Shown here: one piece after another, positions 1-64,000 of the stretch
How positions within the stretch are numbered: position 1 is the first letter of the stretch
Layout of the letters: every line of letters begins with the position of its first letter
DNA from: Lentisphaeria bacterium
GTDB taxonomy: Bacteria; Verrucomicrobiota; Lentisphaeria; JABSQK01; JAWLHB01
Direction of reading: 5' to 3'
Assembly (NCBI GenBank): GCA_041690595.1
Contig: JAWLHB010000011.1
Location: 124,001-188,000, forward strand
DNA length: 64,000 nt
Position numbers and translations under genes: made by a program
The notes under the pieces: model-generated
Databases searched by the model: none
What the model was told of the DNA's origin: nothing
The model's input: the letters and a program-made list of their open reading frames with translations, nothing else

Positions 1-1155
1 TTGCTGCGGGTGCTGATGCTGGGGTCGACGCCCCTGCAGGAGAGTGACTTTTACCGTTACATCTGGGATGGGCAACTGGTGGTGCGCGGCATCAATCCGC
101 TCGACCGGTCGCCTTCCGACTGGGATATATCGGAGGTGGAGGCCGATCTTGAGCAGCGTCCCGCGGCGGCGGCAGTTCAGGGGCGCATCAATCATCCGGA
201 GGTGGCGAGCATTTATCCCGCGGGCGCTCAATCCATATTCGCGCTCAACGCCATGCTCTTCGGCTGGAGGAACCATGGCATGCGCTGGACACTGCTGCTT
301 TTCGATCTGGGGCTCCTGGTGCTTTTGGCGCGGCTGCTCTGGAAGCGAGGTCAGGCGCCGGCAATCCTCTGGTACGCCTGGTGTCCGTTGATACTCAAGG
401 AGTTCACCAACTCCATGCATGTGGATATTGCCTGTGCCTTCTTTCTCGGCTGGATGCTGTGGGCCGTCTGGCGGGATCGACCGGGTTGGTCGCTGGCGGC
501 GCTGCTGGCAGCTTCCCTGGTCAAGATCACGCCGCTGCTGCTGGTACCGCTGCTGGTGGGATGGGCGTGGCGCAGTCGCGGGCGCCGCTGGACGTTGTGG
601 GCTGTGGCGCTGTGGTGCGCTTGCCTTGCCGCCGGCTGGGCGGTGCTTTGGCTGGGGGCTGACGATCCGTTTGCCGGTCTACGCACCTTCAGCAGCCAGT
701 GGGAGAACAATGCGTTGCTCTTTCCCCTGCTGCGACGGCTCTTGGGGTGGATTGGTCTTCCGGGCGCCGACGCTCGCTTGGCCACCCAGGCCATTGTGGC
801 GCTGGCGCTGGTTATTGGAGTTCTTCAGGCAGCCATTCGCGTGCGAACGGCGGAAGGGGTGACACGGGCAGGCGAGTATGCGCTGCTGGCTCTCTTTCTG
901 CTTTCACCGGTAGGTAATCCATGGTATCTGGGCTGGCTCCTTCCCTTCATGGTGCTGCGCCGCTCGGGTCCGGCAATGATGGTGATGGTGGGCACGTCGG
1001 TCTACTACCTGAATTTCTGGATTCACTATCATGATCTTGGCGCGGACGCTATCTGGTGGCTGTGGATCACGCAGTATCTGCTCATTCTCCTGGCGCTTGC
1101 TATCCGCGCGTTCAGTTCGAAGGTCGCGCCCATCGTGCCGGCAACGGGAAGCTGA
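1..1155 (+). CDS. Polytopic membrane glycosyltransferase, GT87/GT-C-like (5' end outside window)
   Basis: SDFYRYIWDG, SIYP, YAWCPL, HVD, LVKITP and NPWY motifs with many TM helices; ORF is open at position 1. Confidence 0.65.
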   Translation: MLRVLMLGSTPLQESDFYRYIWDGQLVVRGINPLDRSPSDWDISEVEADLEQRPAAAAVQGRINHPEVASIYPAGAQSIFALNAMLFGWRNHGMRWTLLLFDLGLLVLLARLLWKRGQAPAILWYAWCPLILKEFTNSMHVDIACAFFLGWMLWAVWRDRPGWSLAALLAASLVKITPLLLVPLLVGWAWRSRGRRWTLWAVALWCACLAAGWAVLWLGADDPFAGLRTFSSQWENNALLFPLLRRLLGWIGLPGADARLATQAIVALALVIGVLQAAIRVRTAEGVTRAGEYALLALFLLSPVGNPWYLGWLLPFMVLRRSGPAMMVMVGTSVYYLNFWIHYHDLGADAIWWLWITQYLLILLALAIRAFSSKVAPIVPATGS

Positions 1156-1190
1156 AGCTCATTCGGTGGGGAGGCAGGCAATCCGGGCAT

Positions 1191-1225
1191 AAAAAAACCG
1201 GCCCGTGGAAAAGACCACGGGCCGG
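1191..1225 (-). terminator. Intrinsic terminator downstream of RRM gene
   Basis: 11-bp stem ccggcccgtgg/ccacgggccgg (1198-1225) with A7 at 1191-1197, i.e. a U-tract on the minus strand; lies between convergent genes. Confidence 0.85.
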
Positions 1226-1253
1226 AATAAACTTGCAGTTTCAGGCTGGTGAT

Positions 1254-1589
1254 TTACCAGCGACGACGGCCTGCGCCGCCTCCGCCACCACCGCCACCGC
1301 CGCGCTCGCCGCCGCCGCCACCACCGGCGCCACCGCGAGAGCTGCGTTCATGTGCTTCGTTTACACGGACACTGCGACCGTCAAGCTCTTTCCCGTCCAT
1401 CTCGTTGACGGCGGTGTTACCGTCTTCGTCATTGACGAAGGTCACGAAGCCGAAGCCCCGCGAGCGGCCTGTCTCACGATCTGAGACTACTACAGCGTCT
1501 GAGATTTCTCCGAAGGAATCAAACGCTTCGCGCAGTCCTTCACTTGTGGTGTCCCAACTCAGACCGCCCACGAATAATCGTTTTGCCAT
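1254..1589 (-). CDS. RNA recognition motif (RRM) RNA-binding protein with Gly-rich tail
   Basis: RNP2 LFVGGL and RNP1 RGFGFVTF; start moved to MAKRLF (ATG 1589), which has GAGGAG upstream. Confidence 0.95.
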   Translation of the reverse strand: MAKRLFVGGLSWDTTSEGLREAFDSFGEISDAVVVSDRETGRSRGFGFVTFVNDEDGNTAVNEMDGKELDGRSVRVNEAHERSSRGGAGGGGGGERGGGGGGGGGAGRRRW

Positions 1590-1814
1590 GATTTTCGAAC
1601 TCCTCATCTCTGGCAACTTCTGCATTGACCCTATGCTTCTAAAGAGTCGCTGCACCGGAAAGGTGACATTTGTCACCTTGGGCACGGATCTGCATCCGCG
1701 CCGTTTCTGACTAGACGTACCGTTGTTCCCAACTGTCCTTCCTGATGGCGAAGCTACCAGGATGAAGGCAAAAGGCCGAAGCCTTTTTGGAGAATTCCAG
1801 TACGATTTGGGCTT

Positions 1815-1843
1815 AGTATAATGCCGTCGAGATGCAAATGCAA
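1815..1843 (-). promoter_or_regulatory. Sigma70-type promoter candidate for RRM gene
   Basis: Minus strand TTGCAT-N17-TATACT. Confidence 0.55.
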
Positions 1844-1848
1844 GTGCC

Positions 1849-3024
1849 TTAGGCGATATTTACAAAATTCCGTAGAGAGCGGATACCGTGACGGAAGGTA
1901 CGGCATGGCATCAGGAGGCTGCCAATCAGGTAAGCGCCGGTTGCGAAATCGTACAGGTAGCCGGGGTGCAACAGCACGTGCTGTTTTTGAAGAAGATCGA
2001 GCGCCCATTCTTCATCGCTCCTGGTGGCGGGCAGGCGGATGACGAGATACCAGCCTCCTTCCATCGCCAGAGCCTGTGCGCCGGTGTTGTGAAGGATCTC
2101 TCTGGCGGATTCGAGATTATCCCGCAGGCGTTGGTGAAGGGGGGCCTGCAGTTGGTCTCGCATGGCCAGCCAGGTTGGCGTGGCCGCAAGGGATGGGGCG
2201 CTGACGGAAAGAAAGGAGTCGGAGATGAGGTCGAGGCGCTGCAGTGCCTGTTGGCGCATCGCCGCGGGGCCGGCCACGACGATCCAGCCGATCTTCATCT
2301 GCGGCAGGGCGCACACCTTCGACAGGCCACTGAGTACAAAGGTGAGGACTTCGCTTTCGTCGGCAAAGGTGCGTACGGCATCGGGTGGGCAGTCCAGTGG
2401 ATAGTCGGTGAAGACTTCATCCACGATAAGGGCAAGATCATGGCGCCGGCAGAGCTCGCGCAGGCGGTCGCGCTCGCCGGTCTTAACGTAGGAGCCGGTG
2501 GGATTGTTGGGGTTGACGAGGAGGATGGCTCTGGTGCGCGGCGTGATGGCCGCTTCGAGTGCAGCGAGGTCGATGTGCCATTGCCCGTCGCGGTTCAGGG
2601 GGTAAGGTAGAAGTTCGACACCCTCGGCGCCGGCGAGGAAATCAAAGAGTGGATAACTTGGTCTGGGGACAAGGAAAGCGTCGCCCGGATCGCCGAGCAG
2701 GCGGAAGAGGTGGGCATAGCTTTCGCTGGTGCTGCACGTAACCAGAATCTGTTCCTGGGTCACCTTGGCCTGAAAGGGCAGGTAGTAGTCGGCGATGGCT
2801 TTTCGTGCGGCGAGAGGGCCGCGCGGGTAGGGCAGGTGTCGCAGGATCTCGGGATCGGCAAGCGGGGCGAGAATCTCGGCCTCGGGCAGGGGCAGTTCGA
2901 CCATGGTTGGATTCGAGACGGTGAGGTCGGTGACGGGAATCTCCGCGCGTCGCATGTCGGCGAGCAATCGGGTCATGGCGTTCTGGGGGGCGTCCCACGG
3001 GAATCGTTGTGAATATGCAGGCAT
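1849..3024 (-). CDS. PLP-dependent aminotransferase class I/II
   Basis: NPNNPTG, IVDEVF and SGLSK..LPQMKIGW (PLP lysine) motifs; ATG 3024 with AAGGAG RBS. Confidence 0.9.
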   Translation of the reverse strand: MPAYSQRFPWDAPQNAMTRLLADMRRAEIPVTDLTVSNPTMVELPLPEAEILAPLADPEILRHLPYPRGPLAARKAIADYYLPFQAKVTQEQILVTCSTSESYAHLFRLLGDPGDAFLVPRPSYPLFDFLAGAEGVELLPYPLNRDGQWHIDLAALEAAITPRTRAILLVNPNNPTGSYVKTGERDRLRELCRRHDLALIVDEVFTDYPLDCPPDAVRTFADESEVLTFVLSGLSKVCALPQMKIGWIVVAGPAAMRQQALQRLDLISDSFLSVSAPSLAATPTWLAMRDQLQAPLHQRLRDNLESAREILHNTGAQALAMEGGWYLVIRLPATRSDEEWALDLLQKQHVLLHPGYLYDFATGAYLIGSLLMPCRTFRHGIRSLRNFVNIA

Positions 3025-3304
3025 CGGTGCTCCTTGTAGTGCGGGGAAGGGAATGTACACCTTCTTTGGGGAGAGGTGCAGTGGATGGGAAAACGGGAGC
3101 GGGCAGGGTTTGGAAAGAATGGGAATGATGAAAAGAATGAGGGAGCTGGAACTGGCAGGCGGAATATTGTTCGGGACGGCTTGACTTTCGAGTTATGAGA
3201 AATATATTTCTTGCCGTGGTGATGAGTAGGATCGGCATGGGGGTATGGCATGAGTAACAAAGACGGACACGGACCCGCACGGACAAGCACGGGTGGCAGG
3301 CAAT

Positions 3305-3510
3305 GCACCGAGGATTCGACCGAGGTTTTCTGGCACCGAGGATTCGACCGATGTTTTCTGGAGTGGGCCTCCAGTTCTGGTGGTGGGACCGAGGTTTTCT
3401 GGCACCGAGGATTGGACCGATGTTTTCTGGGGTGGGCCTTCAGGTGGAGGACGCGGCGGACCGACCTTTCGACCGATCTTTTCTGGGTGGTGGGACCGAG
3501 GTTTTCCGTG
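3305..3510. repeat. Degenerate intergenic tandem repeat (ACCGAGGTTTTCTGG / ACCGAGGATT / ACCGATGTTTTCTGG modules)
   Basis: Block gaccgaggttttctggcaccgaggatt(c/g)gaccgatgttttctgg(a/g)gtgggcct occurs twice, plus partial copies. Confidence 0.75.
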
Positions 3511-3539
3511 GACGGACGTTCCGGCCTTCATGGGGGAGA

Positions 3540-3567
3540 TTGACAACGGCGTGTGGAACCCTACTAT
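3540..3567 (+). promoter_or_regulatory. Sigma70-type promoter candidate for MoxR operon
   Basis: TTGACA-N16-TACTAT about 100 nt upstream of ATG 3669. Confidence 0.55.
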
Positions 3568-3668
3568 ACGTATGCCGCATGCATTGCAATCGTGGGAACA
3601 CGACGACGCTGGATGTGTCTCACGCCTCACGCCTTGTCTGGATATTATCTACTGAGAGGTAAGAAGCC

Positions 3669-5648
3669 ATGGTCAAATACCTGCTGCTGTCATTGATGGC
3701 CATTCTGCTGGGAGTCACTCATGCCGCGGAACGGCAGGGAGCGTTTATCGAGGAGATCGAGGACGAGGATGGCGATCTGGTGATCGTCATGGAGACGGAC
3801 TGGATCAGCATGAGGCTGATGCCGGCGATCGGGTCGACGGTGGTGCGCTTTGTCTTCCGGCCGACACAGAACGAGATTCTGGACCTGACGCAGCCGAAGA
3901 ACCTGAAGAGCGGGGGTGGTCTGCTGCAGGACAATGTGTGGGAGCAGGATTGGCGTTTTCAGGAGCTGCGGGGCAAGTGGTACGACTATGAGATAACGAA
4001 GCGGGGGCCGGAAGAGGTGCAGGTGGTCTTCCAGACGCAATTGGATGGGTGGCTGGAGTCGGCGACGAGCGGTTTGAAGTCGAAGCTGCTGGAGAACCTG
4101 GTGATCCGGCGGACGGTGACGCTGCGGCAGGGGACGCCCTATTTTCTCTTTGACGTGGAGTTGATCAATCCGGACGAGAATGCGAAGCTGCCGCTTTACT
4201 GGGCGCATAACTCGTCGCGAGTGAACACGACGCTGCCGGATCATGTGATGCGGCCGAGCGCGGTGGGGATCAACACGATACCGAGCAACATCGGGGCGGA
4301 TTACATCTACGACTTCAACCATGGCTGGTCGGCGCGGATGGCGCCGGAGCGGCGTGAGGGGCTGGTCTACCTGATGGATTACGATTACCTGGCGTTCCTG
4401 TACAACTGCGGGGTGGGGACGACGGAATGGGTCTACGACAACCTGCTGGTGTTGAACGACCGGCCGGTGAAGACGCGCATCTATGTGTTGCCGACAATGG
4501 GTCTGGAGAAGGTCGATCATGCGACGGAGTATTTCATCACGCAGTTGAAGCCGATACGGGATAAGGATCATCTGCGGTTGCAGTACCGGACGGTTTCCAG
4601 CTACAAGGAGGCGCGGCGGGTGACCTTTGTGGCGGAGTTGGAGACGAATCTTCTGGACCCGGAGCCGACGCGGCTGACGCTACCGGCAATCGAATTCACG
4701 GAGCTGGGGATCGAGCCGGCGACGCGTGAAGTGAGCTATGACGGCCAGTCGACGGATCCGTTGAAGATCCGGACGACGGCGTTCATCGATCTGGCGGACG
4801 GGACGCAGGTGCAGCAGGTCTTCGAATACTTCCATGTGGGGGACTATTCGCTGGGGCGTAACGTGGGTAAGGATCTGAAGACGCCGGTGGCGGCGCTGGA
4901 GCGTCGCCCGCAGGAGCCGTACATTCCAACTCCGCAGGCGAATCTGGAGGTGAATCGCACCGACTTCAATATCTTCGCGGTGCTCGGCAACAACACCCGG
5001 GTGCTGAATATCGAAGAGGCCCTGCGGGGAATTCCCAAGGTCAACCTGCAGGCAGGTTATCATCCGGGCTTCACGGTGCCGCGCACGGGACTGACCGATT
5101 TTCCGTACGACTACGACCGGTTGTTCAACTACCGGGTGATCGTGATGAACAACAGCATTTTCGATGCGGCGCGTCTGGTGGGGCTATCGATTCTGGACAA
5201 TTACCTGCAGCGGGGAGGCGGCCTGGTCTATGGAGGCGGGGAGAATGTCTTCAACATGACGCCGACGAACCGGAGCCATCCGATCTACGATTTCATTCCG
5301 ATCGAGTCGGGGGATCCGATCGTGAAGGAGGTGGGGCAGCTGAATTCACCGGCGAGCGAGCACCCGATCTTCACGGGGATCGACATGAGCAACCTGCCGT
5401 GGCAGTATTACGTGCAGAAGGTGACCTTCAAGGCGGATCTGCCGGTGCAACCGAAGGTGTTGCTGAAGGTAGGGGATGAGCCCTTCGTGATCGAGTATTG
5501 CCCGGTGGAAGGTCAACGGACGCTGCTGGTGCTGGCGGTGCCTTTCGGGGTGGCCGAGGAGCATCCTGGGAAGGTGCCGGTATATGCGTGGCCGGAATGG
5601 GAAAAGCTTTACGCGAATATTGTCCGCTATGCGGGCTTCGATTTATGA
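3669..5648 (+). CDS. Secreted protein: N-terminal galactose-mutarotase-like beta-sandwich, C-terminal class I GATase-like domain
   Basis: Signal peptide (MVKYLLLSLMAILLGVTHA); PAIGSTVVRF..NEIL start typical of mutarotase-like folds; YRVIVMNN..YLQRGGGLVYGGG typical of GATase-like domains. Confidence 0.55.
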   Translation: MVKYLLLSLMAILLGVTHAAERQGAFIEEIEDEDGDLVIVMETDWISMRLMPAIGSTVVRFVFRPTQNEILDLTQPKNLKSGGGLLQDNVWEQDWRFQELRGKWYDYEITKRGPEEVQVVFQTQLDGWLESATSGLKSKLLENLVIRRTVTLRQGTPYFLFDVELINPDENAKLPLYWAHNSSRVNTTLPDHVMRPSAVGINTIPSNIGADYIYDFNHGWSARMAPERREGLVYLMDYDYLAFLYNCGVGTTEWVYDNLLVLNDRPVKTRIYVLPTMGLEKVDHATEYFITQLKPIRDKDHLRLQYRTVSSYKEARRVTFVAELETNLLDPEPTRLTLPAIEFTELGIEPATREVSYDGQSTDPLKIRTTAFIDLADGTQVQQVFEYFHVGDYSLGRNVGKDLKTPVAALERRPQEPYIPTPQANLEVNRTDFNIFAVLGNNTRVLNIEEALRGIPKVNLQAGYHPGFTVPRTGLTDFPYDYDRLFNYRVIVMNNSIFDAARLVGLSILDNYLQRGGGLVYGGGENVFNMTPTNRSHPIYDFIPIESGDPIVKEVGQLNSPASEHPIFTGIDMSNLPWQYYVQKVTFKADLPVQPKVLLKVGDEPFVIEYCPVEGQRTLLVLAVPFGVAEEHPGKVPVYAWPEWEKLYANIVRYAGFDL

Positions 5649-5685
5649 GCGGCCTGATGATGTCAACGATGTACTGGAGAGCTGC

Positions 5686-6681
5686 ATGAAGCATGAGGAA
5701 ATCGCGCAGAAGGTGGCGCAACTGAAGAGTGAGATCGGGAAGGTCATTGTTGGTCAGGAGACGGTGATCGACGATGTTTTGCAGGCGATACTGGCGGGTG
5801 GGCACTGCCTGATGATGGGGGTTCCCGGCTTGGCGAAGACGTTGCTGGTGAGCACGCTTTCACAGGTGACGCACCTTTCCTTCAAGCGTATCCAGTTCAC
5901 GCCGGACCTGATGCCGGCGGACATCACGGGCAGTGAGATCATCCAGGAGACGGCGGAGGGTGGGCGGCAGTTCGCCTTCGTCAAGGGGCCGATTTTTGCG
6001 AACATGGTGCTGGCTGACGAGATCAATCGCACCCCGCCGAAGACGCAGGCGGCGCTGCTGGAGGCGATGCAGGAGCACAGCGTGACGATCGGCAACAAAT
6101 CGTATCAGCTTTCGGAGCCGTTTTTCGTGCTGGCGACGCAGAATCCAGTGGAGCAGGAGGGGACGTACAACCTGCCCGAGGCTCAGCAGGATCGCTTCAT
6201 GTACTTCATCAATGTGAAGTATCCCGAGCGGGAAGAGGAACTGGAGGTGATCCTGCGCACGACGGGGACGGCGAAGCCGAAGGTGGAGGCGCTGCTGTCG
6301 GCGGAGGAGCTGATCGCGGCCCAGGCGCTGGTGCGGGAGGTGCCGATTGCGCGGCATCTTGTGGCTTACGCGCTCGACCTGGTGCGCGGCAGTCGGGTGG
6401 ACCGTGGCAAGGAGGGTGACGTGGCGCCGGATTTTGTACGCGACTACGTGGAGTGGGGAGCGGGTCCGCGGGCGGCGCAGTACATGGTGCTTGGGGCGAA
6501 GGCGCGGGCGCTGATCAACGGTCAGAGCCATGTGACGGCGGAGGATCTGCGCAAGGTAGCGTACCCGGTACTCACGCACCGAATACTGGTGAATTTCGCG
6601 GCGGAAGCCGAGAACATCACCTCGGTGGATATCATCGACAAGTTGCTGGCGTCGATCAAAGTGCCTGAAGGGCAGGATTAG
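5686..6681 (+). CDS. moxR: MoxR-family AAA+ ATPase
   Basis: GVPGLAKT, RIQFTPDLMPADITG, LADEINRTPPKTQAALLEAMQE, ATQNPVEQEGTY; start ATG 5686 with GGAG upstream. Confidence 0.95.
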   Translation: MKHEEIAQKVAQLKSEIGKVIVGQETVIDDVLQAILAGGHCLMMGVPGLAKTLLVSTLSQVTHLSFKRIQFTPDLMPADITGSEIIQETAEGGRQFAFVKGPIFANMVLADEINRTPPKTQAALLEAMQEHSVTIGNKSYQLSEPFFVLATQNPVEQEGTYNLPEAQQDRFMYFINVKYPEREEELEVILRTTGTAKPKVEALLSAEELIAAQALVREVPIARHLVAYALDLVRGSRVDRGKEGDVAPDFVRDYVEWGAGPRAAQYMVLGAKARALINGQSHVTAEDLRKVAYPVLTHRILVNFAAEAENITSVDIIDKLLASIKVPEGQD

Positions 6682-6701
6682 CTTGCGCGAGGAGGGACGC
6701 C

Positions 6702-7592
6702 ATGGCTGAGCCGCAACTACTCGATCCGCATGCCGCGGCACGGGCGCGACAATTGGAGTTTTTTGCCCGGACGCGGATGGAGGGGTATCTGAAGGGGCCG
6801 AACCCGTCGCGCCTGAAGGGTCAGTCCAGCGATTTTCTTCGTCACCGTCAGTACCAGGCGGGGGACGATCTTCGGCATCTGGATTGGCGAGTGTATGGGC
6901 GCAGCGATCGGCTGGTGATCCGCGAGTACGAGGAGTACACGAACCTGGAGGTGATCATTGGCATCGACTGCTCCGGCTCCATGGGTTACACCAACGAGGG
7001 GATGGGCAAGCTGGATTTTGCGGTGCATGCCGCCGCGATGCTGGGGTTTCTGCTGAATCTGCAGAAGGACCGCTTCGGGATTGCGCGCTGTTCAAGCAAG
7101 CTGGAGGCGTTTCTTCGTCCGTCGAGCGGTCGCAAGCACCTGGCGCAGGCGATGCGTTACCTGGCGTCGACGGAAGCGGCGGGGGAGACCGACTTTGCGG
7201 CGTGTGTGCACCAGCTGCTGCCCTTGGTGCGGCGCAAGTCAGTCTTTGTTTTCTTTTCGGACTGCTACCAGGATCCACATGCGCTGGCGAAAGCGCTGGG
7301 GATTCTGCGGTTGCAGGGGCATGATGTGCTGCTCTACCAGTTGTACGCCCAGGACGAGCACGAGTTGGGCTTCACGGGCTACACGCTTTTTCGCGATCTC
7401 GAGACGGGTGTGATCGACGCGGCGGATCCGATGGAGATACGGGCGGCGTATCAGCAGGTGGTGCGGGAGCATCTGGAGCATCTGCAGGCGGGCTGCAACC
7501 GCTTTGGCCTGGAGTTTCACAGCATCGCGGTGCGCGACGAGTATGATGACATCATGGCCCGCCTGTTGCGGCAGAGGAATCGCCGCGCATGA
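6702..7592 (+). CDS. DUF58 domain protein
   Basis: GQSSDF..HRQYQAGDDLRHLDW and DCSGSM; position directly after moxR. Confidence 0.9.
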   Translation: MAEPQLLDPHAAARARQLEFFARTRMEGYLKGPNPSRLKGQSSDFLRHRQYQAGDDLRHLDWRVYGRSDRLVIREYEEYTNLEVIIGIDCSGSMGYTNEGMGKLDFAVHAAAMLGFLLNLQKDRFGIARCSSKLEAFLRPSSGRKHLAQAMRYLASTEAAGETDFAACVHQLLPLVRRKSVFVFFSDCYQDPHALAKALGILRLQGHDVLLYQLYAQDEHELGFTGYTLFRDLETGVIDAADPMEIRAAYQQVVREHLEHLQAGCNRFGLEFHSIAVRDEYDDIMARLLRQRNRRA

Positions 7593-9718
7593 CGCTGATG
7601 TACCCCATGGCTCTTTTTGGTTTGCTGGCGGCAGTGACGCCCATCGTCATCTACCTGCTGCTGCGGCGTCGCAAACATGAGTTAGCGTGGGGGGCGAGTT
7701 ACCTGCTGCGGCTGACGTTGCGGAGCCGGCGGCGATCCTCGTTGTGGAAACAGATGATCGTGCTGGCCTGTCGATGCCTGTTGCTGGCGCTGGCGGCGGT
7801 ACTGCTGGTGCGGGCCTGGCGTGGAAACCCGGAGCCGGATCTGATGGTGGCGGCCCTTCCCGAGGGGCCGGTGCATCGGGTCGTACTTTACGATACATCG
7901 CTGAGCATGAGCGCCCGGGATGGGGGCGAGAGTTCGCGAGCCAGTCGTCAGCGCGCTGCCATCGGCTCGCTGCTGCGCACGCAACGTCCGGGCGATCACC
8001 TGACGCTAGTGCCGTTGATGGAGGGGGACGATGCGCCCCTGGAGCTGGCCGGACGGGTCGATGCGGCAAAGCAGCAGGAGATTGCGACGCGGCTGCAGGG
8101 CACGACCGAGGGGATGATCCGCTTGCGCACGCCGCTGGCCAAAGGGTTGACGGCGCTGGCAGGGACTCCCGACAGTGAATCGCAGCTCTTCATCTTCAGC
8201 GACTTTCCGCGAGAACTGAGCGACTCGGTGGAGAGGCTGGACTGGCTGGGGGAGGCGATTGATCGGCAGGGGGTGACGGTGGTTCCGGTGGATCTGTCCC
8301 TGGCTTCGGCCGGACAGAGTGCCAATGTGGTGATCACGGATCTGGAATTGGGGACGGATGCGGCGCTGGTGGGGCTGCCGATGACGCTGTACATCGTGGC
8401 GGAGAGTTACAGTGACGTGGAACAGAGCGCAAGTTTCGAGGTGACGATCGACGGGGAGCCGCTGACGACGCCGCGGGTCGCCTTCAGCGCCAGTGAGCGG
8501 CGGCGCATTCCGGTGAGCCTGCGCTTCGATCGAGCCGGTCCAGCGCTGGTGCGGGTGACGACGGAAGCGAGCCGCCTGCCGACGCACGGGAGCCGCCACC
8601 TGGCCATCACGGTGCAAAGCAGCCTCAAGGTCTGGTTGATCGCGGACGATACGGATGGCGGAGGGGAGAGCATCGCGGATACGGAGTTCTTCATGCGCGG
8701 CGTCGATGCCGGGCGAGAGGGGGCGGCTGTAGTGGAGGTGAAACGGGTGACGATGTCGGAGGTGAGCCAGCCGTTGCCGGCGGAGGTGGATGTGGTGGTG
8801 CTGGCAGCACCGACGTTCGCGTTGCCGGCGGTTGGGGAGCAGTTGGAAGCGTTTGTCCGGCGGGGTGGTGGGCTGGTCTTCACCTCGTCGTCGACGCTGC
8901 GGAGCGAATCGTACAATGTGAATTACGGGAAGCTGCTGCCGGCGCCGCTTATGCCACCTGCGCGTGAGAGTGTGGATCCGGCGATATTCGCGTTGGCGCA
9001 ATCCGAAGCGCTGGCTGGGAGTTCGCCGTTGTTCCGGGAGTTCGGGGAGGCGGCAGAGGGCGATTTCGCGGAGGTGCGGTACTACAACTACCTGATGACG
9101 GGTGAGACGACGCCGGAGAGCGGGGTGGTTTTTCGCCTGTCGAGCGACGATCCGCTGCTGCTGGTGCGTCGTCTTGGTCGGGGGCATGTCTACCTGCTGA
9201 CGACGACGCTGGGTATCGACTGGAGTTCGCTGCCGGTGCGGCAGGCGCACCTGCCCTTTGTCTGGCGCCTGTTGCAGGCGGCGAGTGCGGGACGGGCCTT
9301 GCCGCGGAACCTGGAGGGCGGATCGCCGCTGGTGACGCGGTGGCCGTCGCCCGGTCCGGTGCAGGTGGAAGGGCCGGATGGGGCGAGGCGCATGGTGGAA
9401 GCGCGAGAGACGCCGCGGGGGACCTTTGTGGAGAGCGAGGCGCTGACGCTTCCGGGCTATTATGTGTTGACTGACGAGAAGGGGAACCGGGAGATCGGGA
9501 CGGTTCGGAAGGAGGTGCAGGAGGGGGATCTGCGGCCGCTGGAGGCGACGACGCGGCAGGGGCTGACGGCGGCATTTGGGGTACCGATACATGCTGGCTG
9601 GGAGGCGGCGGTACTGGTGCTGGGCGCCGCGGATGCGACTTGGCCGTTGTGGCCGTGGATCGTGGTGGCGATGCTGCTTGTCTACATGTTTGAATGCTGG
9701 TTTGTGAGGCTGATCTGA
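7589..9718 (+). CDS. BatA/vWA domain membrane protein with GATase-like C-terminal region
   Basis: N-terminal double-TM BatA motif (LLAAVTPIVIYLLLRRR), MIDAS DTSLS, FIFSD, FVRRGGGLV, C-terminal TM. Confidence 0.8.
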   Translation: MTLMYPMALFGLLAAVTPIVIYLLLRRRKHELAWGASYLLRLTLRSRRRSSLWKQMIVLACRCLLLALAAVLLVRAWRGNPEPDLMVAALPEGPVHRVVLYDTSLSMSARDGGESSRASRQRAAIGSLLRTQRPGDHLTLVPLMEGDDAPLELAGRVDAAKQQEIATRLQGTTEGMIRLRTPLAKGLTALAGTPDSESQLFIFSDFPRELSDSVERLDWLGEAIDRQGVTVVPVDLSLASAGQSANVVITDLELGTDAALVGLPMTLYIVAESYSDVEQSASFEVTIDGEPLTTPRVAFSASERRRIPVSLRFDRAGPALVRVTTEASRLPTHGSRHLAITVQSSLKVWLIADDTDGGGESIADTEFFMRGVDAGREGAAVVEVKRVTMSEVSQPLPAEVDVVVLAAPTFALPAVGEQLEAFVRRGGGLVFTSSSTLRSESYNVNYGKLLPAPLMPPARESVDPAIFALAQSEALAGSSPLFREFGEAAEGDFAEVRYYNYLMTGETTPESGVVFRLSSDDPLLLVRRLGRGHVYLLTTTLGIDWSSLPVRQAHLPFVWRLLQAASAGRALPRNLEGGSPLVTRWPSPGPVQVEGPDGARRMVEARETPRGTFVESEALTLPGYYVLTDEKGNREIGTVRKEVQEGDLRPLEATTRQGLTAAFGVPIHAGWEAAVLVLGAADATWPLWPWIVVAMLLVYMFECWFVRLI

Positions 9719-12060
9719 TGGAAACAACACACTCCACACATGCACTTTTCGCGGAGGGCATACTGCCGGGCTGGGGGGCAGTGCTGATCTTTGTTGGCGC
9801 GGTGGCTTTTGTGCTGTGGCAGTATCGCCGGGAGTTTCCGGTGCGGCGATCGGGGTTGACGGTGTGGGTGCTGCCGGGGTTGCGGATCGGCATCGTGGGA
9901 TTGCTCTGCTGGCTTCTGGCACAGCCGGTGATGCGGCGGATCGAAGCGCAGCCGCGCAAGCCGGTGATGCTGATCGTCAATGACGATGGCGCCAGCATGC
10001 AGACGCGGGTGGATTTCGGTAACGTTGCCCGCAAGATCGACCTGCTTGCCAGTCTGGAGGGAGAGCAACCCGCGGGCCGTGATGCGCGAGCCTCGCGGCT
10101 GGCTCGGGAGCTCGGCGAGTTGCGGAGCAGGCTGGAGACGACCGCCGGGGCAGTGCGGGGACAACTGGACAAGCTGGAGATGGGGCTTCCGGTCGGTGCG
10201 GAGCTATCGCGGCGCCTGCTCGGCTTTGTCGACGAGCTGCAACGTTTGCTCGACCGTCTGCCGCTGGAGGGGTTACCGGAGATCAGCGCCAAGCAGCCGG
10301 ATGCCTTGCGGGAGGAACTGGCGGCGGCACAGCGTGAGCGAAATGTTCTCACTGGGCATCTGCAGGTCCTGCTGGACGATGGTCCGCTGGTGGCGCGCGA
10401 GGCGGCGGAGCATCCGGATCTTCTGGAGACATACTCGGCGCGGCTGCGGGAGAGTCTGGAGGCGGTGAATCAGCTGCGGGAGCGTGCGTACGGGGTGCAG
10501 GAGGCGCTCGATGGGGCGACCCTGTCGCCGGAGGTGCTTCGGCGGTACGGTGAACGCACCTTGAGCCGTGGGGAGATCGCGGCGATGTCCGCGAAGCGGC
10601 TGGCCCTGCGTCATGCCCGGGAGTTCGACGTGGTGCAGGTGAGTTCCGGCGGATTGCCGGCCGCGATGACATCGGCATTTCAGCATTACCTGGCGTCGCC
10701 GCTGGATGCGGTGATCATGGTTACGGACGCGACGAGACGGCCGGCCGAGGCGGCGACGCTGCCTGTTCCGGTCTACAGCGTGTTGATCGGCGAGGCGGGG
10801 GTGGAACCGGATGATCTGGCGTTGCTGGTGCTGGAGGCGCCACCCTTGGCCGTGGCGGGAAGCTCTGTGCGGGTGCGCGCGCTGGTGAAGCGGGAGCTAC
10901 CGGAAGGGGTCGCGGGATTTCTGTCGTTGAGGGTAGGGGAAGAAGAGGTGGAGCGCGTGCCGCTGGAAGCGGGGATGCGGGGCGTGCAGAGACTGGAGAC
11001 GGAGGTGACGCTGACGGAGCCGGGGGCGCGGGTAATCACGGGGGTGGTGGTAGCGGATCGCGGGGGAGACGCGTTTGTGGGCAATGAGTCGTTGTCAGCC
11101 AGCGTGCATGTGCTTGCCGCCACCGGACGGGTGAAGCTGGTTGGTAGTCGCCTCGACGACAGCTTTGCGTCCTGGCACAGCATTCTGCGGGCGCAGCCGG
11201 CTCTGCAGGTTGGCCCTCTGCTGGCGGCAGACGATCTGGCGGAGATGAAGATCGGGACGGGAGGGAACGAATTTCCGGGTACGGCTGAGGCGTGGGAGGA
11301 TGTGGCGCTGGCCGTGCTGATCGGCGACATTCCGGCCGTGTTGAGGGAGGCGACGGACGATGCGCCCCTTGTCGGCCTGCGAAAGGCGATTGAGGAGGCG
11401 GGATTGCCGGTACTCGTCCACGATACCGGCGGTCGGGATTCGTGGTCGGCCTGGCTCGGCATCGAAAGCACGCCCGGGGGTACTGGACTACGGCTGCACC
11501 CGGTGGGGGAATGGCGACCGCTGCACCGGCTGGACGTGGACCGGGACGCATCGCTGGCGGCCTGGCAGGCGCTGCCGAAGGTGAGCGGACGCTTTCTGAC
11601 GAGTGACGGAGAGGGTTTGATTGCCACGGCCGATGGCGTGGTGGCGGCGACGCTGTTCCGAGGTAAAGGGCGCGTGACCTGGCTGGGGATGGAGTCATTG
11701 ACGGCACTGCGCACGCGACGCAGCCAAGGGGCGGTCAATCGCCTGGCGGCGGGGTTGGTGGTCCAGGCGCTGGCTGCCGCGCCAGAGAGCGAGGTACGGC
11801 AGGTCTGGGATCGGCTGGCGGATTTCCACCTGGCCCCCCAGGTGGAGCCGCTGCGGGAACTGGCGGCGGAGAGCGGCGGCGAAGTCGTTGAGATCGAGCA
11901 ACTCGACAGCTGGCGAGTGCCGGAGCTTGACGGGCCGGCGGCGACACGCGTGTTGGTGGCCTCCTGGTCGCTCTGGCATGGATGGTGGCCGCTGATGCTG
12001 GTGCTGCTCCTTGGGGGTGCCGAGTATCTCTTGCGCCGACGGGCGGGGAGGGTGATGTAA
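9718..12060 (+). CDS. Membrane protein with degenerate vWA and GATase-like regions (MoxR operon)
   Basis: Two N-terminal TMs, LIVNDDGASM, VIMVTD, LRELAAESGG, C-terminal W..LLGGAEYLLRRR; TGATG coupling to upstream gene. Confidence 0.65.
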   Translation: METTHSTHALFAEGILPGWGAVLIFVGAVAFVLWQYRREFPVRRSGLTVWVLPGLRIGIVGLLCWLLAQPVMRRIEAQPRKPVMLIVNDDGASMQTRVDFGNVARKIDLLASLEGEQPAGRDARASRLARELGELRSRLETTAGAVRGQLDKLEMGLPVGAELSRRLLGFVDELQRLLDRLPLEGLPEISAKQPDALREELAAAQRERNVLTGHLQVLLDDGPLVAREAAEHPDLLETYSARLRESLEAVNQLRERAYGVQEALDGATLSPEVLRRYGERTLSRGEIAAMSAKRLALRHAREFDVVQVSSGGLPAAMTSAFQHYLASPLDAVIMVTDATRRPAEAATLPVPVYSVLIGEAGVEPDDLALLVLEAPPLAVAGSSVRVRALVKRELPEGVAGFLSLRVGEEEVERVPLEAGMRGVQRLETEVTLTEPGARVITGVVVADRGGDAFVGNESLSASVHVLAATGRVKLVGSRLDDSFASWHSILRAQPALQVGPLLAADDLAEMKIGTGGNEFPGTAEAWEDVALAVLIGDIPAVLREATDDAPLVGLRKAIEEAGLPVLVHDTGGRDSWSAWLGIESTPGGTGLRLHPVGEWRPLHRLDVDRDASLAAWQALPKVSGRFLTSDGEGLIATADGVVAATLFRGKGRVTWLGMESLTALRTRRSQGAVNRLAAGLVVQALAAAPESEVRQVWDRLADFHLAPQVEPLRELAAESGGEVVEIEQLDSWRVPELDGPAATRVLVASWSLWHGWWPLMLVLLLGGAEYLLRRRAGRVM

Positions 12061-15000
12061 TGCGGTATCCAGCAAAGACTCCTGGGGTCGTTCGAGATGC
12101 GGTCAACCGCTATGTGCGGCTGCGGCGGCTGGTGGCGTCCGTGGCGATTGTGGCGCTGGGTCTGGCGTTGGCCGGCGCGGTTGCCTTGATCGGGATGGGG
12201 CTGGACCGGTTCTGGGAGCTGCCGGCGGGATGGAGGTCGGTGGGGCCGGTGCTGGCGTGGGTTATCCTGATTTCCGCCGCGCTCGGAGTGCTGGGGTGGT
12301 TTGTCGTCTGGCGGCCACGACCGTTGGCGATGGCCATTCGGCTGGACAACCATTTTCCGATGAATCGGGACACGTGGAGTACGGCGCTGGATCTGGCGCT
12401 TCGGGAGGAGCAGGGGGTGCCTGGCGGTAAGGCTGGCGCCGTGTCACGGGTGTGGGACGAAGCTGCGGCGATACCCGCGCCGGGGATAGGCGAGGCCGTG
12501 CCCAAGGGGTGGCTGGTGCGGGCAGTGGCGGCGTTGCTGCTGATCGCCATGGGATTTCTGATTCTGCAGATGAGCAGCGCTTTCCAGTTGCCATTGCTTT
12601 GGCAGCGCTTCTGGCAACCCGAGGCGAATCTGCCGCGCGACAGCTATACGCGCATCGCGATCGTGCAGGTCAACGGTGCGGCGCATGACGGGGGAGAGTT
12701 GGCAGCACTTCCGGAGGAAAGCGCCTTCACGCTGAGCGTGGCGTTGACCGATACGCGGCCGGGACGCGATCCGAATCTTCTGCCGCCACAGCTGGAGATC
12801 GTGTCGGGGGAGACGGTGCAGATCGTTGAGATGACGCGGGAGCGGGAAGGGTGGGGCTGCAAGCTGCCGCGTGTTCAGGAGGCGTTCCGCTTTCGGGTGC
12901 GCGCCGGCGACGGGCTGACCCGGAGCTGGATCCAGGTAGTAGAGCCACGCATCAAGATCGACGAGGTCCGGTACGCTGTGCGTTTCCCGCGCTATGCCAA
13001 TCGGCCCGATGTCGAGGATCAGCAACTGGAGCTGAAACGCCTGGCCCTTCTGGCGGAGTCGCGAGTAACCTTTCACTTCATCTGCAATGCTGCGTACCGT
13101 GAGCTGACGGCGACGTTCGAGCCATTGGAGAAGCCGACGGCGGAGGTGGCCCCCCTGTCGCAGGAGGAGCTGCTGAAGGTTGGCCGTCAGGGGGAAACGG
13201 AGCAGGCGGCCAGTTCGCGTCGTACTCTGCGGGTATCGCAACGGGATGAGCGGACGGGGCGGCTGAATCTGCGGGTGGAGGAGAGCGGCATCCTGCGAGT
13301 GCAGGCGGTGGGGGAGAATGGGCTGAGCAGTCAGCCATGGGTGCTGGTGATCGAGGCGGTGGCGGATGCTTCGCCGCGGATAACGGTGACAGGCGTCGAT
13401 ATCGACACTACCATCCTTCCCGGCGAGTTGGTGGCGTTTCAGTACCGCGCGGAGGACGATCTGGCGATCGTCGATCTGGTGTTGGCATGGTGGACGGCGG
13501 GGAGCGCGACGACCCACGATCTGGCGGGCGAAGAGTACATCAAGTCGGATGATTTCGGCAAGGCGGTGGTGACCGGCCAGGAGCTGATTCAGCGGATGAA
13601 TTACAAGGTCTATGCGACGCAGCCGTTCGAGTTTCAACTTCTGGCGATCGACAGCAAGGGGCAGGAGGCGAAATCGCTCAAGTACCGCATTCACATCATC
13701 GATGACGATCATGCGGCGCGCTTCGAGCGGGCGATTGAGTTCCTGCAGGGGGAGCGGACCCTGGCGGTCACCTTGCAGCGAGTTTATCGAGAGATCGGCA
13801 ATCAGCTGAACATCCTGCGAACGGCAGTGGGCGAGCGGGATAGCTGGCCGGAAGATCAGGCATCGCTGCTGACTACTCTGGAGAGCCTCTCGCGGCAGAT
13901 TTCGATGGGTTACGAATACGAGCGCAACTACTTCACGCAGCGATATGCGGGGTTCCCCTGGCGGATCGATCGCAGCATCATGCGGATGTTGGCGGCGCGG
14001 CAGTCTCTCGCCAGCAGTGCCGACTATTTTCAGATGCTCGACCTTCTTCGGCAGCCGGGAAAGGCTCAGGAGGCGTTGCGGAAGATGCAGGAGGGAGTGG
14101 AGATGGGGCTGGCGCAGGGGGCCTTGCTGGAAGCCGCCGCCGCCGGTGAGCTGGCCCGGTTCACCGCCGAGCAGGCACTGCAGAGCGCACGCAAGCTGAC
14201 CCAGCGTTTTACCGCCCTGGAAGAGGTGCGTGGCAATGCCGAGCTTCACGCTGCCAACCTCGAGTTCTATCTGAAGGAAGTGGCGACGATGCTGGCGAAT
14301 CTCGACGGTCAACAGGCTCAGCTGCCTGATCTGGAGGCGCTCAAGACGGCGTTGCGACAAGGGCATGCGGAGAAGGATCCCGATGCGTTGCTGCCGTTGC
14401 TGCGGGAGATGACGCGGGTGCTTGCCAGTCATCAACCGCCGCCGACGGAAGCCGGTCGGGCGCTGGTCGCGGATCTGGCTCGCCGGGCTAAGGGGGATGC
14501 GGTGCAGGCGCTTCGTCTCCAGGCGGCCGTGGCGGATGTCATTCGGGCGCGTGGTCAGGAAACACCCCTGCCCGCGGCGGATATCCTGACGCTGGCCGAG
14601 CTGCTTCCCGTGGCGCAGCTGGCGGGAGCGGAGGATTGGTATGATCGACCATTGCCCGGTTACGCGGCCTGGAATCAGGTGCGTGCACTGCACGAGGAGT
14701 TGAGGTCGTTTCATCTGGATATTCGGGCGGCGCGCTACGATCTGTATCCCCAGGCGATGCATGACCGGGAGGCGGTGCTGCGGGAGCACGCCATAGCGGT
14801 CGCCGCGCAGGTAGCGAGGGTGGTGGGGCTGACGCCGGAACGACGGCAGCAGGTTGAAGGGGCGCTGGCGCCATTCCTGGTCACCGGCTTTGCGGAGGAA
14901 CTGGCGGCAAGGGAGCCGGCGGCTCTGGCAGCTCTGAAGGTGGCGGGCAGCGCGGAGGGCCGCGGCGATCTGGCACTGGCCGCCAGGCAGGGGATGGGAA

Positions 15001-16322
15001 CGGTGGCGCGAGAGCTGCGAAGCATAGCCGACGCCGCCGATGCACATGGCGCTAGTTTGTCGACAATGATCGGGACGCGGGAGTTGACGGAGGAGAGCAT
15101 GGCGACGCTGCGCCTGCCCTTTGCAGGCGATGCCGCGATGCTGCAGCGTCGTCTTTTCGGGATGGAGGCAACGTGGCGCGCCGCGGTCTATCTGCTGATG
15201 ATGGAGGAGCTTGGGCAGGGCGCCGCACCTTTGCCGTGGGAGCGGCTAGCGCCGCTGCATGAGCTGCAATTGACGCTGACGACGGTGGCGCTGCGCGCCC
15301 AGGATCGGCTGCAGGGACGGCATCTCGAGGATCTGAAGACCATAGAGGATTACAAGCAGCACAATGAGGTCACTGCGCGCAATGCGCGGGAGCTGGCGGC
15401 TGAGCTGCGCGTCTACGCGGGGTTGATCGAGGCGGTGACGGCGGGCACGCCGATCGAGCATGATTTTTCGGCGATCGTGAAGGAGAGCAAGACGACGGGG
15501 CATCTGGCGAGTCTGGAGACGGAATACCAGTACCTGTCGCCCTATCTGCGGGAGCCGCCGCAAGGTGCCGGCGAGGAAGAGGTGCAGGCTTTGCGCGCGT
15601 CGCAGTTGGGCAAGGTGGTGGAGCGGGAGCGGATCCTGCTGGAGCTGGAGCGGCTGGTACCGGCGGTGCTGGGGGCCGGGCGAGCGCCCGGTGGCGGGCT
15701 GGCTGATCTGCTGCAAGAGGCTAAGACCCTGATCGCGCCGCTGGATGATCCGTCGCTGATGGAGCAACTCGATCAGACGCAGCGTCTCGCCTCCGCGGAG
15801 CAGGTCAATGCAGCGGTGCTGGCCAGGCGTGTGCAGGAGGCAGGCCAGCTCCTGCAGGAGAAGGTTGTACAGCTGCACGGCATGGTGCGGCTGCCCGCGC
15901 TCAACACCACGGGCCGCGAGAATCGGCGCTTCACCAGCGGCGGGGGCATTCCCTACCTGTGGACGATCGCGACGCTGGTGGAGAACTATGATCGCCGCTG
16001 GCTGGCGCACCTGCAGTCAGCGGAGCTCGACCTGGTCCGCGAACTGATGCTGCGCGCCTTTCCGCCTTCGACGCCAGTTCCGCCCGACGCACTGGTGCGG
16101 CAGTACTGCCGGATGATCGAGCTGCGCGCGCGCAACCTGGCGAATGAACAGCGCCGGAATCGGGGTATCGGCTTTCTGCAACAGGATGCGGGGCCATCGC
16201 TTAAATTGCCGGAGCACATCGCGGCGGAGTTCTTCAAGGGGCGTAATCGCAAGTCACCGGAAGGTTTTGCGCAGCCGATCGAACGCTATTACGACAACCT
16301 TTACCGGGATCTCTCCCGATGA
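12060..16322 (+). CDS. Large membrane-anchored helical protein (DUF4175-like, MoxR operon)
   Basis: TAATG coupling; N-terminal TMs, Ig-like FRVRAGDG / RAEDDLAI segments, long helical region, C-terminal IERYYDNL. Confidence 0.6.
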   Translation: MRYPAKTPGVVRDAVNRYVRLRRLVASVAIVALGLALAGAVALIGMGLDRFWELPAGWRSVGPVLAWVILISAALGVLGWFVVWRPRPLAMAIRLDNHFPMNRDTWSTALDLALREEQGVPGGKAGAVSRVWDEAAAIPAPGIGEAVPKGWLVRAVAALLLIAMGFLILQMSSAFQLPLLWQRFWQPEANLPRDSYTRIAIVQVNGAAHDGGELAALPEESAFTLSVALTDTRPGRDPNLLPPQLEIVSGETVQIVEMTREREGWGCKLPRVQEAFRFRVRAGDGLTRSWIQVVEPRIKIDEVRYAVRFPRYANRPDVEDQQLELKRLALLAESRVTFHFICNAAYRELTATFEPLEKPTAEVAPLSQEELLKVGRQGETEQAASSRRTLRVSQRDERTGRLNLRVEESGILRVQAVGENGLSSQPWVLVIEAVADASPRITVTGVDIDTTILPGELVAFQYRAEDDLAIVDLVLAWWTAGSATTHDLAGEEYIKSDDFGKAVVTGQELIQRMNYKVYATQPFEFQLLAIDSKGQEAKSLKYRIHIIDDDHAARFERAIEFLQGERTLAVTLQRVYREIGNQLNILRTAVGERDSWPEDQASLLTTLESLSRQISMGYEYERNYFTQRYAGFPWRIDRSIMRMLAARQSLASSADYFQMLDLLRQPGKAQEALRKMQEGVEMGLAQGALLEAAAAGELARFTAEQALQSARKLTQRFTALEEVRGNAELHAANLEFYLKEVATMLANLDGQQAQLPDLEALKTALRQGHAEKDPDALLPLLREMTRVLASHQPPPTEAGRALVADLARRAKGDAVQALRLQAAVADVIRARGQETPLPAADILTLAELLPVAQLAGAEDWYDRPLPGYAAWNQVRALHEELRSFHLDIRAARYDLYPQAMHDREAVLREHAIAVAAQVARVVGLTPERRQQVEGALAPFLVTGFAEELAAREPAALAALKVAGSAEGRGDLALAARQGMGTVARELRSIADAADAHGASLSTMIGTRELTEESMATLRLPFAGDAAMLQRRLFGMEATWRAAVYLLMMEELGQGAAPLPWERLAPLHELQLTLTTVALRAQDRLQGRHLEDLKTIEDYKQHNEVTARNARELAAELRVYAGLIEAVTAGTPIEHDFSAIVKESKTTGHLASLETEYQYLSPYLREPPQGAGEEEVQALRASQLGKVVERERILLELERLVPAVLGAGRAPGGGLADLLQEAKTLIAPLDDPSLMEQLDQTQRLASAEQVNAAVLARRVQEAGQLLQEKVVQLHGMVRLPALNTTGRENRRFTSGGGIPYLWTIATLVENYDRRWLAHLQSAELDLVRELMLRAFPPSTPVPPDALVRQYCRMIELRARNLANEQRRNRGIGFLQQDAGPSLKLPEHIAAEFFKGRNRKSPEGFAQPIERYYDNLYRDLSR

Positions 16323-17395
16323 AAAGATGGGTCTATCTGATCTGCATGATCGCCGCCGTCGTGGGTGGTCCGGTTTCGGCACAGGAGAGCATACCGACGC
16401 GTGAGCTGCGGGTGCTGCTGGACAACGCGCTGGATTACCTGCGCGCACAGCAGGGCGAGAGCGGCAGCTTTGGCACGGTGCAGCCTCATCTGCAGAGTTC
16501 GCTGGCGCTACTGGCGCTGCTTTCACATGGCCTGGATCGGGAGGACGACCGCCGGCGGGTGGAGCGCGGGGTGCGCTACCTCCTGGGGGCGGCAACGCGC
16601 AGCGGAGATCTCGGTGACGATGAGTTTCGTGTGGAGAGCCACTCCCTGGCGTTGACGGCGCTTCTCTGCGCCCTGCCGCACCTGACGGATGAGGCGCTGG
16701 CTAAAGAGACGGCGGAGATGGTTTCCAGGGCGTTGCGGATGACGCAGCGCATGCAGGATCGCAGCAGCGCGGGCGATTCTCGTGGCGGTTGGAAGATGGA
16801 AGGGTTGAAAGGCCGGGAGAACGACCGGCGCAGCAGTGCCTGGGCGTTGCTTTCCTACCATGCCGGCATCCTCTATGGGCTCGAGGTGCCCGAAGGAAAT
16901 CTCGAACGGGGAATGCGGTTCCTGCTTGCGTCGCATCGGACGGAGTCGGATCGGGTGGATCAGATTGGGGGCTTCAGCGTCGACACGCAGGGGCTGGCAG
17001 TGGCGTCGGTCAGCGCGATGGGGGCCTGGGTGATGGCGACGATGCAGGCGGATCCCGACAAGCTGGCTTCGGCGGTCGCCTGGCTCGAGCGGAATCCGCC
17101 GGTCTGGTCGGGGCCGAACTATTTCTACACCAACTTCTTTCGCCTGCGGGCGCTACGCTTTGCGGCGCCGCCCGGGGAGCCTTTCGCCAAGGCGATGCGT
17201 CGCGTCTACCTGCAGGTGAAGGACCATCAGTTGCCGGGAGGCGCGGTCGATTTTCCGCCGGGCAATGCGCAGAACACGGTAGCCATGGGGGCGGTATTCT
17301 CGACGTCGCTGGCGATCCTCATGCTGAACGTGGAGTCGAGTTGCCTTCCCTTCGATCAGGATTGGCGCCCCCCACCGCTGGTTCAGGCGCCGTGA
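16319..17395 (+). CDS. Secreted prenyltransferase/squalene-oxidase-repeat (alpha/alpha toroid) protein
   Basis: Signal peptide; ALDYLRAQQGESGSF, GVRYLL, GGW and HQLPGG QW-like repeats; usual member of such operons. Confidence 0.75.
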   Translation: MKRWVYLICMIAAVVGGPVSAQESIPTRELRVLLDNALDYLRAQQGESGSFGTVQPHLQSSLALLALLSHGLDREDDRRRVERGVRYLLGAATRSGDLGDDEFRVESHSLALTALLCALPHLTDEALAKETAEMVSRALRMTQRMQDRSSAGDSRGGWKMEGLKGRENDRRSSAWALLSYHAGILYGLEVPEGNLERGMRFLLASHRTESDRVDQIGGFSVDTQGLAVASVSAMGAWVMATMQADPDKLASAVAWLERNPPVWSGPNYFYTNFFRLRALRFAAPPGEPFAKAMRRVYLQVKDHQLPGGAVDFPPGNAQNTVAMGAVFSTSLAILMLNVESSCLPFDQDWRPPPLVQAP

Positions 17396-17396
17396 G

Positions 17397-19457
17397 TCAG
17401 GGTGTGGTCAGGACGACGTGGACCTGATGCGGCGGAATGGCCGGCGAGGAGTCCTGCCACGTGACGGGCTGGTCGGTGGGATTGAGAAGCACCTGGTAGC
17501 TTTTGCCGGCAATCGTGCAGGAGAAGCCGATGAGGGTGTCGTGCGCGAGGCGCTCGACCTGCTGGGGTTCGTCCGGTGAAGCCGGTGAGATGCTGACCAG
17601 GGAGAAGCGGCGATAGCCAGCGGGAAAGGTGGTCTCCTTGGGCAGGAGGGCTGGGTCGGGAGACTCTCCCTGGGCTTCCTGCTCGGGCAGGCGAGGTTGA
17701 TCCGTCAGGCTGAGCTGATGATCCCGGCGGTCGTTCGCGTTGAGAGCAAACCGGCGGGCGCGCTCCTGGATGGTCTGCGCGAAGTCGGTGGCCCAGATGC
17801 GCAGGCGAAGCGCACCGGCCTCCCAGGCGTTGACGCCGTCGGCTTTGACGAGATCGCCGCTGGCGAGGATGAATCGGTACTGGTGGCTGAATTCGTAGGC
17901 GGTCTGATCCTGCAGCGCCATGCTGTCGATGAGTCCGATGAGGCCATGTGGCGTCATGAACCAGAGTTCGGCCATGCGCCATGGCGCGGTCGGCTGCACC
18001 TCGGCCCAGGTGTCGGGCGTAAGGGCTTGGGCGTAGATTGTGCCGGCCGCCGCGACGTCGTCCAGCAGGACGGCATGATGCTCGGCACCGCCGGCGCCGA
18101 GGGTGGTGTAGTCGGCTTCGACTCGCTGGGCGACTTCAAGCGGTGCAACCCGGATGATGGGCCTGGCGAGGTGGAGTGCATCGAAGCCCTTCGTCTCGGT
18201 GCGAACAAGCATGGCGCTGGCGCGGGTATAGGTGAAGGAGCCGGTGGTGAAGGTGCTTGACCATGGGGCGAAGCGCAGGCGCAGCCCCCGGATATCCGGA
18301 TCGCGGATGACGTAGTTGTCGCGAACGGGGACGGGGGGAACCGAGGCCATGCGGCGATAGGCGTGGGCGCCCAGGACGAGGTCGAAACGATCATGAGTGA
18401 CGCGGTCGTCAGCCATGCGGCGAGCGATGGTCGCGTTCTCGCCGTCACCGGTAGCGGCAGCCTTCATGGCCACGTGCTGGGGCCAGAAGGTGCGCCACTG
18501 ATCCTTCCACCAGATATCCGCACCGTCGTTGAAGTAGTAGGGCGGCTCCAGATTCAGGGGATACCAGGGGGTTGAGCGCTCCAGGCACTCCAACGCCATC
18601 CTGCTGCCGGTTGCCCACCAGTAGAGATAGAGCGCCCGCACATTGATGGCATGGTAGTACATGGTCTCGTACTCCAGGTGGCTGTCACCGTGGATGCGAT
18701 AGCGGTAGGGGAACATGCCATTGGGCATCTGGTCGCGGTGGAGGATGGCGACGAGCGTTTGCGCCATGCGCAGGTACTTCGCCTCGCCGGTCAGCAGCCA
18801 GCCGTGGATGAAGACCGCCATGGGATGCGTGGCGATGTTGACGTAGGTTTCGGCTTTCTCCGCCAGATCGTTGTAGCGCTCCGGCTGGGTCATGGCTTCG
18901 ATGCTGGCGATCACGATGGCGCGATACCGCTCGCACAGCTCGTCGCCGATGGCCGTCTTGAGGCTGGGATGGTCGTCGATCGCGAGCAGGGGGAGCGAAT
19001 AATCGTGAAAGGACCAGGAGTCATTGATCTGGTTGGGCACCCACTTTTCGGCCTGTTTGGGATCCTCCGGCCGGGTGGCGAGCTTTTCGAGAAAGCCTTC
19101 CAGCCAGGTGGTCATCATGGTCGGCAGACGCTCGTCGCCCTGAGAGGCGCTGTCGGGAGAGAGGTAGGCCCAGGTTGCCCAGTTGAAGAACTTGGGATAG
19201 CTCTGCCACGGCGTACGTGCCGCTGTCTTTTCCAGATTATCGGCCAGCGCGGCGCGGAGGAAGTCGTTCAGATAGGCGGCCCCTGCATTGGGCGCATCAT
19301 CCGGGGTGGGGGTATTCTCGATAAAGGAGCGATGCCACGGTCCGTCGATCTTCTCGTCCACCGAAATGAAGCGGTAGGAAGATTCATCCATGGCAGGCGA
19401 GGAGAGGCTGACGATACCCATAAGAAGGATTCCCCAGATGACGGTCCAGTGGTGCAT
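17397..19457 (-). CDS. Secreted hypothetical protein (probable helical toroid + beta-sandwich, lyase/hydrolase-like)
   Basis: 686-aa ORF with signal peptide, aromatic-rich helical N-half (QMPNGMF, YYH), beta-rich C-half. Confidence 0.55.
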   Translation of the reverse strand: MHHWTVIWGILLMGIVSLSSPAMDESSYRFISVDEKIDGPWHRSFIENTPTPDDAPNAGAAYLNDFLRAALADNLEKTAARTPWQSYPKFFNWATWAYLSPDSASQGDERLPTMMTTWLEGFLEKLATRPEDPKQAEKWVPNQINDSWSFHDYSLPLLAIDDHPSLKTAIGDELCERYRAIVIASIEAMTQPERYNDLAEKAETYVNIATHPMAVFIHGWLLTGEAKYLRMAQTLVAILHRDQMPNGMFPYRYRIHGDSHLEYETMYYHAINVRALYLYWWATGSRMALECLERSTPWYPLNLEPPYYFNDGADIWWKDQWRTFWPQHVAMKAAATGDGENATIARRMADDRVTHDRFDLVLGAHAYRRMASVPPVPVRDNYVIRDPDIRGLRLRFAPWSSTFTTGSFTYTRASAMLVRTETKGFDALHLARPIIRVAPLEVAQRVEADYTTLGAGGAEHHAVLLDDVAAAGTIYAQALTPDTWAEVQPTAPWRMAELWFMTPHGLIGLIDSMALQDQTAYEFSHQYRFILASGDLVKADGVNAWEAGALRLRIWATDFAQTIQERARRFALNANDRRDHQLSLTDQPRLPEQEAQGESPDPALLPKETTFPAGYRRFSLVSISPASPDEPQQVERLAHDTLIGFSCTIAGKSYQVLLNPTDQPVTWQDSSPAIPPHQVHVVLTTP

Positions 19458-19542
19458 GCTTTGGCTCCAGTGCGATTGAAGGGTTGTGACTCAATCTTCC
19501 CGCTGAATGGATCTGGATCAAGCGGCTCCGCTGAATTCAGGC

Positions 19543-19571
19543 TTGCGGACTGAGGTGATAGAGGGTATAGT
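19543..19571 (+). promoter_or_regulatory. Promoter candidate for metal-efflux operon
   Basis: TTGCGG-N17-TATAGT 40 nt upstream of ATG 19612. Confidence 0.35.
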
Positions 19572-19611
19572 GGCCGCTCAATGTCATTACCATAGTTGAA
19601 GTTGGACCATC

Positions 19612-19998
19612 ATGGCTGCAGTGCGGCGCTACATCTTGCCTTTGCTCATTCTGGCCGTTCTGGTGAGTGGATTCAGCGGGGATCTGCGGGTATGCCTTGG
19701 CGCAGACGGTCATCTGCACGTGCTCGCCATTGACGAGCATATCTGCCATGAGGAGACCGCGGATCGGCAGATGCATGACGACGAGCACGGCATCTGTCTG
19801 GATCTCCTGCTGTGCGCGGGAAATGGCTACTGTCTGCGCGAAGTCCGTGCCAGTCAACCGCTGCCGCTGGTTCCGCCCGCGCCATCTGAATTCGTGTCTC
19901 GCTTCCTCGCTTTGCGTGAGACGAGGGTGATACTACCTGACACGGAGTATACGCGATCGTCGCTGGACGATCTGCGTACGATTGTGCTTCTGCTCTGA
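19612..19998 (+). CDS. Small exported His/Cys-rich protein upstream of RND system (CzcI-like position)
   Basis: Hydrophobic N-terminus, VCLGADGHLHV, HICH, HDDEHGIC, C-terminal LRTIVLLL. Confidence 0.6.
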   Translation: MAAVRRYILPLLILAVLVSGFSGDLRVCLGADGHLHVLAIDEHICHEETADRQMHDDEHGICLDLLLCAGNGYCLREVRASQPLPLVPPAPSEFVSRFLALRETRVILPDTEYTRSSLDDLRTIVLLL

Positions 19999-20072
19999 TA
20001 TGACCTCTTGCGGATCCGTGCCCACCAAGGGCGTTCTGTACGTTGTCATGTCCTCCCAGCAGGAGCCTATCC

Positions 20073-21434
20073 ATGTTTGTTCATTCGCGGCTTTGGCCGA
20101 CCCTTTGTTTGTCAATCGTATTCTCAACCGGCTGCATCAGCCAGGTCTCCGAGCATGGCGCCTCGGCTCGGCCGGCGCCTCTGACGCCAGGTTCTCATCC
20201 ATCAACGGACGTGCCGGCCTTGCGCGGGGAGGCGGAGTTTGCGCAGGTCTTTGCGGCAGTGCTCGAGTCGCAGCCGGAACTGGAGGTGTTGCGGCTGACG
20301 CGGGAGGCCCGTAACGCTGCCGCGCGACAGGCGGGGCTGCCATCGAATCCCGAGCTTGGCGTTGAGGTGGAGGATGTTGGCGGCAGCGGCGAGCTGTCGG
20401 GCACGGGCGCGATGGAGACGACAGTGGGCGTGAGCCAGGCTTTTTCGCTCGGCGGCAAGCTGCGCAAGCGGGGCAGGGCGGCGCGACTGGAGGCGGAGAT
20501 GACCGGTTGGGAGAGGGACTTGCGCATTCTCGAGTTATTTGGTGAGGCTCGGATCCGCTTTGCCGATGTGGCGGATGCGCAGGAGCGGGAAGCCTTGTCG
20601 ATGGAAAGCGTGACGCTGCTGGAGCGGTTGCTGGAGGTGGTTGGACAGCGGGTGGAATCGGGTGATGTCTCACCGGTGGAGAGCACGAAGGCAAGAGTGG
20701 AGCTGGCGGCGGCGCGGATCGAACTGCATCGTGCCGAGCGAGAGCTGCTGGCGTCCCGTGTACGGCTGGCGGCGCTCTGGGGTGGCGACGGAACGTCGGT
20801 GGAGCGGGTCAGGGAGGAGCAGGCACCGCTGGAGCTGCCCTCGCTGGAGAGCCTTGTCGAGGTGCTGGCGAAGCATCCCCGGGCAGCACGATGGGAGGCC
20901 GAGGGTGATCTGCGAGAAGCGCGTCTGCGAGCTGCCGAGGCGGAAGCCTGGCCGGATCTGGAGATCGGCGCGGGAGTGCGCCACTTCAATGAGTCTGATG
21001 AGCATTCATTCGTTTTGGGGGTGTCCGTACCGCTGCCGATCTTCAACCGCAATCAGGGTGGCGTCGAGGAAGCCAGGACAATCCTGAGCATGCTGGAGGT
21101 GGAGCGGGAGGCAGAGTGGCGCAAGTGGTACGGGCAGCTGGTTGCCCTTCACGCGGAGTTGCAGACGCAGCGCGCGTTGCACGAGGAACTGCGTGCGTCC
21201 CTGCTTCCGGAAGCCGAGGAGATGTATGAAGCCGTGCGCAAAGCATATGGCGCGGGCCAGAAGGGAATGCTGGATCTGCTCGATGCGGAACGAACGCTTC
21301 TGGAGGCTCGCCAGGCGCAGCTGGCCGCGGCGAGCGAGAGGCGCCAGCGACAGGCCGCCCTCGAAGCCTTGCTGGGCACCACCCTGAACGACTTGACTGT
21401 TTCCATACCGGATTCTCAGAAGGAGAGCAACTAA
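20073..21434 (+). CDS. czcC: TolC-family outer membrane efflux protein (CzcC-like)
   Basis: Lipobox-like STGC, NPEL, LGVSVPLPIFNRNQG, LDLLDAERTL; ATG 20073 with AGGAG. Confidence 0.85.
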   Translation: MFVHSRLWPTLCLSIVFSTGCISQVSEHGASARPAPLTPGSHPSTDVPALRGEAEFAQVFAAVLESQPELEVLRLTREARNAAARQAGLPSNPELGVEVEDVGGSGELSGTGAMETTVGVSQAFSLGGKLRKRGRAARLEAEMTGWERDLRILELFGEARIRFADVADAQEREALSMESVTLLERLLEVVGQRVESGDVSPVESTKARVELAAARIELHRAERELLASRVRLAALWGGDGTSVERVREEQAPLELPSLESLVEVLAKHPRAARWEAEGDLREARLRAAEAEAWPDLEIGAGVRHFNESDEHSFVLGVSVPLPIFNRNQGGVEEARTILSMLEVEREAEWRKWYGQLVALHAELQTQRALHEELRASLLPEAEEMYEAVRKAYGAGQKGMLDLLDAERTLLEARQAQLAAASERRQRQAALEALLGTTLNDLTVSIPDSQKESN

Positions 21435-21435
21435 A

Positions 21436-23025
21436 ATGATGATTTTGCTGCACAAACGACAGCTGATGGCGCTGGCACTCGGTCTCTTCACGCTCCTCTG
21501 GATGAGCAGTCAGGATGGACGCTTCTCCTGGCTGTCTTCGGCTCACGCCCAGGCCGAGCATGCTCCCCATGAGGGGCATGACGAGCACGAAGGGCACGAT
21601 CACGCAGAGCACGAAGAAGCAGAGGGCGATCACGAGGAGCATGAGGAAGCAGAGGGGGAACACGAGGAGCATGAGGGTCACGAAGACGAAGATGCCCACG
21701 AGGACGAAGAGGGCGTGATACGGATATCGCCGACCGTCTTACGTGAGTTCGACATCGAGCTGAAGAAGGCGGCGCCGGGCGTGCTGGGTGCGGAGCTTCG
21801 CCTGCCGGGGCAGATCGTGGTGAACCCGGATCTGGTGGCGCACGTGGTGCCGCGAGCATCCGGCATCGTACAGTCGGTGGCCAAGCGCAGCGGCGATTCC
21901 GTGACGCGCGGGGAAGTGCTTGCCGTTCTGGATAGTCCGGCGCTGTCACAGGCGAAGGTGGAGTTCCTCAGTCTGCGTCAGGAACTGGAACTGCACGAGC
22001 TGGACCTGGAGCGGGCACGCACGATCCATGAGAACAGCGTTAAGGCGTTGACCCTGCTGAAGGAGAATCCCCTGCTGGAGGAGTTGGCGGAGTTGGAGGG
22101 ATTGGATCTGGGCGGCATGCGACGGGAGCTGATCGGTTCTTACGCGTCCATGGCAGCCGCGCAATCGACGCTGGACCGCAAGCGGCAGTTGCACACGCAG
22201 CAGATTGCCAGTGACGCGGAATTGCAGGAAGCGGAAAGCGCCTTCAAGCAGGCGCGGGTCGAGTACCTGGCGGCTCGGGATGCCATCGGCTACGCAAACG
22301 AGCGGGCGCTGATAGCGGCACAACGGGAAGTGAAGCTGAGCCGTATCCGCGTGAATGCCGCCGAACAGAATCTGCATGCGCTCGGGCTCAGCGAAGAGGA
22401 TGTTGCGGCCGTAGCGGAGGAGAAGGATGCCACCCTCTCCCGGCTCGAGATGGTGGCACCCCTGGATGGTGTCGTGACCGAACGGCACCTGGTGCGGGGC
22501 GAGAAGGCCAGCGACGAGGAGACTGCCTTCGTTATCGCGGACTACAGCAGCGTCTGGATTCACTTGACGCTCTACCCGCGGGATTTCGGCTTGGTGGCCA
22601 AAGGGATGCCGGTGACGATCACGCTGAGCGGCACCGCCGTAACGGGTGCCGGCGAGGTCGACTTGGTGAGTCCGGAAGTGGATGCGGCGACACGGACGGC
22701 GACGGTTCGGGTCGTCCTGGAGAATGCGGATGGCCACTGGCGTCCCGGAGCTTTCGTGACGGGTCATATCGCGGTCAGCTCACGGGAAGCGGCGGTGGTA
22801 GTGCCGGCGGATGCGGTGATCCTGATAGATGGTGCCATGATGGTATTCGTCCAGACGGCGGAAGGTTTGGAGCCTCGCCCCGTGCGAATAGGAGAGCGCG
22901 ACCATCGCCAAGTGGAGATCCTGGAGGGGTTGGCGCCGGGCGAGCTTTTCGCCGCCGGCAACGTCCTGCCGCTGAAGGCGGAACTGAATCGCGCCGCGCT
23001 TGAACACGCCGGCCATGCCCACTAA
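21436..23025 (+). CDS. czcB: RND periplasmic adaptor (CzcB-like) with His/Glu-rich insert
   Basis: PRASGIV, APLDGVV, ADYSSVW, VDAATRT, WRPGAF motifs; His-rich N-terminal tract. Confidence 0.85.
   Translation: MMILLHKRQLMALALGLFTLLWMSSQDGRFSWLSSAHAQAEHAPHEGHDEHEGHDHAEHEEAEGDHEEHEEAEGEHEEHEGHEDEDAHEDEEGVIRISPTVLREFDIELKKAAPGVLGAELRLPGQIVVNPDLVAHVVPRASGIVQSVAKRSGDSVTRGEVLAVLDSPALSQAKVEFLSLRQELELHELDLERARTIHENSVKALTLLKENPLLEELAELEGLDLGGMRRELIGSYASMAAAQSTLDRKRQLHTQQIASDAELQEAESAFKQARVEYLAARDAIGYANERALIAAQREVKLSRIRVNAAEQNLHALGLSEEDVAAVAEEKDATLSRLEMVAPLDGVVTERHLVRGEKASDEETAFVIADYSSVWIHLTLYPRDFGLVAKGMPVTITLSGTAVTGAGEVDLVSPEVDAATRTATVRVVLENADGHWRPGAFVTGHIAVSSREAAVVVPADAVILIDGAMMVFVQTAEGLEPRPVRIGERDHRQVEILEGLAPGELFAAGNVLPLKAELNRAALEHAGHAH
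21601..21690 (+). repeat. 3 x 30-bp in-frame repeat encoding HxEHEEAEGx-type units
   Basis: HAEHEEAEGD / HEEHEEAEGE / HEEHEGHEDE. Confidence 0.75.
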
Positions 23026-23043
23026 CGGAAAGAGGAACCTTAC

Positions 23044-26000
23044 ATGATAGAAAGATCCATTGACTTTTCGTTGAAGAACCGGCTTGTCGTCTTTGTTCTG
23101 GTGGCGCTGGTGATAATCTCCGGCTACTGGGCGTATCTGCATCTGCCGGTGAATGCTATTCCCGATGTTTCGCCGAATCTGGTGCAGGTCTTCACGGTTA
23201 CAGAGGGACTGGCGCCGGAAGAGGTGGAGAAGTATGTGACCTATCCAGTGGAGGCAGCGATGACGGGGCTTCCGGGCGTTGTCCGGGTGCGCAGTGTCTC
23301 CAACTTCGGCCTGTCCGTCGTCAATATCTACTTTGACGATCATCTGGACATCTACTTCTGCCGCCAGGTGGTGGGGGAACGACTGTCGGAGGCGGCGGAG
23401 CAGATCCCGGAGGGCTTTGGCGAGCCGGAGATGGGGCCGATCTCCACCGGCATGGGGCTGATCCTCTACTATTACCTTGAAGACACGACCGGCACCTATT
23501 CGCTGGAAGAGCTGCGCTCGATGCAGGATTGGATCGTGAAGTTTCAGCTGCAGACGGTTCCGGGCGTCACCGAGGTGTTGGGCATCGGCGGCTTCGAGAA
23601 GCAGTTTCACGTCGATGTCGATCCGGATGCACTGCTGCGTTATGACATCACTCTCCACGATGTGATCGAGCGAATCGAGGCCAACAACATCACGGTCGGT
23701 GCTCAATTCATCGAGCGCGGCGGAGAGCAGTTGACGGTTCGGTCGGTCGGTCTGGCGGAAGGGATCGATGATCTGGAATCGATCGTGGTCAAGGCGGCGC
23801 AGGGGCGCACCATTCATCTTCATGACGTGGCGGATGTAAAGATCGGCGGCGCGATTCGCCATGGGCTGCAGACGCTCAACGGCGAGGGCGAAGTCGTGGC
23901 CGGGATGGTGGTGCAGCTTTTCGGCGCGAATGCGTCGACGGTGATCGCGGAGGTGGAGAAGCGGCTGTCCGAGGTCGAACAAGCGTTACCGGAGGGTGTG
24001 CGGATCGTGCCGTATTACCAGCAGAAGAGCCTGGTGGAGAAGTCCGTCGGCACGGTGACCAAGGCGCTGATACAAGGGATGATTCTGGTGGCGCTTGTGC
24101 TGCTTGTTTTCATGGGGGGACTTCGGGCCAGCCTTGTGGTCGCGATCTCCATTCCATTTTCAGTCCTCTTTGCGACGCTGGCGATGTGGTATCTGGGCAT
24201 CTCGGCCAACCTGATGTCGTTGGGTGGTCTGGCCATTGCCATCGGGATGCTGGTGGACGGCGCAATCGTCATGGTAGAGAACATCGACCGGATGCTGGCG
24301 GAGGCTCCCCCCCACAGTTCGCGGCTCAAGGTTGTAGGGCAGGCGTGCCGGGAAGTGGCGAGACCGATTGTCTTTGCGGTGGCGATCATCATCATCGTCT
24401 TCCTGCCGCTCTTCACCTTGCAGGGGGTGGAGGGCAAGACCTTCCGTCCGCTGGCATATACGGTGGCGCTGGCGATGCTGGGGTCGCTCCTTTTTGCCAT
24501 GCTGGCTGCGCCAATGTTCAGCTATCTGCTGATGCGGCTGCCGAAGCGGGGCGAGGGCGAGCGAGGCGAAGAACCGTTGATCGTGCGCCTGCTGTTGTAC
24601 CTCTACCGCCCTCTGGTGCGGCAGTTCGTGCGGCATCGATCGTTGGCGATCGTGCTGGCCGTGGCGATGCTGGCGGTGGGGGCCGTCGTCTTCCCCCGAC
24701 TCGGTTCGGAGTTCACCCCCCGGCTGAACGAGGGGGATCTGATCGTGAACCTGACGATGGCGCCTTCCGTTTCGCTGGATGAAACGGCGCGGCTCACCCG
24801 GATCGCCGAGAAGCGGATGTTGCAGATACCCGAGGTGGCGGCGGTGGTCAGCCGCGCGGGCCGTGGCGAGGTCGGGGCGCATGCGGATCCCATCAACAGC
24901 GTCCATTCCCTGGTGGTGCTCAAGCCGCGGGCAGAGTGGGCGGTAAACGCCACGCAGGCGGCGATCGAGGAGGCCATTCGCGTCAAGTTGAGCGGCATGC
25001 CCGGAGTGCTGGTGAATCTCAGCCAGCCAATCCAATCGACGGTGGATGAGTTGGTGGGCGGCGTGAAGGCCGAGCTGGCGGTGAAGCTGTTCGGTCCCGA
25101 TCTGGAGGTGCTGAAGGAGAAGGCGGAGGAGATCGCGTCGGTGATTCGCGAGCTGCCCGGGGCAGCGGATGCCCAGACCGAGCAGGTCGTGGGTGCCCCG
25201 CAGCTGATCATTCGGCCGGATCGCGCCGCAATCGCCCGCTATGGCCTCGACCTTGGTGCGGTACAGGAGGTGATTCGCACTGCCATCGGCGGCAGCACTG
25301 CCGGCCAGATCTTCGAGGGCATCCGCCGCTTCGACATCCAGGTGCGCTATCGCGAGGAGGTGCGCGACACTCCCGAGCGTATCGCCCAGTTGCTGATTCG
25401 CGGACCGGATGGGGCGATGATTCCCCTCGGCCAGATCGCCACGATCGAGGAGGTGGTCGGTCCTCGCCAGATCACTCGCGAGAATGCGAACCGATTCACG
25501 AGCGTGCAAACCAATGTGGTGGGACGTGACATCGGCGGCTTTGTCGCGGAAGCGCAGGAGGCGATTGCGGCGGCCGTGGAGCTTCCTCCGGGTTATCTCA
25601 TCACCTGGGGCGGCCAGTTCGAGTTGGCTCAGGCGGCCAACAAGCGTCTGATGGTGGTCGTCCCGGTCACCCTCCTGCTGATCTGCCTCTTGCTCTACGG
25701 CAGCTTCGGTTCGATCGGGCTCACGCTCCTCATCCTGTTGAATATTCCGCTGGCGCTGGTTGGCGGCATCAGCGCACTATGGGTGAGCGGGCAGAACCTC
25801 TCCGTGCCGGCATCCGTCGGATTCATCGCCCTCTTTGGCATTGCCCTGGAGAACGGCATGGTGCTGGTGACCTATCTGAACCAGTTGATGGAGAAGGGCA
25901 AGACCGTGGACGATGCCTCCATGGAGGGGGCCTGCCTGCGCGTCCGGCCGGTGCTGATGACGGCGGTGACGACGGCGCTCGGCTTGATCCCGCTCCTGCT

Positions 26001-26166
26001 CGCCAGTGGTACGGGCAGCGAGGTTCAGCGTCCACTGGCGACGGTTGTTGTCGGCGGTCTCGTCACCAGCACCATCCTGACACTTCTGGTCCTGCCGGCC
26101 CTCTTCAAATGGTTTCGGCCTTCCGCGACCGTGTCGGCGATCTCATCGGAGGGCGCCCTGAGTTAA
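23044..26166 (+). CDS. czcA: Heavy-metal efflux RND transporter, CusA/CzcA family
   Basis: PEEVEKYVTYPVE, SANLMSLGG, DGAIVMVEN, RPVLMT, EVQRPLATVVVGG; 1040 aa. Confidence 0.92.
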   Translation: MIERSIDFSLKNRLVVFVLVALVIISGYWAYLHLPVNAIPDVSPNLVQVFTVTEGLAPEEVEKYVTYPVEAAMTGLPGVVRVRSVSNFGLSVVNIYFDDHLDIYFCRQVVGERLSEAAEQIPEGFGEPEMGPISTGMGLILYYYLEDTTGTYSLEELRSMQDWIVKFQLQTVPGVTEVLGIGGFEKQFHVDVDPDALLRYDITLHDVIERIEANNITVGAQFIERGGEQLTVRSVGLAEGIDDLESIVVKAAQGRTIHLHDVADVKIGGAIRHGLQTLNGEGEVVAGMVVQLFGANASTVIAEVEKRLSEVEQALPEGVRIVPYYQQKSLVEKSVGTVTKALIQGMILVALVLLVFMGGLRASLVVAISIPFSVLFATLAMWYLGISANLMSLGGLAIAIGMLVDGAIVMVENIDRMLAEAPPHSSRLKVVGQACREVARPIVFAVAIIIIVFLPLFTLQGVEGKTFRPLAYTVALAMLGSLLFAMLAAPMFSYLLMRLPKRGEGERGEEPLIVRLLLYLYRPLVRQFVRHRSLAIVLAVAMLAVGAVVFPRLGSEFTPRLNEGDLIVNLTMAPSVSLDETARLTRIAEKRMLQIPEVAAVVSRAGRGEVGAHADPINSVHSLVVLKPRAEWAVNATQAAIEEAIRVKLSGMPGVLVNLSQPIQSTVDELVGGVKAELAVKLFGPDLEVLKEKAEEIASVIRELPGAADAQTEQVVGAPQLIIRPDRAAIARYGLDLGAVQEVIRTAIGGSTAGQIFEGIRRFDIQVRYREEVRDTPERIAQLLIRGPDGAMIPLGQIATIEEVVGPRQITRENANRFTSVQTNVVGRDIGGFVAEAQEAIAAAVELPPGYLITWGGQFELAQAANKRLMVVVPVTLLLICLLLYGSFGSIGLTLLILLNIPLALVGGISALWVSGQNLSVPASVGFIALFGIALENGMVLVTYLNQLMEKGKTVDDASMEGACLRVRPVLMTAVTTALGLIPLLLASGTGSEVQRPLATVVVGGLVTSTILTLLVLPALFKWFRPSATVSAISSEGALS

Positions 26167-26178
26167 TGGTGCTGCCAT

Positions 26179-28104
26179 TCACGGGATCGGCTCGATGGTG
26201 GCGCCGGACCATTGGCGGACGGTCATGGCGAGCTGTCGGCGGTGGTCGTGGATGATGTGCGCCAGCGCGTCGCGCTGCTGGATGGCGATTGGTTTCGCCG
26301 CCCACCATGCTTCCGCTTCGGCGACGCTCTTGCCTGGAAGATAGATCATCACGTAGCCGGCATCCCGTGGCTGGCGGCCGTGGGGGATGATCGCCGTCCA
26401 GAAGCGGCGCCGGCATTCGCCGGCATCGGGTGCCATCGCTGCATTGGGCGGATCCTGGCGCAGATCGGTGAAGCGTCCAGTGCGCCAGGCGCAGGTGACG
26501 GTGACCCGCGGCGCCTCCGGCAGAATGTACGCGCAATCGTGCCCGGCCAGAAAGCGGCATTCCGCCCGGAACTCCGGCAGCTCGGCCTCCTCCGGTACGG
26601 CGACGTGGCGGATGATCGTTTCCACCTCGTGGTCGCCGTCACAATGAATGCCACTGCCCATGGCGACGATGGCGTCGTCGAGGATGAACCAGCTCTTGCG
26701 GGCCAACAGCTCGTTGCGATCGAGGTTGCGGATGACGAAGTCGATGCCGCAGCAGCCGAGCTGGTGATTGTCGGTGCCGGTGACGAACCAGCTGTGGCCC
26801 ATCGTTTCGGCGGGGATCTTGAAGGCGTCGGCGCGGGTAATTCCCGTAAGCCGTTCCCAGTCCATGGAGGGGATGACGCCACCGCGGTACTCGCTGCCGT
26901 CGGTGCGAAGGACAAGATGACCGTCGCTGAGGTGCCATCCCTTGAGATTGGTGCGGTTGATGCCCAGATAGGCTTTTGTGCGCCAACTGGCCATTTTGAT
27001 GGTGGCGTGCCAGGTCGGACGGCGTGCCGCCAGGTACTCGGCATCGGCGAAGTAGCGAACGCCCTGAGGGTGTGGCGCCGCGTCGGGAAGTGACCTTGCC
27101 AGCCGCTCGGCGAAGTTGCTCATCGGCTTGACGCCATCGGCAAGGAGGCGCGCGGCGCACGCCCCGACGTCCTGCCGGCGCGGGATCTTCAGGCCGGCGA
27201 GCAGCAGGCTCCCTTCCAGGACGCGATTGGCGTTCATGGCCTCCTCGCTCATGGAGATGCCGCGTCCCACGATGAAGGGATCGAAGGCATCGCCGGCAAT
27301 CGTCCAGCGCATGAAGTCGAGGAGGAAGCGAACGGCGTTTTCGGCCGTCTCCGGGGGGATCGCCCAGGGGGAGCCTTCCAGGATGTGCATGACCTGCGCG
27401 AGGTTGAGGTAATGCTCTCGCCCATAGCCGAGGTTGACGGTGGCCCCATGGTAGAAGTAGGTGGCGTCGCGTCGGAAACCTTGTGGATCGAGCGCCGCGC
27501 CGTCGACCAGTGCGCTGGCTTGGACGGCCCAATCCCTGGCGCGGGCGAGGTAGTCGGGATCCTCCGCGGCCAGGCCGTAGCCGAGAAAGCTGAGCGCGGT
27601 CGACATGCGATTGGCGGCAGGATGGAAGGGCCAGATGGCTTCCACCAGGTGGCGGTACGAGGCCAGGAGCCCCAGACGACTGGCTGGCTGCATGGCGTCG
27701 CCCGCCCAAGCGAGTGTCTCCCCCAGAGAATGCGGGATGCCGATCTGCCAGGCCCACCAGTTGTTGGGGAAGTCGCATCCGGGATGGATCAGGCGCCCCA
27801 GGTAGGTGGCCGCAAGGTCGATGTAGGTTGCCGCTTCCGGCGACTGATGATAGCGGCTTCCGGGAGTGCGCCAGGCCTTGGCGACGAGGGCCAGCCGGTA
27901 GACCGCGGAACCGCCCCAGGACAACTGGGGCGAAGCGAGGCAGTCGACATCGGGCCAGCCGCCGTAACGCGCATCGTGCGGATCCCGAATCTGCTCATTG
28001 AGCAATCTGGCCAGGTGCGCGTCCTGTCGCTGAAGGGATTCGGCGCGACTGTCGATCGACATCTCCAGCCAGCGTTGGCGGATAGAGTTCCACTGTGTCG
28101 ACAT
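26179..28104 (-). CDS. Polysaccharide lyase family 8-like protein, no signal peptide
   Basis: NNWWAWQIGIP, AAN, GF..DATYFYH....LGYG, GRGIS, NLKGWHLSDG, MDWERLTGIT, ARKSWF; start taken at MSTQW (28104). Confidence 0.8.
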   Translation of the reverse strand: MSTQWNSIRQRWLEMSIDSRAESLQRQDAHLARLLNEQIRDPHDARYGGWPDVDCLASPQLSWGGSAVYRLALVAKAWRTPGSRYHQSPEAATYIDLAATYLGRLIHPGCDFPNNWWAWQIGIPHSLGETLAWAGDAMQPASRLGLLASYRHLVEAIWPFHPAANRMSTALSFLGYGLAAEDPDYLARARDWAVQASALVDGAALDPQGFRRDATYFYHGATVNLGYGREHYLNLAQVMHILEGSPWAIPPETAENAVRFLLDFMRWTIAGDAFDPFIVGRGISMSEEAMNANRVLEGSLLLAGLKIPRRQDVGACAARLLADGVKPMSNFAERLARSLPDAAPHPQGVRYFADAEYLAARRPTWHATIKMASWRTKAYLGINRTNLKGWHLSDGHLVLRTDGSEYRGGVIPSMDWERLTGITRADAFKIPAETMGHSWFVTGTDNHQLGCCGIDFVIRNLDRNELLARKSWFILDDAIVAMGSGIHCDGDHEVETIIRHVAVPEEAELPEFRAECRFLAGHDCAYILPEAPRVTVTCAWRTGRFTDLRQDPPNAAMAPDAGECRRRFWTAIIPHGRQPRDAGYVMIYLPGKSVAEAEAWWAAKPIAIQQRDALAHIIHDHRRQLAMTVRQWSGATIEPIP

Positions 28105-28261
28105 GGTGCAGGGGCATCCTTTGCTGGAGATTAGTCGGGCTCGTCCATGGCAGGAGCCAAAATAGTTCACCGAATGTTGTCATCAAGCTTGTACAGTCCA
28201 CTTCCAAAGGCAATCAGTAAACAGCTTTTTACCTCCACTTACCAGAAATCGGAGCAATACC

Positions 28262-30520
28262 ATGGCGACCAGGCTTGAATTCCATCGCGGGCGACCGGCA
28301 TTCGTGCAGAATGGCGAGCCCCTCAGCTATGCCTGCTACAGCGATCCGCGGCTGCGCACGGATCCCACCCACAAGTACTCCTCCGAGCACTGGCGTCGCC
28401 ATCAGCAGCAGTTCGTCGACAACGGTTTCCGCTTCTTCTCGATTGCCGCCAATTACGTCATCGACGGCGAATGGGGCAAGACCCGTTTCTGGAATGGGCC
28501 GGATGACTATCCGGAGCCGGACCCAGGGACGCATGAATTCTGCGTCGAGGAGCAGATGCGCATCCTTCTGGAGATGTGTCCGGACGCGAAGGTCTTCGTG
28601 CGGCTGCCGGAACGCTTTCCGGAATCGTGGGTGAAGGCCTATCCGGATGAGCAGTTGAAGGCGCTGGTGCCGGAGGAGCGTACATTCATGAAGCCCAGCC
28701 TGGCAAGCTTGATCGCCCGTCGTGATCTCTGCCGGTATTATCGGCACATCACGCGGTACCTCGAGGCGCAGGAATGGGCCGAACACATCGTGGCCTATGC
28801 CCTCTATCCGATGGGCGAAGGACTCACCCCGCTTGGTCCATCGGGGCTCCTTTTCGACCATTCCACGGTGATGCGCAAGACCTTCCGCGGTTACCTCGAG
28901 GAGACGTACGGGAGTGAAGCCGCGCTGCGTACCGCCTGGGGATCCGAGGATCTCTCCTTCGAGAGTGCATGTTACCCGACCGATGCCGAGTGGCGGAGTT
29001 GGCTGCCGAGCGAGCACCATTGGCCGAAAGAGGGGAAATGGCAGGCAGTCCGGGATTACATGGCCTGCTACCGCGATCTGCATTACCGGTGGTTTGGGGC
29101 AGCCCTGGATGCGGTGCATGAGGTGGCGCCGGATCGCCTCCTTGGGATCGATTTCGCGAAGCTGCCGATGTTGGGATGGCAGCTCGGGCAGGCGTTCCTT
29201 GGCAAGCCGGTCAACCATGAGTGGCCGCTGATGCCGATCTCCAGCGGGGCCTATGACATGGGGCGCACGCTCGATCATCCCCACCTGGACTTCGTCAATA
29301 CCCCGATGGACTACACCGCCCGCAGCGCCGGCTACTGCTGCGAACCCGAAGGGGTGAGCGACTCGCTGCTCCTGCGCGGGAAGGTGATGTTCATGGAGAA
29401 CGACTTCCGCACCTACGCGCCCGACCAGGAAGACCAGACGGTTGGCGCCGCGCGCGATGTGGCCGACCTGCAAAGCATGCTGCTGCGCAACATGGCATGG
29501 AGCTTGTCGCGTGGCGCGATGGATTACCTGATGGTGGCGGGTGGCGCCTACTTCGATCATGAAGAAGTGCAGGAGAAGGGGATCGCCTGGCTGCGTCCCG
29601 TTCTCGACATGGCGCCCAGCCTGGAGCATCGCGAGACCGAGCATGCCATCGCCATGATCATCGACGACACCAGCATCCTGTGGGAGAACGGCACCAGCGG
29701 CTTCCACAATCAGGCCGTACTCTGGCAGCGTATTCTGGGGCTCGCGCACTGCGGCATCCCCTATCGCATCTATCTCTTCAGCGACTTGGAGCGCGAGGAG
29801 ATGCCGGACTACCGCGTTTATCTCTTCCCGGATCTCTTCCAGCTCACTCCGGAACGGCTGGCGCTCCTGCGGCGAAAGGTTCTGCGCGACGGCAGGCTCG
29901 CCATCTTCGGACCCGCAACCGGCATGATCGACGCAGCCGGCAAGCTCAGCACGGCTCCCGTCAGCGAGCTTCTGGGGGTCGAGATGGAGATGGACGAAGC
30001 CAGCAGCCAGCATCGGGTGATCATCGAAGGGAACGACCCGCTGGTGTCGCGCCTGGGGGGCTGCTCGATCTACGGCGACAGTGTCGCCTACGGGCCGATC
30101 GTGAAGCCCGCGAAGGGAGCGGTGGAAGCAGCCGGTGCCCGTCAACTTGGCTGGGCCACGACATGGTGGCAGGTGAACCGTCCCGGCCTCTTCATGGTGG
30201 AGCAGCCCGATTGCCGGATGGTCTGGAGTATTGCGATGCCCTTTCCCGCGCCCTTGCTGCGGGAACTGGCCCGTGAGGCTGGCTGTCACGTCTGGTGTGA
30301 GCGGGATGACGTCGTCCTTGCCAGCGACACGATTGCCGCGGTTCATACCGCTCGTCCAGGTCCGGTGACCCTTTCCTTCCCCTCGCCGCGGCCGGTGTGG
30401 GATCTGATCACCGGCGAGTGCCTGGGCAAGTTGCTGAGCCAGGTGACGATCGACGTGAAGGCTCCGCATACCGCGCTCTTCTATACCGGTGACAGGGCAC
30501 AGCTGCCTGTGGTGCCATAA
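28262..30520 (+). CDS. Glycoside hydrolase-like protein (GH42/beta-galactosidase-like TIM barrel + trimerisation-like domain)
   Basis: FDHS....TFRGYLEETYGSEAALRTAWG, ENDFRT, CGIPYRIY..SDL..PDYRVYLFP; no signal peptide. Confidence 0.6.
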   Translation: MATRLEFHRGRPAFVQNGEPLSYACYSDPRLRTDPTHKYSSEHWRRHQQQFVDNGFRFFSIAANYVIDGEWGKTRFWNGPDDYPEPDPGTHEFCVEEQMRILLEMCPDAKVFVRLPERFPESWVKAYPDEQLKALVPEERTFMKPSLASLIARRDLCRYYRHITRYLEAQEWAEHIVAYALYPMGEGLTPLGPSGLLFDHSTVMRKTFRGYLEETYGSEAALRTAWGSEDLSFESACYPTDAEWRSWLPSEHHWPKEGKWQAVRDYMACYRDLHYRWFGAALDAVHEVAPDRLLGIDFAKLPMLGWQLGQAFLGKPVNHEWPLMPISSGAYDMGRTLDHPHLDFVNTPMDYTARSAGYCCEPEGVSDSLLLRGKVMFMENDFRTYAPDQEDQTVGAARDVADLQSMLLRNMAWSLSRGAMDYLMVAGGAYFDHEEVQEKGIAWLRPVLDMAPSLEHRETEHAIAMIIDDTSILWENGTSGFHNQAVLWQRILGLAHCGIPYRIYLFSDLEREEMPDYRVYLFPDLFQLTPERLALLRRKVLRDGRLAIFGPATGMIDAAGKLSTAPVSELLGVEMEMDEASSQHRVIIEGNDPLVSRLGGCSIYGDSVAYGPIVKPAKGAVEAAGARQLGWATTWWQVNRPGLFMVEQPDCRMVWSIAMPFPAPLLRELAREAGCHVWCERDDVVLASDTIAAVHTARPGPVTLSFPSPRPVWDLITGECLGKLLSQVTIDVKAPHTALFYTGDRAQLPVVP

Positions 30521-30624
30521 CCTCGGGCACGGCGGACGTCGGCTCTTGTGAATGGGGCCCGAAAAGAGTAAAGTAGGGGGCATTACAGCGGGTTTACTTT
30601 TGCATTGGCGGAAAAGGCAGCATC

Positions 30625-33255
30625 ATGAGCGTGGAACGAGACGATGGCCAGGTGGAGATGAACGAGACGCGCATGATGCCGCCGGGAAGCCTGCCGGTGC
30701 AAAGTGCGTCGGACAGCGCCTTGGAACCGACCATGCCGGCGCCCGATGACGAGTGTGAAGACAAGGAGCTGCAACTGCCGGTCCTGCAGACGGGGTACGA
30801 GCGCTACTTGCGCTGGCGCTTGATCGGGAGCGGCGGCGTCGGCACGGTATCGAGCGCCTACGATCCCAATCTCGGCCGCCACGTGGCGGTGAAGGAGCTG
30901 CACTCGGAGAACCAGATCAAGTGCGCGCAGCGGGCGCGCTTCTTCCGAGAGGCGCGGGTGACGGCGCAGCTGCAGCATCCCAACATCATTCCCGTGCATG
31001 AGATGGGGACGACCCATGACGGGCATCCCTATTTTGCCATGAAGCGCGTGCAGGGGCTGTCGCTGAAGGATGTGCTGCAGGGGCTGCGGGAGAAAGACAG
31101 CCGCATGGAGGCCGACTATGGTCTGAACAAGCGGCTGGAGATATTCGTCGACATCTGCCAGGCGATCGCCTTTGCCCACAGTCGCGGGGCTATCCATCGC
31201 GATCTCAAGCCCGAGAACATTCTTCTGGGCGCCTTCGGTGAGACGCTGGTGACCGACTGGGGGCTGGTGAAGGTCATCAACCGCCCGGGCGAATCGGTGG
31301 AGGAAGGCGCGGCGGCATCGCCCGAGCATGTGGAGGCGGACGGTCAGACGCTCTCGTCGCTGGATGTAACCATGGAGGGAGTCGTCTCCGGTACGCCGCT
31401 CTACATGTCACCGGAGCAGGCGCAGGGGCAGGTTTCCCAGCTCGATGCGCGCAGCGATGTCTACAGCCTCGGAGCGATCCTGTACGAGCTGCTGACCCTG
31501 GAAAAGGCGCTGGAGGCGGGGACCCTGGAGGAGGTCTTCGAACGCGTGGCGCGGGGGGATATCACGCCGCCGCGCAAACGAACCCCTCACCTGCCGATCC
31601 CGTGCGATCTGAGCGCCATCTGCATGAAGTGTCTGAAGTTGAGGCGCGAGGATCGCTATGACTCCGTGACGGATCTGCTGGCGGATCTTCGCCGCTATCA
31701 GCAGGGCATGCCAGTCCTGGCCCGGCCGTATGGCATAGTCGAGAAGAGCTGGAAGTTCTGCCGGCGCCACCTGGTGCTGAGCAGCACGATCGCGGGGATC
31801 CTGATCGTCTGCCTGGCTGGTCTCGCGGTCATTGCCGGCGTCTCCTGGCGGCGCTACGATTCCTTGCTCAAGCTCGCTGACAACAATCGCCAGGAAGGCA
31901 ATGCCCACTATCGAGAGATGTTTGCGCTGTCGCGGCAGGTGGAGGAGATGCGCCAGGCGCGAACGACGGAGTCCATGAACGAAGAAGAAGCCAAGCTCCG
32001 CGACCGCCTGCATGGGCTGACCAGCCGGGCGGAAAACAGCTACAGCACCGCGGTCATGCTCTATGTCTTTGCCGCTCACAACAAGCGGGACAAGCGGGTC
32101 AATGAGGCGATGCTGGAGATCTTTCGCAACCGTCTGGAATATGCCATCGAGACCGGCGACTACGCCCAGGGACGCCAGTGGCTCGACCTGCTCGGCAGCT
32201 GGATCGGCCCACGTTACCAGCAGGCGAGGGAGGAGAGCCAGGCGACCCTGCTCGACCTCGAGGTCCGCCTCCTCGGCCGTGGCAGGCTGACCATCGGCTC
32301 GGTGCCCCCGGCGGCCAACGTGCGCATGCAGAACCTGGATTCGCTGCGGCGCGATGGCAGCGGCAGTTTCGTCGACCTCGGTCCCGCGCCCGTCAAGACG
32401 TTCGACATACCGAAGGGGCGTTTCCTGCTGACATTGGAAGCGCCGGAGCGCCCGACCGTGCGCCAACCGGTGCTGATCGGCCATGGAGAAAACGTCGCGG
32501 TGACGGTGAAGCTGCCGAAGGCGATTCCGGAGGAGACGGTCTACGTGCCCGGCGGGGCCTTCCTCGTCGGTGGCGAGTATGCGCGCAATGAACGGCTTCA
32601 CGAGGCGACTACGGAGGCCTTCTTCATCGCCAGGCACGAAGTCACCTTTGGCGAGTATCTGCGCTTCTGGCGCGAGGAAGCGTCGCCGGGAGAAGACGAT
32701 CCGCTGATGAGTCGCGTGCAGTTCAGCCATCAGGATCGGCGCTTCCATGATGCCTGGGATCGTGAAGGACGTCCGCGGGAGCCGCTTCAGCCGGAGTTGC
32801 CGGTGGTGGGGATCACCCGGGAAGCCGCGGAACGCTTCTGTGAATGGAAGAGCCGCGAGCTGGGACGGCTATGTCGCCTGCCGACCGCGCAGGAATGGGA
32901 AAAGGCCGCGCGCGGGGTCGATGGCCGTGCCTTCCCGTGGGGAAACGACTATGACCCCGCCTATGCATTCACCGTCGACAACGTGCAGGCGAGGCGAATC
33001 TGGCCACTCTTTGCCGTGCCCGGAGCTTTTCCCCACGATGTCTCGCTCTACGGCGCCATGGACATGGGCGGCAACGTGCGCGAATGGACCTCCAGCCGCT
33101 TTCCCGACGAAAGCCCCTTCTACCAGATCAAGGGCGCCAGCGCTTCGACCACCAAACGCTTTCTCTATTCCGCCTACAGCAGCGAAACCCCCGTGGTTCC
33201 GACCGATGTCGGCTTTCGCTGGATGATGCCCTACCTGCCCGAACTCGATGACTAG
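30625..33255 (+). CDS. Membrane Ser/Thr protein kinase with PEGA-like and C-terminal FGE-sulfatase-like domain
   Basis: GSGGVG, VAVK, HRDLKPEN, DWG, GTPLYMSPEQ; one TM; VPGGAF, HEVT, RLPTAQEWEKAARG, DMGGNVREW, VGFR. Confidence 0.9.
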   Translation: MSVERDDGQVEMNETRMMPPGSLPVQSASDSALEPTMPAPDDECEDKELQLPVLQTGYERYLRWRLIGSGGVGTVSSAYDPNLGRHVAVKELHSENQIKCAQRARFFREARVTAQLQHPNIIPVHEMGTTHDGHPYFAMKRVQGLSLKDVLQGLREKDSRMEADYGLNKRLEIFVDICQAIAFAHSRGAIHRDLKPENILLGAFGETLVTDWGLVKVINRPGESVEEGAAASPEHVEADGQTLSSLDVTMEGVVSGTPLYMSPEQAQGQVSQLDARSDVYSLGAILYELLTLEKALEAGTLEEVFERVARGDITPPRKRTPHLPIPCDLSAICMKCLKLRREDRYDSVTDLLADLRRYQQGMPVLARPYGIVEKSWKFCRRHLVLSSTIAGILIVCLAGLAVIAGVSWRRYDSLLKLADNNRQEGNAHYREMFALSRQVEEMRQARTTESMNEEEAKLRDRLHGLTSRAENSYSTAVMLYVFAAHNKRDKRVNEAMLEIFRNRLEYAIETGDYAQGRQWLDLLGSWIGPRYQQAREESQATLLDLEVRLLGRGRLTIGSVPPAANVRMQNLDSLRRDGSGSFVDLGPAPVKTFDIPKGRFLLTLEAPERPTVRQPVLIGHGENVAVTVKLPKAIPEETVYVPGGAFLVGGEYARNERLHEATTEAFFIARHEVTFGEYLRFWREEASPGEDDPLMSRVQFSHQDRRFHDAWDREGRPREPLQPELPVVGITREAAERFCEWKSRELGRLCRLPTAQEWEKAARGVDGRAFPWGNDYDPAYAFTVDNVQARRIWPLFAVPGAFPHDVSLYGAMDMGGNVREWTSSRFPDESPFYQIKGASASTTKRFLYSAYSSETPVVPTDVGFRWMMPYLPELDD

Positions 33256-33265
33256 AGGCTGACAC

Positions 33266-34492
33266 ATGCTCTGCTCCCTTCTTGACCGACAGGTTTTCGT
33301 GAAATCGCCGCGCTCCGGCGTCGCCGTTCATGGCGCCAGCTATTACACCAACCGCGATGAGCCGTGGCTCGTCTCCTCCCATGCTTATGAAAGCCGCAGC
33401 GACACCTGCGACGTGGCCTTCCTCCGCTATTCGCGCGACAATGGGCGGTCCTGGCAATACCAGCGGGAGTGGGCGGCGGAGTTCCAGGCCGAGGGTGGAA
33501 CGGGACGTCGACATCTGCGCGGCTTCTACACCGATCCGCTCAGCGGCCGCTGCCTGATCTTCTGGACCGAAGGGGTCCTGCCGTCGGATGATCCGCTGGA
33601 GGGCCTTCGTCAGTGGAAGGTGCATTACGGAGTGCTGGCGCCGGACGGGCGGTCGCTGCTGCACACCGAGCAGATTGTGCACGATGGGACAACCTATTCG
33701 GAGCGGCATCCCCTCCCCGGCGTCACGATCGGGCGCAACTGCGTCATGATGGGAGATCTCGGCGAGCGTCCGCTGACGCGGAGCGACGGCACCATCCTGC
33801 TACCCGTCCAGAGCAGTCCGACCGGGCGTGATGGGTACTATGCCAATCCCGGCAAGGGGTTCACCTATACCGACGCCCTCCTGCTCATGGGGCGGTGGCG
33901 GGAGGATGGGCGGCTGGCGTGGACGGCATCGGAGCGGATTGTGGGCGATCCCGAGCGCTCGACACGCGGCATGATCGAGCCGACGCTGGCGGAATTGCCC
34001 GACGGGCGGCTGCTGGTCGTCATGCGGGGCAGCAACGACGCGGAGCCGGAGCTTCCCGGCTATCGGTGGTACGCCCTCTCCCACGATGGCGGTGCCACCT
34101 GGTCAGAGCCGGCGCCGTGGCGGTACCATGATGGCCAAAGCTTCTTCTCGCCCAGCTCATGTTCCCAGTTGCTGCCGTGGCGGGATGGGCGCCTCTTCTG
34201 GGTCGGGAATCTGTGCGGCGAGAATCCGCGCGGTAATTCTCCCCGCTATCCGCTGGTGCTCGCCGAGGTGGACCCCCGTTCCGGGATGCTGGTCCGCGGC
34301 TCAGTCTCGATCCTGGACGATCGCCGGTCGGACGAAAGCCCCCGCTTGACCCTCTCCAACTTCTACGTGCGCGAGGATCGTGAGAGCGGCCATCTCCTTC
34401 TGCACATGACCCGGCTCTTTGCCAATCAGCAGCCGGACGCGCCGACGGACTGGACGGCCGACGCCATGCAGTACCGCTACGTCATCTCGTGA
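33266..34492 (+). CDS. Sialidase/BNR Asp-box beta-propeller protein
   Basis: Asp boxes SRDNGRSW and SHDGGATW, EPTLAELPDGRLLVVMR, PRYPL. Confidence 0.75.
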   Translation: MLCSLLDRQVFVKSPRSGVAVHGASYYTNRDEPWLVSSHAYESRSDTCDVAFLRYSRDNGRSWQYQREWAAEFQAEGGTGRRHLRGFYTDPLSGRCLIFWTEGVLPSDDPLEGLRQWKVHYGVLAPDGRSLLHTEQIVHDGTTYSERHPLPGVTIGRNCVMMGDLGERPLTRSDGTILLPVQSSPTGRDGYYANPGKGFTYTDALLLMGRWREDGRLAWTASERIVGDPERSTRGMIEPTLAELPDGRLLVVMRGSNDAEPELPGYRWYALSHDGGATWSEPAPWRYHDGQSFFSPSSCSQLLPWRDGRLFWVGNLCGENPRGNSPRYPLVLAEVDPRSGMLVRGSVSILDDRRSDESPRLTLSNFYVREDRESGHLLLHMTRLFANQQPDAPTDWTADAMQYRYVIS

Positions 34493-34582
34493 TGGGGCAG
34501 CGGCACGCGGCTGACCCGCTTCATACTATTATCCGTCAGAACCTTGTTTTCCGTGTAGGGGAATCCGAACCGGACGGATTTA

Positions 34583-34715
34583 ACCACGAAGTTCACGAAG
34601 ATTACGAAGTAGGTTGATAGGCTGTAGAAATGATGTCAGGTAATTGGCGATAAAGTCAATAAATGTCATAATCATTACTTATCAGCATCTTCGTGCTCTT
34701 CGTGTTCTTCGTGGT
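34583..34715. repeat. 27-bp imperfect inverted repeats built from 9-bp ACGAAG units around an AT-rich core
   Basis: accacgaagttcacgaagattacgaag (34583-34609) vs cttcgtgctcttcgtgttcttcgtggt (34689-34715). Confidence 0.8.
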
Positions 34716-34914
34716 GATCATAATCGCGTCAATTGTTAAATTATGTGAAGTTTCGCCCCTGAGACCAGAAAGCTTTGGTTGCGGCCAGGGGCCGCCTCGC
34801 GCTCCTCTCCCTTCTCATGCGGTTCGCAAATATCGCGGTGCGGTGTACTGTACCGCTTTTCGGCTCATTGGCGATTCAGCGGCGTAACAGCAGACGACAC
34901 AGTCGAGGGACAAC

Positions 34915-36219
34915 ATGCGAGAGATACGGGTCGGGTTGATCGGTTTCGGTACCGTCGGGAGTGGAGTCGTGAAGTGTCTCCACAACAATGGCAAGCTGAT
35001 AGGCGCGCGCTCCGGCGTGCAGCCCGTCATTCACAAGATTGCGGATCTCGACATCGTTACCGATCGCGGCGTACCGATCGACAAGAGCCTCCTGACGACG
35101 AACGTCAGCGACGTGCTCGATAATCCCGATATCGACGTGGTGGTCGAGCTGGTCGGGGGGACCACCATCGCCAAGGATTTCGTCCTGCGGGCGCTGAAGA
35201 ACGGCAAGCCCGTCGTCACCGCCAACAAGGCCCTCCTCGCCTATCACGGCGACGAGATCTTCGCCGCGGCCAACGAAAGCGGGGCGGACATCTACTATGA
35301 AGCCAGCGTGGCCGGGGGAATACCCATCATCAAGGCCCTGCGCGAGGGATTGGCCGCCAATCACATCCGCGCCATCTACGGCATCCTCAACGGCACCTGC
35401 AACTACATTCTCACCCGCATGGAGCGCGAGGGGCTCAGCTTCCAGCCCGTTCTCGACGATGCACAGGCCCTCGGCTATGCCGAGGCCGAGCCCTCCCTCG
35501 ATATCGACGGCGACGACACCGCCCACAAAACCACCATTCTCGCCTCCCTCGCCTATGGCGAATGGTTCGGCATGAAGCCCCTCTTTATCGAGGGAATCCG
35601 CCATCTCGACTTGGTCGACCTCCGCTATGCGGCGGAAGCCGGCTACAAGATCAAGCTGCTGGGGATCATCAAACTTGCCGGCAACAACGGCACCATCGAG
35701 ATGCGCGTTCACCCGACGCTCATCCCGACAGGCTCCATGCTGGCCAACGTCAGCGAAGTCTTCAATGCCGTCTATGTGAAGGGCGACGTGGTGGGAGACA
35801 CCATGTTCTACGGACGCGGCGCCGGCATGGACGCCACCGCCAGCGCCGTGGTGGCCGACCTCGTCGATGTGGGCCTCAACCTCACCTTCGAATCGCCGCA
35901 GCGCGTCTCCGCTTTCCGCCCGCACGGCACCTACAGCGATGTCGTAGATATGGAAGACATCGACTGCCGCTACTATGTGCGGCTTGAGGTGCTGGACGAG
36001 CCGCGGGTGCTGGGGCGCATCGCCGACATTCTCGGCAATGGCGGGATCAGCATCGCCAGCGTCACCCAGGAAGAGGCGAAGCCCGGAACCGATTCCTTGC
36101 CGATTATCCTCATCACCCATCAGGCGAAGGAACGCAGCATTCGCCGGGCGCTGACGGAGATCAGCCAGTTGGATGTGGTCAGGGGCACCCCCGTGATGTT
36201 GCGCATCGAGGATATCTGA
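34915..36219 (+). CDS. hom: Homoserine dehydrogenase with C-terminal ACT domain
   Basis: GFGTVGSG, VVTANKA, YEASVAGGIP, GILNGTCNYIL, GYAEAEP, GRGAG, ACT domain. Confidence 0.97.
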   Translation: MREIRVGLIGFGTVGSGVVKCLHNNGKLIGARSGVQPVIHKIADLDIVTDRGVPIDKSLLTTNVSDVLDNPDIDVVVELVGGTTIAKDFVLRALKNGKPVVTANKALLAYHGDEIFAAANESGADIYYEASVAGGIPIIKALREGLAANHIRAIYGILNGTCNYILTRMEREGLSFQPVLDDAQALGYAEAEPSLDIDGDDTAHKTTILASLAYGEWFGMKPLFIEGIRHLDLVDLRYAAEAGYKIKLLGIIKLAGNNGTIEMRVHPTLIPTGSMLANVSEVFNAVYVKGDVVGDTMFYGRGAGMDATASAVVADLVDVGLNLTFESPQRVSAFRPHGTYSDVVDMEDIDCRYYVRLEVLDEPRVLGRIADILGNGGISIASVTQEEAKPGTDSLPIILITHQAKERSIRRALTEISQLDVVRGTPVMLRIEDI

Positions 36220-36226
36220 TCGGGCA

Positions 36227-37390
36227 CTACCAATCGCTGACCGCCCCATCGGGACGGAAGAGTATCGGCGTCCCGGCCACGATACGTGGATGCTGTCTTA
36301 CCATTTCCATATCCAGCTCAACACCCCAACCGGGCTTGGACGGCACGTTGAGATAACCGTCCTTGACCTGCAAGGGTTCGGTGATGACTTCATTCCGCCA
36401 GTCGTTGAGAAAGAGGCGTTCCTGAATCAGGAAATTGGGGCAGACGGCATCCAGGTGCAGGGAGATCGCGGTGATGACCGGACTCATGGGACAATGAGGA
36501 GCAATGAAGCCGTCGAATGCCTCCGCCAGATGCGCCACTTTGAGCCCTTCGCCAAGTCCATGACAATGCGCCAGATCGGGCTGGGCAATGGCGATCGCGC
36601 GTTTCTCGAACAACCGTCGGAATTCCTGGAGGCGCGTCAGCCGCTCGCCGGCGGCAATGGGAATATTCACTCTTGCCGCCACCAACGCCATGCCTTCCTC
36701 ATCTTCCGGTTGAACCGGTTCCTCGAAAAACAGGATGTTCAAGTCTTCCAGCGCTTTCCCAATTTGGATTGCCAACTGGGCGTCGTAGCGACCGTGACCA
36801 TCGAAGAGGAGCGCGGCATCCGGGCCAACCGCGTCACGGATGGCTTCCGCCATGCGGCGAATCTTATGCGTGGTGGCGTGATCGCGCACTGGCCAGGTCG
36901 GGATCGCCAGGCTGAATTTGAACGCCTGATAGCCAAGTTCGAGCGCTTCCACGGCCTTCTCCTTGACCAATGCCGGATCGGTAGCGCCGCCGGTCCAGCC
37001 GTTGGCGTACACGCGAATCCTGTCGCGCACCGCGCCTCCCAGCAGTTTGTAGACTGGTACGCCCTGCGCCTTGCCGATGATGTCCCAGCAAGCAAGCTCA
37101 ACGCCGGAAATGGCGGAGGCCTTGACCACCCCCCCTTTCCAGAAGCGTTGACGCATCAAGGTTTGCGAGAGGAAGGCCACTTGGCGCGGATCGCTTCCGA
37201 TTATCAGCTCTTCAAGATCCCGTAACGAGCCGATGATGGAATGATCGTGACTTTCCAGCGTGGCTTCCCCAAGGCCGGTAATGCCGGCATCCGTGTGAAG
37301 GAGGATGTAAAAGTAATTGCGGTTGGACAACAAGCCGCAGCCCGGTGTCGGCGCTCCGACCAGAATCGTCTCAATACGGGTGATCTTCAT
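36227..37390 (-). CDS. Mandelate racemase/enolase-superfamily sugar-acid dehydratase (DgoD-like)
   Basis: TDAGITGLGE, AISGVELACWDIIGK, DGHGR, FEEP, AGER, PHCP; start MKIT at 37390. Confidence 0.85.
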   Translation of the reverse strand: MKITRIETILVGAPTPGCGLLSNRNYFYILLHTDAGITGLGEATLESHDHSIIGSLRDLEELIIGSDPRQVAFLSQTLMRQRFWKGGVVKASAISGVELACWDIIGKAQGVPVYKLLGGAVRDRIRVYANGWTGGATDPALVKEKAVEALELGYQAFKFSLAIPTWPVRDHATTHKIRRMAEAIRDAVGPDAALLFDGHGRYDAQLAIQIGKALEDLNILFFEEPVQPEDEEGMALVAARVNIPIAAGERLTRLQEFRRLFEKRAIAIAQPDLAHCHGLGEGLKVAHLAEAFDGFIAPHCPMSPVITAISLHLDAVCPNFLIQERLFLNDWRNEVITEPLQVKDGYLNVPSKPGWGVELDMEMVRQHPRIVAGTPILFRPDGAVSDW

Positions 37391-37694
37391 GACGCGTCTT
37401 CTCCCCTTGTCTTGATTACACCGGCCGACCGCCGGCACTGCCGAGGAAGTTTTTGCCGAGGGAAAACCCTGGAGGACTGGCCGGGAAGGAACGGCAGAGT
37501 CTATCTCACACAAAGGGGAATGCAAGTTCCATGCGATCATGCCGAAGTACCGTCAGATGGTGTTTTACGGCAGGAGCCGAAAGCGAGCTGGCGAGCTTTG
37601 CCATCGAAGGACGCGCGCGGCAGTGGACCACATCTTTACGTCTGCGGGCCTCGTCAATGCCGCGGCGGAGCTTTGCCCTGACCACAACCATCTT

Positions 37695-37895
37695 TCCGTT
37701 TGTTTTTTTGTTTTTTATGTCGGATTGGTATATATATTTCTGGGTTTGTATATTAGTATAATTGCAGGGATAATTATAAAACTGGATAAATACGGGCTGA
37801 ACGCTTGGATATTTCGGTAGGAACCGACATGCGGCGTACAATTCCAATATAAAGGGCATAAAGATCTGGACAGAGGGGGATTCGCTATAAAGTCC
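37695..37895. promoter_or_regulatory. AT-rich divergent promoter region
   Basis: T-runs and TATAAT (37757-37762) in an otherwise GC-rich context, between divergent genes. Confidence 0.45.
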
Positions 37896-37936
37896 GAATG
37901 AGTATGTTGTCCGACTTAACCGCGGGAGTTCACCCC

Positions 37937-39070
37937 ATGTGTGAAACCATGAATGAAATCGAGGTACTGCGTGAGAGCGAACGGCGATTCCGCTCTCTGG
38001 CCGACGATCTGCCGCTGATACTGTGGCTTCAGGATGAGGAGGGGCGCCAGCAGTTGGTCAACAACACCTTCTGTGAATATTTCGGGGTGGATCGGGAAGG
38101 TGGCCTGGGTGAGCGCTGGCGATGCCTGGTTCATCCGGATGATGAACCTGCCTACGTGGGGGCCTTCTACGAGAGCGTACGTAACCGTGCCCCCTTCCAT
38201 GCGGAGGTGCGGGTGCGGCGGGCTGACGGGGAGTGGCGTTGGCTCGAATCGTGGGGGCGTCCACGCTTCGACGAGGATGGCAACTATCTGGGCCATGCCG
38301 GCGCCAGTGTCGACATCACGCTGCGCAAGCAGATGGAGGAGGATCTCGTAAAGCATCGCGATGCCCTGAAGGAGCGGGTATCCCAGCGCACGAAGGAGCT
38401 GGAGCGGCAGAATCAACGGTTGCGTCAACTGGCCCACCAGCTCTCGCAGGCGGAACACCGGGATCGCTGCAAGTTTGCCCAGGGCCTGCACGATGGTCTG
38501 CAGCAGATTCTCATTGCCGCCAAGATACAGCTATCCCTCTGCAACGGCGACCGGGTGGAGCGCACCGTGCTCCACTTGCGTGAGCTCCTGGAGGAGGCTA
38601 TCCAGGCATCCCGTACTCTTTCGTACGAGCTTTGCCCCCCCACGCTGGAGAATTCACCGCTTCCGGAAGCTCTCAAGTGGCTGGCCTCGTGGTTTGAGAC
38701 GCATCACGACTTCGACGTCGTGCTGTGCGTCGAGGAAGGCTTTCCGGAGTTCTCCAACGATGACAAAGTCTTCCTCTTCAGCGCGGTGCGTGAGCTGCTG
38801 CTCAATGCCGTCAAGTACTCCGGCTGCAAAGCGGCGCGGGTGGAATGTCGGCGGGCGGAACCCTCGATCGCGGAGGTGATCGTCTCGGATTGCGGCCATG
38901 GCTTTGACCCGCGGGTGTTGATCGCGAAGCAGGACCTTGGCAGTTTCGGCCTCTTGTCCGTGCAGGAGCGTCTCGTGGCGCTTGGCGGCCAGTTGGAGAT
39001 CACGTCGCATCCGGGCGAAGGTGCCCTTTTCCGGCTGCTCCTTCCGGTTGAACCGCTTCACGCGACATGA
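37937..39070 (+). CDS. Soluble PAS-domain histidine kinase (HisKA_3 type)
   Basis: PAS/PAC (VHPDD, RRADGEWRW), LHDGLQQ, RELLLNAVK, SDCGHGFD; start uncertain (37898/37937/37949). Confidence 0.9.
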   Translation: MCETMNEIEVLRESERRFRSLADDLPLILWLQDEEGRQQLVNNTFCEYFGVDREGGLGERWRCLVHPDDEPAYVGAFYESVRNRAPFHAEVRVRRADGEWRWLESWGRPRFDEDGNYLGHAGASVDITLRKQMEEDLVKHRDALKERVSQRTKELERQNQRLRQLAHQLSQAEHRDRCKFAQGLHDGLQQILIAAKIQLSLCNGDRVERTVLHLRELLEEAIQASRTLSYELCPPTLENSPLPEALKWLASWFETHHDFDVVLCVEEGFPEFSNDDKVFLFSAVRELLLNAVKYSGCKAARVECRRAEPSIAEVIVSDCGHGFDPRVLIAKQDLGSFGLLSVQERLVALGGQLEITSHPGEGALFRLLLPVEPLHAT

Positions 39071-39223
39071 ACGACAGCAACTCCGACCCCGCCAATTGGC
39101 CGGCCAGGCAGCTTTCCGTTTGCCAGTGAAGGCAAAATGATAGTACGTTGTCCTCAGGTATCATTGACCGTCAGCCAAGGGGGATGCCGGTGATGAAGAT
39201 GCTTAATCGTTCAGGACAACCGC

Positions 39224-42200
39224 ATGACGAGATCCGATCACTCCAGAGAGAATGAGGAAGAGCACGCGCCCATCGCGCGTCACGCAAGGCTTGTCGATCA
39301 GGGGGCGGAGTTGCAGGTCGTGATCGAGAATGCGCCGGTTGGCATCGGGGTGACCGACAGGGAAGGGCGCTGCCTCTTCCTCAATGACGCCGGCCTGCGC
39401 ATGCACGGTTGCGCCTCCATGGATGAATTGCTCGACCTGCTTGAGCGGTATCAGGAAGCTTTCGAGCTGCGGTACACGGATGGTCGCCTCATGCCGCACG
39501 ACGAATGGCCGCTGGCGAAGGCGTTGCGGGGTGAGCTTGTCCACGACTACTCCGTCCTCCTGCGGCGGCTGCCCGACGGTGATGAGCGCACCATCACGTA
39601 CAGCTCCATGCTGCTGCCAACACGCAGCGAATCCACGGAACTCCTCGCCTTCCTGATGCACGACCTCACCGAGCAGAAGCGGATCGAGGAGCGGCTGAAA
39701 CGGACGTTGGCGCAATCGGAAGCTATCTACAATCACATGACCGAAGGACTGGTCATCTTCGATCCGGATGGTAACCTGGTGGATATGAATCCCGCGTCCC
39801 TCGCCATTCACGGCCTGGATTCCGTTGCCGACCTGCGGCGTCATCTCGATACCCTCACCGATTTCTTCGAGATCAGAGATCTGGATGACAAGCTGCTGCC
39901 GACGGAAGAATGGCCCATCGGGCGCGTCCTGCGCGGCGAGATTTTCGACCGGTACGAGGTGAAGGTGCGGCGACTCGATACGGGGAGAAGTTGGATAGGC
40001 TCCTATGGCGGCACCCCGGTTCACGACGACCAGGGCAGGCTGCTGCTGGCGATCGTGACGCTGCGGGATGTGACGGAGCAGAAGAAGGCTGAAGAGCAGT
40101 TGATGAGCACCACCAGGCGGCTCGAAACCACCCTCACCGCGACGGAAGTCGGCACCTGGCATTGGGATATTGTCGGCAACACCATCATCGGTGACCGCAA
40201 CCTCGTGCGCCTCTTTGACCTGGATGACGAAGAGATGGCGGCCACCGTCGACAACTATCTGGAGCAGATTGTCGAGGAGGATCGCGAGCGTGTGCGCGGT
40301 GCCATCAATCAGGTTCTGGCGAACGGCGGCCCCTTCGAAGAGGAATATCGGGTGCGCCTGGGCGGCGGCCGGATCCGCTGGCTGCATGCGCGTGGCGCGG
40401 TGGAGCTGGATGATGAAGGTGAGGCGGTCGCCTTTCCGGGGGTCGCCATCGATATCACCGCACGCAAGCGGGTGGAACGCGAGCGCGACCGCTTTTTCGA
40501 GCTGTCGCTGGACATGCTGGGCATCGCCTCGCTGCGCGATGAGAGCTGGAAGCGAGTCAATCCCGCCTTCAGCTCCACGCTCGGCTGGACACGGGACGAG
40601 CTGCTCCGGATGCAGATCTTTTCACTCGTTCATCCCGATGATGTGGCCATGTCGCGGCAGATGATCGTGGAGCTGAATGCGGGCAAGCCGCTGGCAAAGT
40701 TTGAGCATCGCATGCGCTGCAAGGATGGCAGCTACCGCTGGATTGCCTGGAATACCGCTCCCTATCGCGCCGAAGATCTGCTCTATTGCGTGGGACGCGA
40801 CACCACCCAGCAGCGGGAAGCCGAAGAGAAGCTCCGCCAGAGCGAAGCGACCCTCAACGCCGTCCTCGACGCCCTGCCCGTCGGCGTGGTCATCACCGAT
40901 GTCAACGGCGCCGTCATCCGCGACAATGAGGCGCATCGCAAGCTGTGGGGAATGCCGCCGCGGACGGAGAGCATCGCCCAGTTCGACCAGTGGGAAGGCT
41001 ATTGGCCGGAGTCTCACCAGCGCATCGAGGTTCACGAATGGGCCATGGCGCGCGCCCTGCTCAATGGCGAGGTCACCGTTGGTGAGCTCATCGAGTGCAA
41101 GCGCTTCGACAGCGGTGAACGCCGCTTCTTGCTGAACAATGCCGCTCCCGTACGCGACAGCAATGGCCAGATCATCGCCGGTGTTGCCGCCGAACTGGAC
41201 GTGACCGAACGGCGCCAGGCCGAGCAGGCCCTTGAAGAGGCTCACGAAGACCTTGAAAAGCGGGTCGCGGAACGGACCATCGAGCTGGAGCGCCAGAACC
41301 AGAAGCTGCGCCGCCTCGCCAATCAGCTTACCCAGGCGGAGCACGTGGAACGCCAGCGCCTCGGCCGCAATCTGCACGACGGTCTCCAGCAACTGCTGGT
41401 TGCGGCAAAGATGCAGTTGTCCCTCTGTCGAGGCGACCGCACCGCCCGCTCCATCGAGGCCCTTGGGCGCCTGCTGGACGAGTCGATCAGCGCCTCCCGG
41501 TCGCTTTCTTATGAGCTGAGCCCGCCGGCTCTCCATTATTCGTCCCTCTCCGAGGCCCTGGAGTGGCTGACGCGGTGGTTCCGCGAAAATCATCATTTCC
41601 AGGTTCAGTTGCGGGTGGACGAATCCCTTCCAAACGTGCCGTACCACGACAAGATCTTCCTTTTCAACGCGATCCGGGAGCTGCTGCTCAACGCAGTTAA
41701 GCATTCCGGGGCAAACACCGCGACGGTGAACCTCTATTGCAAGACGCCCGATGAGCTGCGGGTCGATGTCTCCGATCAGGGGCATGGCTTCGACGCCGGC
41801 AAACTGGTGGAGTCGCTCGACGCCGGTGGCTTCGGCCTCTTCAGCATCCGCGAGCGTCTGCAAGCCCTTGGCGGCGACTTCACGCTGGATTCCAAGCCTG
41901 GGGTGGGAACGACCATTATCCTCAGCCTCCCTCTGCTCCAGATCGAAGACCAGGAAGAGCCGACCAGCGAAGCGGTCGCCGCGACCGCCAGCGAGTCGCC
42001 ACTGGAGCGTCACGTGCGGAAGGATCGCACCCTGCGCGTCGTCATTGCCGACGACCACGTCATCTTCCGCGAGGGGCTGATCGCCCTCCTCGAGCGTGAG
42101 AGAGATCTGGTCCTGGTGGGCGAGGCGAAGGATGGGGTGGAAGCGATCGAGCGGGCCGACGAGCTTCGCCCCCACGTCATCCTCATGGATGTGGACATGC

Positions 42201-42388
42201 CCCGCATGAATGGCATCGAAGCGACCCGACAGATCAAGCAGAAGCACCCATGGATCTCCATTATCGGTCTCTCCTTTCATGAAGAGGCCGCCCTGGCCGA
42301 GGAAATGCGCGCTGCCGGCGCGACCGCCTACCTGCGCAAGGGCGGAGACGCCAAAGAGCTTCTGAAGACCATGCGCGAAGTCAACTGA
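39224..42388 (+). CDS. Multi-PAS hybrid histidine kinase with C-terminal NarL-type receiver
   Basis: About five PAS/PAC repeats, LHDGLQQ, NAVKHS, DQGHGFD, receiver ADDH..MDVDMP..YLRK; no TM. Confidence 0.92.
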   Translation: MTRSDHSRENEEEHAPIARHARLVDQGAELQVVIENAPVGIGVTDREGRCLFLNDAGLRMHGCASMDELLDLLERYQEAFELRYTDGRLMPHDEWPLAKALRGELVHDYSVLLRRLPDGDERTITYSSMLLPTRSESTELLAFLMHDLTEQKRIEERLKRTLAQSEAIYNHMTEGLVIFDPDGNLVDMNPASLAIHGLDSVADLRRHLDTLTDFFEIRDLDDKLLPTEEWPIGRVLRGEIFDRYEVKVRRLDTGRSWIGSYGGTPVHDDQGRLLLAIVTLRDVTEQKKAEEQLMSTTRRLETTLTATEVGTWHWDIVGNTIIGDRNLVRLFDLDDEEMAATVDNYLEQIVEEDRERVRGAINQVLANGGPFEEEYRVRLGGGRIRWLHARGAVELDDEGEAVAFPGVAIDITARKRVERERDRFFELSLDMLGIASLRDESWKRVNPAFSSTLGWTRDELLRMQIFSLVHPDDVAMSRQMIVELNAGKPLAKFEHRMRCKDGSYRWIAWNTAPYRAEDLLYCVGRDTTQQREAEEKLRQSEATLNAVLDALPVGVVITDVNGAVIRDNEAHRKLWGMPPRTESIAQFDQWEGYWPESHQRIEVHEWAMARALLNGEVTVGELIECKRFDSGERRFLLNNAAPVRDSNGQIIAGVAAELDVTERRQAEQALEEAHEDLEKRVAERTIELERQNQKLRRLANQLTQAEHVERQRLGRNLHDGLQQLLVAAKMQLSLCRGDRTARSIEALGRLLDESISASRSLSYELSPPALHYSSLSEALEWLTRWFRENHHFQVQLRVDESLPNVPYHDKIFLFNAIRELLLNAVKHSGANTATVNLYCKTPDELRVDVSDQGHGFDAGKLVESLDAGGFGLFSIRERLQALGGDFTLDSKPGVGTTIILSLPLLQIEDQEEPTSEAVAATASESPLERHVRKDRTLRVVIADDHVIFREGLIALLERERDLVLVGEAKDGVEAIERADELRPHVILMDVDMPRMNGIEATRQIKQKHPWISIIGLSFHEEAALAEEMRAAGATAYLRKGGDAKELLKTMREVN

Positions 42389-42394
42389 CCTTCC

Positions 42395-42500
42395 CCGATC
42401 TGTCCGATCCGCCTGATCCGCCTGATCTGCCTGATCTGTCCGATCCGCCTGATCCGCCTGATCCGCCTGATCTGTCCGATCCGCCTGATCTCTGATCCGC
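42395..42500. repeat. 9-bp tandem array C(C/T)GATC(C/T)G(C/T), about 11 units
   Basis: ccgatctgt ccgatccgc ctgatccgc ctgatctgc ... read directly. Confidence 0.9.
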
Positions 42501-42601
42501 ATGCTCTTGTCGCTGGTTGCGGTTTCAACTTGGCGATTCGATGCTACCTTTGGGGGCAACTTTCCCACCGAAAGACCCCAAGCAGCCGGGCCCTTACCCT
42601 T

Positions 42602-43957
42602 ATGAGCGAATCGAGCCGCTATGAAGAGCTGGCGCGCCTGGACAAGGCGCATCTCTGGCACCCCTTTACCCAGATGCAGGAGTATGCGGCCGACGCCCCC
42701 CTGATCGTCGAGCGGGGGGATGGTCTCTTCCTCTTTGACGTGGAGGGACGGCGCTACTACGACGCGGTCTCCTCCATCTGGCTCAACGTCCACGGCCACC
42801 GCGTGCCGGAGATCGACGCGGCGATCCGCGAGCAGTTGGAGAAGGTCGCCCATTCGACCCTGCTGGGGCAGGCGAACGTGCCCTCCATCCTGCTGGCGGA
42901 GCAGTTGGTCGCCATCCTGCCGGAAGGGCTTACCCATGTCTTCTACTCCGACAGCGGCTCCGAATCCGTGGAGATCGCGTTGAAGATGGCGTACCAGTAC
43001 TGGCGCCATGTGGGGCAGCCCGGGCGGACGCGCTTCATCGCCATGCGCGATGCCTACCACGGCGATACCATTGGCGCCGTCAGCATCGGCGGTATCGAGC
43101 TTTTTCACGGGGCCTTTCGCGACCTGCTCTTTCCAACGCTGCGGGCGCCGTATCCCCATGCCTATCGCTTCGACGGGGACGAGGCTGCCTGCAAGGCCCA
43201 TTGCCTGGCGGAGCTGGAGCGTCTCCTGATAGAGCATGCGGGGGAGGTCTGCGGGCTGGTGCTGGAGCCGCTGGTGGCGGGCGCGGCCGGGATCGTCACC
43301 ATGCCGGAAGGTTTTCTGCGCGAAGCTGCCGACCTCTGCCGGCGCCATGATACCCTGCTTCTGGCCGATGAAGTCGCCACCGGTTTCGGCCGCACCGGCC
43401 GGATGTTCGCCTGCGAACATGAAGGGGTTGCGCCCGATATCCTGATGACCGCCAAGGGGATCACCGGCGGCTACCTGCCGCTGGCCGCCACCGTTGCCAA
43501 CGACCGGATCTACAACGCCTTCCTGGGAACCCACGCCGAGGCCAAAACCTTCTTTCACGGCCATTCCTACACGGGCAACCAGCTTGCCTGCGCGGCCGCC
43601 CTCGCCAACCTCGAGCTTTTCCGGCGCAACGGCATTGTCGCCCATGTGGCAGCCGTGAGCGACGCGATAGGGGAGGAGCTGCGGAGCTGGCGCGAGTTGC
43701 CGCACGTGGGCGATGTGCGCGGCAGAGGCTTCATGTGGGGTATCGAGCTGATCGCCGACAAGGAGGCGGGGCTCGACTATCCATGGGAGGCGCGGATGGG
43801 AGCCAGGATCTGCCGCCGCTGCCGCGACCTCGGGATGCTCGTGCGCCCCCTCGGCAACGTCCTCGTCTTCATGCCACCACTCGCCGCCACTTCCGATCAC
43901 TTACAGGCCATGATGGCGATTTACCGCCAGGCCATCATCGAACTCACTCAACCCTGA
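42602..43957 (+). CDS. bioA: 7,8-diaminononanoate aminotransferase
   Basis: LWHPFTQM, DSGSESVEIALKMA, YHGDT, ADEVATGFGRTG, AKGITGG, HGHSYTGN; adjacent to bioB. Confidence 0.95.
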   Translation: MSESSRYEELARLDKAHLWHPFTQMQEYAADAPLIVERGDGLFLFDVEGRRYYDAVSSIWLNVHGHRVPEIDAAIREQLEKVAHSTLLGQANVPSILLAEQLVAILPEGLTHVFYSDSGSESVEIALKMAYQYWRHVGQPGRTRFIAMRDAYHGDTIGAVSIGGIELFHGAFRDLLFPTLRAPYPHAYRFDGDEAACKAHCLAELERLLIEHAGEVCGLVLEPLVAGAAGIVTMPEGFLREAADLCRRHDTLLLADEVATGFGRTGRMFACEHEGVAPDILMTAKGITGGYLPLAATVANDRIYNAFLGTHAEAKTFFHGHSYTGNQLACAAALANLELFRRNGIVAHVAAVSDAIGEELRSWRELPHVGDVRGRGFMWGIELIADKEAGLDYPWEARMGARICRRCRDLGMLVRPLGNVLVFMPPLAATSDHLQAMMAIYRQAIIELTQP

Positions 43958-43984
43958 TATTCATTCGAGCAAGGAGCTAAGCCC

Positions 43985-45001
43985 ATGTCCACCTCGACTC
44001 TCACCTCACCCGCCATCGCTGCTGACTGGAATCGGCTGGCGGACAAGGCCCTCGCCGGCGACATCCTCACCGATGACGAAGCCATGAGCGTGCTGCATGC
44101 CGACGATACCGAGATCCTCGCCCTTCTCCATGCCGCCTACCGCGTCCGCCGCCACTACTTCGGCAACCGGATCAAGCTCAACATGCTGCTCAATGCCAAG
44201 AGCGGACACTGCCCCGAAGACTGCAACTACTGCTCCCAGTCGAGCGTCTCGGATGCGCCCATCGACAGCTACCCGATGCAGGAGACCGATGCCATCGTGG
44301 CGGGAGCCCGTCGCGCGCTGGCCGCGGGCGCGAGCACCTACTGCATCGTCTGCAGCGGTCGCGGCCCCAATCCCCGCACCCTCGACACCGTCATCGATGC
44401 CGTCAAGGCGATCAAGCAGGAGATGCCCCTCAAGCTCTGCGCCTGCCTCGGCCTCCTGACCGACGACCAGGCACGGCGGCTGAAGGACGCCGGCGTCGAC
44501 CGCTACAACCACAACCTCAACACCAGTCAAGCCAACTACGAGAAGGTCTGCACGACCCACACCTACGCGGACCGCGTGGGCACGGTCGAGCGCAGCGTGG
44601 CCGCGGGCCTCTCCGCGTGCAGCGGCATCATCGTGGGCATGGGCGAGACGGAGCTGGAACTGATCGGCATGGCCCGCCACCTGCGCGACCTGGGCGCCGA
44701 GTCGATCCCTGTCAATCTGCTGCATCCGGTCGACGGCACCCCCATGGGAAGCGCCGGCGAAGTGCGGCCCCTATTCGCCCTCAAGGTGCTCGCCGCTTTC
44801 CGCCTCCTCTGCCCCGACCGCGAGATCCGCGTCGCCGGCGGAAGAGAATCTACTCTGCGCAGCATGCAGCCCCTCGCATTTTACGCCGCCAATTCTATGT
44901 TTGTAGGGGACTATCTGACGACAGATGGTCAGGCGATCGATGCGGACCACAAGATGATCGAAGACATGGGGTTTACCATTGAACGACCAGGTGAAGGCTG
45001 A
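43985..45001 (+). CDS. bioB: Biotin synthase (radical SAM)
   Basis: CPEDCNYCSQS, YNHNLNT, CSGIIVGMGE, IRVAGGRE. Confidence 0.97.
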   Translation: MSTSTLTSPAIAADWNRLADKALAGDILTDDEAMSVLHADDTEILALLHAAYRVRRHYFGNRIKLNMLLNAKSGHCPEDCNYCSQSSVSDAPIDSYPMQETDAIVAGARRALAAGASTYCIVCSGRGPNPRTLDTVIDAVKAIKQEMPLKLCACLGLLTDDQARRLKDAGVDRYNHNLNTSQANYEKVCTTHTYADRVGTVERSVAAGLSACSGIIVGMGETELELIGMARHLRDLGAESIPVNLLHPVDGTPMGSAGEVRPLFALKVLAAFRLLCPDREIRVAGGRESTLRSMQPLAFYAANSMFVGDYLTTDGQAIDADHKMIEDMGFTIERPGEG

Positions 45002-46118
45002 AGCGGTGGCGACGGCGGAACTGCCGGCGTCGCGGGTGGTGCTCGAGGTGGATCTTGCCAAGCTCAAGCGCAACTATCGGCGCATCGCCGAGGCGGTGGC
45101 GCCGCGCCGGGTGATGGCGGTGCTCAAGGCGAACGCCTATGGTCTGGGGGTGTCGCGGATCGCGCCGGCGCTGGTGGAGGCTGGCGTGCATGCCATCGGC
45201 GTGGCGGAGGTCCGCGAGGCGGTGGCGATCAAGCACCTCGGGGTCCCCGTGCAGGTGCTCGGCGGGCTGATCGGCCCGGAGATCCCAATTGTGGTGGCCG
45301 AAGGAATCGTCGCCCCCATCACCGACCTGGCGACCGCCGAGGCGCTCAGCGCCGAAGCCTGCCGACAGGGCCGCGAGGTCGAATGCCATTTCCTCATCGA
45401 CACGGGCATGGGGCGCCTCGGCATCCTCCTCGCCGAAGCCGAAACCGTCATCCGCCAGGCGGTGCGCCTGCCGGGGCTGCGCTGCTCCGGCATCTATTCC
45501 CACTTCCCCTTCGCCTATGGCGACTATGCCTTCAGCTACGACCAGATCAACGACTTTCGCCGCCTCCTCCAGGCCCTCCACGCCCATGGCATCGACTTCT
45601 CCTGGATCCACATGGCCAACAGCGACGGCATCAACAACATCCCCGAATCCTGCGAAGGGCCCTTCAACCTCGTTCGCACCGGCATCAACCTCTATGGGGT
45701 CTTCGACCTGGAGGGAAAGCAGCGGCTCGATCTGGAGCCGGTTCTCTCCCTGAAGGCGCGCCTCGTTGCCGTCCGCGAGATGCCGCGCGGCGCCACCATC
45801 GGCTATGGGAGGACCTGCACGCTCAAGCACAACACGCGCGTGGGCACCATCGCCATCGGCTATGCCGACGGCCTCCCGCTCGGCATGTCGAACAAGGGCT
45901 GCGTCATGGTCCGGGGGGTGCAGTGCCCGATTCTTGGCCGGGTCTCGATGGACTATACGACCGTCTCGCTCGAGAACGTGCCCGAGGCCCAGGTGGGGGA
46001 CGAGGTCATCTGTCTCGGCGACCGGATCACCGTCGGCGATTGGGCCAAGTACAAGGGGACGATCACCTACGAGGTCATCTGCTCGATCGGGAACCGTGTG
46101 GAGCGGCGCTACATCTGA
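44979..46118 (+). CDS. alr: Alanine racemase family protein
   Basis: VLKANAYG (PLP Lys), DTGMGRLG, SHF, ANS, VRTG, IGYG (catalytic Tyr), GYADG, GRVSMD, TITYE; start TTG 44979 or GTG 44991. Confidence 0.88.
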   Translation: MNDQVKAEAVATAELPASRVVLEVDLAKLKRNYRRIAEAVAPRRVMAVLKANAYGLGVSRIAPALVEAGVHAIGVAEVREAVAIKHLGVPVQVLGGLIGPEIPIVVAEGIVAPITDLATAEALSAEACRQGREVECHFLIDTGMGRLGILLAEAETVIRQAVRLPGLRCSGIYSHFPFAYGDYAFSYDQINDFRRLLQALHAHGIDFSWIHMANSDGINNIPESCEGPFNLVRTGINLYGVFDLEGKQRLDLEPVLSLKARLVAVREMPRGATIGYGRTCTLKHNTRVGTIAIGYADGLPLGMSNKGCVMVRGVQCPILGRVSMDYTTVSLENVPEAQVGDEVICLGDRITVGDWAKYKGTITYEVICSIGNRVERRYI

Positions 46119-46133
46119 CGCCGTCATCTCCGC

Positions 46134-47828
46134 TCACTGGCTCTTGCTGAGCAGGTCCCCTTCGATCAACTGACCGCTCTGGATGCGGGCCGTGTGGGTC
46201 ACCCCATGGTTGACCGGGATCTCCACCCAGAAGGTCGTGCTCTTCTCCTGGCAGGAGATGGAGATGCGGCCGTTGTGCCCCGAGGCAATGCGCCGGCAGA
46301 CGGCCAGCCCCAGGCCGGTCCCCCGGTCCCCCTTGGTGGTGTGGAAGCTTTCGAAGATGACCTCGCGCTCCGGTTCCGGGACGCCGATACCGTTGTCCGT
46401 CACGCTGATCACCAGCGTGTCGGTCTCCTGATCGATGGAGGCATCGATGTGGATGCGGCCCGCGCCGGATTCGCCATGCTTCTGGCGCACCGAGTCGATG
46501 GCATTGTTGAGCAGGTTGAGGAGGATGCGGTGCAGCCCCTGGTTGTCGATGTCCGCCATGATGGTCGCGGGCTCCGGCTCGAAGACGATCTCGATGTTGT
46601 CGTCCTTCACCTGGTTGCGGGAGAGGGCGACCACGTCCTTGACGATGTCGACGGCGTTGTGGCGGGCGAAGCTCAGCTTCAACTCCTTACTCAGGCTCAG
46701 CAGGTCGAGCATCAGGGAGGAGAGGCGCCGGTGATTGGAGTTGAGGATCTGCCAGGCGGCGTCCATCGTCTTGTGGTTGTCGCCGTCCATGCCGAGACGA
46801 AGCAGCGAGATGCTCCCTTCCAGACCGGCGAGGATGTTCTTCACGTAATGGGCGAGCCCCGCGGCGGTCAGCCCAATGGCGGCCATGCGCTCCGCCTGGA
46901 CATTGCGCGCCATCAACCGGCTGTTCTCGATCGCCATGGCCGCGGACTGCGCGATGGCCGAGAGCAGCCGCAGATCGTCATGCTCGAAAATGTGGGATCC
47001 CTGCGTGGACATCACGTAGATCATGCCCAGCAGTTCGCCGCCCGCAAGCAGGGGCGCGCACATGATGCTGTTCATCTTCATGCCCGACACATAGGTCTGG
47101 TTGATGCTCGTATCGTCCGTCTTGTCCGAGGAGAGAACGGACTGATGATGCTCGCGCACGTAGTTGATCATCGAGCCGCTGATGTAGGCCGAGACGTGCT
47201 CGCGGGCGTCCTTGATCTCTGTCTCCCGGGCGACGGGGATCAGGCCGCTGCCCTTGGCGTCGAGGAGGAGCAGGTAGGCGATATCGCTGGGGACGACGCG
47301 GGTGATGATGCCGAGGATGCGCGAATACATCTCATCGTCGCTCACTTCGCTGCGCAGCAGCCCCTGGACCTCGTAGATGGCGGCCAGCTTCTCCCGCTCG
47401 CGGCGCATCTGCCCTTCGCCACCCTCGCGGGCGATGGTGAGGCTCTCCATCGATCCGGGATCGAGCCAGAAGGAGATCATCGTCTGGTCGAATTGTCCTT
47501 CGTCGGCGACGGGGCAGGGGATAAAGAGCTCGAGGACGGTCTTGCCGACGCGGAAGCGCTGGCCCGAGAGCAGGCGGGTGGGCATGGTGACGGCCTGCCC
47601 CTGGATCCAGGTGCCGTTGGTGCTGGCCATGTCTTCCACGTACCAGCCATCCATCGCCTTGAAGAGGCGCGCGTGTTGTCGCGACAAGAGGCGGTCCCCA
47701 AGGGTCAGGTCGGCCTTCGAGCCCCGGCCGATGACCATGGCGTCGCTCTTGACCTGCACTTCGAGCCCCGTATCGGGCCCCGCGACGATATTCAGCGCTG
47801 GATGTTGTTTCGGCATCTTTCTCACCAT
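46134..47828 (-). CDS. FHA-GAF-histidine kinase
   Basis: FHA (IGR..SRQHA..STNGT), GAF (SIMCAPL..LGMIY), HisKA (LAHYVKN), HATPase (NAID, DNGIG, GTGLGL). Confidence 0.9.
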   Translation of the reverse strand: MVRKMPKQHPALNIVAGPDTGLEVQVKSDAMVIGRGSKADLTLGDRLLSRQHARLFKAMDGWYVEDMASTNGTWIQGQAVTMPTRLLSGQRFRVGKTVLELFIPCPVADEGQFDQTMISFWLDPGSMESLTIAREGGEGQMRREREKLAAIYEVQGLLRSEVSDDEMYSRILGIITRVVPSDIAYLLLLDAKGSGLIPVARETEIKDAREHVSAYISGSMINYVREHHQSVLSSDKTDDTSINQTYVSGMKMNSIMCAPLLAGGELLGMIYVMSTQGSHIFEHDDLRLLSAIAQSAAMAIENSRLMARNVQAERMAAIGLTAAGLAHYVKNILAGLEGSISLLRLGMDGDNHKTMDAAWQILNSNHRRLSSLMLDLLSLSKELKLSFARHNAVDIVKDVVALSRNQVKDDNIEIVFEPEPATIMADIDNQGLHRILLNLLNNAIDSVRQKHGESGAGRIHIDASIDQETDTLVISVTDNGIGVPEPEREVIFESFHTTKGDRGTGLGLAVCRRIASGHNGRISISCQEKSTTFWVEIPVNHGVTHTARIQSGQLIEGDLLSKSQ

Positions 47829-47853
47829 TTCACTCAGACAGTATCACCGCACC

Positions 47854-48828
47854 TTAAGAAAGTAAAATACGCACGTTGAGGGGAGGCTGCAGCGCGCGGC
47901 CGGCGATGGCGGCCAGCTCGTCGCGAAAAGCGGTCGCCTGCCGTGGCGGCATGGGCATGATCTCACCGGTAAGGGATTCGATCCCCTGGAGGGTGAGGCG
48001 CACGGGCAGCCCGCCGGGTTCGCGGCTCTGAACCCGCTGGTCGATGATGGCGCACAGGCGGTGGATGAGCGTGGCGAGGTCGCGGCAGGCCTGGTCGAAG
48101 GCGGGCAGAAGGGCCAGCTCCGTGGGCGGCTTGCCCGCCAGCTCGGTAGCGAGACGGGCCATCGGCAGCTCCGCGGCCAGCGTCGGCAGCAGACGGCTCA
48201 CCGGCTTCACTCGCAGGCCCGCCGTCAGCAGCGCATCGCCGGCATGTTCCGCCAGCATCACCTGCATCTGTTCGGGAGAGATCAGCCAGCAGTGATGAAA
48301 AGGGGCATCCTCGCGCTCGGCCGGCTCGGCGTGCACCTGCATCTGCCACCAGATCTCGCGGGCGAGCGCCTGAATGAAGGGCGCGCCCGCGAAGCGCAAA
48401 GAGAGGCTCTCCAGTGCCTGGCGCAGCCGATCGATCAGGCTATCCAGCGGCTTGTTGAGAAAAAAAGGATCGGCGCGCAGCAGCTCGGTCAGGTCGACGG
48501 CGGCGAGCCGCAGCCGGTCTTCCCCGGCATTGGGCGGAAGCACCTGGCGCTCATGCTGAAAGCGGGCGGCGACCTCGTGCAGGCCGGAGTCGAGGAGGAG
48601 CTGCACCACCAGCGCGTCGACTTCCTCGACCGCGGCCGGCTGTTGGCGACTGGCGCGCATGGCGCAGAAGCGGCGCACCACCTCGGCGACATCGTCCGCC
48701 AGGTTGACGCGGGAGAAGCCGGTGGCGCGGCAGCAGCGCTGCACCAGGATCCGCCATTCATCCAGGGCATGCGCCGTCACCGCCGCCCCTTCGCGAACCA
48801 GCACCCCTTCTTCCTGCAACTTGATCAT
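47854..48828 (-). CDS. Hypothetical protein with possible degenerate N-terminal ATP-cone
   Basis: 324-aa ORF co-oriented downstream of nrdR; ADDVAEVV...VEEVDALVVQLLLDSGLHEVA resembles ATP-cone helices. Confidence 0.5.
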   Translation of the reverse strand: MIKLQEEGVLVREGAAVTAHALDEWRILVQRCCRATGFSRVNLADDVAEVVRRFCAMRASRQQPAAVEEVDALVVQLLLDSGLHEVAARFQHERQVLPPNAGEDRLRLAAVDLTELLRADPFFLNKPLDSLIDRLRQALESLSLRFAGAPFIQALAREIWWQMQVHAEPAEREDAPFHHCWLISPEQMQVMLAEHAGDALLTAGLRVKPVSRLLPTLAAELPMARLATELAGKPPTELALLPAFDQACRDLATLIHRLCAIIDQRVQSREPGGLPVRLTLQGIESLTGEIMPMPPRQATAFRDELAAIAGRALQPPLNVRILLS

Positions 48829-48870
48829 ACGCTCCCCGCGCGACGCCCGAACGCCGCTTGCCCGTACTCG

Positions 48871-49332
48871 TTACTGGTCGTCGTGACCACGCATCAGTTG
48901 AATCTCTTCGATGAATTGCTCGGCATCCTTGAACTGGCGATAGACCGAAGCAAAGCGCACGTAGGCTACCTGGTCGAGGTTGGCCAGCTCCTTCATCACG
49001 ATCAGCCCGATCGTCTTGCTCGACAGTTCCCGTTCGCCCATCCGCTCGATCTGCTGGAGGATGTTCGACATCGCGATGTCGAGCTGCTGCGTGCGCACCG
49101 GCCGTTTCCAGCAGGCACGCTCGACCCCCGCCCGGATCTTCGCCGGGTTGAACTCCACCCGCCGCTGATCCCGCTTGATCACGTAAATTTCGGTCGGCAC
49201 CAGCTCTTCCAGCGTGGTGAAGCGATGATCGCAGCGATCGCACTCGCGGCGTCGACGCACGGAATTTCCTTCCTTGGAATTCCGGCTGTCCACCACTTTC
49301 ACCTCATCGCAGCCACACTTGGGACACTTCAT
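48871..49332 (-). CDS. nrdR: Transcriptional repressor NrdR
   Basis: MKCPKC..KVVDSR..VRRRREC..C..RFTT.E and VAYVRFASVYRQF. Confidence 0.98.
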   Translation of the reverse strand: MKCPKCGCDEVKVVDSRNSKEGNSVRRRRECDRCDHRFTTLEELVPTEIYVIKRDQRRVEFNPAKIRAGVERACWKRPVRTQQLDIAMSNILQQIERMGERELSSKTIGLIVMKELANLDQVAYVRFASVYRQFKDAEQFIEEIQLMRGHDDQ

Positions 49333-49345
49333 CCGTCGCTTATCC

Positions 49346-50137
49346 TCAACTCGGGCTCATCCTGGCAATCCGTTCGATCCCTGTCGCTCGGCCGGAAGTC
49401 GGATCGAACTCCACCACCGCGCCGCATAACAATACATCCGTATCCACCACTTTAAACCGGCGCGGCATGCCAGTTGACATCCGGTGGATCACCGCCCGGA
49501 TATCGCGGCCGAGAATCGACTCCTGACTCCCCACCATGCCCAGGTCGCAGATGAAGGCCGTCCCCTTGGGCAGGACCCGCTCATCTGCCGTCTGCACGTG
49601 CGTGTGCGTACCCCAGACCGCCGTCACTCGCCCCTCCAGGTAGCGTCCGATGGCGATCTTCTCGCTCGTCGCTTCCGCATGGATGTCCACGAAGATGTTG
49701 CGCACCTGCCGCTGCTTGAGGTCCTCGAGGATGCGGTCGGCGGCGGTGAAGGGGTTGTCGCTCTGGGCGTTCACGAAGACGCGCCCGATCAGGTCGATCA
49801 CGGCGATCTCCGTACCATCCGGACTCTGAAAGACCCCGTAGCCGCGGCCGGGTTGGGCCGGCGGGAAGTTGGCCGGGCGCAGAACCGCCGGGTAGTTGGC
49901 GATCTGGTGCTCGAACTCCTTCTGGTCCCAGACGTGATCGCCGGTCGTGATCACGTCGACGCCCGCGTCGAGGATCTCCCGCACGCACTTTTCGGTCATG
50001 CCCGCTCCGCCCGCGCTGTTCTCGCCATTGGCAATGCAGAAGCTGCACCCGAATTCTTCTCTCAGTGCCGGGACGAGGTGACGGACCGCCATGCGGCCCC
50101 CTTTCCCCACGATGTCTCCAATCAGTAATAAACGCAT
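49346..50137 (-). CDS. ymdB: YmdB-family metallophosphoesterase
   Basis: GDIVG, NGEN.AGG.G, TTGDH, DIHAEATSEK, GTHTHVQTADE. Confidence 0.93.
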   Translation of the reverse strand: MRLLLIGDIVGKGGRMAVRHLVPALREEFGCSFCIANGENSAGGAGMTEKCVREILDAGVDVITTGDHVWDQKEFEHQIANYPAVLRPANFPPAQPGRGYGVFQSPDGTEIAVIDLIGRVFVNAQSDNPFTAADRILEDLKQRQVRNIFVDIHAEATSEKIAIGRYLEGRVTAVWGTHTHVQTADERVLPKGTAFICDLGMVGSQESILGRDIRAVIHRMSTGMPRRFKVVDTDVLLCGAVVEFDPTSGRATGIERIARMSPS

Positions 50138-50265
50138 ATCCGTATACCGCGGCCTTTCATGTCACGTTGAAACTTCAAAACGATTCGTCATACCATGCCC
50201 GTACTTTGCCTCAATTGCCACCCTTGCCGCTCTCTGAGCAGCGGATCATCCCAAAAGGTTGCCAG

Positions 50266-50967
50266 CCACATTGCCGGGCCTGTCGAGCTAACCCTCCGGA
50301 AATGTGCCAGGGCTTGTGATCATGCAGTGCCAGATGCAGCCGGTGGTGCCACCCATTGTATGGTGGCCACCAATAAGGTGGGAGGCGTTCTCCGAACGGC
50401 GATCATGCGCACAGCCAACTCCACTCAATCCAGAAAATCCCCCCAACCGTAGCTGTTTCATCCCCTTTATGAGGCCGGGCCAGCCAGTCTGAAGCCTGCC
50501 GCCGGTGGCCACCATCACGTGGGTGGCCACTCATAATGTGGGAGGCGTTCTCCGAACGGCGATCATGCGCATGGCCAACTCCACTCAATCCAGAAAATCC
50601 CACCAAACATTGCTGCACCATTCCCCTTTATGATGTCCGGCCTGTCGAGGCTGAAGACTGGTGTAATTGTGCTCATGCGGGGAGATGGCAATACACCAGT
50701 CGCGGTTCGGAGAACCCCTCCTACATTGGCCGGCCCTGCCACCTCAGTGAGGTGGGAAAATGCTGCTGCACCATTCTTTATGAGGCCGGGCCTGTCGAAG
50801 CTGAGTCTGGTGTAATTGTTCTCACGCGGAGAGGTGGCAATACCCCAGTCGCGGTTCCGAGAACCCCTCCCACATTGCCAAAGCCCAGTCGCGGTTCCGA
50901 GAACCCCTCCCACATTGCCAAAGCCCAATCGCGGTTCGGAGAACCACTCCCACCTTGCCGGGCCTGG
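50266..50967. repeat. REP cluster 1 (6 REPs)
   Basis: Forward REPs at 50378 and 50538; reverse REPs at 50700, 50849, 50889 and 50929. Confidence 0.9.
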
Positions 50968-51073
50968 ATTCCTGCCCGGTTGGCTTGCATTCCGGCAGAC
51001 GGCCAGATATTTTCACTCCTTCACAGCGGTCCCGCGTCAGCCTCAACCTGTCAACCTGCAAGAGCCGATAATC

Positions 51074-52198
51074 ATGAGCGAGAGCGAAACCTGGATTCTG
51101 CCCAATACCCCCGGCACCCGCGTTGGGGTCGCCGTCCTTGCCATCCTTGCCATCATTGGCGGCATCACCACCGGACGGCTCGTCTCCGGCTGGGCTATTC
51201 AACGGCTCACCGACGCCGGTATCCTCGAGGCCGCGGTCGACCCGATGGACGCCATCCCCCTGAGCGCGGTTCCCGGACCACCCCGCGAGGAGGCTATCGA
51301 GTTCATCCTCACCGAGGATAGCTCACAGACCATGCAGCCCCAACCCTCCCCCGAGGAGGAGCGCTGGGCGGATCTCGCCGGCAACTTCTATACCCGCGAC
51401 TTCGTCGAAAACTTCGCCTATGACAAGCCCGGCCCCGATGGCCCATGGGTTCGCGTCTCCTACGCGCCCGCCGGCCAGACCTTCAGCGGCCGCCTCGAAG
51501 CCCGCGGACTCAAGCCCAACTTCGCCTACCAGATCAAGCTGCGCGGCGATTACGACATCGACCGCAACTCATTCGGCGTCATCGGCGGTTATGGGCGCTG
51601 GCGCGGCCCCGGCAAGGACACCAACTATACCGATCAGGAGTTCCTCGAAGCCGTCCACAAGAACGAGTGGGAAGCCTACCTCTTTTTCGACTACTTCGTC
51701 ACCGACGAGAATGGCGATGCCGTCCGCGAGTTCGCCCTCGATCACTCCCTTCACGTCCTCTGGAACGCCACTACCCAGCGGGGCGACGATCTCCCCGAAG
51801 ACCAGCTCGTCCCCGTCCTCCTCGACGCCAGCAATCCCCAGGTCTACTCCCGCCCCAAGAGCGACCCCATCAGCCACTACATCTGGGCCGAGCGCGAGCG
51901 CAACCGCTACGACTTTCCGGAGCAGTTGATCCAGTTGCCCGCCACCGTCTACCGCGCCCAACTCGTCCTCACCGAGGAGAGCTGGCACTCCCGCGCCCTC
52001 GACGGCGGCTGGTGGGCCACCGTCTACACCATGCCCGTCGAGTTCGCCATTGGACCCGATGCCGTGGCCCCGCCTGTCACGTCGACGCCTGTCGGCAATC
52101 AGGAGCCGCTCGATGCCGTCGAAGAGCCCGCTTCCGAGGCGCCCGTTGAGGCTGAAGAGGAGCCCGCTACGGAAACTTTACCGGCGGAAGGGAACTGA
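51074..52198 (+). CDS. Membrane-anchored hypothetical protein
   Basis: ATG 51074 (upstream extension runs through REPs); one N-terminal TM, beta-rich body, acidic tail; strong C3 codon bias. Confidence 0.7.
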   Translation: MSESETWILPNTPGTRVGVAVLAILAIIGGITTGRLVSGWAIQRLTDAGILEAAVDPMDAIPLSAVPGPPREEAIEFILTEDSSQTMQPQPSPEEERWADLAGNFYTRDFVENFAYDKPGPDGPWVRVSYAPAGQTFSGRLEARGLKPNFAYQIKLRGDYDIDRNSFGVIGGYGRWRGPGKDTNYTDQEFLEAVHKNEWEAYLFFDYFVTDENGDAVREFALDHSLHVLWNATTQRGDDLPEDQLVPVLLDASNPQVYSRPKSDPISHYIWAERERNRYDFPEQLIQLPATVYRAQLVLTEESWHSRALDGGWWATVYTMPVEFAIGPDAVAPPVTSTPVGNQEPLDAVEEPASEAPVEAEEEPATETLPAEGN

Positions 52199-52353
52199 TG
52201 GTCAGTGGCTGGTGTCGCAATGGTAGGCGCGGGGCATGCAGGGAGGCACAGCGGAACTTGCAATCCACTCCTCCCATGACCATACTAATAGCAGACACAC
52301 ATCGCGAGCCAAACCCCGCCGGGATTCCTCACTCGCGGGGGCAAAGGAACGAC

Positions 52354-52980
52354 ATGATCTTCCCGCCCAAGCGCACCTCTTCCCCCATCACCACCCGCCC
52401 CTTTACCCTCGTAGAGCTGCTGGTCGTCGTCAGCATTGTCGCTGTGATCATGGGCGTGGCGCTTTCCGCGATCAAGTCGTCCCCGGGTATCGATGGGACA
52501 GCCCGTAATGTCGGGAAGCAACTCATGCTCACCCGCCAGTATGCGATCACGCAGCGCAAGCACATGGCGCTGCTGCTGCCTGAACATCCTGCCACCATCA
52601 ACGATTCTGCAATCATTCATCGTGATGTCGATGGGAAGACGTTTCGCCCTTGCATTGTAGAGGTGGACTCCGCCGGGATGATTACTTTTGAGAAATATGT
52701 TGATGGAACGGAGTGGTTGTACTCCAACCCGAACGTGCTCATCACCGCTACCGGCGGGACTCTTCTGGTGGACGCACCGTTCCCTGAATATGGAGGTGTC
52801 AAGCCAAATGTAAAGTGTATCGTCTTCAAGCCGGATGGCACACTTGTCGGGGCCACTGATGCCAAGGTGGAGGCACGGCCGGACTTCCTGACTCAGGAAA
52901 CCATGACGCAGCCGGTTGTCGTCAGTTGGCTGACGGGACGAATCTCTTATCCGCCTAAGACTCCATGGGAGAAGAAGTGA
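52354..52980 (+). CDS. Minor (pseudo)pilin, GspH/FimT-like
   Basis: FTLVELLVVVSI, RQYAIT, IVFKPDG, LTGRI; ATG 52354 with AAGGA. Confidence 0.8.
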   Translation: MIFPPKRTSSPITTRPFTLVELLVVVSIVAVIMGVALSAIKSSPGIDGTARNVGKQLMLTRQYAITQRKHMALLLPEHPATINDSAIIHRDVDGKTFRPCIVEVDSAGMITFEKYVDGTEWLYSNPNVLITATGGTLLVDAPFPEYGGVKPNVKCIVFKPDGTLVGATDAKVEARPDFLTQETMTQPVVVSWLTGRISYPPKTPWEKK

Positions 52981-52985
52981 CAGGC

Positions 52986-53597
52986 ATGAAGACTACCTCA
53001 CAACGTACCTTCAGGCGCTACTTTAACTTGATCGAGGTCGTCCTGGCCTTGGCGGTCATCGCCATAGGCATGCTCGCCATCATCGGCCTGATCCCCATCG
53101 GTACGAGTGCCACCCGCGATGCGATCGGCCAGAACTACGCCGCCGATGCCGCTGATGAGACGCTGCAGCAATTGTCCAAGTGGTTGAGGAGTGACTGGAC
53201 GACCAACCTGGCGCTGGTTCCAACTGATGCCGCTCTGCCGGACGTAACGCTGCCTTCTTACGGGGCAACCTGGGTGGCCCTTGGAAGCGACCCCAAGGTG
53301 CAGGTCAGTGATGGTGATTATCCGACTGACCCGGCAGGAGGGAATGTCGGCAAGCGGGTCTACCGTTTCTATCATGAATCGGTTGCTGACCCTACGGCCA
53401 TGAGCTTTGAGGGGGTAATCCGCATCTGGAAATCGCCTACCACAGCCTGGGAGATCGACAGCGCTGGCACGTGGGTTGCACGTGAAGATACGTCCTACAC
53501 CAAGCGGCTGCAATTGAACCTCGAGGTCAGTTGGCCGGCATCCATGGAGTATGGGGATCGCCAGAAAATGCAGTACGCGCTGGAGGTCGTTAGATGA
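52986..53597 (+). CDS. Minor (pseudo)pilin, GspI/PilV-like
   Basis: FNLIEVVLALAVIAIGMLAIIGLIP.G, C-terminal LEVSWP. Confidence 0.8.
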   Translation: MKTTSQRTFRRYFNLIEVVLALAVIAIGMLAIIGLIPIGTSATRDAIGQNYAADAADETLQQLSKWLRSDWTTNLALVPTDAALPDVTLPSYGATWVALGSDPKVQVSDGDYPTDPAGGNVGKRVYRFYHESVADPTAMSFEGVIRIWKSPTTAWEIDSAGTWVAREDTSYTKRLQLNLEVSWPASMEYGDRQKMQYALEVVR

Positions 53598-54289
53598 AGC
53601 ATAACTTTGCCAGACACCGGATGACCCTCATCGAAATCCTGGTAGCCATGACCATCCTGATGGTCATCATGTACATTGTCATGCAGACCTTCAGCAGCAC
53701 CCAGATCATCTGGCGCAAGACCGGCCAGACCAGCGATCTGTACGAAAAGGCGCGCCTGATCACATCACTTCTTACGCAGGATCTCCAGCAGATCGCGGTG
53801 AGCGACACACCTGGCGCGGAGATTACCTGGAGCACTTGGACCGCGGGGCTGCCGCCGGATATGCAGATTGCCTTCGTGAGCAGTAGTGGGATCGGTGTCG
53901 AGGCTGGGCCGGACAAGTCTCTCCTGGCGGAGATCGGCTACAAGCATACGGATTCTCGGCTCTTCCGCTGCATCACCACACAAAGTGAAACAGCAGCGAA
54001 ATGGGACTTTCTTGATAATCCCACCAGTACATGGGCGGCAGTTACAAGTTGGGAAGATGAGACGTTGGTGACTGACCATGTCATGGATTTTACGGTCATC
54101 GCCTACAATGATGCATCTGTTGATATGAAGACAACGGCGGCTACGTCTTTTGATGCAAACACGCTGCCGCAGTACATTTACATCGAGTTCACGTTGCGGG
54201 CGATGAATGTGCACGAGAATCAGGCTGACGATAACTCGACTGATCGGAAGTTTTCGAAACTCATTTACTTAGCCCGGGAGTACGACTGA
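53594..54289 (+). CDS. Minor (pseudo)pilin, GspJ/PilW-like
   Basis: MTLIEILVAMTIL, AR......DL, EIGY, LP.YI.I. Confidence 0.8.
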   Translation: MKHNFARHRMTLIEILVAMTILMVIMYIVMQTFSSTQIIWRKTGQTSDLYEKARLITSLLTQDLQQIAVSDTPGAEITWSTWTAGLPPDMQIAFVSSSGIGVEAGPDKSLLAEIGYKHTDSRLFRCITTQSETAAKWDFLDNPTSTWAAVTSWEDETLVTDHVMDFTVIAYNDASVDMKTTAATSFDANTLPQYIYIEFTLRAMNVHENQADDNSTDRKFSKLIYLAREYD

Positions 54290-56901
54290 TGAAAATGCTC
54301 AGCATAATGCCGGGTTCGTCTCGCCGCGAAAAAGGGGTGGCGCTTATCCTGGCGCTTTCTATACTCTCTCTTCTGCTCATCCTGGCCATGAGTTTTGCCT
54401 TTACCGCACGAACGGACAAGGCCGCTTCAGCTAACTATGCGCACAGCGTGAAGTCAAGGCTGCTCGCTGAGTCGGGACTTAGCCGAGTGATTGGATTTGT
54501 GCAAACGGAGCTGTCGGTTCCCGTCGGAGCGACCATTCCCACCAACTTCGCCTTTCCCGGCAATCGCTTCTATACCTATAACCCGGATCCGGATAAGGTA
54601 AGTCACTGGAAGCATCGGACCATGCTCTTCTCGGTCAACCTCACTGCTGCGGACACTGTCGTCAAGCTTGCGCAGGTTGACAGCGAAGATAGAGTGGCTA
54701 TGAAGATCGGTAATGCGCAAATGATTCCCAAAGAGTATGAAGGAGAGAACGAGCTTCCGACTACCATGCGGGACTTCATCTCGTGGGAGAACATCATGAT
54801 CAATGGCCCGGATCCAGGCATTCTTGGACGTTACGCATATTCCCTTTTTGACATGACCGGAATGATTGATCCCAATTATGCTGTCGATCCTCTCGGTGCA
54901 GCCGAGGGGGGCGAAACTCGAACGGGTGCCAGTCTATCAGAAATCAGCCTGCTTTTCGACCCGGCCGACGATGCGGCAAGCGCGGCTTTTTTCCGGAACC
55001 AACTCACTGTTGACAATCCGCGCTGGTTCTCGTATCCGCACATTTTCCGGAGTGCAGGAGGCGTTTTTGGTGATGATACTGCTGTGGCCAGGGTCATGCG
55101 CAGCATCTTTCCGTATACGGTCATGGATCCCGAAAACTACTGGCACGAAGACAATGGTGACTTGGCTCTGACGGATAACGAGCTTTTGGATCGATTCAAT
55201 CTGGCGCTCCTTCCCGGTGACAATACGGACAGCGCCGCAGATAACGCGATCGCGATCTACGATATGCTCACTGGCGGGAGCGTTGGCCGACAAGCATCGG
55301 GTCCTGGGGCGCAGCACAAGTACAGTCAGTGGGTGTGGAGAACGGACGAAACGGATATTTGGTCGGATGAGCACGATCCGGAAAGGCTGAGCGAAGTTCG
55401 GCGTCGCGCCGCACGAATTGCTGCGAATTTCATCGATTATTCGGATGTAGATGATACGCCAACTCTGGTGTACGTAGGCCCTTCGCCATCGTATAGCCTG
55501 ACTGTTGACAGCACGCCGACCTCCAATTGGGAGTATCGCGTTCGGGGGACAGAATCTGTCTACGGACTGGGGGAGGTGCTGGCGGCGCTGAAGATCGACC
55601 GCCAAGCCGGTGTGGATCAGGACAAGATTACAATCACACCGCAGTTCCGCGTGGAAGTCTTCAAGCCTAACTTTGCCGGCGGTGCGGCAACGGCACAGTC
55701 AGTTCAGATCACTTTCAGTTATGTCTTGGAAGGAAATGAAGATACTCCCGCCGTTGTTACGATAAGCAAGGCCAATGAAGTTGTTACCATCCCACTGGTC
55801 GATCCGCCAGACGATCTAACCTATGGTTTGATAAAATACAACGATTGGGTGGACGGAGCTGTCAACGGGCCTTTTGCTGATGCAATGAAAGCCGGCGAGG
55901 GCGATGTGTCCTGCGTGAGCTTTGTCATACATAATGTTACAATATTCGATGCCAATGGTACCGTTGTCCGAGAGTTGCCTGAACGGAATCCTGCATCAGT
56001 GCCTGACCTTTACACGTATAACGGCCCTGATCTTGTCAGTACGGACGCGGGCGCAAGCAGTTATTTCCGTTTGATTCGTGAGATGCATGATCCATTGAAC
56101 GATGGATATCATCAAGGTCTAACCACGCTGTTTGGCGATTATGTCGTGTCGACGGATGAGCCTGTTCATCACGGAGATGTGGCTGGTGGTGGCCTGACTG
56201 CTCTCCCGTATGAGCAAGGCGACCATAGCGCCTTGGTTGTATGGGATTATGATGCGAATGAGTATGGCGATGTCGACGTTGCTAATCTGCCTTTCGTTCG
56301 GCTTGGTGAGATTGGGCGGGTGCACAGCTATCGGGCCGGGCAAAGCTTGCGTTTGTGGAGCGCCAATGATACGGATACTGAGACGCACGACGCCTATCTG
56401 CTGGATATGTTCAAGGTGACTTCCGCCGAAAGTACGCCCGGCAGGATCAACATCAACAGCCGGCAGAAGCTTGTGCTGGACGCCTTGTTTTATGGGACTG
56501 GTGATCCGAGCGGCTTGGGATATACGACGCCCCAAGATGCAACGACTAAACTCTTAAGGTACCGCATCAACGTCAAGGCAGCCCCTTTCACGAATATCGG
56601 GGAACTGGGGAATGTGCCGGAGCTTTGCGGCAATAATCGGTCGGCCAGTGATGCGGAGATTGAAGATCGTATGCATGACATCGCGGAGATGATCAGCGTT
56701 CGGAAAAATTCATTCATGGTTGTCCTCACTGCTGAAGCCTTGCGCGACCTCCCCTTCGAGGTGCCAGGGGCGATTCCGTGGACAAGTTTGGGCTATCGCT
56801 ATGCCGGGGTGCAGGGAGAAACAAAAATTCTCGCGATCCTGGAGCAGGATGCCTTCCTGAATACGATCAAGCTTGTGCGGATGGACTATATCTATGACTA
56901 G
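54289..56901 (+). CDS. Large GspK/PilX-like tip pilin (870 aa)
   Basis: KGVALILALSILSLL (no Glu5), RLLAESG, GRYAY, ANFIDYSD, GRININ, PFTNIGEL. Confidence 0.8.
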   Translation: MKMLSIMPGSSRREKGVALILALSILSLLLILAMSFAFTARTDKAASANYAHSVKSRLLAESGLSRVIGFVQTELSVPVGATIPTNFAFPGNRFYTYNPDPDKVSHWKHRTMLFSVNLTAADTVVKLAQVDSEDRVAMKIGNAQMIPKEYEGENELPTTMRDFISWENIMINGPDPGILGRYAYSLFDMTGMIDPNYAVDPLGAAEGGETRTGASLSEISLLFDPADDAASAAFFRNQLTVDNPRWFSYPHIFRSAGGVFGDDTAVARVMRSIFPYTVMDPENYWHEDNGDLALTDNELLDRFNLALLPGDNTDSAADNAIAIYDMLTGGSVGRQASGPGAQHKYSQWVWRTDETDIWSDEHDPERLSEVRRRAARIAANFIDYSDVDDTPTLVYVGPSPSYSLTVDSTPTSNWEYRVRGTESVYGLGEVLAALKIDRQAGVDQDKITITPQFRVEVFKPNFAGGAATAQSVQITFSYVLEGNEDTPAVVTISKANEVVTIPLVDPPDDLTYGLIKYNDWVDGAVNGPFADAMKAGEGDVSCVSFVIHNVTIFDANGTVVRELPERNPASVPDLYTYNGPDLVSTDAGASSYFRLIREMHDPLNDGYHQGLTTLFGDYVVSTDEPVHHGDVAGGGLTALPYEQGDHSALVVWDYDANEYGDVDVANLPFVRLGEIGRVHSYRAGQSLRLWSANDTDTETHDAYLLDMFKVTSAESTPGRININSRQKLVLDALFYGTGDPSGLGYTTPQDATTKLLRYRINVKAAPFTNIGELGNVPELCGNNRSASDAEIEDRMHDIAEMISVRKNSFMVVLTAEALRDLPFEVPGAIPWTSLGYRYAGVQGETKILAILEQDAFLNTIKLVRMDYIYD

Positions 56902-57418
56902 GACAGCCCGCCATTTGCTGACGCTGATGCTTGGCATGATGCTCTGGCTTGGATGCGCACAGGCGCAAGGCCGTTCGGGCGGCCAGGTCAAGGAGTCGCG
57001 CTACCGGCAAACCGTTTTTCCGCTGGATCGGGAGGCGCAACTGTACGCGGAGAGCGTGAAGGCAATCGAGCAAGGTGAAGAGATTCCGGCTTGGCAAGTG
57101 GTTGCCAATCTTGGTCGCTATTACAAGGAGAAGGCGCGGGAGAGCCTCCCGATTGTGCAGAAGGCACGGCAGGTACGCATGAGTGCCGGATTGACGGAGC
57201 CATCCGTGCCCGAGAAGCGGTACGACTGGATGCTGCAGGTGTCGGCTCACTTGGAGAGGATGTCGAGCATTCCTCGCGCTTTGCGGAGGCAGGAGCTGCG
57301 AGATCCATTGCTTGCGCCCGTGATCGATGTTGAGAAAGCGCCGGAAGTTTATGAACAGATGCGCGAGCAGTTCAAGAAAATGCGAGCCAACGATCCCGCC
57401 CGGGATGCCAAGGAGTAG
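56894..57418 (+). CDS. Secreted helical hypothetical protein
   Basis: Signal peptide MTRTARHLLTLMLGMMLWLGCAQA; overlaps upstream stop and abuts gspG. Confidence 0.65.
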   Translation: MTRTARHLLTLMLGMMLWLGCAQAQGRSGGQVKESRYRQTVFPLDREAQLYAESVKAIEQGEEIPAWQVVANLGRYYKEKARESLPIVQKARQVRMSAGLTEPSVPEKRYDWMLQVSAHLERMSSIPRALRRQELRDPLLAPVIDVEKAPEVYEQMREQFKKMRANDPARDAKE

Positions 57419-57421
57419 AAT

Positions 57422-57922
57422 ATGCGTGATCGTCGATATCGTCGAAGTCTTTTTACGCTGATCGAGATCCTGGTGGTCATGGTGATCATCGTGGTGCTGG
57501 CGGGTGTGCTGATGGCGGGCACAAGGGCGGTCTTCGACAAGATGCGCAAGTCGAAGGCGGAGGCGCAGATCCAGGCGATCACGCTGGCCTTCGAGTCTCA
57601 CTATAATGACCGGGGGTACTATCCGCAGCAGCCGACCAGCGGTAAGATCCCGAAGAGTCTGATTGACGGTGTGACCAATTCGTCGACCGGGCAACTCTAT
57701 CTGAATGTGAAGGATGTGGGCCTGAGCTACGATAAGAATGACTTTCTTGTCGACCCGTGGTTTGATGGGGATGATAAGGGGTTCTGGTACTATCAGTGCC
57801 CGGGGACGCACAATGTGGAGAAGTTCGATCTCTGGAGCCATGGCGCCGATCAGGATGGCTACGACGGCAACAGCGTCGGCACGCTCGATGTCAACGACAT
57901 CACCAACTGGCGCCGGAACTAG
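57422..57922 (+). CDS. gspG: Major pseudopilin GspG-like
   Basis: FTLIEILVVMVIIVVL, Y.D.G.YP, DPW, FDLWSHGAD, DITNW. Confidence 0.8.
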   Translation: MRDRRYRRSLFTLIEILVVMVIIVVLAGVLMAGTRAVFDKMRKSKAEAQIQAITLAFESHYNDRGYYPQQPTSGKIPKSLIDGVTNSSTGQLYLNVKDVGLSYDKNDFLVDPWFDGDDKGFWYYQCPGTHNVEKFDLWSHGADQDGYDGNSVGTLDVNDITNWRRN

Positions 57923-57969
57923 TTTTCGCGCGGGCGGGGATTGCCGGCCCCGATCGCCGTTCAAACATT

Positions 57970-59271
57970 GGCACAGTTCCGGCGGTTAGCCTCGACGTTC
58001 CCGGCAATGTGGGAGTCCCCACCCGGCGTTGCCCGGACCGTTTTCTTCATAAGTCAAAACCCGTTCCGCCACCTGTGTGAGCTCAATGTGGGAGGGGTTC
58101 TCCGAACCGCGACTGGGGCAATGCCATCTGCCCGCGTGAATGCAATTACCCCCGCCTTAGCCTCGACTGGCTGGGCCTTGCAAGGGGATGGAGCAGCAAC
58201 GTTTGGGAGAGAATTTCCTGGATTAAGTGGATTTGGCTGTACGCATGATCGCCGTTCGGAGAACGCCTCCCACATTATGAGCGGCCACCCATGTTATGGT
58301 TGGCCATCGGCGGCCCAGGCGCATGGTCACCTTCATAACCACAATTCATTGTCGACGCCATTCTTGAGGCACAGTTCCGGCGGTTAGCCTCGACGAGCCC
58401 GGCAAGGTGGGAGGGGTTCTCCGAACCGCGACTGGGGCAATGCCATCTGGCCGCATGAATGCAATTACCCCCGCCTTAGCCTCGACGAGCCCGGCCGCAT
58501 GTTGGAACTGGTGCAGCAACGTTTGGGCGAGATTTTCTGGCTTCTTCTGATTTTGCTGTACGCATGATCGCCGTTCGGAGAACGCCTCCCACATTATGAA
58601 CGGCCACCCATGTTATGGTTGGCCATCGGCGGCCCAGGCGCATGGTCACCTTCATAACCACAATTCATTGTCGACGCCATTCTTGAGGCACAGTTCCGGC
58701 GGTTAGCCTCGACGAGCCCGGCAAGGTGGGAGGGGTTCTCCGAACCGTGACTGGGGCAATGCCATCTGGCCGCGTGAACGAAATTACCCAAGACTTAGCC
58801 TCGACTGGCTGGGCCTTGCAAGGGGATGGAGCAGCAACGTTTGGGCGAGATTTTCTGGCTTCTTCTGATTTGGCTGTACGCATGATCGCCGTTCGGAGAA
58901 CGCCTCCCACATTATGAGCGGCCACCCATGTTATGGTTGGCCATCGGCGGCCCAGGCGCATGGTCACCTTCATAACCACAATTCATTGTCGACGCCATTC
59001 TTGAGGCACAGTTCCGGCGGTTAGCCTCGACGAGCCCGGCAAGGTGGGAGGGGTTCTCCGAACCGCGACTGGGGCAATGCCATCTGCCCGCGTGAATGCA
59101 ATTACCCCCGCCTTAGCCTCGACTGACTGGGCCTTGCAAGGGGATGGAGCAGCAACGTTTGGGAGAGATTTTCCTGGATTAAGTGGATTTGGCTGTACGC
59201 ATGATCGCCGTTCGGAGAACGCCTCCCACGTTATGAGCGGCCACCCATGTTATGGTTGGCCATCGGCGGCC
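57970..59271. repeat. REP cluster 2: four tandem ~319-bp units (8 REPs), inverted relative to clusters 1 and 3
   Basis: Forward REPs at 58088, 58407, 58726, 59044 (periods 319/319/318); reverse REPs at 58249, 58568, 58886, 59205. Confidence 0.95.
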
Positions 59272-59473
59272 TGCGAAAAGGTCTGTCGCGGGGACTTGCT
59301 AATGTGGGGATGACTTGGCAAATTACTGGAGTCAAAACGGATCGACATGGTGAGCGGGGGCAGAGCGAAGACCTTCTTCGTCCCGGGAACCAGACGATGC
59401 GGCGCAAGCCCATGCACGCCCTTTGGGGTGATGCATACAAGGATTCAGATCAACGGGGAAGAGAGGTATTACT

Positions 59474-62400
59474 GTGCCAAAACGCGAAGACATCAAGAAA
59501 GTCCTGATTGTGGGCTCCGGCCCGATTGTCATCGGCCAGGCTGGGGAGTTCGATTACTCGGGATCGCAGGCGTGCAAGGCGCTGCGCAAGCTTGGCTACG
59601 AGATCGTGCTGGTGAACTCCAATCCCGCGACGATCATGACGGATCCGGAGATGGCGGATCGTACCTATATCGAGCCGATCAACGCGGAGGTGATCACGCG
59701 GATCATCGAGAAGGAGCGGCCCGATGCGCTGCTGCCGAACCTGGGCGGTCAGTCGGGACTGAATGTCTCGGCGGAGCTGGCGAAGCTCGGGGTGCTGGAG
59801 AAGTACGAGGTGAAGGTGATCGGGGTACAGATCGACGCGATCGAGCGTGGTGAAGACCGGGAGATTTTCAAGGAGACGATGGCGCGTCTGGGCATCGACG
59901 TACCGAAGAGCAAGACGGTCTACAACGTGGCGCAGGCGGAAGCGGTGGCGGAAGAGCTGGGCTACCCGGTAGTGGTGCGGCCGGCGTACACGATGGGGGG
60001 AACCGGCGGCGGCCTGGTCTACAATGTCGATGAGCTGCGGACGATCGCTTCGCGCGGTCTGGCGGTGAGCATTGTCAATCAGGTCCTGATCGAGGAGTCG
60101 GTGCTTGGCTGGGAAGAGCTGGAGCTGGAGGTGGTGCGCGATTCGAAGGACCAGATGATCACCGTCTGCTTCATCGAGAATGTGGACGCGATGGGGGTGC
60201 ATACGGGCGATTCGTACTGCGTGGCGCCGATGCTGACGATCGCGCCGGAGCTGCAGCGGCGGTTGCAGGAGTATTCGTACCGGATCGTGGAGGCGATCCA
60301 GGTGATCGGCGGCACGAATGTGCAGTTTGCGCACGATCCGGAGACGGATCGGGTGGTGGTGATCGAGATCAACCCGCGGACCTCGCGTTCGTCGGCGCTG
60401 GCCTCGAAGGCGACGGGTTTCCCGATTGCGATGGTCTCGTCGATGCTGGCGGGCGGGCTGACGATGGACGAGATGCCCTACTGGCGGGATGGGAGCCTGG
60501 AGAAGTATACGCCGTCGGGCGATTATGTGGTGGTGAAGTTCCCGCGTTGGGCCTTCGAGAAGTTCCGGGGCGTGGAGGACAAGCTGGGGACGCAGATGCG
60601 TGCCGTCGGCGAGGTGATGAGCATCGGCAAGACCTACAAGGAGGCGATGCAGAAGGCAATCCGCTCGCTGGAGATCGGCCGCATGGGGCTGGGCTTCGCG
60701 AAGGACTTCAACAGCCGCTCTCTGGAGGAGTTGCTGCGGATGCTCCGCGATGCCACGAGCGAGCGTCAGTTCATCATGTACGAAGCGCTGCGCAAGGGCG
60801 CGACGACCGACGAGCTGCACCGGCTGACCCACATCAAGGCGTGGTTCATCGAGCAGATGCGCGAGCTGGTGGTACTCGAGGAAGAGATCCTGAGCCACCG
60901 CGGCGGGCTGCTGCCGGACGAGCTCCTGATCCGCGCCAAGAAGGATGGCTTCGCCGACAAGTACCTCGCCAAGCTGCTCGGGTTGACCGAGACGGCGCTC
61001 CGTGAACGGCGCCTGGCGCTCGGGGTGACGGAAGGGTGGGAGCCCGTTCCCGTCAGCGGGGTGGACGATGCCGCCTATTACTTCTCCACCTACAATGCGC
61101 CGGACAAGGTGGTCGCGTCGAAGAATCGCAAGATCATGATCCTCGGCGGCGGCCCGTACCGTATCGGCCAGGGGATCGAGTTCGACTACTGCTGCTGCCA
61201 CGCCGCCTTCGCGGTCAACGATGCGGGGATCGAGAGCATCGTGGTCAACTGCAATCCGGAGACGGTATCGACGGACTACGACACGAGCAATCGCCTCTAT
61301 TTCGAGCCGCTGACGGTCGAAGATGTGCTGAGCATCTACGAGAAGGAGAAGCCCGAAGGGGTCATCATTCAGTTTGCCGGGCAGACACCCCTCAACATCG
61401 CCCGCGAGCTGGAGCGGGCAGGAGTCCGCATTCTGGGCACGACGCCGGACACGATCGATCTGGCGGAAGATCGCGATCTCTTCCAGAAGGCGATGGAAAA
61501 GCTGGGCATCCCGCAGGCAGAGTCGGGCATGGCCAGCACGCTGGACGAAGCGCTCGCCATCGCCGCGCGTATCGGTTACCCGCTGATGGTACGGCCCAGC
61601 TACGTGCTCGGCGGCCGGGGCATGGAAGTGGTGCATGACGAGGAGATGCTGCGTCATTATGTGACCGCGGCCGTCGGGGTGACGCCGGAACGGCCGATCC
61701 TGATCGACGACTTCCTCGACAATGCCATCGAGGTGGAGGCGGATGCGATCTGCGACGGCACCGATGCCTTTGTGCCCGCCGTCATGCAGCATATCGAGCT
61801 GGCCGGCATTCACTCCGGCGACTCCGCCTGCGTGATTCCGCCGGTGAGCATCGACCAGAAGCACATCGACACGATCTGCGAGTACACGCGGCGGATCGCG
61901 ATCGAGATGAAGGTTGTCGGCCTGATGAACATCCAGTATGCCATCGCCCGCGACACCGTCTACATCCTGGAAGCGAACCCGCGCGCCTCGCGGACGGTGC
62001 CACTCGTCTCGAAGGTGTGCGGCATCTCCATGGCGCGGATCGCTACGCAGATCCTGCTCGGCAAGAGCCTGAAGTCCTTCAACCTGAAGCAGTCGGTCTT
62101 CCCCCACTTCGGGGTGAAGGAGGCGGTCTTCCCCTTCAACATGTTCCCCGAGGTCGACCCGGTGCTCGGGCCGGAGATGCGCTCGACGGGTGAGGTGCTG
62201 GGTATGGCCAGCTCCTTCGGCCTGGCCTTCTACAAGGCCGAGGAGGCGACCAAGACCTCGCTTCCTGATCGCGGCACGGTGCTGATCTCGGTCTCCTCGC
62301 GGGAACGCGAGCAGGATCCGGAGAGCCTGCTGGAGGCGTGCCGGGAGTTCACCCGGATGGGCTTCTGCATCCGCGCGACCGACGGGACGCACCGCTTCCT

Positions 62401-62686
62401 GCAGGAGCACGGGATTGCTTCGGAGCATATCCTGAAGCTCTTCGAGGGTCGTCCCAATCTGGCGGATGCGATCTCGAATGGCGAGATCCAGCTGGTGATC
62501 AACACCCCGGGCGGAAAGCTGAGCGCGTACGACGATTCGTACCTGCGTAAGGCGGCCGTGAAGCACAAGGTCTGTTACATCACCACCATGGCGGCAGCGT
62601 TGGCCTCAGCGAAGGGCATCGCCGCCTTCCGCGAACATGGCACCGACGTCCGTGCCCTCCAGGACTACCACCGCGACATCCACTGA
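59474..62686 (+). CDS. carB: Carbamoyl-phosphate synthase large subunit
   Basis: MPKREDIKKVL..GSGPIVIGQA.EFDYSG, NSNPATIMTD, IGQGIEFDYCC, NCNPETVSTDYD, GPEMRSTGE, MGS domain; GTG start. Confidence 0.98.
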   Translation: MPKREDIKKVLIVGSGPIVIGQAGEFDYSGSQACKALRKLGYEIVLVNSNPATIMTDPEMADRTYIEPINAEVITRIIEKERPDALLPNLGGQSGLNVSAELAKLGVLEKYEVKVIGVQIDAIERGEDREIFKETMARLGIDVPKSKTVYNVAQAEAVAEELGYPVVVRPAYTMGGTGGGLVYNVDELRTIASRGLAVSIVNQVLIEESVLGWEELELEVVRDSKDQMITVCFIENVDAMGVHTGDSYCVAPMLTIAPELQRRLQEYSYRIVEAIQVIGGTNVQFAHDPETDRVVVIEINPRTSRSSALASKATGFPIAMVSSMLAGGLTMDEMPYWRDGSLEKYTPSGDYVVVKFPRWAFEKFRGVEDKLGTQMRAVGEVMSIGKTYKEAMQKAIRSLEIGRMGLGFAKDFNSRSLEELLRMLRDATSERQFIMYEALRKGATTDELHRLTHIKAWFIEQMRELVVLEEEILSHRGGLLPDELLIRAKKDGFADKYLAKLLGLTETALRERRLALGVTEGWEPVPVSGVDDAAYYFSTYNAPDKVVASKNRKIMILGGGPYRIGQGIEFDYCCCHAAFAVNDAGIESIVVNCNPETVSTDYDTSNRLYFEPLTVEDVLSIYEKEKPEGVIIQFAGQTPLNIARELERAGVRILGTTPDTIDLAEDRDLFQKAMEKLGIPQAESGMASTLDEALAIAARIGYPLMVRPSYVLGGRGMEVVHDEEMLRHYVTAAVGVTPERPILIDDFLDNAIEVEADAICDGTDAFVPAVMQHIELAGIHSGDSACVIPPVSIDQKHIDTICEYTRRIAIEMKVVGLMNIQYAIARDTVYILEANPRASRTVPLVSKVCGISMARIATQILLGKSLKSFNLKQSVFPHFGVKEAVFPFNMFPEVDPVLGPEMRSTGEVLGMASSFGLAFYKAEEATKTSLPDRGTVLISVSSREREQDPESLLEACREFTRMGFCIRATDGTHRFLQEHGIASEHILKLFEGRPNLADAISNGEIQLVINTPGGKLSAYDDSYLRKAAVKHKVCYITTMAAALASAKGIAAFREHGTDVRALQDYHRDIH

Positions 62687-62695
62687 GTAGTGTGG

Positions 62696-62729
62696 TCGGC
62701 CACCGGCGGCGCCTGCCGCCGGTGGCCGA
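62696..62729. other. Perfect 15-bp GC stem-loop just after carB stop (no U-tract)
   Basis: tcggccaccggcggc-gcct-gccgccggtggccga; right arm also seen inside REP cluster 1 (~50494-50510). Confidence 0.6.
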
Positions 62730-62734
62730 TGCAA

Positions 62735-63470
62735 GTGTGCCACAGCTTGTGATCATGCAGTGTCAGATGCAGCCAATGGCCACCCATGTCATGGGTGGCC
62801 GCCATAATGTGGGAGGCGTTCTCCGAACGGCGATCATGCGTACAGCCAACTCCCCGCCATCCAGATAATCCCCAAGATGCCGCTGCTCTAGCCACTTATG
62901 TGAATGTCCCCCACCTTGCCGGGCCTGCCGAGGCTGAGGCCCATGGCAATTGCATTCACGCAGAGAGATGGCAAGATCCAAGTCGCCGTTCGGAGAACGC
63001 CTCCCACCTTGCCGGGCTCGCCAAGGCCAACCGTCTGGAAATGTGCCACAGCTTGTGATCATGCAGTGCCAGATGCAGCCAGTGGCTGACCCTACCTGGG
63101 GAAGCCACTCATAATGTGGGAGGCGTTCTCCGAACGGCGATCATGCGCATGGCCAACTTCACTCAATCCAGCAAATCTCCCAGATATTGCTGCACCAGCC
63201 CCCGATGATGCCGGTCCGGTCGAGGCTAAGTCTGGGGCTGCTGGCCACCCATGTCATGGGTGGTCGCCATAATGTGGGAGGTGTTCTCCGAACGGCGATC
63301 ATGCGTACAGCCACATCGGAAGAAGCCAGAAAATCTTCCCAGATATTGCTGCACCAGCCCCCTATGAGGCCGGGCCGGTCGAGGCCGAAGTCTTGGGTAA
63401 TTGTGCTCACGTGGAGAGATGGCAAAGCGCAAGTCGCGGTTCGGAGAACCCCTCCCACATTGCCGGGCTG
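62735..63470. repeat. REP cluster 3 (5 REPs) upstream of RAYT
   Basis: Forward REPs at 62809, 63116, 63274; reverse REPs at 62983 and 63434; degenerate GTGGGAGG foot at 63538. Confidence 0.9.
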
Positions 63471-63639
63471 GGGTGCCTTCAACATTTACCGTTCCTTTTC
63501 AAGTTTCGCTTGCATGTCACCGTAGGCCAGTCATAGTGTGGGAGGTTCCTGGCCACGGCAAGGAAAGGACTTTACTGGGGCAGCCATACATGCTAAGCAT
63601 AGAAAGGTTCACGGGTTGCGAAGTAGGGGAGCAATAGTT

Positions 63640-64000
63640 GTGGATAGCAGGACCAATGGTCCGCCGCACGCCGCCGATCTGCGCAAGCATCGGCGGATGA
63701 TAGGGGCCGGCACATTCTTCGTCACAAAATCCTTGCAGCCCAAATGTCCGGCGCTGACGGCGGCCATGCGATCAATCATCGCGGATGCGTTGGCTTTCTA
63801 CGTCTCCGATGGTCGCCTTCTCTGTCGAGCGATGGTCGTCATGCCTGATCACTGGCATGTGCTGTTTGCCCCGTTGCAGCCAGCTTCGCTTTCCTCCGTC
63901 ATGACGAACCTCGATCGGTGGATCGGCAGACAGACCGGGCCTGATCTGGCGGCGGCCGGTTGTCGCTGGCAGGATGGCTTTCACGACACGCGGATTCGGT
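63640..64000 (+). mobile_element. rayT: REP-associated tyrosine transposase (RAYT/TnpA-REP, HUH Y1 family), truncated by window end
   Basis: Manual translation from GTG 63640 (AGGGGAG RBS): MDSRTNGPPHAADLRKHR..TFFVTK..AMVVMPDHWHVLF..WQDGFHDTRIR; adjacent to a REP cluster; absent from the ORF track because there is no stop in the window. Confidence 0.88.

Follow-up and report, generated by a model that had tools for sequence, protein, structure and literature searches.

The window, a 64,000-nt stretch of a contig (C11) from a Lentisphaeria bacterium, carries three clusters of REP hairpins and ends within the 5' part of a RAYT (TnpA-REP) gene (63640..64000, + strand; extending to C11:188167). 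Of nine organism-tagged relatives of a housekeeping protein encoded in the window, seven are from Lentisphaeria; the assembly yielded no 16S gene. A fourth cluster (A+ B- B- B-) lies just beyond the gene. The gene is intact, is present in one copy in the genome and encodes 175 aa, with HUH residues H71/H73, catalytic Y131 and a Y-x-x-x-N-P motif; H71, H73, Y131, N135 and P136 were invariant across 46 sequences. The top Foldseek match of the structure model (pLDDT 91.8) was E. coli TnpA-REP (4ER8, E 2.2e-8), which was also the top sequence match. The protein exceeded the PF01797 cut-off, and NF047646, the sole NCBIfam family matched, scored 69.9 bits (E 2e-19), below its cut-off of 80. Phylogenetic analyses placed it in a separate clade of 32 rows (support 88/96) with a C-terminal WP extension, whose hosts are Lentisphaeria, Verrucomicrobiota, Acidobacteriota, Sumerlaeota and Actinomycetota. 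The profile matched a Pseudomonas RAYT at E 1.5e-20 and that of E. coli at 1.5e-13; the tree has an unresolved backbone and just three group-3-like rows, which were so assigned from their host and type of REP.

The gene's nearest REPs are 182 nt away on the 5' side and 59 nt away on the 3' side. Among the Y1-family loci checked, this is the only one adjoined by copies of these REPs; the seven others had none within 1.5 kb. The REPs that flank the gene are its likely cognates. A first-pass annotation had proposed a RAYT-REP system from the partial gene, and the full gene, flanked on both sides by these REPs, bears this out.

A scan allowing up to three mismatches recovered all 19 REP copies of that annotation at the same coordinates, with the two forms A and B and the G·G mismatch; reversed and complement-only control patterns had no matches genome-wide. 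The REPs are not confined to the window, as the genome holds 173 copies by strict search and 224 by profile. Form B (58088..58112, + strand) has a GTGG foot, a 2-nt gap, a seven-pair stem with G·G at pair 2 and a TCC loop. Form A (58249..58273, - strand) differs by a compensatory swap at pair 3, with C-G instead of G-C. Across the 173 genomic copies, pair 3 was G-C in 110 and C-G in 56, and pair 2 was G·G in 145, A·G in 13, C-G in 14 and T·G in one. The foot was GTGG in 131 and GTAG in 10 copies, the loop was TCC in 168, and CT followed immediately 3' in 109. The window REP has the GTRG foot, unpaired dinucleotide, 6-9-bp stem and 3-nt tail of GTAG-1 REPs, as defined in the body text of PMC3733652. 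The same REP was found in none of 350 other genomes of the class Lentisphaeria, and two metagenome contigs carried one exact copy each.

Cluster 1 (50266..50960) sits between divergent genes and comprises A+ copies at 50378 and 50538 and B- copies at 50700, 50849, 50889 and 50929, the final three spaced 40 bp; 50700-50724 is the single GTAG-footed copy of the window, as first reported. Its copies at 50538..50724 form a facing A/B pair of 187 bp. Cluster 2 (57970..59270) consists of four B+/A- facing pairs in tandem units with periods of 319/319/318 bp, 92-95% identical to each other. Cluster 3 (62690..63470) holds A+ 62809, A- 62983, A+ 63116, A+ 63274 and B- 63434, and its A- copy is an A sequence set in B flanks. 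The window contains six facing A/B pairs (187, 186, 186, 185, 186 and 185 bp) and one A/A pair (199 bp), in line with the sizes described before. The earlier statement that A and B mostly occur face to face holds for the window, where 14 of the 19 copies are in facing pairs, but not for the genome.

Within a composite of cluster 2, form B is followed by a tail (58113..58176, + strand) homologous to the 68-nt linker of a 93-bp unit found genome-wide (46-55 of 64-65 nt identical to linkers on other contigs). The twice-repeated motif reported earlier is present and corresponds to the end of this tail. Form A is joined to an arm of ~62 nt (58186..58248, - strand); 13 of its 17 genomic copies are no more than 13.3 kb from the RAYT gene. 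A second hairpin (58283..58305) forms part of the 5' flank of A, with similar copies at 50505-50530, 58602, 58920, 59239, 62778 and 63243; it too had been noted before, and its predicted folding energy is -7 to -12 kcal/mol. Strict matches to it are confined to C11, the RAYT contig, and looser ones occur on C66 and C70. In folding, the 136-nt A/B spacer does not stand out from shuffled sequences (z +1.06; 172 of 200 were equally good), in agreement with its earlier description as not evidently self-complementary. Only the REP ends pair and the halves are not detectably homologous, so the whole element is not the imperfect palindrome of a REPIN. No homology between A arm and B tail was detectable. 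We rejected the idea that the 186-bp pair represents two diverged 93-bp units, since 15 A arms, compared with the linker profile, scored no higher than shuffled sequences (z -1.75 to +1.38); three of nine pairwise tests of A arm against linker gave p <0.05, which we attribute to the first 15 nt. A/B spacers from different clusters are 72-89% alike, and unit copies within arrays are near-identical. Two inverse REPs with a conserved linker, often in tandem, define a BIME, and this description fits the RAYT-proximal clusters only.

Elsewhere in the genome the arrangement is one-sided. Neighbouring REPs among the 224 profile copies were tandem in 125 cases, facing in 10 and back to back in four. 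Nine of the 10 facing pairs are at most 13.1 kb from the RAYT gene, and outside this region neighbours were 116 tandem and one facing; in these counts clusters are not independent, and many arrays break contigs. The REPs are not mostly inverted doublets less than about 130 bp apart, as REPINs would be, and the spacers of the facing pairs measure 133-149 nt. The commonest tandem period, 93 bp, is a REP plus a 68-nt tail, the same as the B half of the composite. The linker was counted 108 times, at 49 loci spread over 33 contigs, and no locus has it on both strands. Linkers are 93% alike within clusters and 70% between them (up to 96%), which fits dispersal followed by local copying. The A/B composite is a local structure, and the usual genomic unit is the one-sided 93-bp REP-plus-tail. 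The first-pass annotation had called the architecture polar, which is correct for this one-sided unit at the genome level. The evidence does not support the long composite as the distinctive unit of the system, as it hardly occurs outside the RAYT neighbourhood and two-type facing pairs have precedents. Because facing pairs occur almost only near RAYT and same-strand arrays prevail elsewhere, a single hairpin and its tail, instead of the usual pair, may be the spreading unit.

The same pattern could have arisen by loss, if ordinary REPINs spread as facing pairs, the REP on one strand was later deleted or mutated except beside RAYT, and host slippage or recombination then made tandem copies of those that were left. 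The closest RAYT of the same order (in genome G007) yields plain 85-bp facing pairs, single REPs are regarded as remnants in the sections of PMC3116915 and of the RAREFAN description that treat them, and in this genome C16 carries an A/B composite in facing arrangement whose B is truncated, while remnants of the A arm lie on C27, C53 and C70. We nevertheless consider loss unlikely: the sensitive profile scan added 51 degenerate copies and no hidden inverted partner in the tandem arrays, the A arm is present at eight loci vs 49 for the B linker, and one-sided linkers reach their 96% likeness in different clusters.

A second RAYT has its own REP family in this genome, with 133 tandem and three facing neighbours. 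This family is on the strand of the first in 55 of 55 near neighbours, and mixed mosaics of both share the polarity. The REP strand is the C-rich strand in 36/48 and 31/40 flanks for family 1 and in 72/82 and 57/71 for family 2. Skew is higher beside REP clusters (0.318 vs 0.227), peaking within 4 kb of them, and the one-sided arrays track 30-kb skew patches. Strand-biased mutation in REPs was significant over all positions (33 vs 4); the G-to-A excess in REP copies was not significant without tolerant positions (15 vs 4, p 0.065). IS200-family elements have the G-rich strand as their exposed strand. If it is the exposed strand here as well, the REPs sit on the unexpected one; the part of PMC3971601 that deals with this family also gives the G-rich strand as exposed.

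The common polarity of two RAYT families and their mosaics, together with the skew beside clusters, could mean that a host or phage-derived strand-specific DNA process, which also makes the skew patches, spread the one-sided arrays, with RAYT only supplying the original hairpin. The absence of a CT-junction signal points the same way: shared-flank ends were not enriched in CT (25/166 vs 22.5 expected; 14/143 vs 19.5 expected), in an indirect test that mixes point mutations with junctions. Against this stands the conservation of foot, loop and stem with compensatory changes, which is expected if RAYT still reads the REPs, and no passenger gene recurs, the best families touching at most 4 of 62 clusters. 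We regard such a process as improbable, somewhat more so than REPIN loss. A fixed passenger gene beside clusters was rejected on the same count, with genes from a crude gene caller. Judged by eye from its sequence, one of the neighbour families at the 4/62 level may be a small terminase subunit. Five REP clusters fall inside long ORFs of this caller, which we assumed to be repeat-derived.

Clusters are enriched between convergent genes (8/34 vs 115/1564 gaps, p 0.003), and, with the compensatory stem changes, this would suit units retained as RNA elements, that is, terminators or mRNA stabilisers whose structure reflects that role. Yet their orientation is independent of transcription (24 sense, 20 antisense), cluster 1 lies between divergent genes, there is no Rfam match (E up to 1) and terminators are not in excess (two found vs 3.6 expected), so we give this explanation very little credence. 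REP units showed no excess of promoters either.

Another element has inserted in the REPs. Fifteen of its 16 ends (8 left, 8 right) are at the REP foot position and one is at a look-alike site in the linker. It has sub-terminal inverted repeats, unequal extensions and one fixed target, as in IS1111/IS110 elements, and is probably an IS110-family element that targets the REP foot. A DEDD transposase for it is absent from this assembly, and ~40 nt of its left end match sequence that lies upstream of a transposase of the IS110 family in genome G077 (E 1e-3). The body had no metagenome matches, nothing real in plasmids and five weak matches within the class, of which one was inspected. IS621, ISPpu10 and ISPa11, the REP-targeting IS110/IS1111 elements (PMC11187229), likewise use one fixed point of the REP foot and have sub-terminal inverted repeats with unequal extensions; the repeat here, however, is a perfect 9 bp (11 if one mismatch is allowed), below the usual 11-13. 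The element would be one more RNA-guided recombinase with a multicopy target.

Our main reading, to which we assign a probability of roughly 0.55, is that the RAYT gene and its likely cognate REPs form a system whose genome-wide unit is the one-sided 93-bp repeat, the composite being a likely product of local joining and tandem copying. Against it count the missing CT signal at the ends of shared flanks, the NF047646 score below cut-off, the loss of significance of the G-to-A excess and, if the G-rich strand is the exposed one, the strand on which the REPs lie. What the sequence shows is the anatomy, distribution and strand bias of the REPs; RAYT may be active, and amplification, which the first-pass annotation took to be continuing, may be ongoing. 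By analogy with the E. coli, Stenotrophomonas and Marinomonas enzymes, RAYT would bind the folded single-stranded REP, read the foot and probably also the purine-purine mismatch, nick at C|T and then join strands. One-sided units could be seeded at new sites on one strand and then duplicated locally into arrays. The composite may have formed by tail-to-tail joining of a B unit to an A unit bearing its own arm and 5' hairpin, and cluster 2 would be a recent fourfold duplication of it. Pairing two types would weaken the long hairpin and might help pairs to persist. Orientation is presumably set by the host process behind local G/C strand patches, because two unrelated RAYT families follow it. 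A bolder joint reading, which we offer tentatively, is that RAYT mobilises a single REP with its 68-nt tail, which enters local strand-bias patches on one defined strand, and that facing composites persist only where they bracket the RAYT gene. As two unrelated RAYTs would have changed mode together, the host supply of single-stranded DNA, not the enzyme, would decide between pairs and one-sided units.

Much of this system has precedents, among them its REP frame, facing pairs of two REP types and the G·G mismatch; for PVC bacteria, GTAG-type REPs were published in 2013. The closest known systems are group 3 (subclass 2.5) RAYTs with GTAG-1 REPs in Pseudomonas and Marinomonas REPtron Mb (PMC3733652, PMC6006769, PMC8266576). 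They share the GTRG foot, two unpaired bases, short stem and 3-nt tail (foot and stem 13 nt), the W/Q/D/R foot-reading residues, and the presence of several RAYTs in one genome, each with a REP of its own. They differ in that the RAYT here belongs to the separate clade with the WP extension and that its REPs have a fixed G·G mismatch, whereas those of group 3 are described as perfect in general; the Pseudomonas locus L114 nevertheless carries the mismatch too. The same REP frame adjoins 71 of 79 related RAYT loci, and relatives of this RAYT from several phyla, among them one from a Pseudomonas, also have two-type facing pairs and the G·G mismatch beside them. In the supplement table of PMC6006769, at least two of the three GTGGGAG rows are Pseudomonas subclass 2.5, and no row is named Lentisphaera, Opitutus, Acidobacter or Planctomy. 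The clade supplies natural REP variants for studying recognition (G·G at pair 2, a purine mismatch at pair 5, perfect stems).

Like E. coli BIMEs (BIME-1 y-L-z1, BIME-2 and atypical BIMEs; PMC3333891), the composites set two different REPs face to face across a conserved linker that is not palindromic, have tandem copies that resemble each other within a locus, and show module mosaics and a stem mismatch. Their spacers of 133-137 nt compare with 20-100 bp in most dimers (PMC3733652), and pairs here are local and a small minority, whereas only 84 of 584 E. coli REPs are single. The GI and GI-GIII arrays of Pseudomonas fluorescens SBW25, as far as the relevant sections of PMC3116915 describe them, are also same-strand with a fixed period, and their orientation differs between the two chromosome sides. 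By that account SBW25 has 13 array loci beside hundreds of doublets, whereas here one-sided arrays are the rule. This genome-wide one-sided arrangement is the unusual part. The standard view takes the inverted doublet as what moves and regards single REPs as dead remnants. G007, whose RAYT is 46% identical and whose REPs have the same frame and mismatch, has 41 facing and no tandem neighbours. Set against the 116 tandem among 117 neighbours away from RAYT in this genome, it provides a natural experiment on the unit of movement.

The RAYT and its hairpins form a real REPtron (a RAYT with its REPs) with BIME-like flanks. Scanning the 8.1-Mb genome (99 contigs) with four consensus forms returned 173 REP copies (102 B, 43 A, 16 C and 12 D) and no match in control sequences, so the family is not confined to the window, where the 19 copies claimed earlier were recovered in three clusters by a 3-mismatch scan. 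A profile scan gave 224 copies at a score threshold that 3.9 Mb of control sequence, scanned in two readings, attained only twice. The REPs share a frame of a foot (GTGG in 131/173, GTAG in 10/173), two unpaired bases, a 7-pair stem, a TCC loop (168/173) and a short tail. At stem pair 2, 158 of the 173 copies carry a purine-purine mismatch; pairs 3, 5 and 6 covary, and CT lies directly 3' in 109 copies. REP ladders with a 36-40-bp period and almost no linker occur at window 50849-50953, C27:235-403 and C68:342-402 (C, contig of this genome). Many arrays have as their cap a variant that carries the foot but has another hairpin (window 57988-58050; also C2, C5, C14 and C16).

The window corresponds to C11:124001-188000. 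The RAYT open reading frame, starting at window 63640, runs beyond the window end and encodes an intact 175-aa protein, single-copy in the genome. The HUH motif and catalytic Tyr are invariant in the homologue alignment, PF01797 scores above its cut-off, and NF047646 gives 69.9 bits (cut-off 80). Its best match, both by sequence and by fold, is 4ER8. REPs were also found on the far side of the gene, in clusters at C11:188.2 and 197.1 kb, and among the seven other Y1-family loci checked not one has a copy of these REPs within 1.5 kb. A second RAYT is among the seven (C26:500-1108, locus L004; NF047646, 91.8 bits); its flanking repeat is another hairpin, which has 233 genomic copies and forms same-strand mosaics with REPs of the first family. 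Several near-identical Y1-type transposase genes of ~310 aa (C12:39000-40000, C41:36500-37600, C46:1-700 and C65:30000-31100) each lie 3' of a tandem array of a ~22-nt unit.

Most neighbouring REPs point the same way. Neighbours within 450 bp of each other account for 105 relations, of which 91 are tandem, 10 facing and 4 back to back. Nine of the 10 facing pairs lie between 13.1 kb before and 9.2 kb after the RAYT; the remaining one is on C16 and includes a composite whose B is truncated. Outside the RAYT region the profile scan counted 116 tandem neighbours and one facing. The long A/B composite, which the first-pass annotation took as the distinctive unit, is ordinary in principle and local to the RAYT region. 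The closest RAYT in the same order (G007; 46% identical) accompanies 95 REPs with 41 facing and no tandem neighbours, 36 of the 41 facing pairs spanning 80-89 bp. The second family has 133 tandem and 3 facing neighbours and lies on the same strand as the first in 55 of 55 cases; only two of its clusters are mixed, one at its RAYT and one at a contig start.

Tandem copies most often recur every 93 bp (26 BB neighbours), one period being a REP plus a 68-nt linker. The twice-repeated motif noted earlier is indeed present and is the end of this linker; it appears twice per 319-bp unit because the B half of each facing pair matches the linker (46-55 of 64-65 positions identical to linkers on other contigs). 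The A half is a separate arm, with 17 copies at 8 loci (13 copies near the RAYT) against 108 linker copies at 49 loci; an origin of the arm as a diverged linker was rejected. The second hairpin noted earlier belongs to the 5' flank of arm-bearing A copies. A copies beyond the RAYT region have B-type flanks, and in the A/A pair an A sequence occupies a B position, so stem type and arm are not mutually fixed. As the first description suggested, the spacer of the facing pairs is not self-complementary, pairing being limited to the REP ends; an A/B pair and the A/A pair, of unequal length, fold at -41.9 and -55.2 kcal/mol. Cluster 2 units are 92-95% identical, and spacers of different clusters are 72-89% alike (one pair 69%). 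Two linker subfamilies with offsetting 1-nt indels both keep the 93-bp period (C2, C6, C14, C15, C16 and C49); a length constraint on the unit is possible.

G/C skew, measured at four-fold codon positions, has lost its correlation by 32 kb and shows no relation to gene direction (526 vs 510). REPs lie on the C-rich strand in 36/48 5' and 31/40 3' flanks for the first family and in 72/82 and 57/71 for the second, with p values overstated by non-independent clusters and crude gene calls. Arm-bearing A copies are the exception to this strand bias (9 G-rich, 6 C-rich). Skew peaks within 4 kb of clusters. Orientation relative to transcription is even (24 vs 20, on crude gene calls), with some excess of clusters between convergent genes. 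Across the genome, as in the C11 profile, skew patches of ~30 kb, likewise independent of gene direction, often start sharply and decay slowly, and skew averaged on the REP strand turns positive 16-48 kb 5' of clusters. Some open reading frames that flank REP copies or separate them (C7:56659-58296, C12:1908-2942 and C29:1-1114) run antisense to the REP strand and resemble small terminase subunits. The interval from cluster 1 to cluster 2 (window 52354-57922), where G+C is visibly below that of carB, holds the gene for an 870-aa protein and a run of what we take, from N-terminal motifs, to be prepilin-type genes.

Eight left ends (C11:197700-197793, or L001:13700-13793, and on C15, C30, C36, C42, C52, C65 and C85) and eight right ends (C5, C13, C22, C28, C37, C57, C66 and C72) of one element terminate contigs, indicating about eight copies with an unassembled body. 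Fifteen of the 16 junctions share a single position in the REP foot, the other lying in a look-alike linker site; in addition, a fragment of the left end adjoins a REP at C55:13092-13133. Set 6 nt in from the left junction and 3 nt in from the right one is a 9-bp inverted repeat, and both junctions carry TG, an arrangement near the IS1111 rule in excerpts of PMC11187229. The element probably belongs to the IS110/IS1111 family. It weakly matches an IS110-family element in another genome (G077), and its transposase is absent from this assembly.

With an alignment of 46 homologues we retrieved 79 genome loci; a REP with the same foot-and-gap frame occurs at 71 of the 79. A tree of 54 rows (translations of 42 of these loci, 10 loci from kin and three references; one frameshifted locus dropped) places the protein, on an unresolved backbone, in a 32-row group (support 88/96) with members from Lentisphaeria, Verrucomicrobiota, Acidobacteriota, Sumerlaeota and Actinomycetota. 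By profile comparison the protein is nearer to a Pseudomonas RAYT than to the one of E. coli. The G·G at pair 2 recurs at 9 of the 79 loci, one in Pseudomonas ovata, and stems of two kinds form facing pairs at L036, L037, L038, L040, L043, L046, L093, L094 and L112. Heterodimers and the mismatch are therefore habits of the clade rather than inventions of this genome. Most facing spans measure 51-123 bp, reaching 150-152 bp in Pseudomonas (L114) and 200 bp once (L007). None of 350 other genomes in the class contains the exact REP. In the subclade of L047-L106 (mostly Chthoniobacterales and other Verrucomicrobiota), one facing REP pair encloses the RAYT gene, like an IS with two ends, with one hairpin ~45 nt 5' and one ~35 nt 3'.

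By analogy with enzymes described in excerpts of PMC3333891 and PMC8266576, the RAYT would bind the folded REP strand, requiring the foot together with stem irregularities or loop bases, and would cleave between C and T before strand transfer. Spread would proceed in two steps, dispersal and then local amplification, which fits linker identities of 93% within and 70% between clusters. The junction ends of shared flanks are not CT-rich. One-sided units may either move as such or be remnants. Strand exposure in IS200-family elements is treated in excerpts of PMC3971601.

A literature search with little coverage of subscription papers listed no study of REPs in Lentisphaeria, nor of any RAYT family that is one-sided throughout a genome. 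According to excerpts of published work, GTAG REPs occur in PVC bacteria, heterodimers and tandem clusters are known, and head-to-tail dimers are rare in most genomes, with some families largely clustered (PMC3733652, PMC8266576, PMC6006769, PMC3116915, PMC3333891, PMC5581495 and the RAREFAN preprint). The system is known in kind and probably new in sequence, though one of the families listed in PMC3733652 may match it exactly; the part deserving attention is the one-sided, strand-locked spread of REPs across a whole genome, whereas those of its relative are paired.
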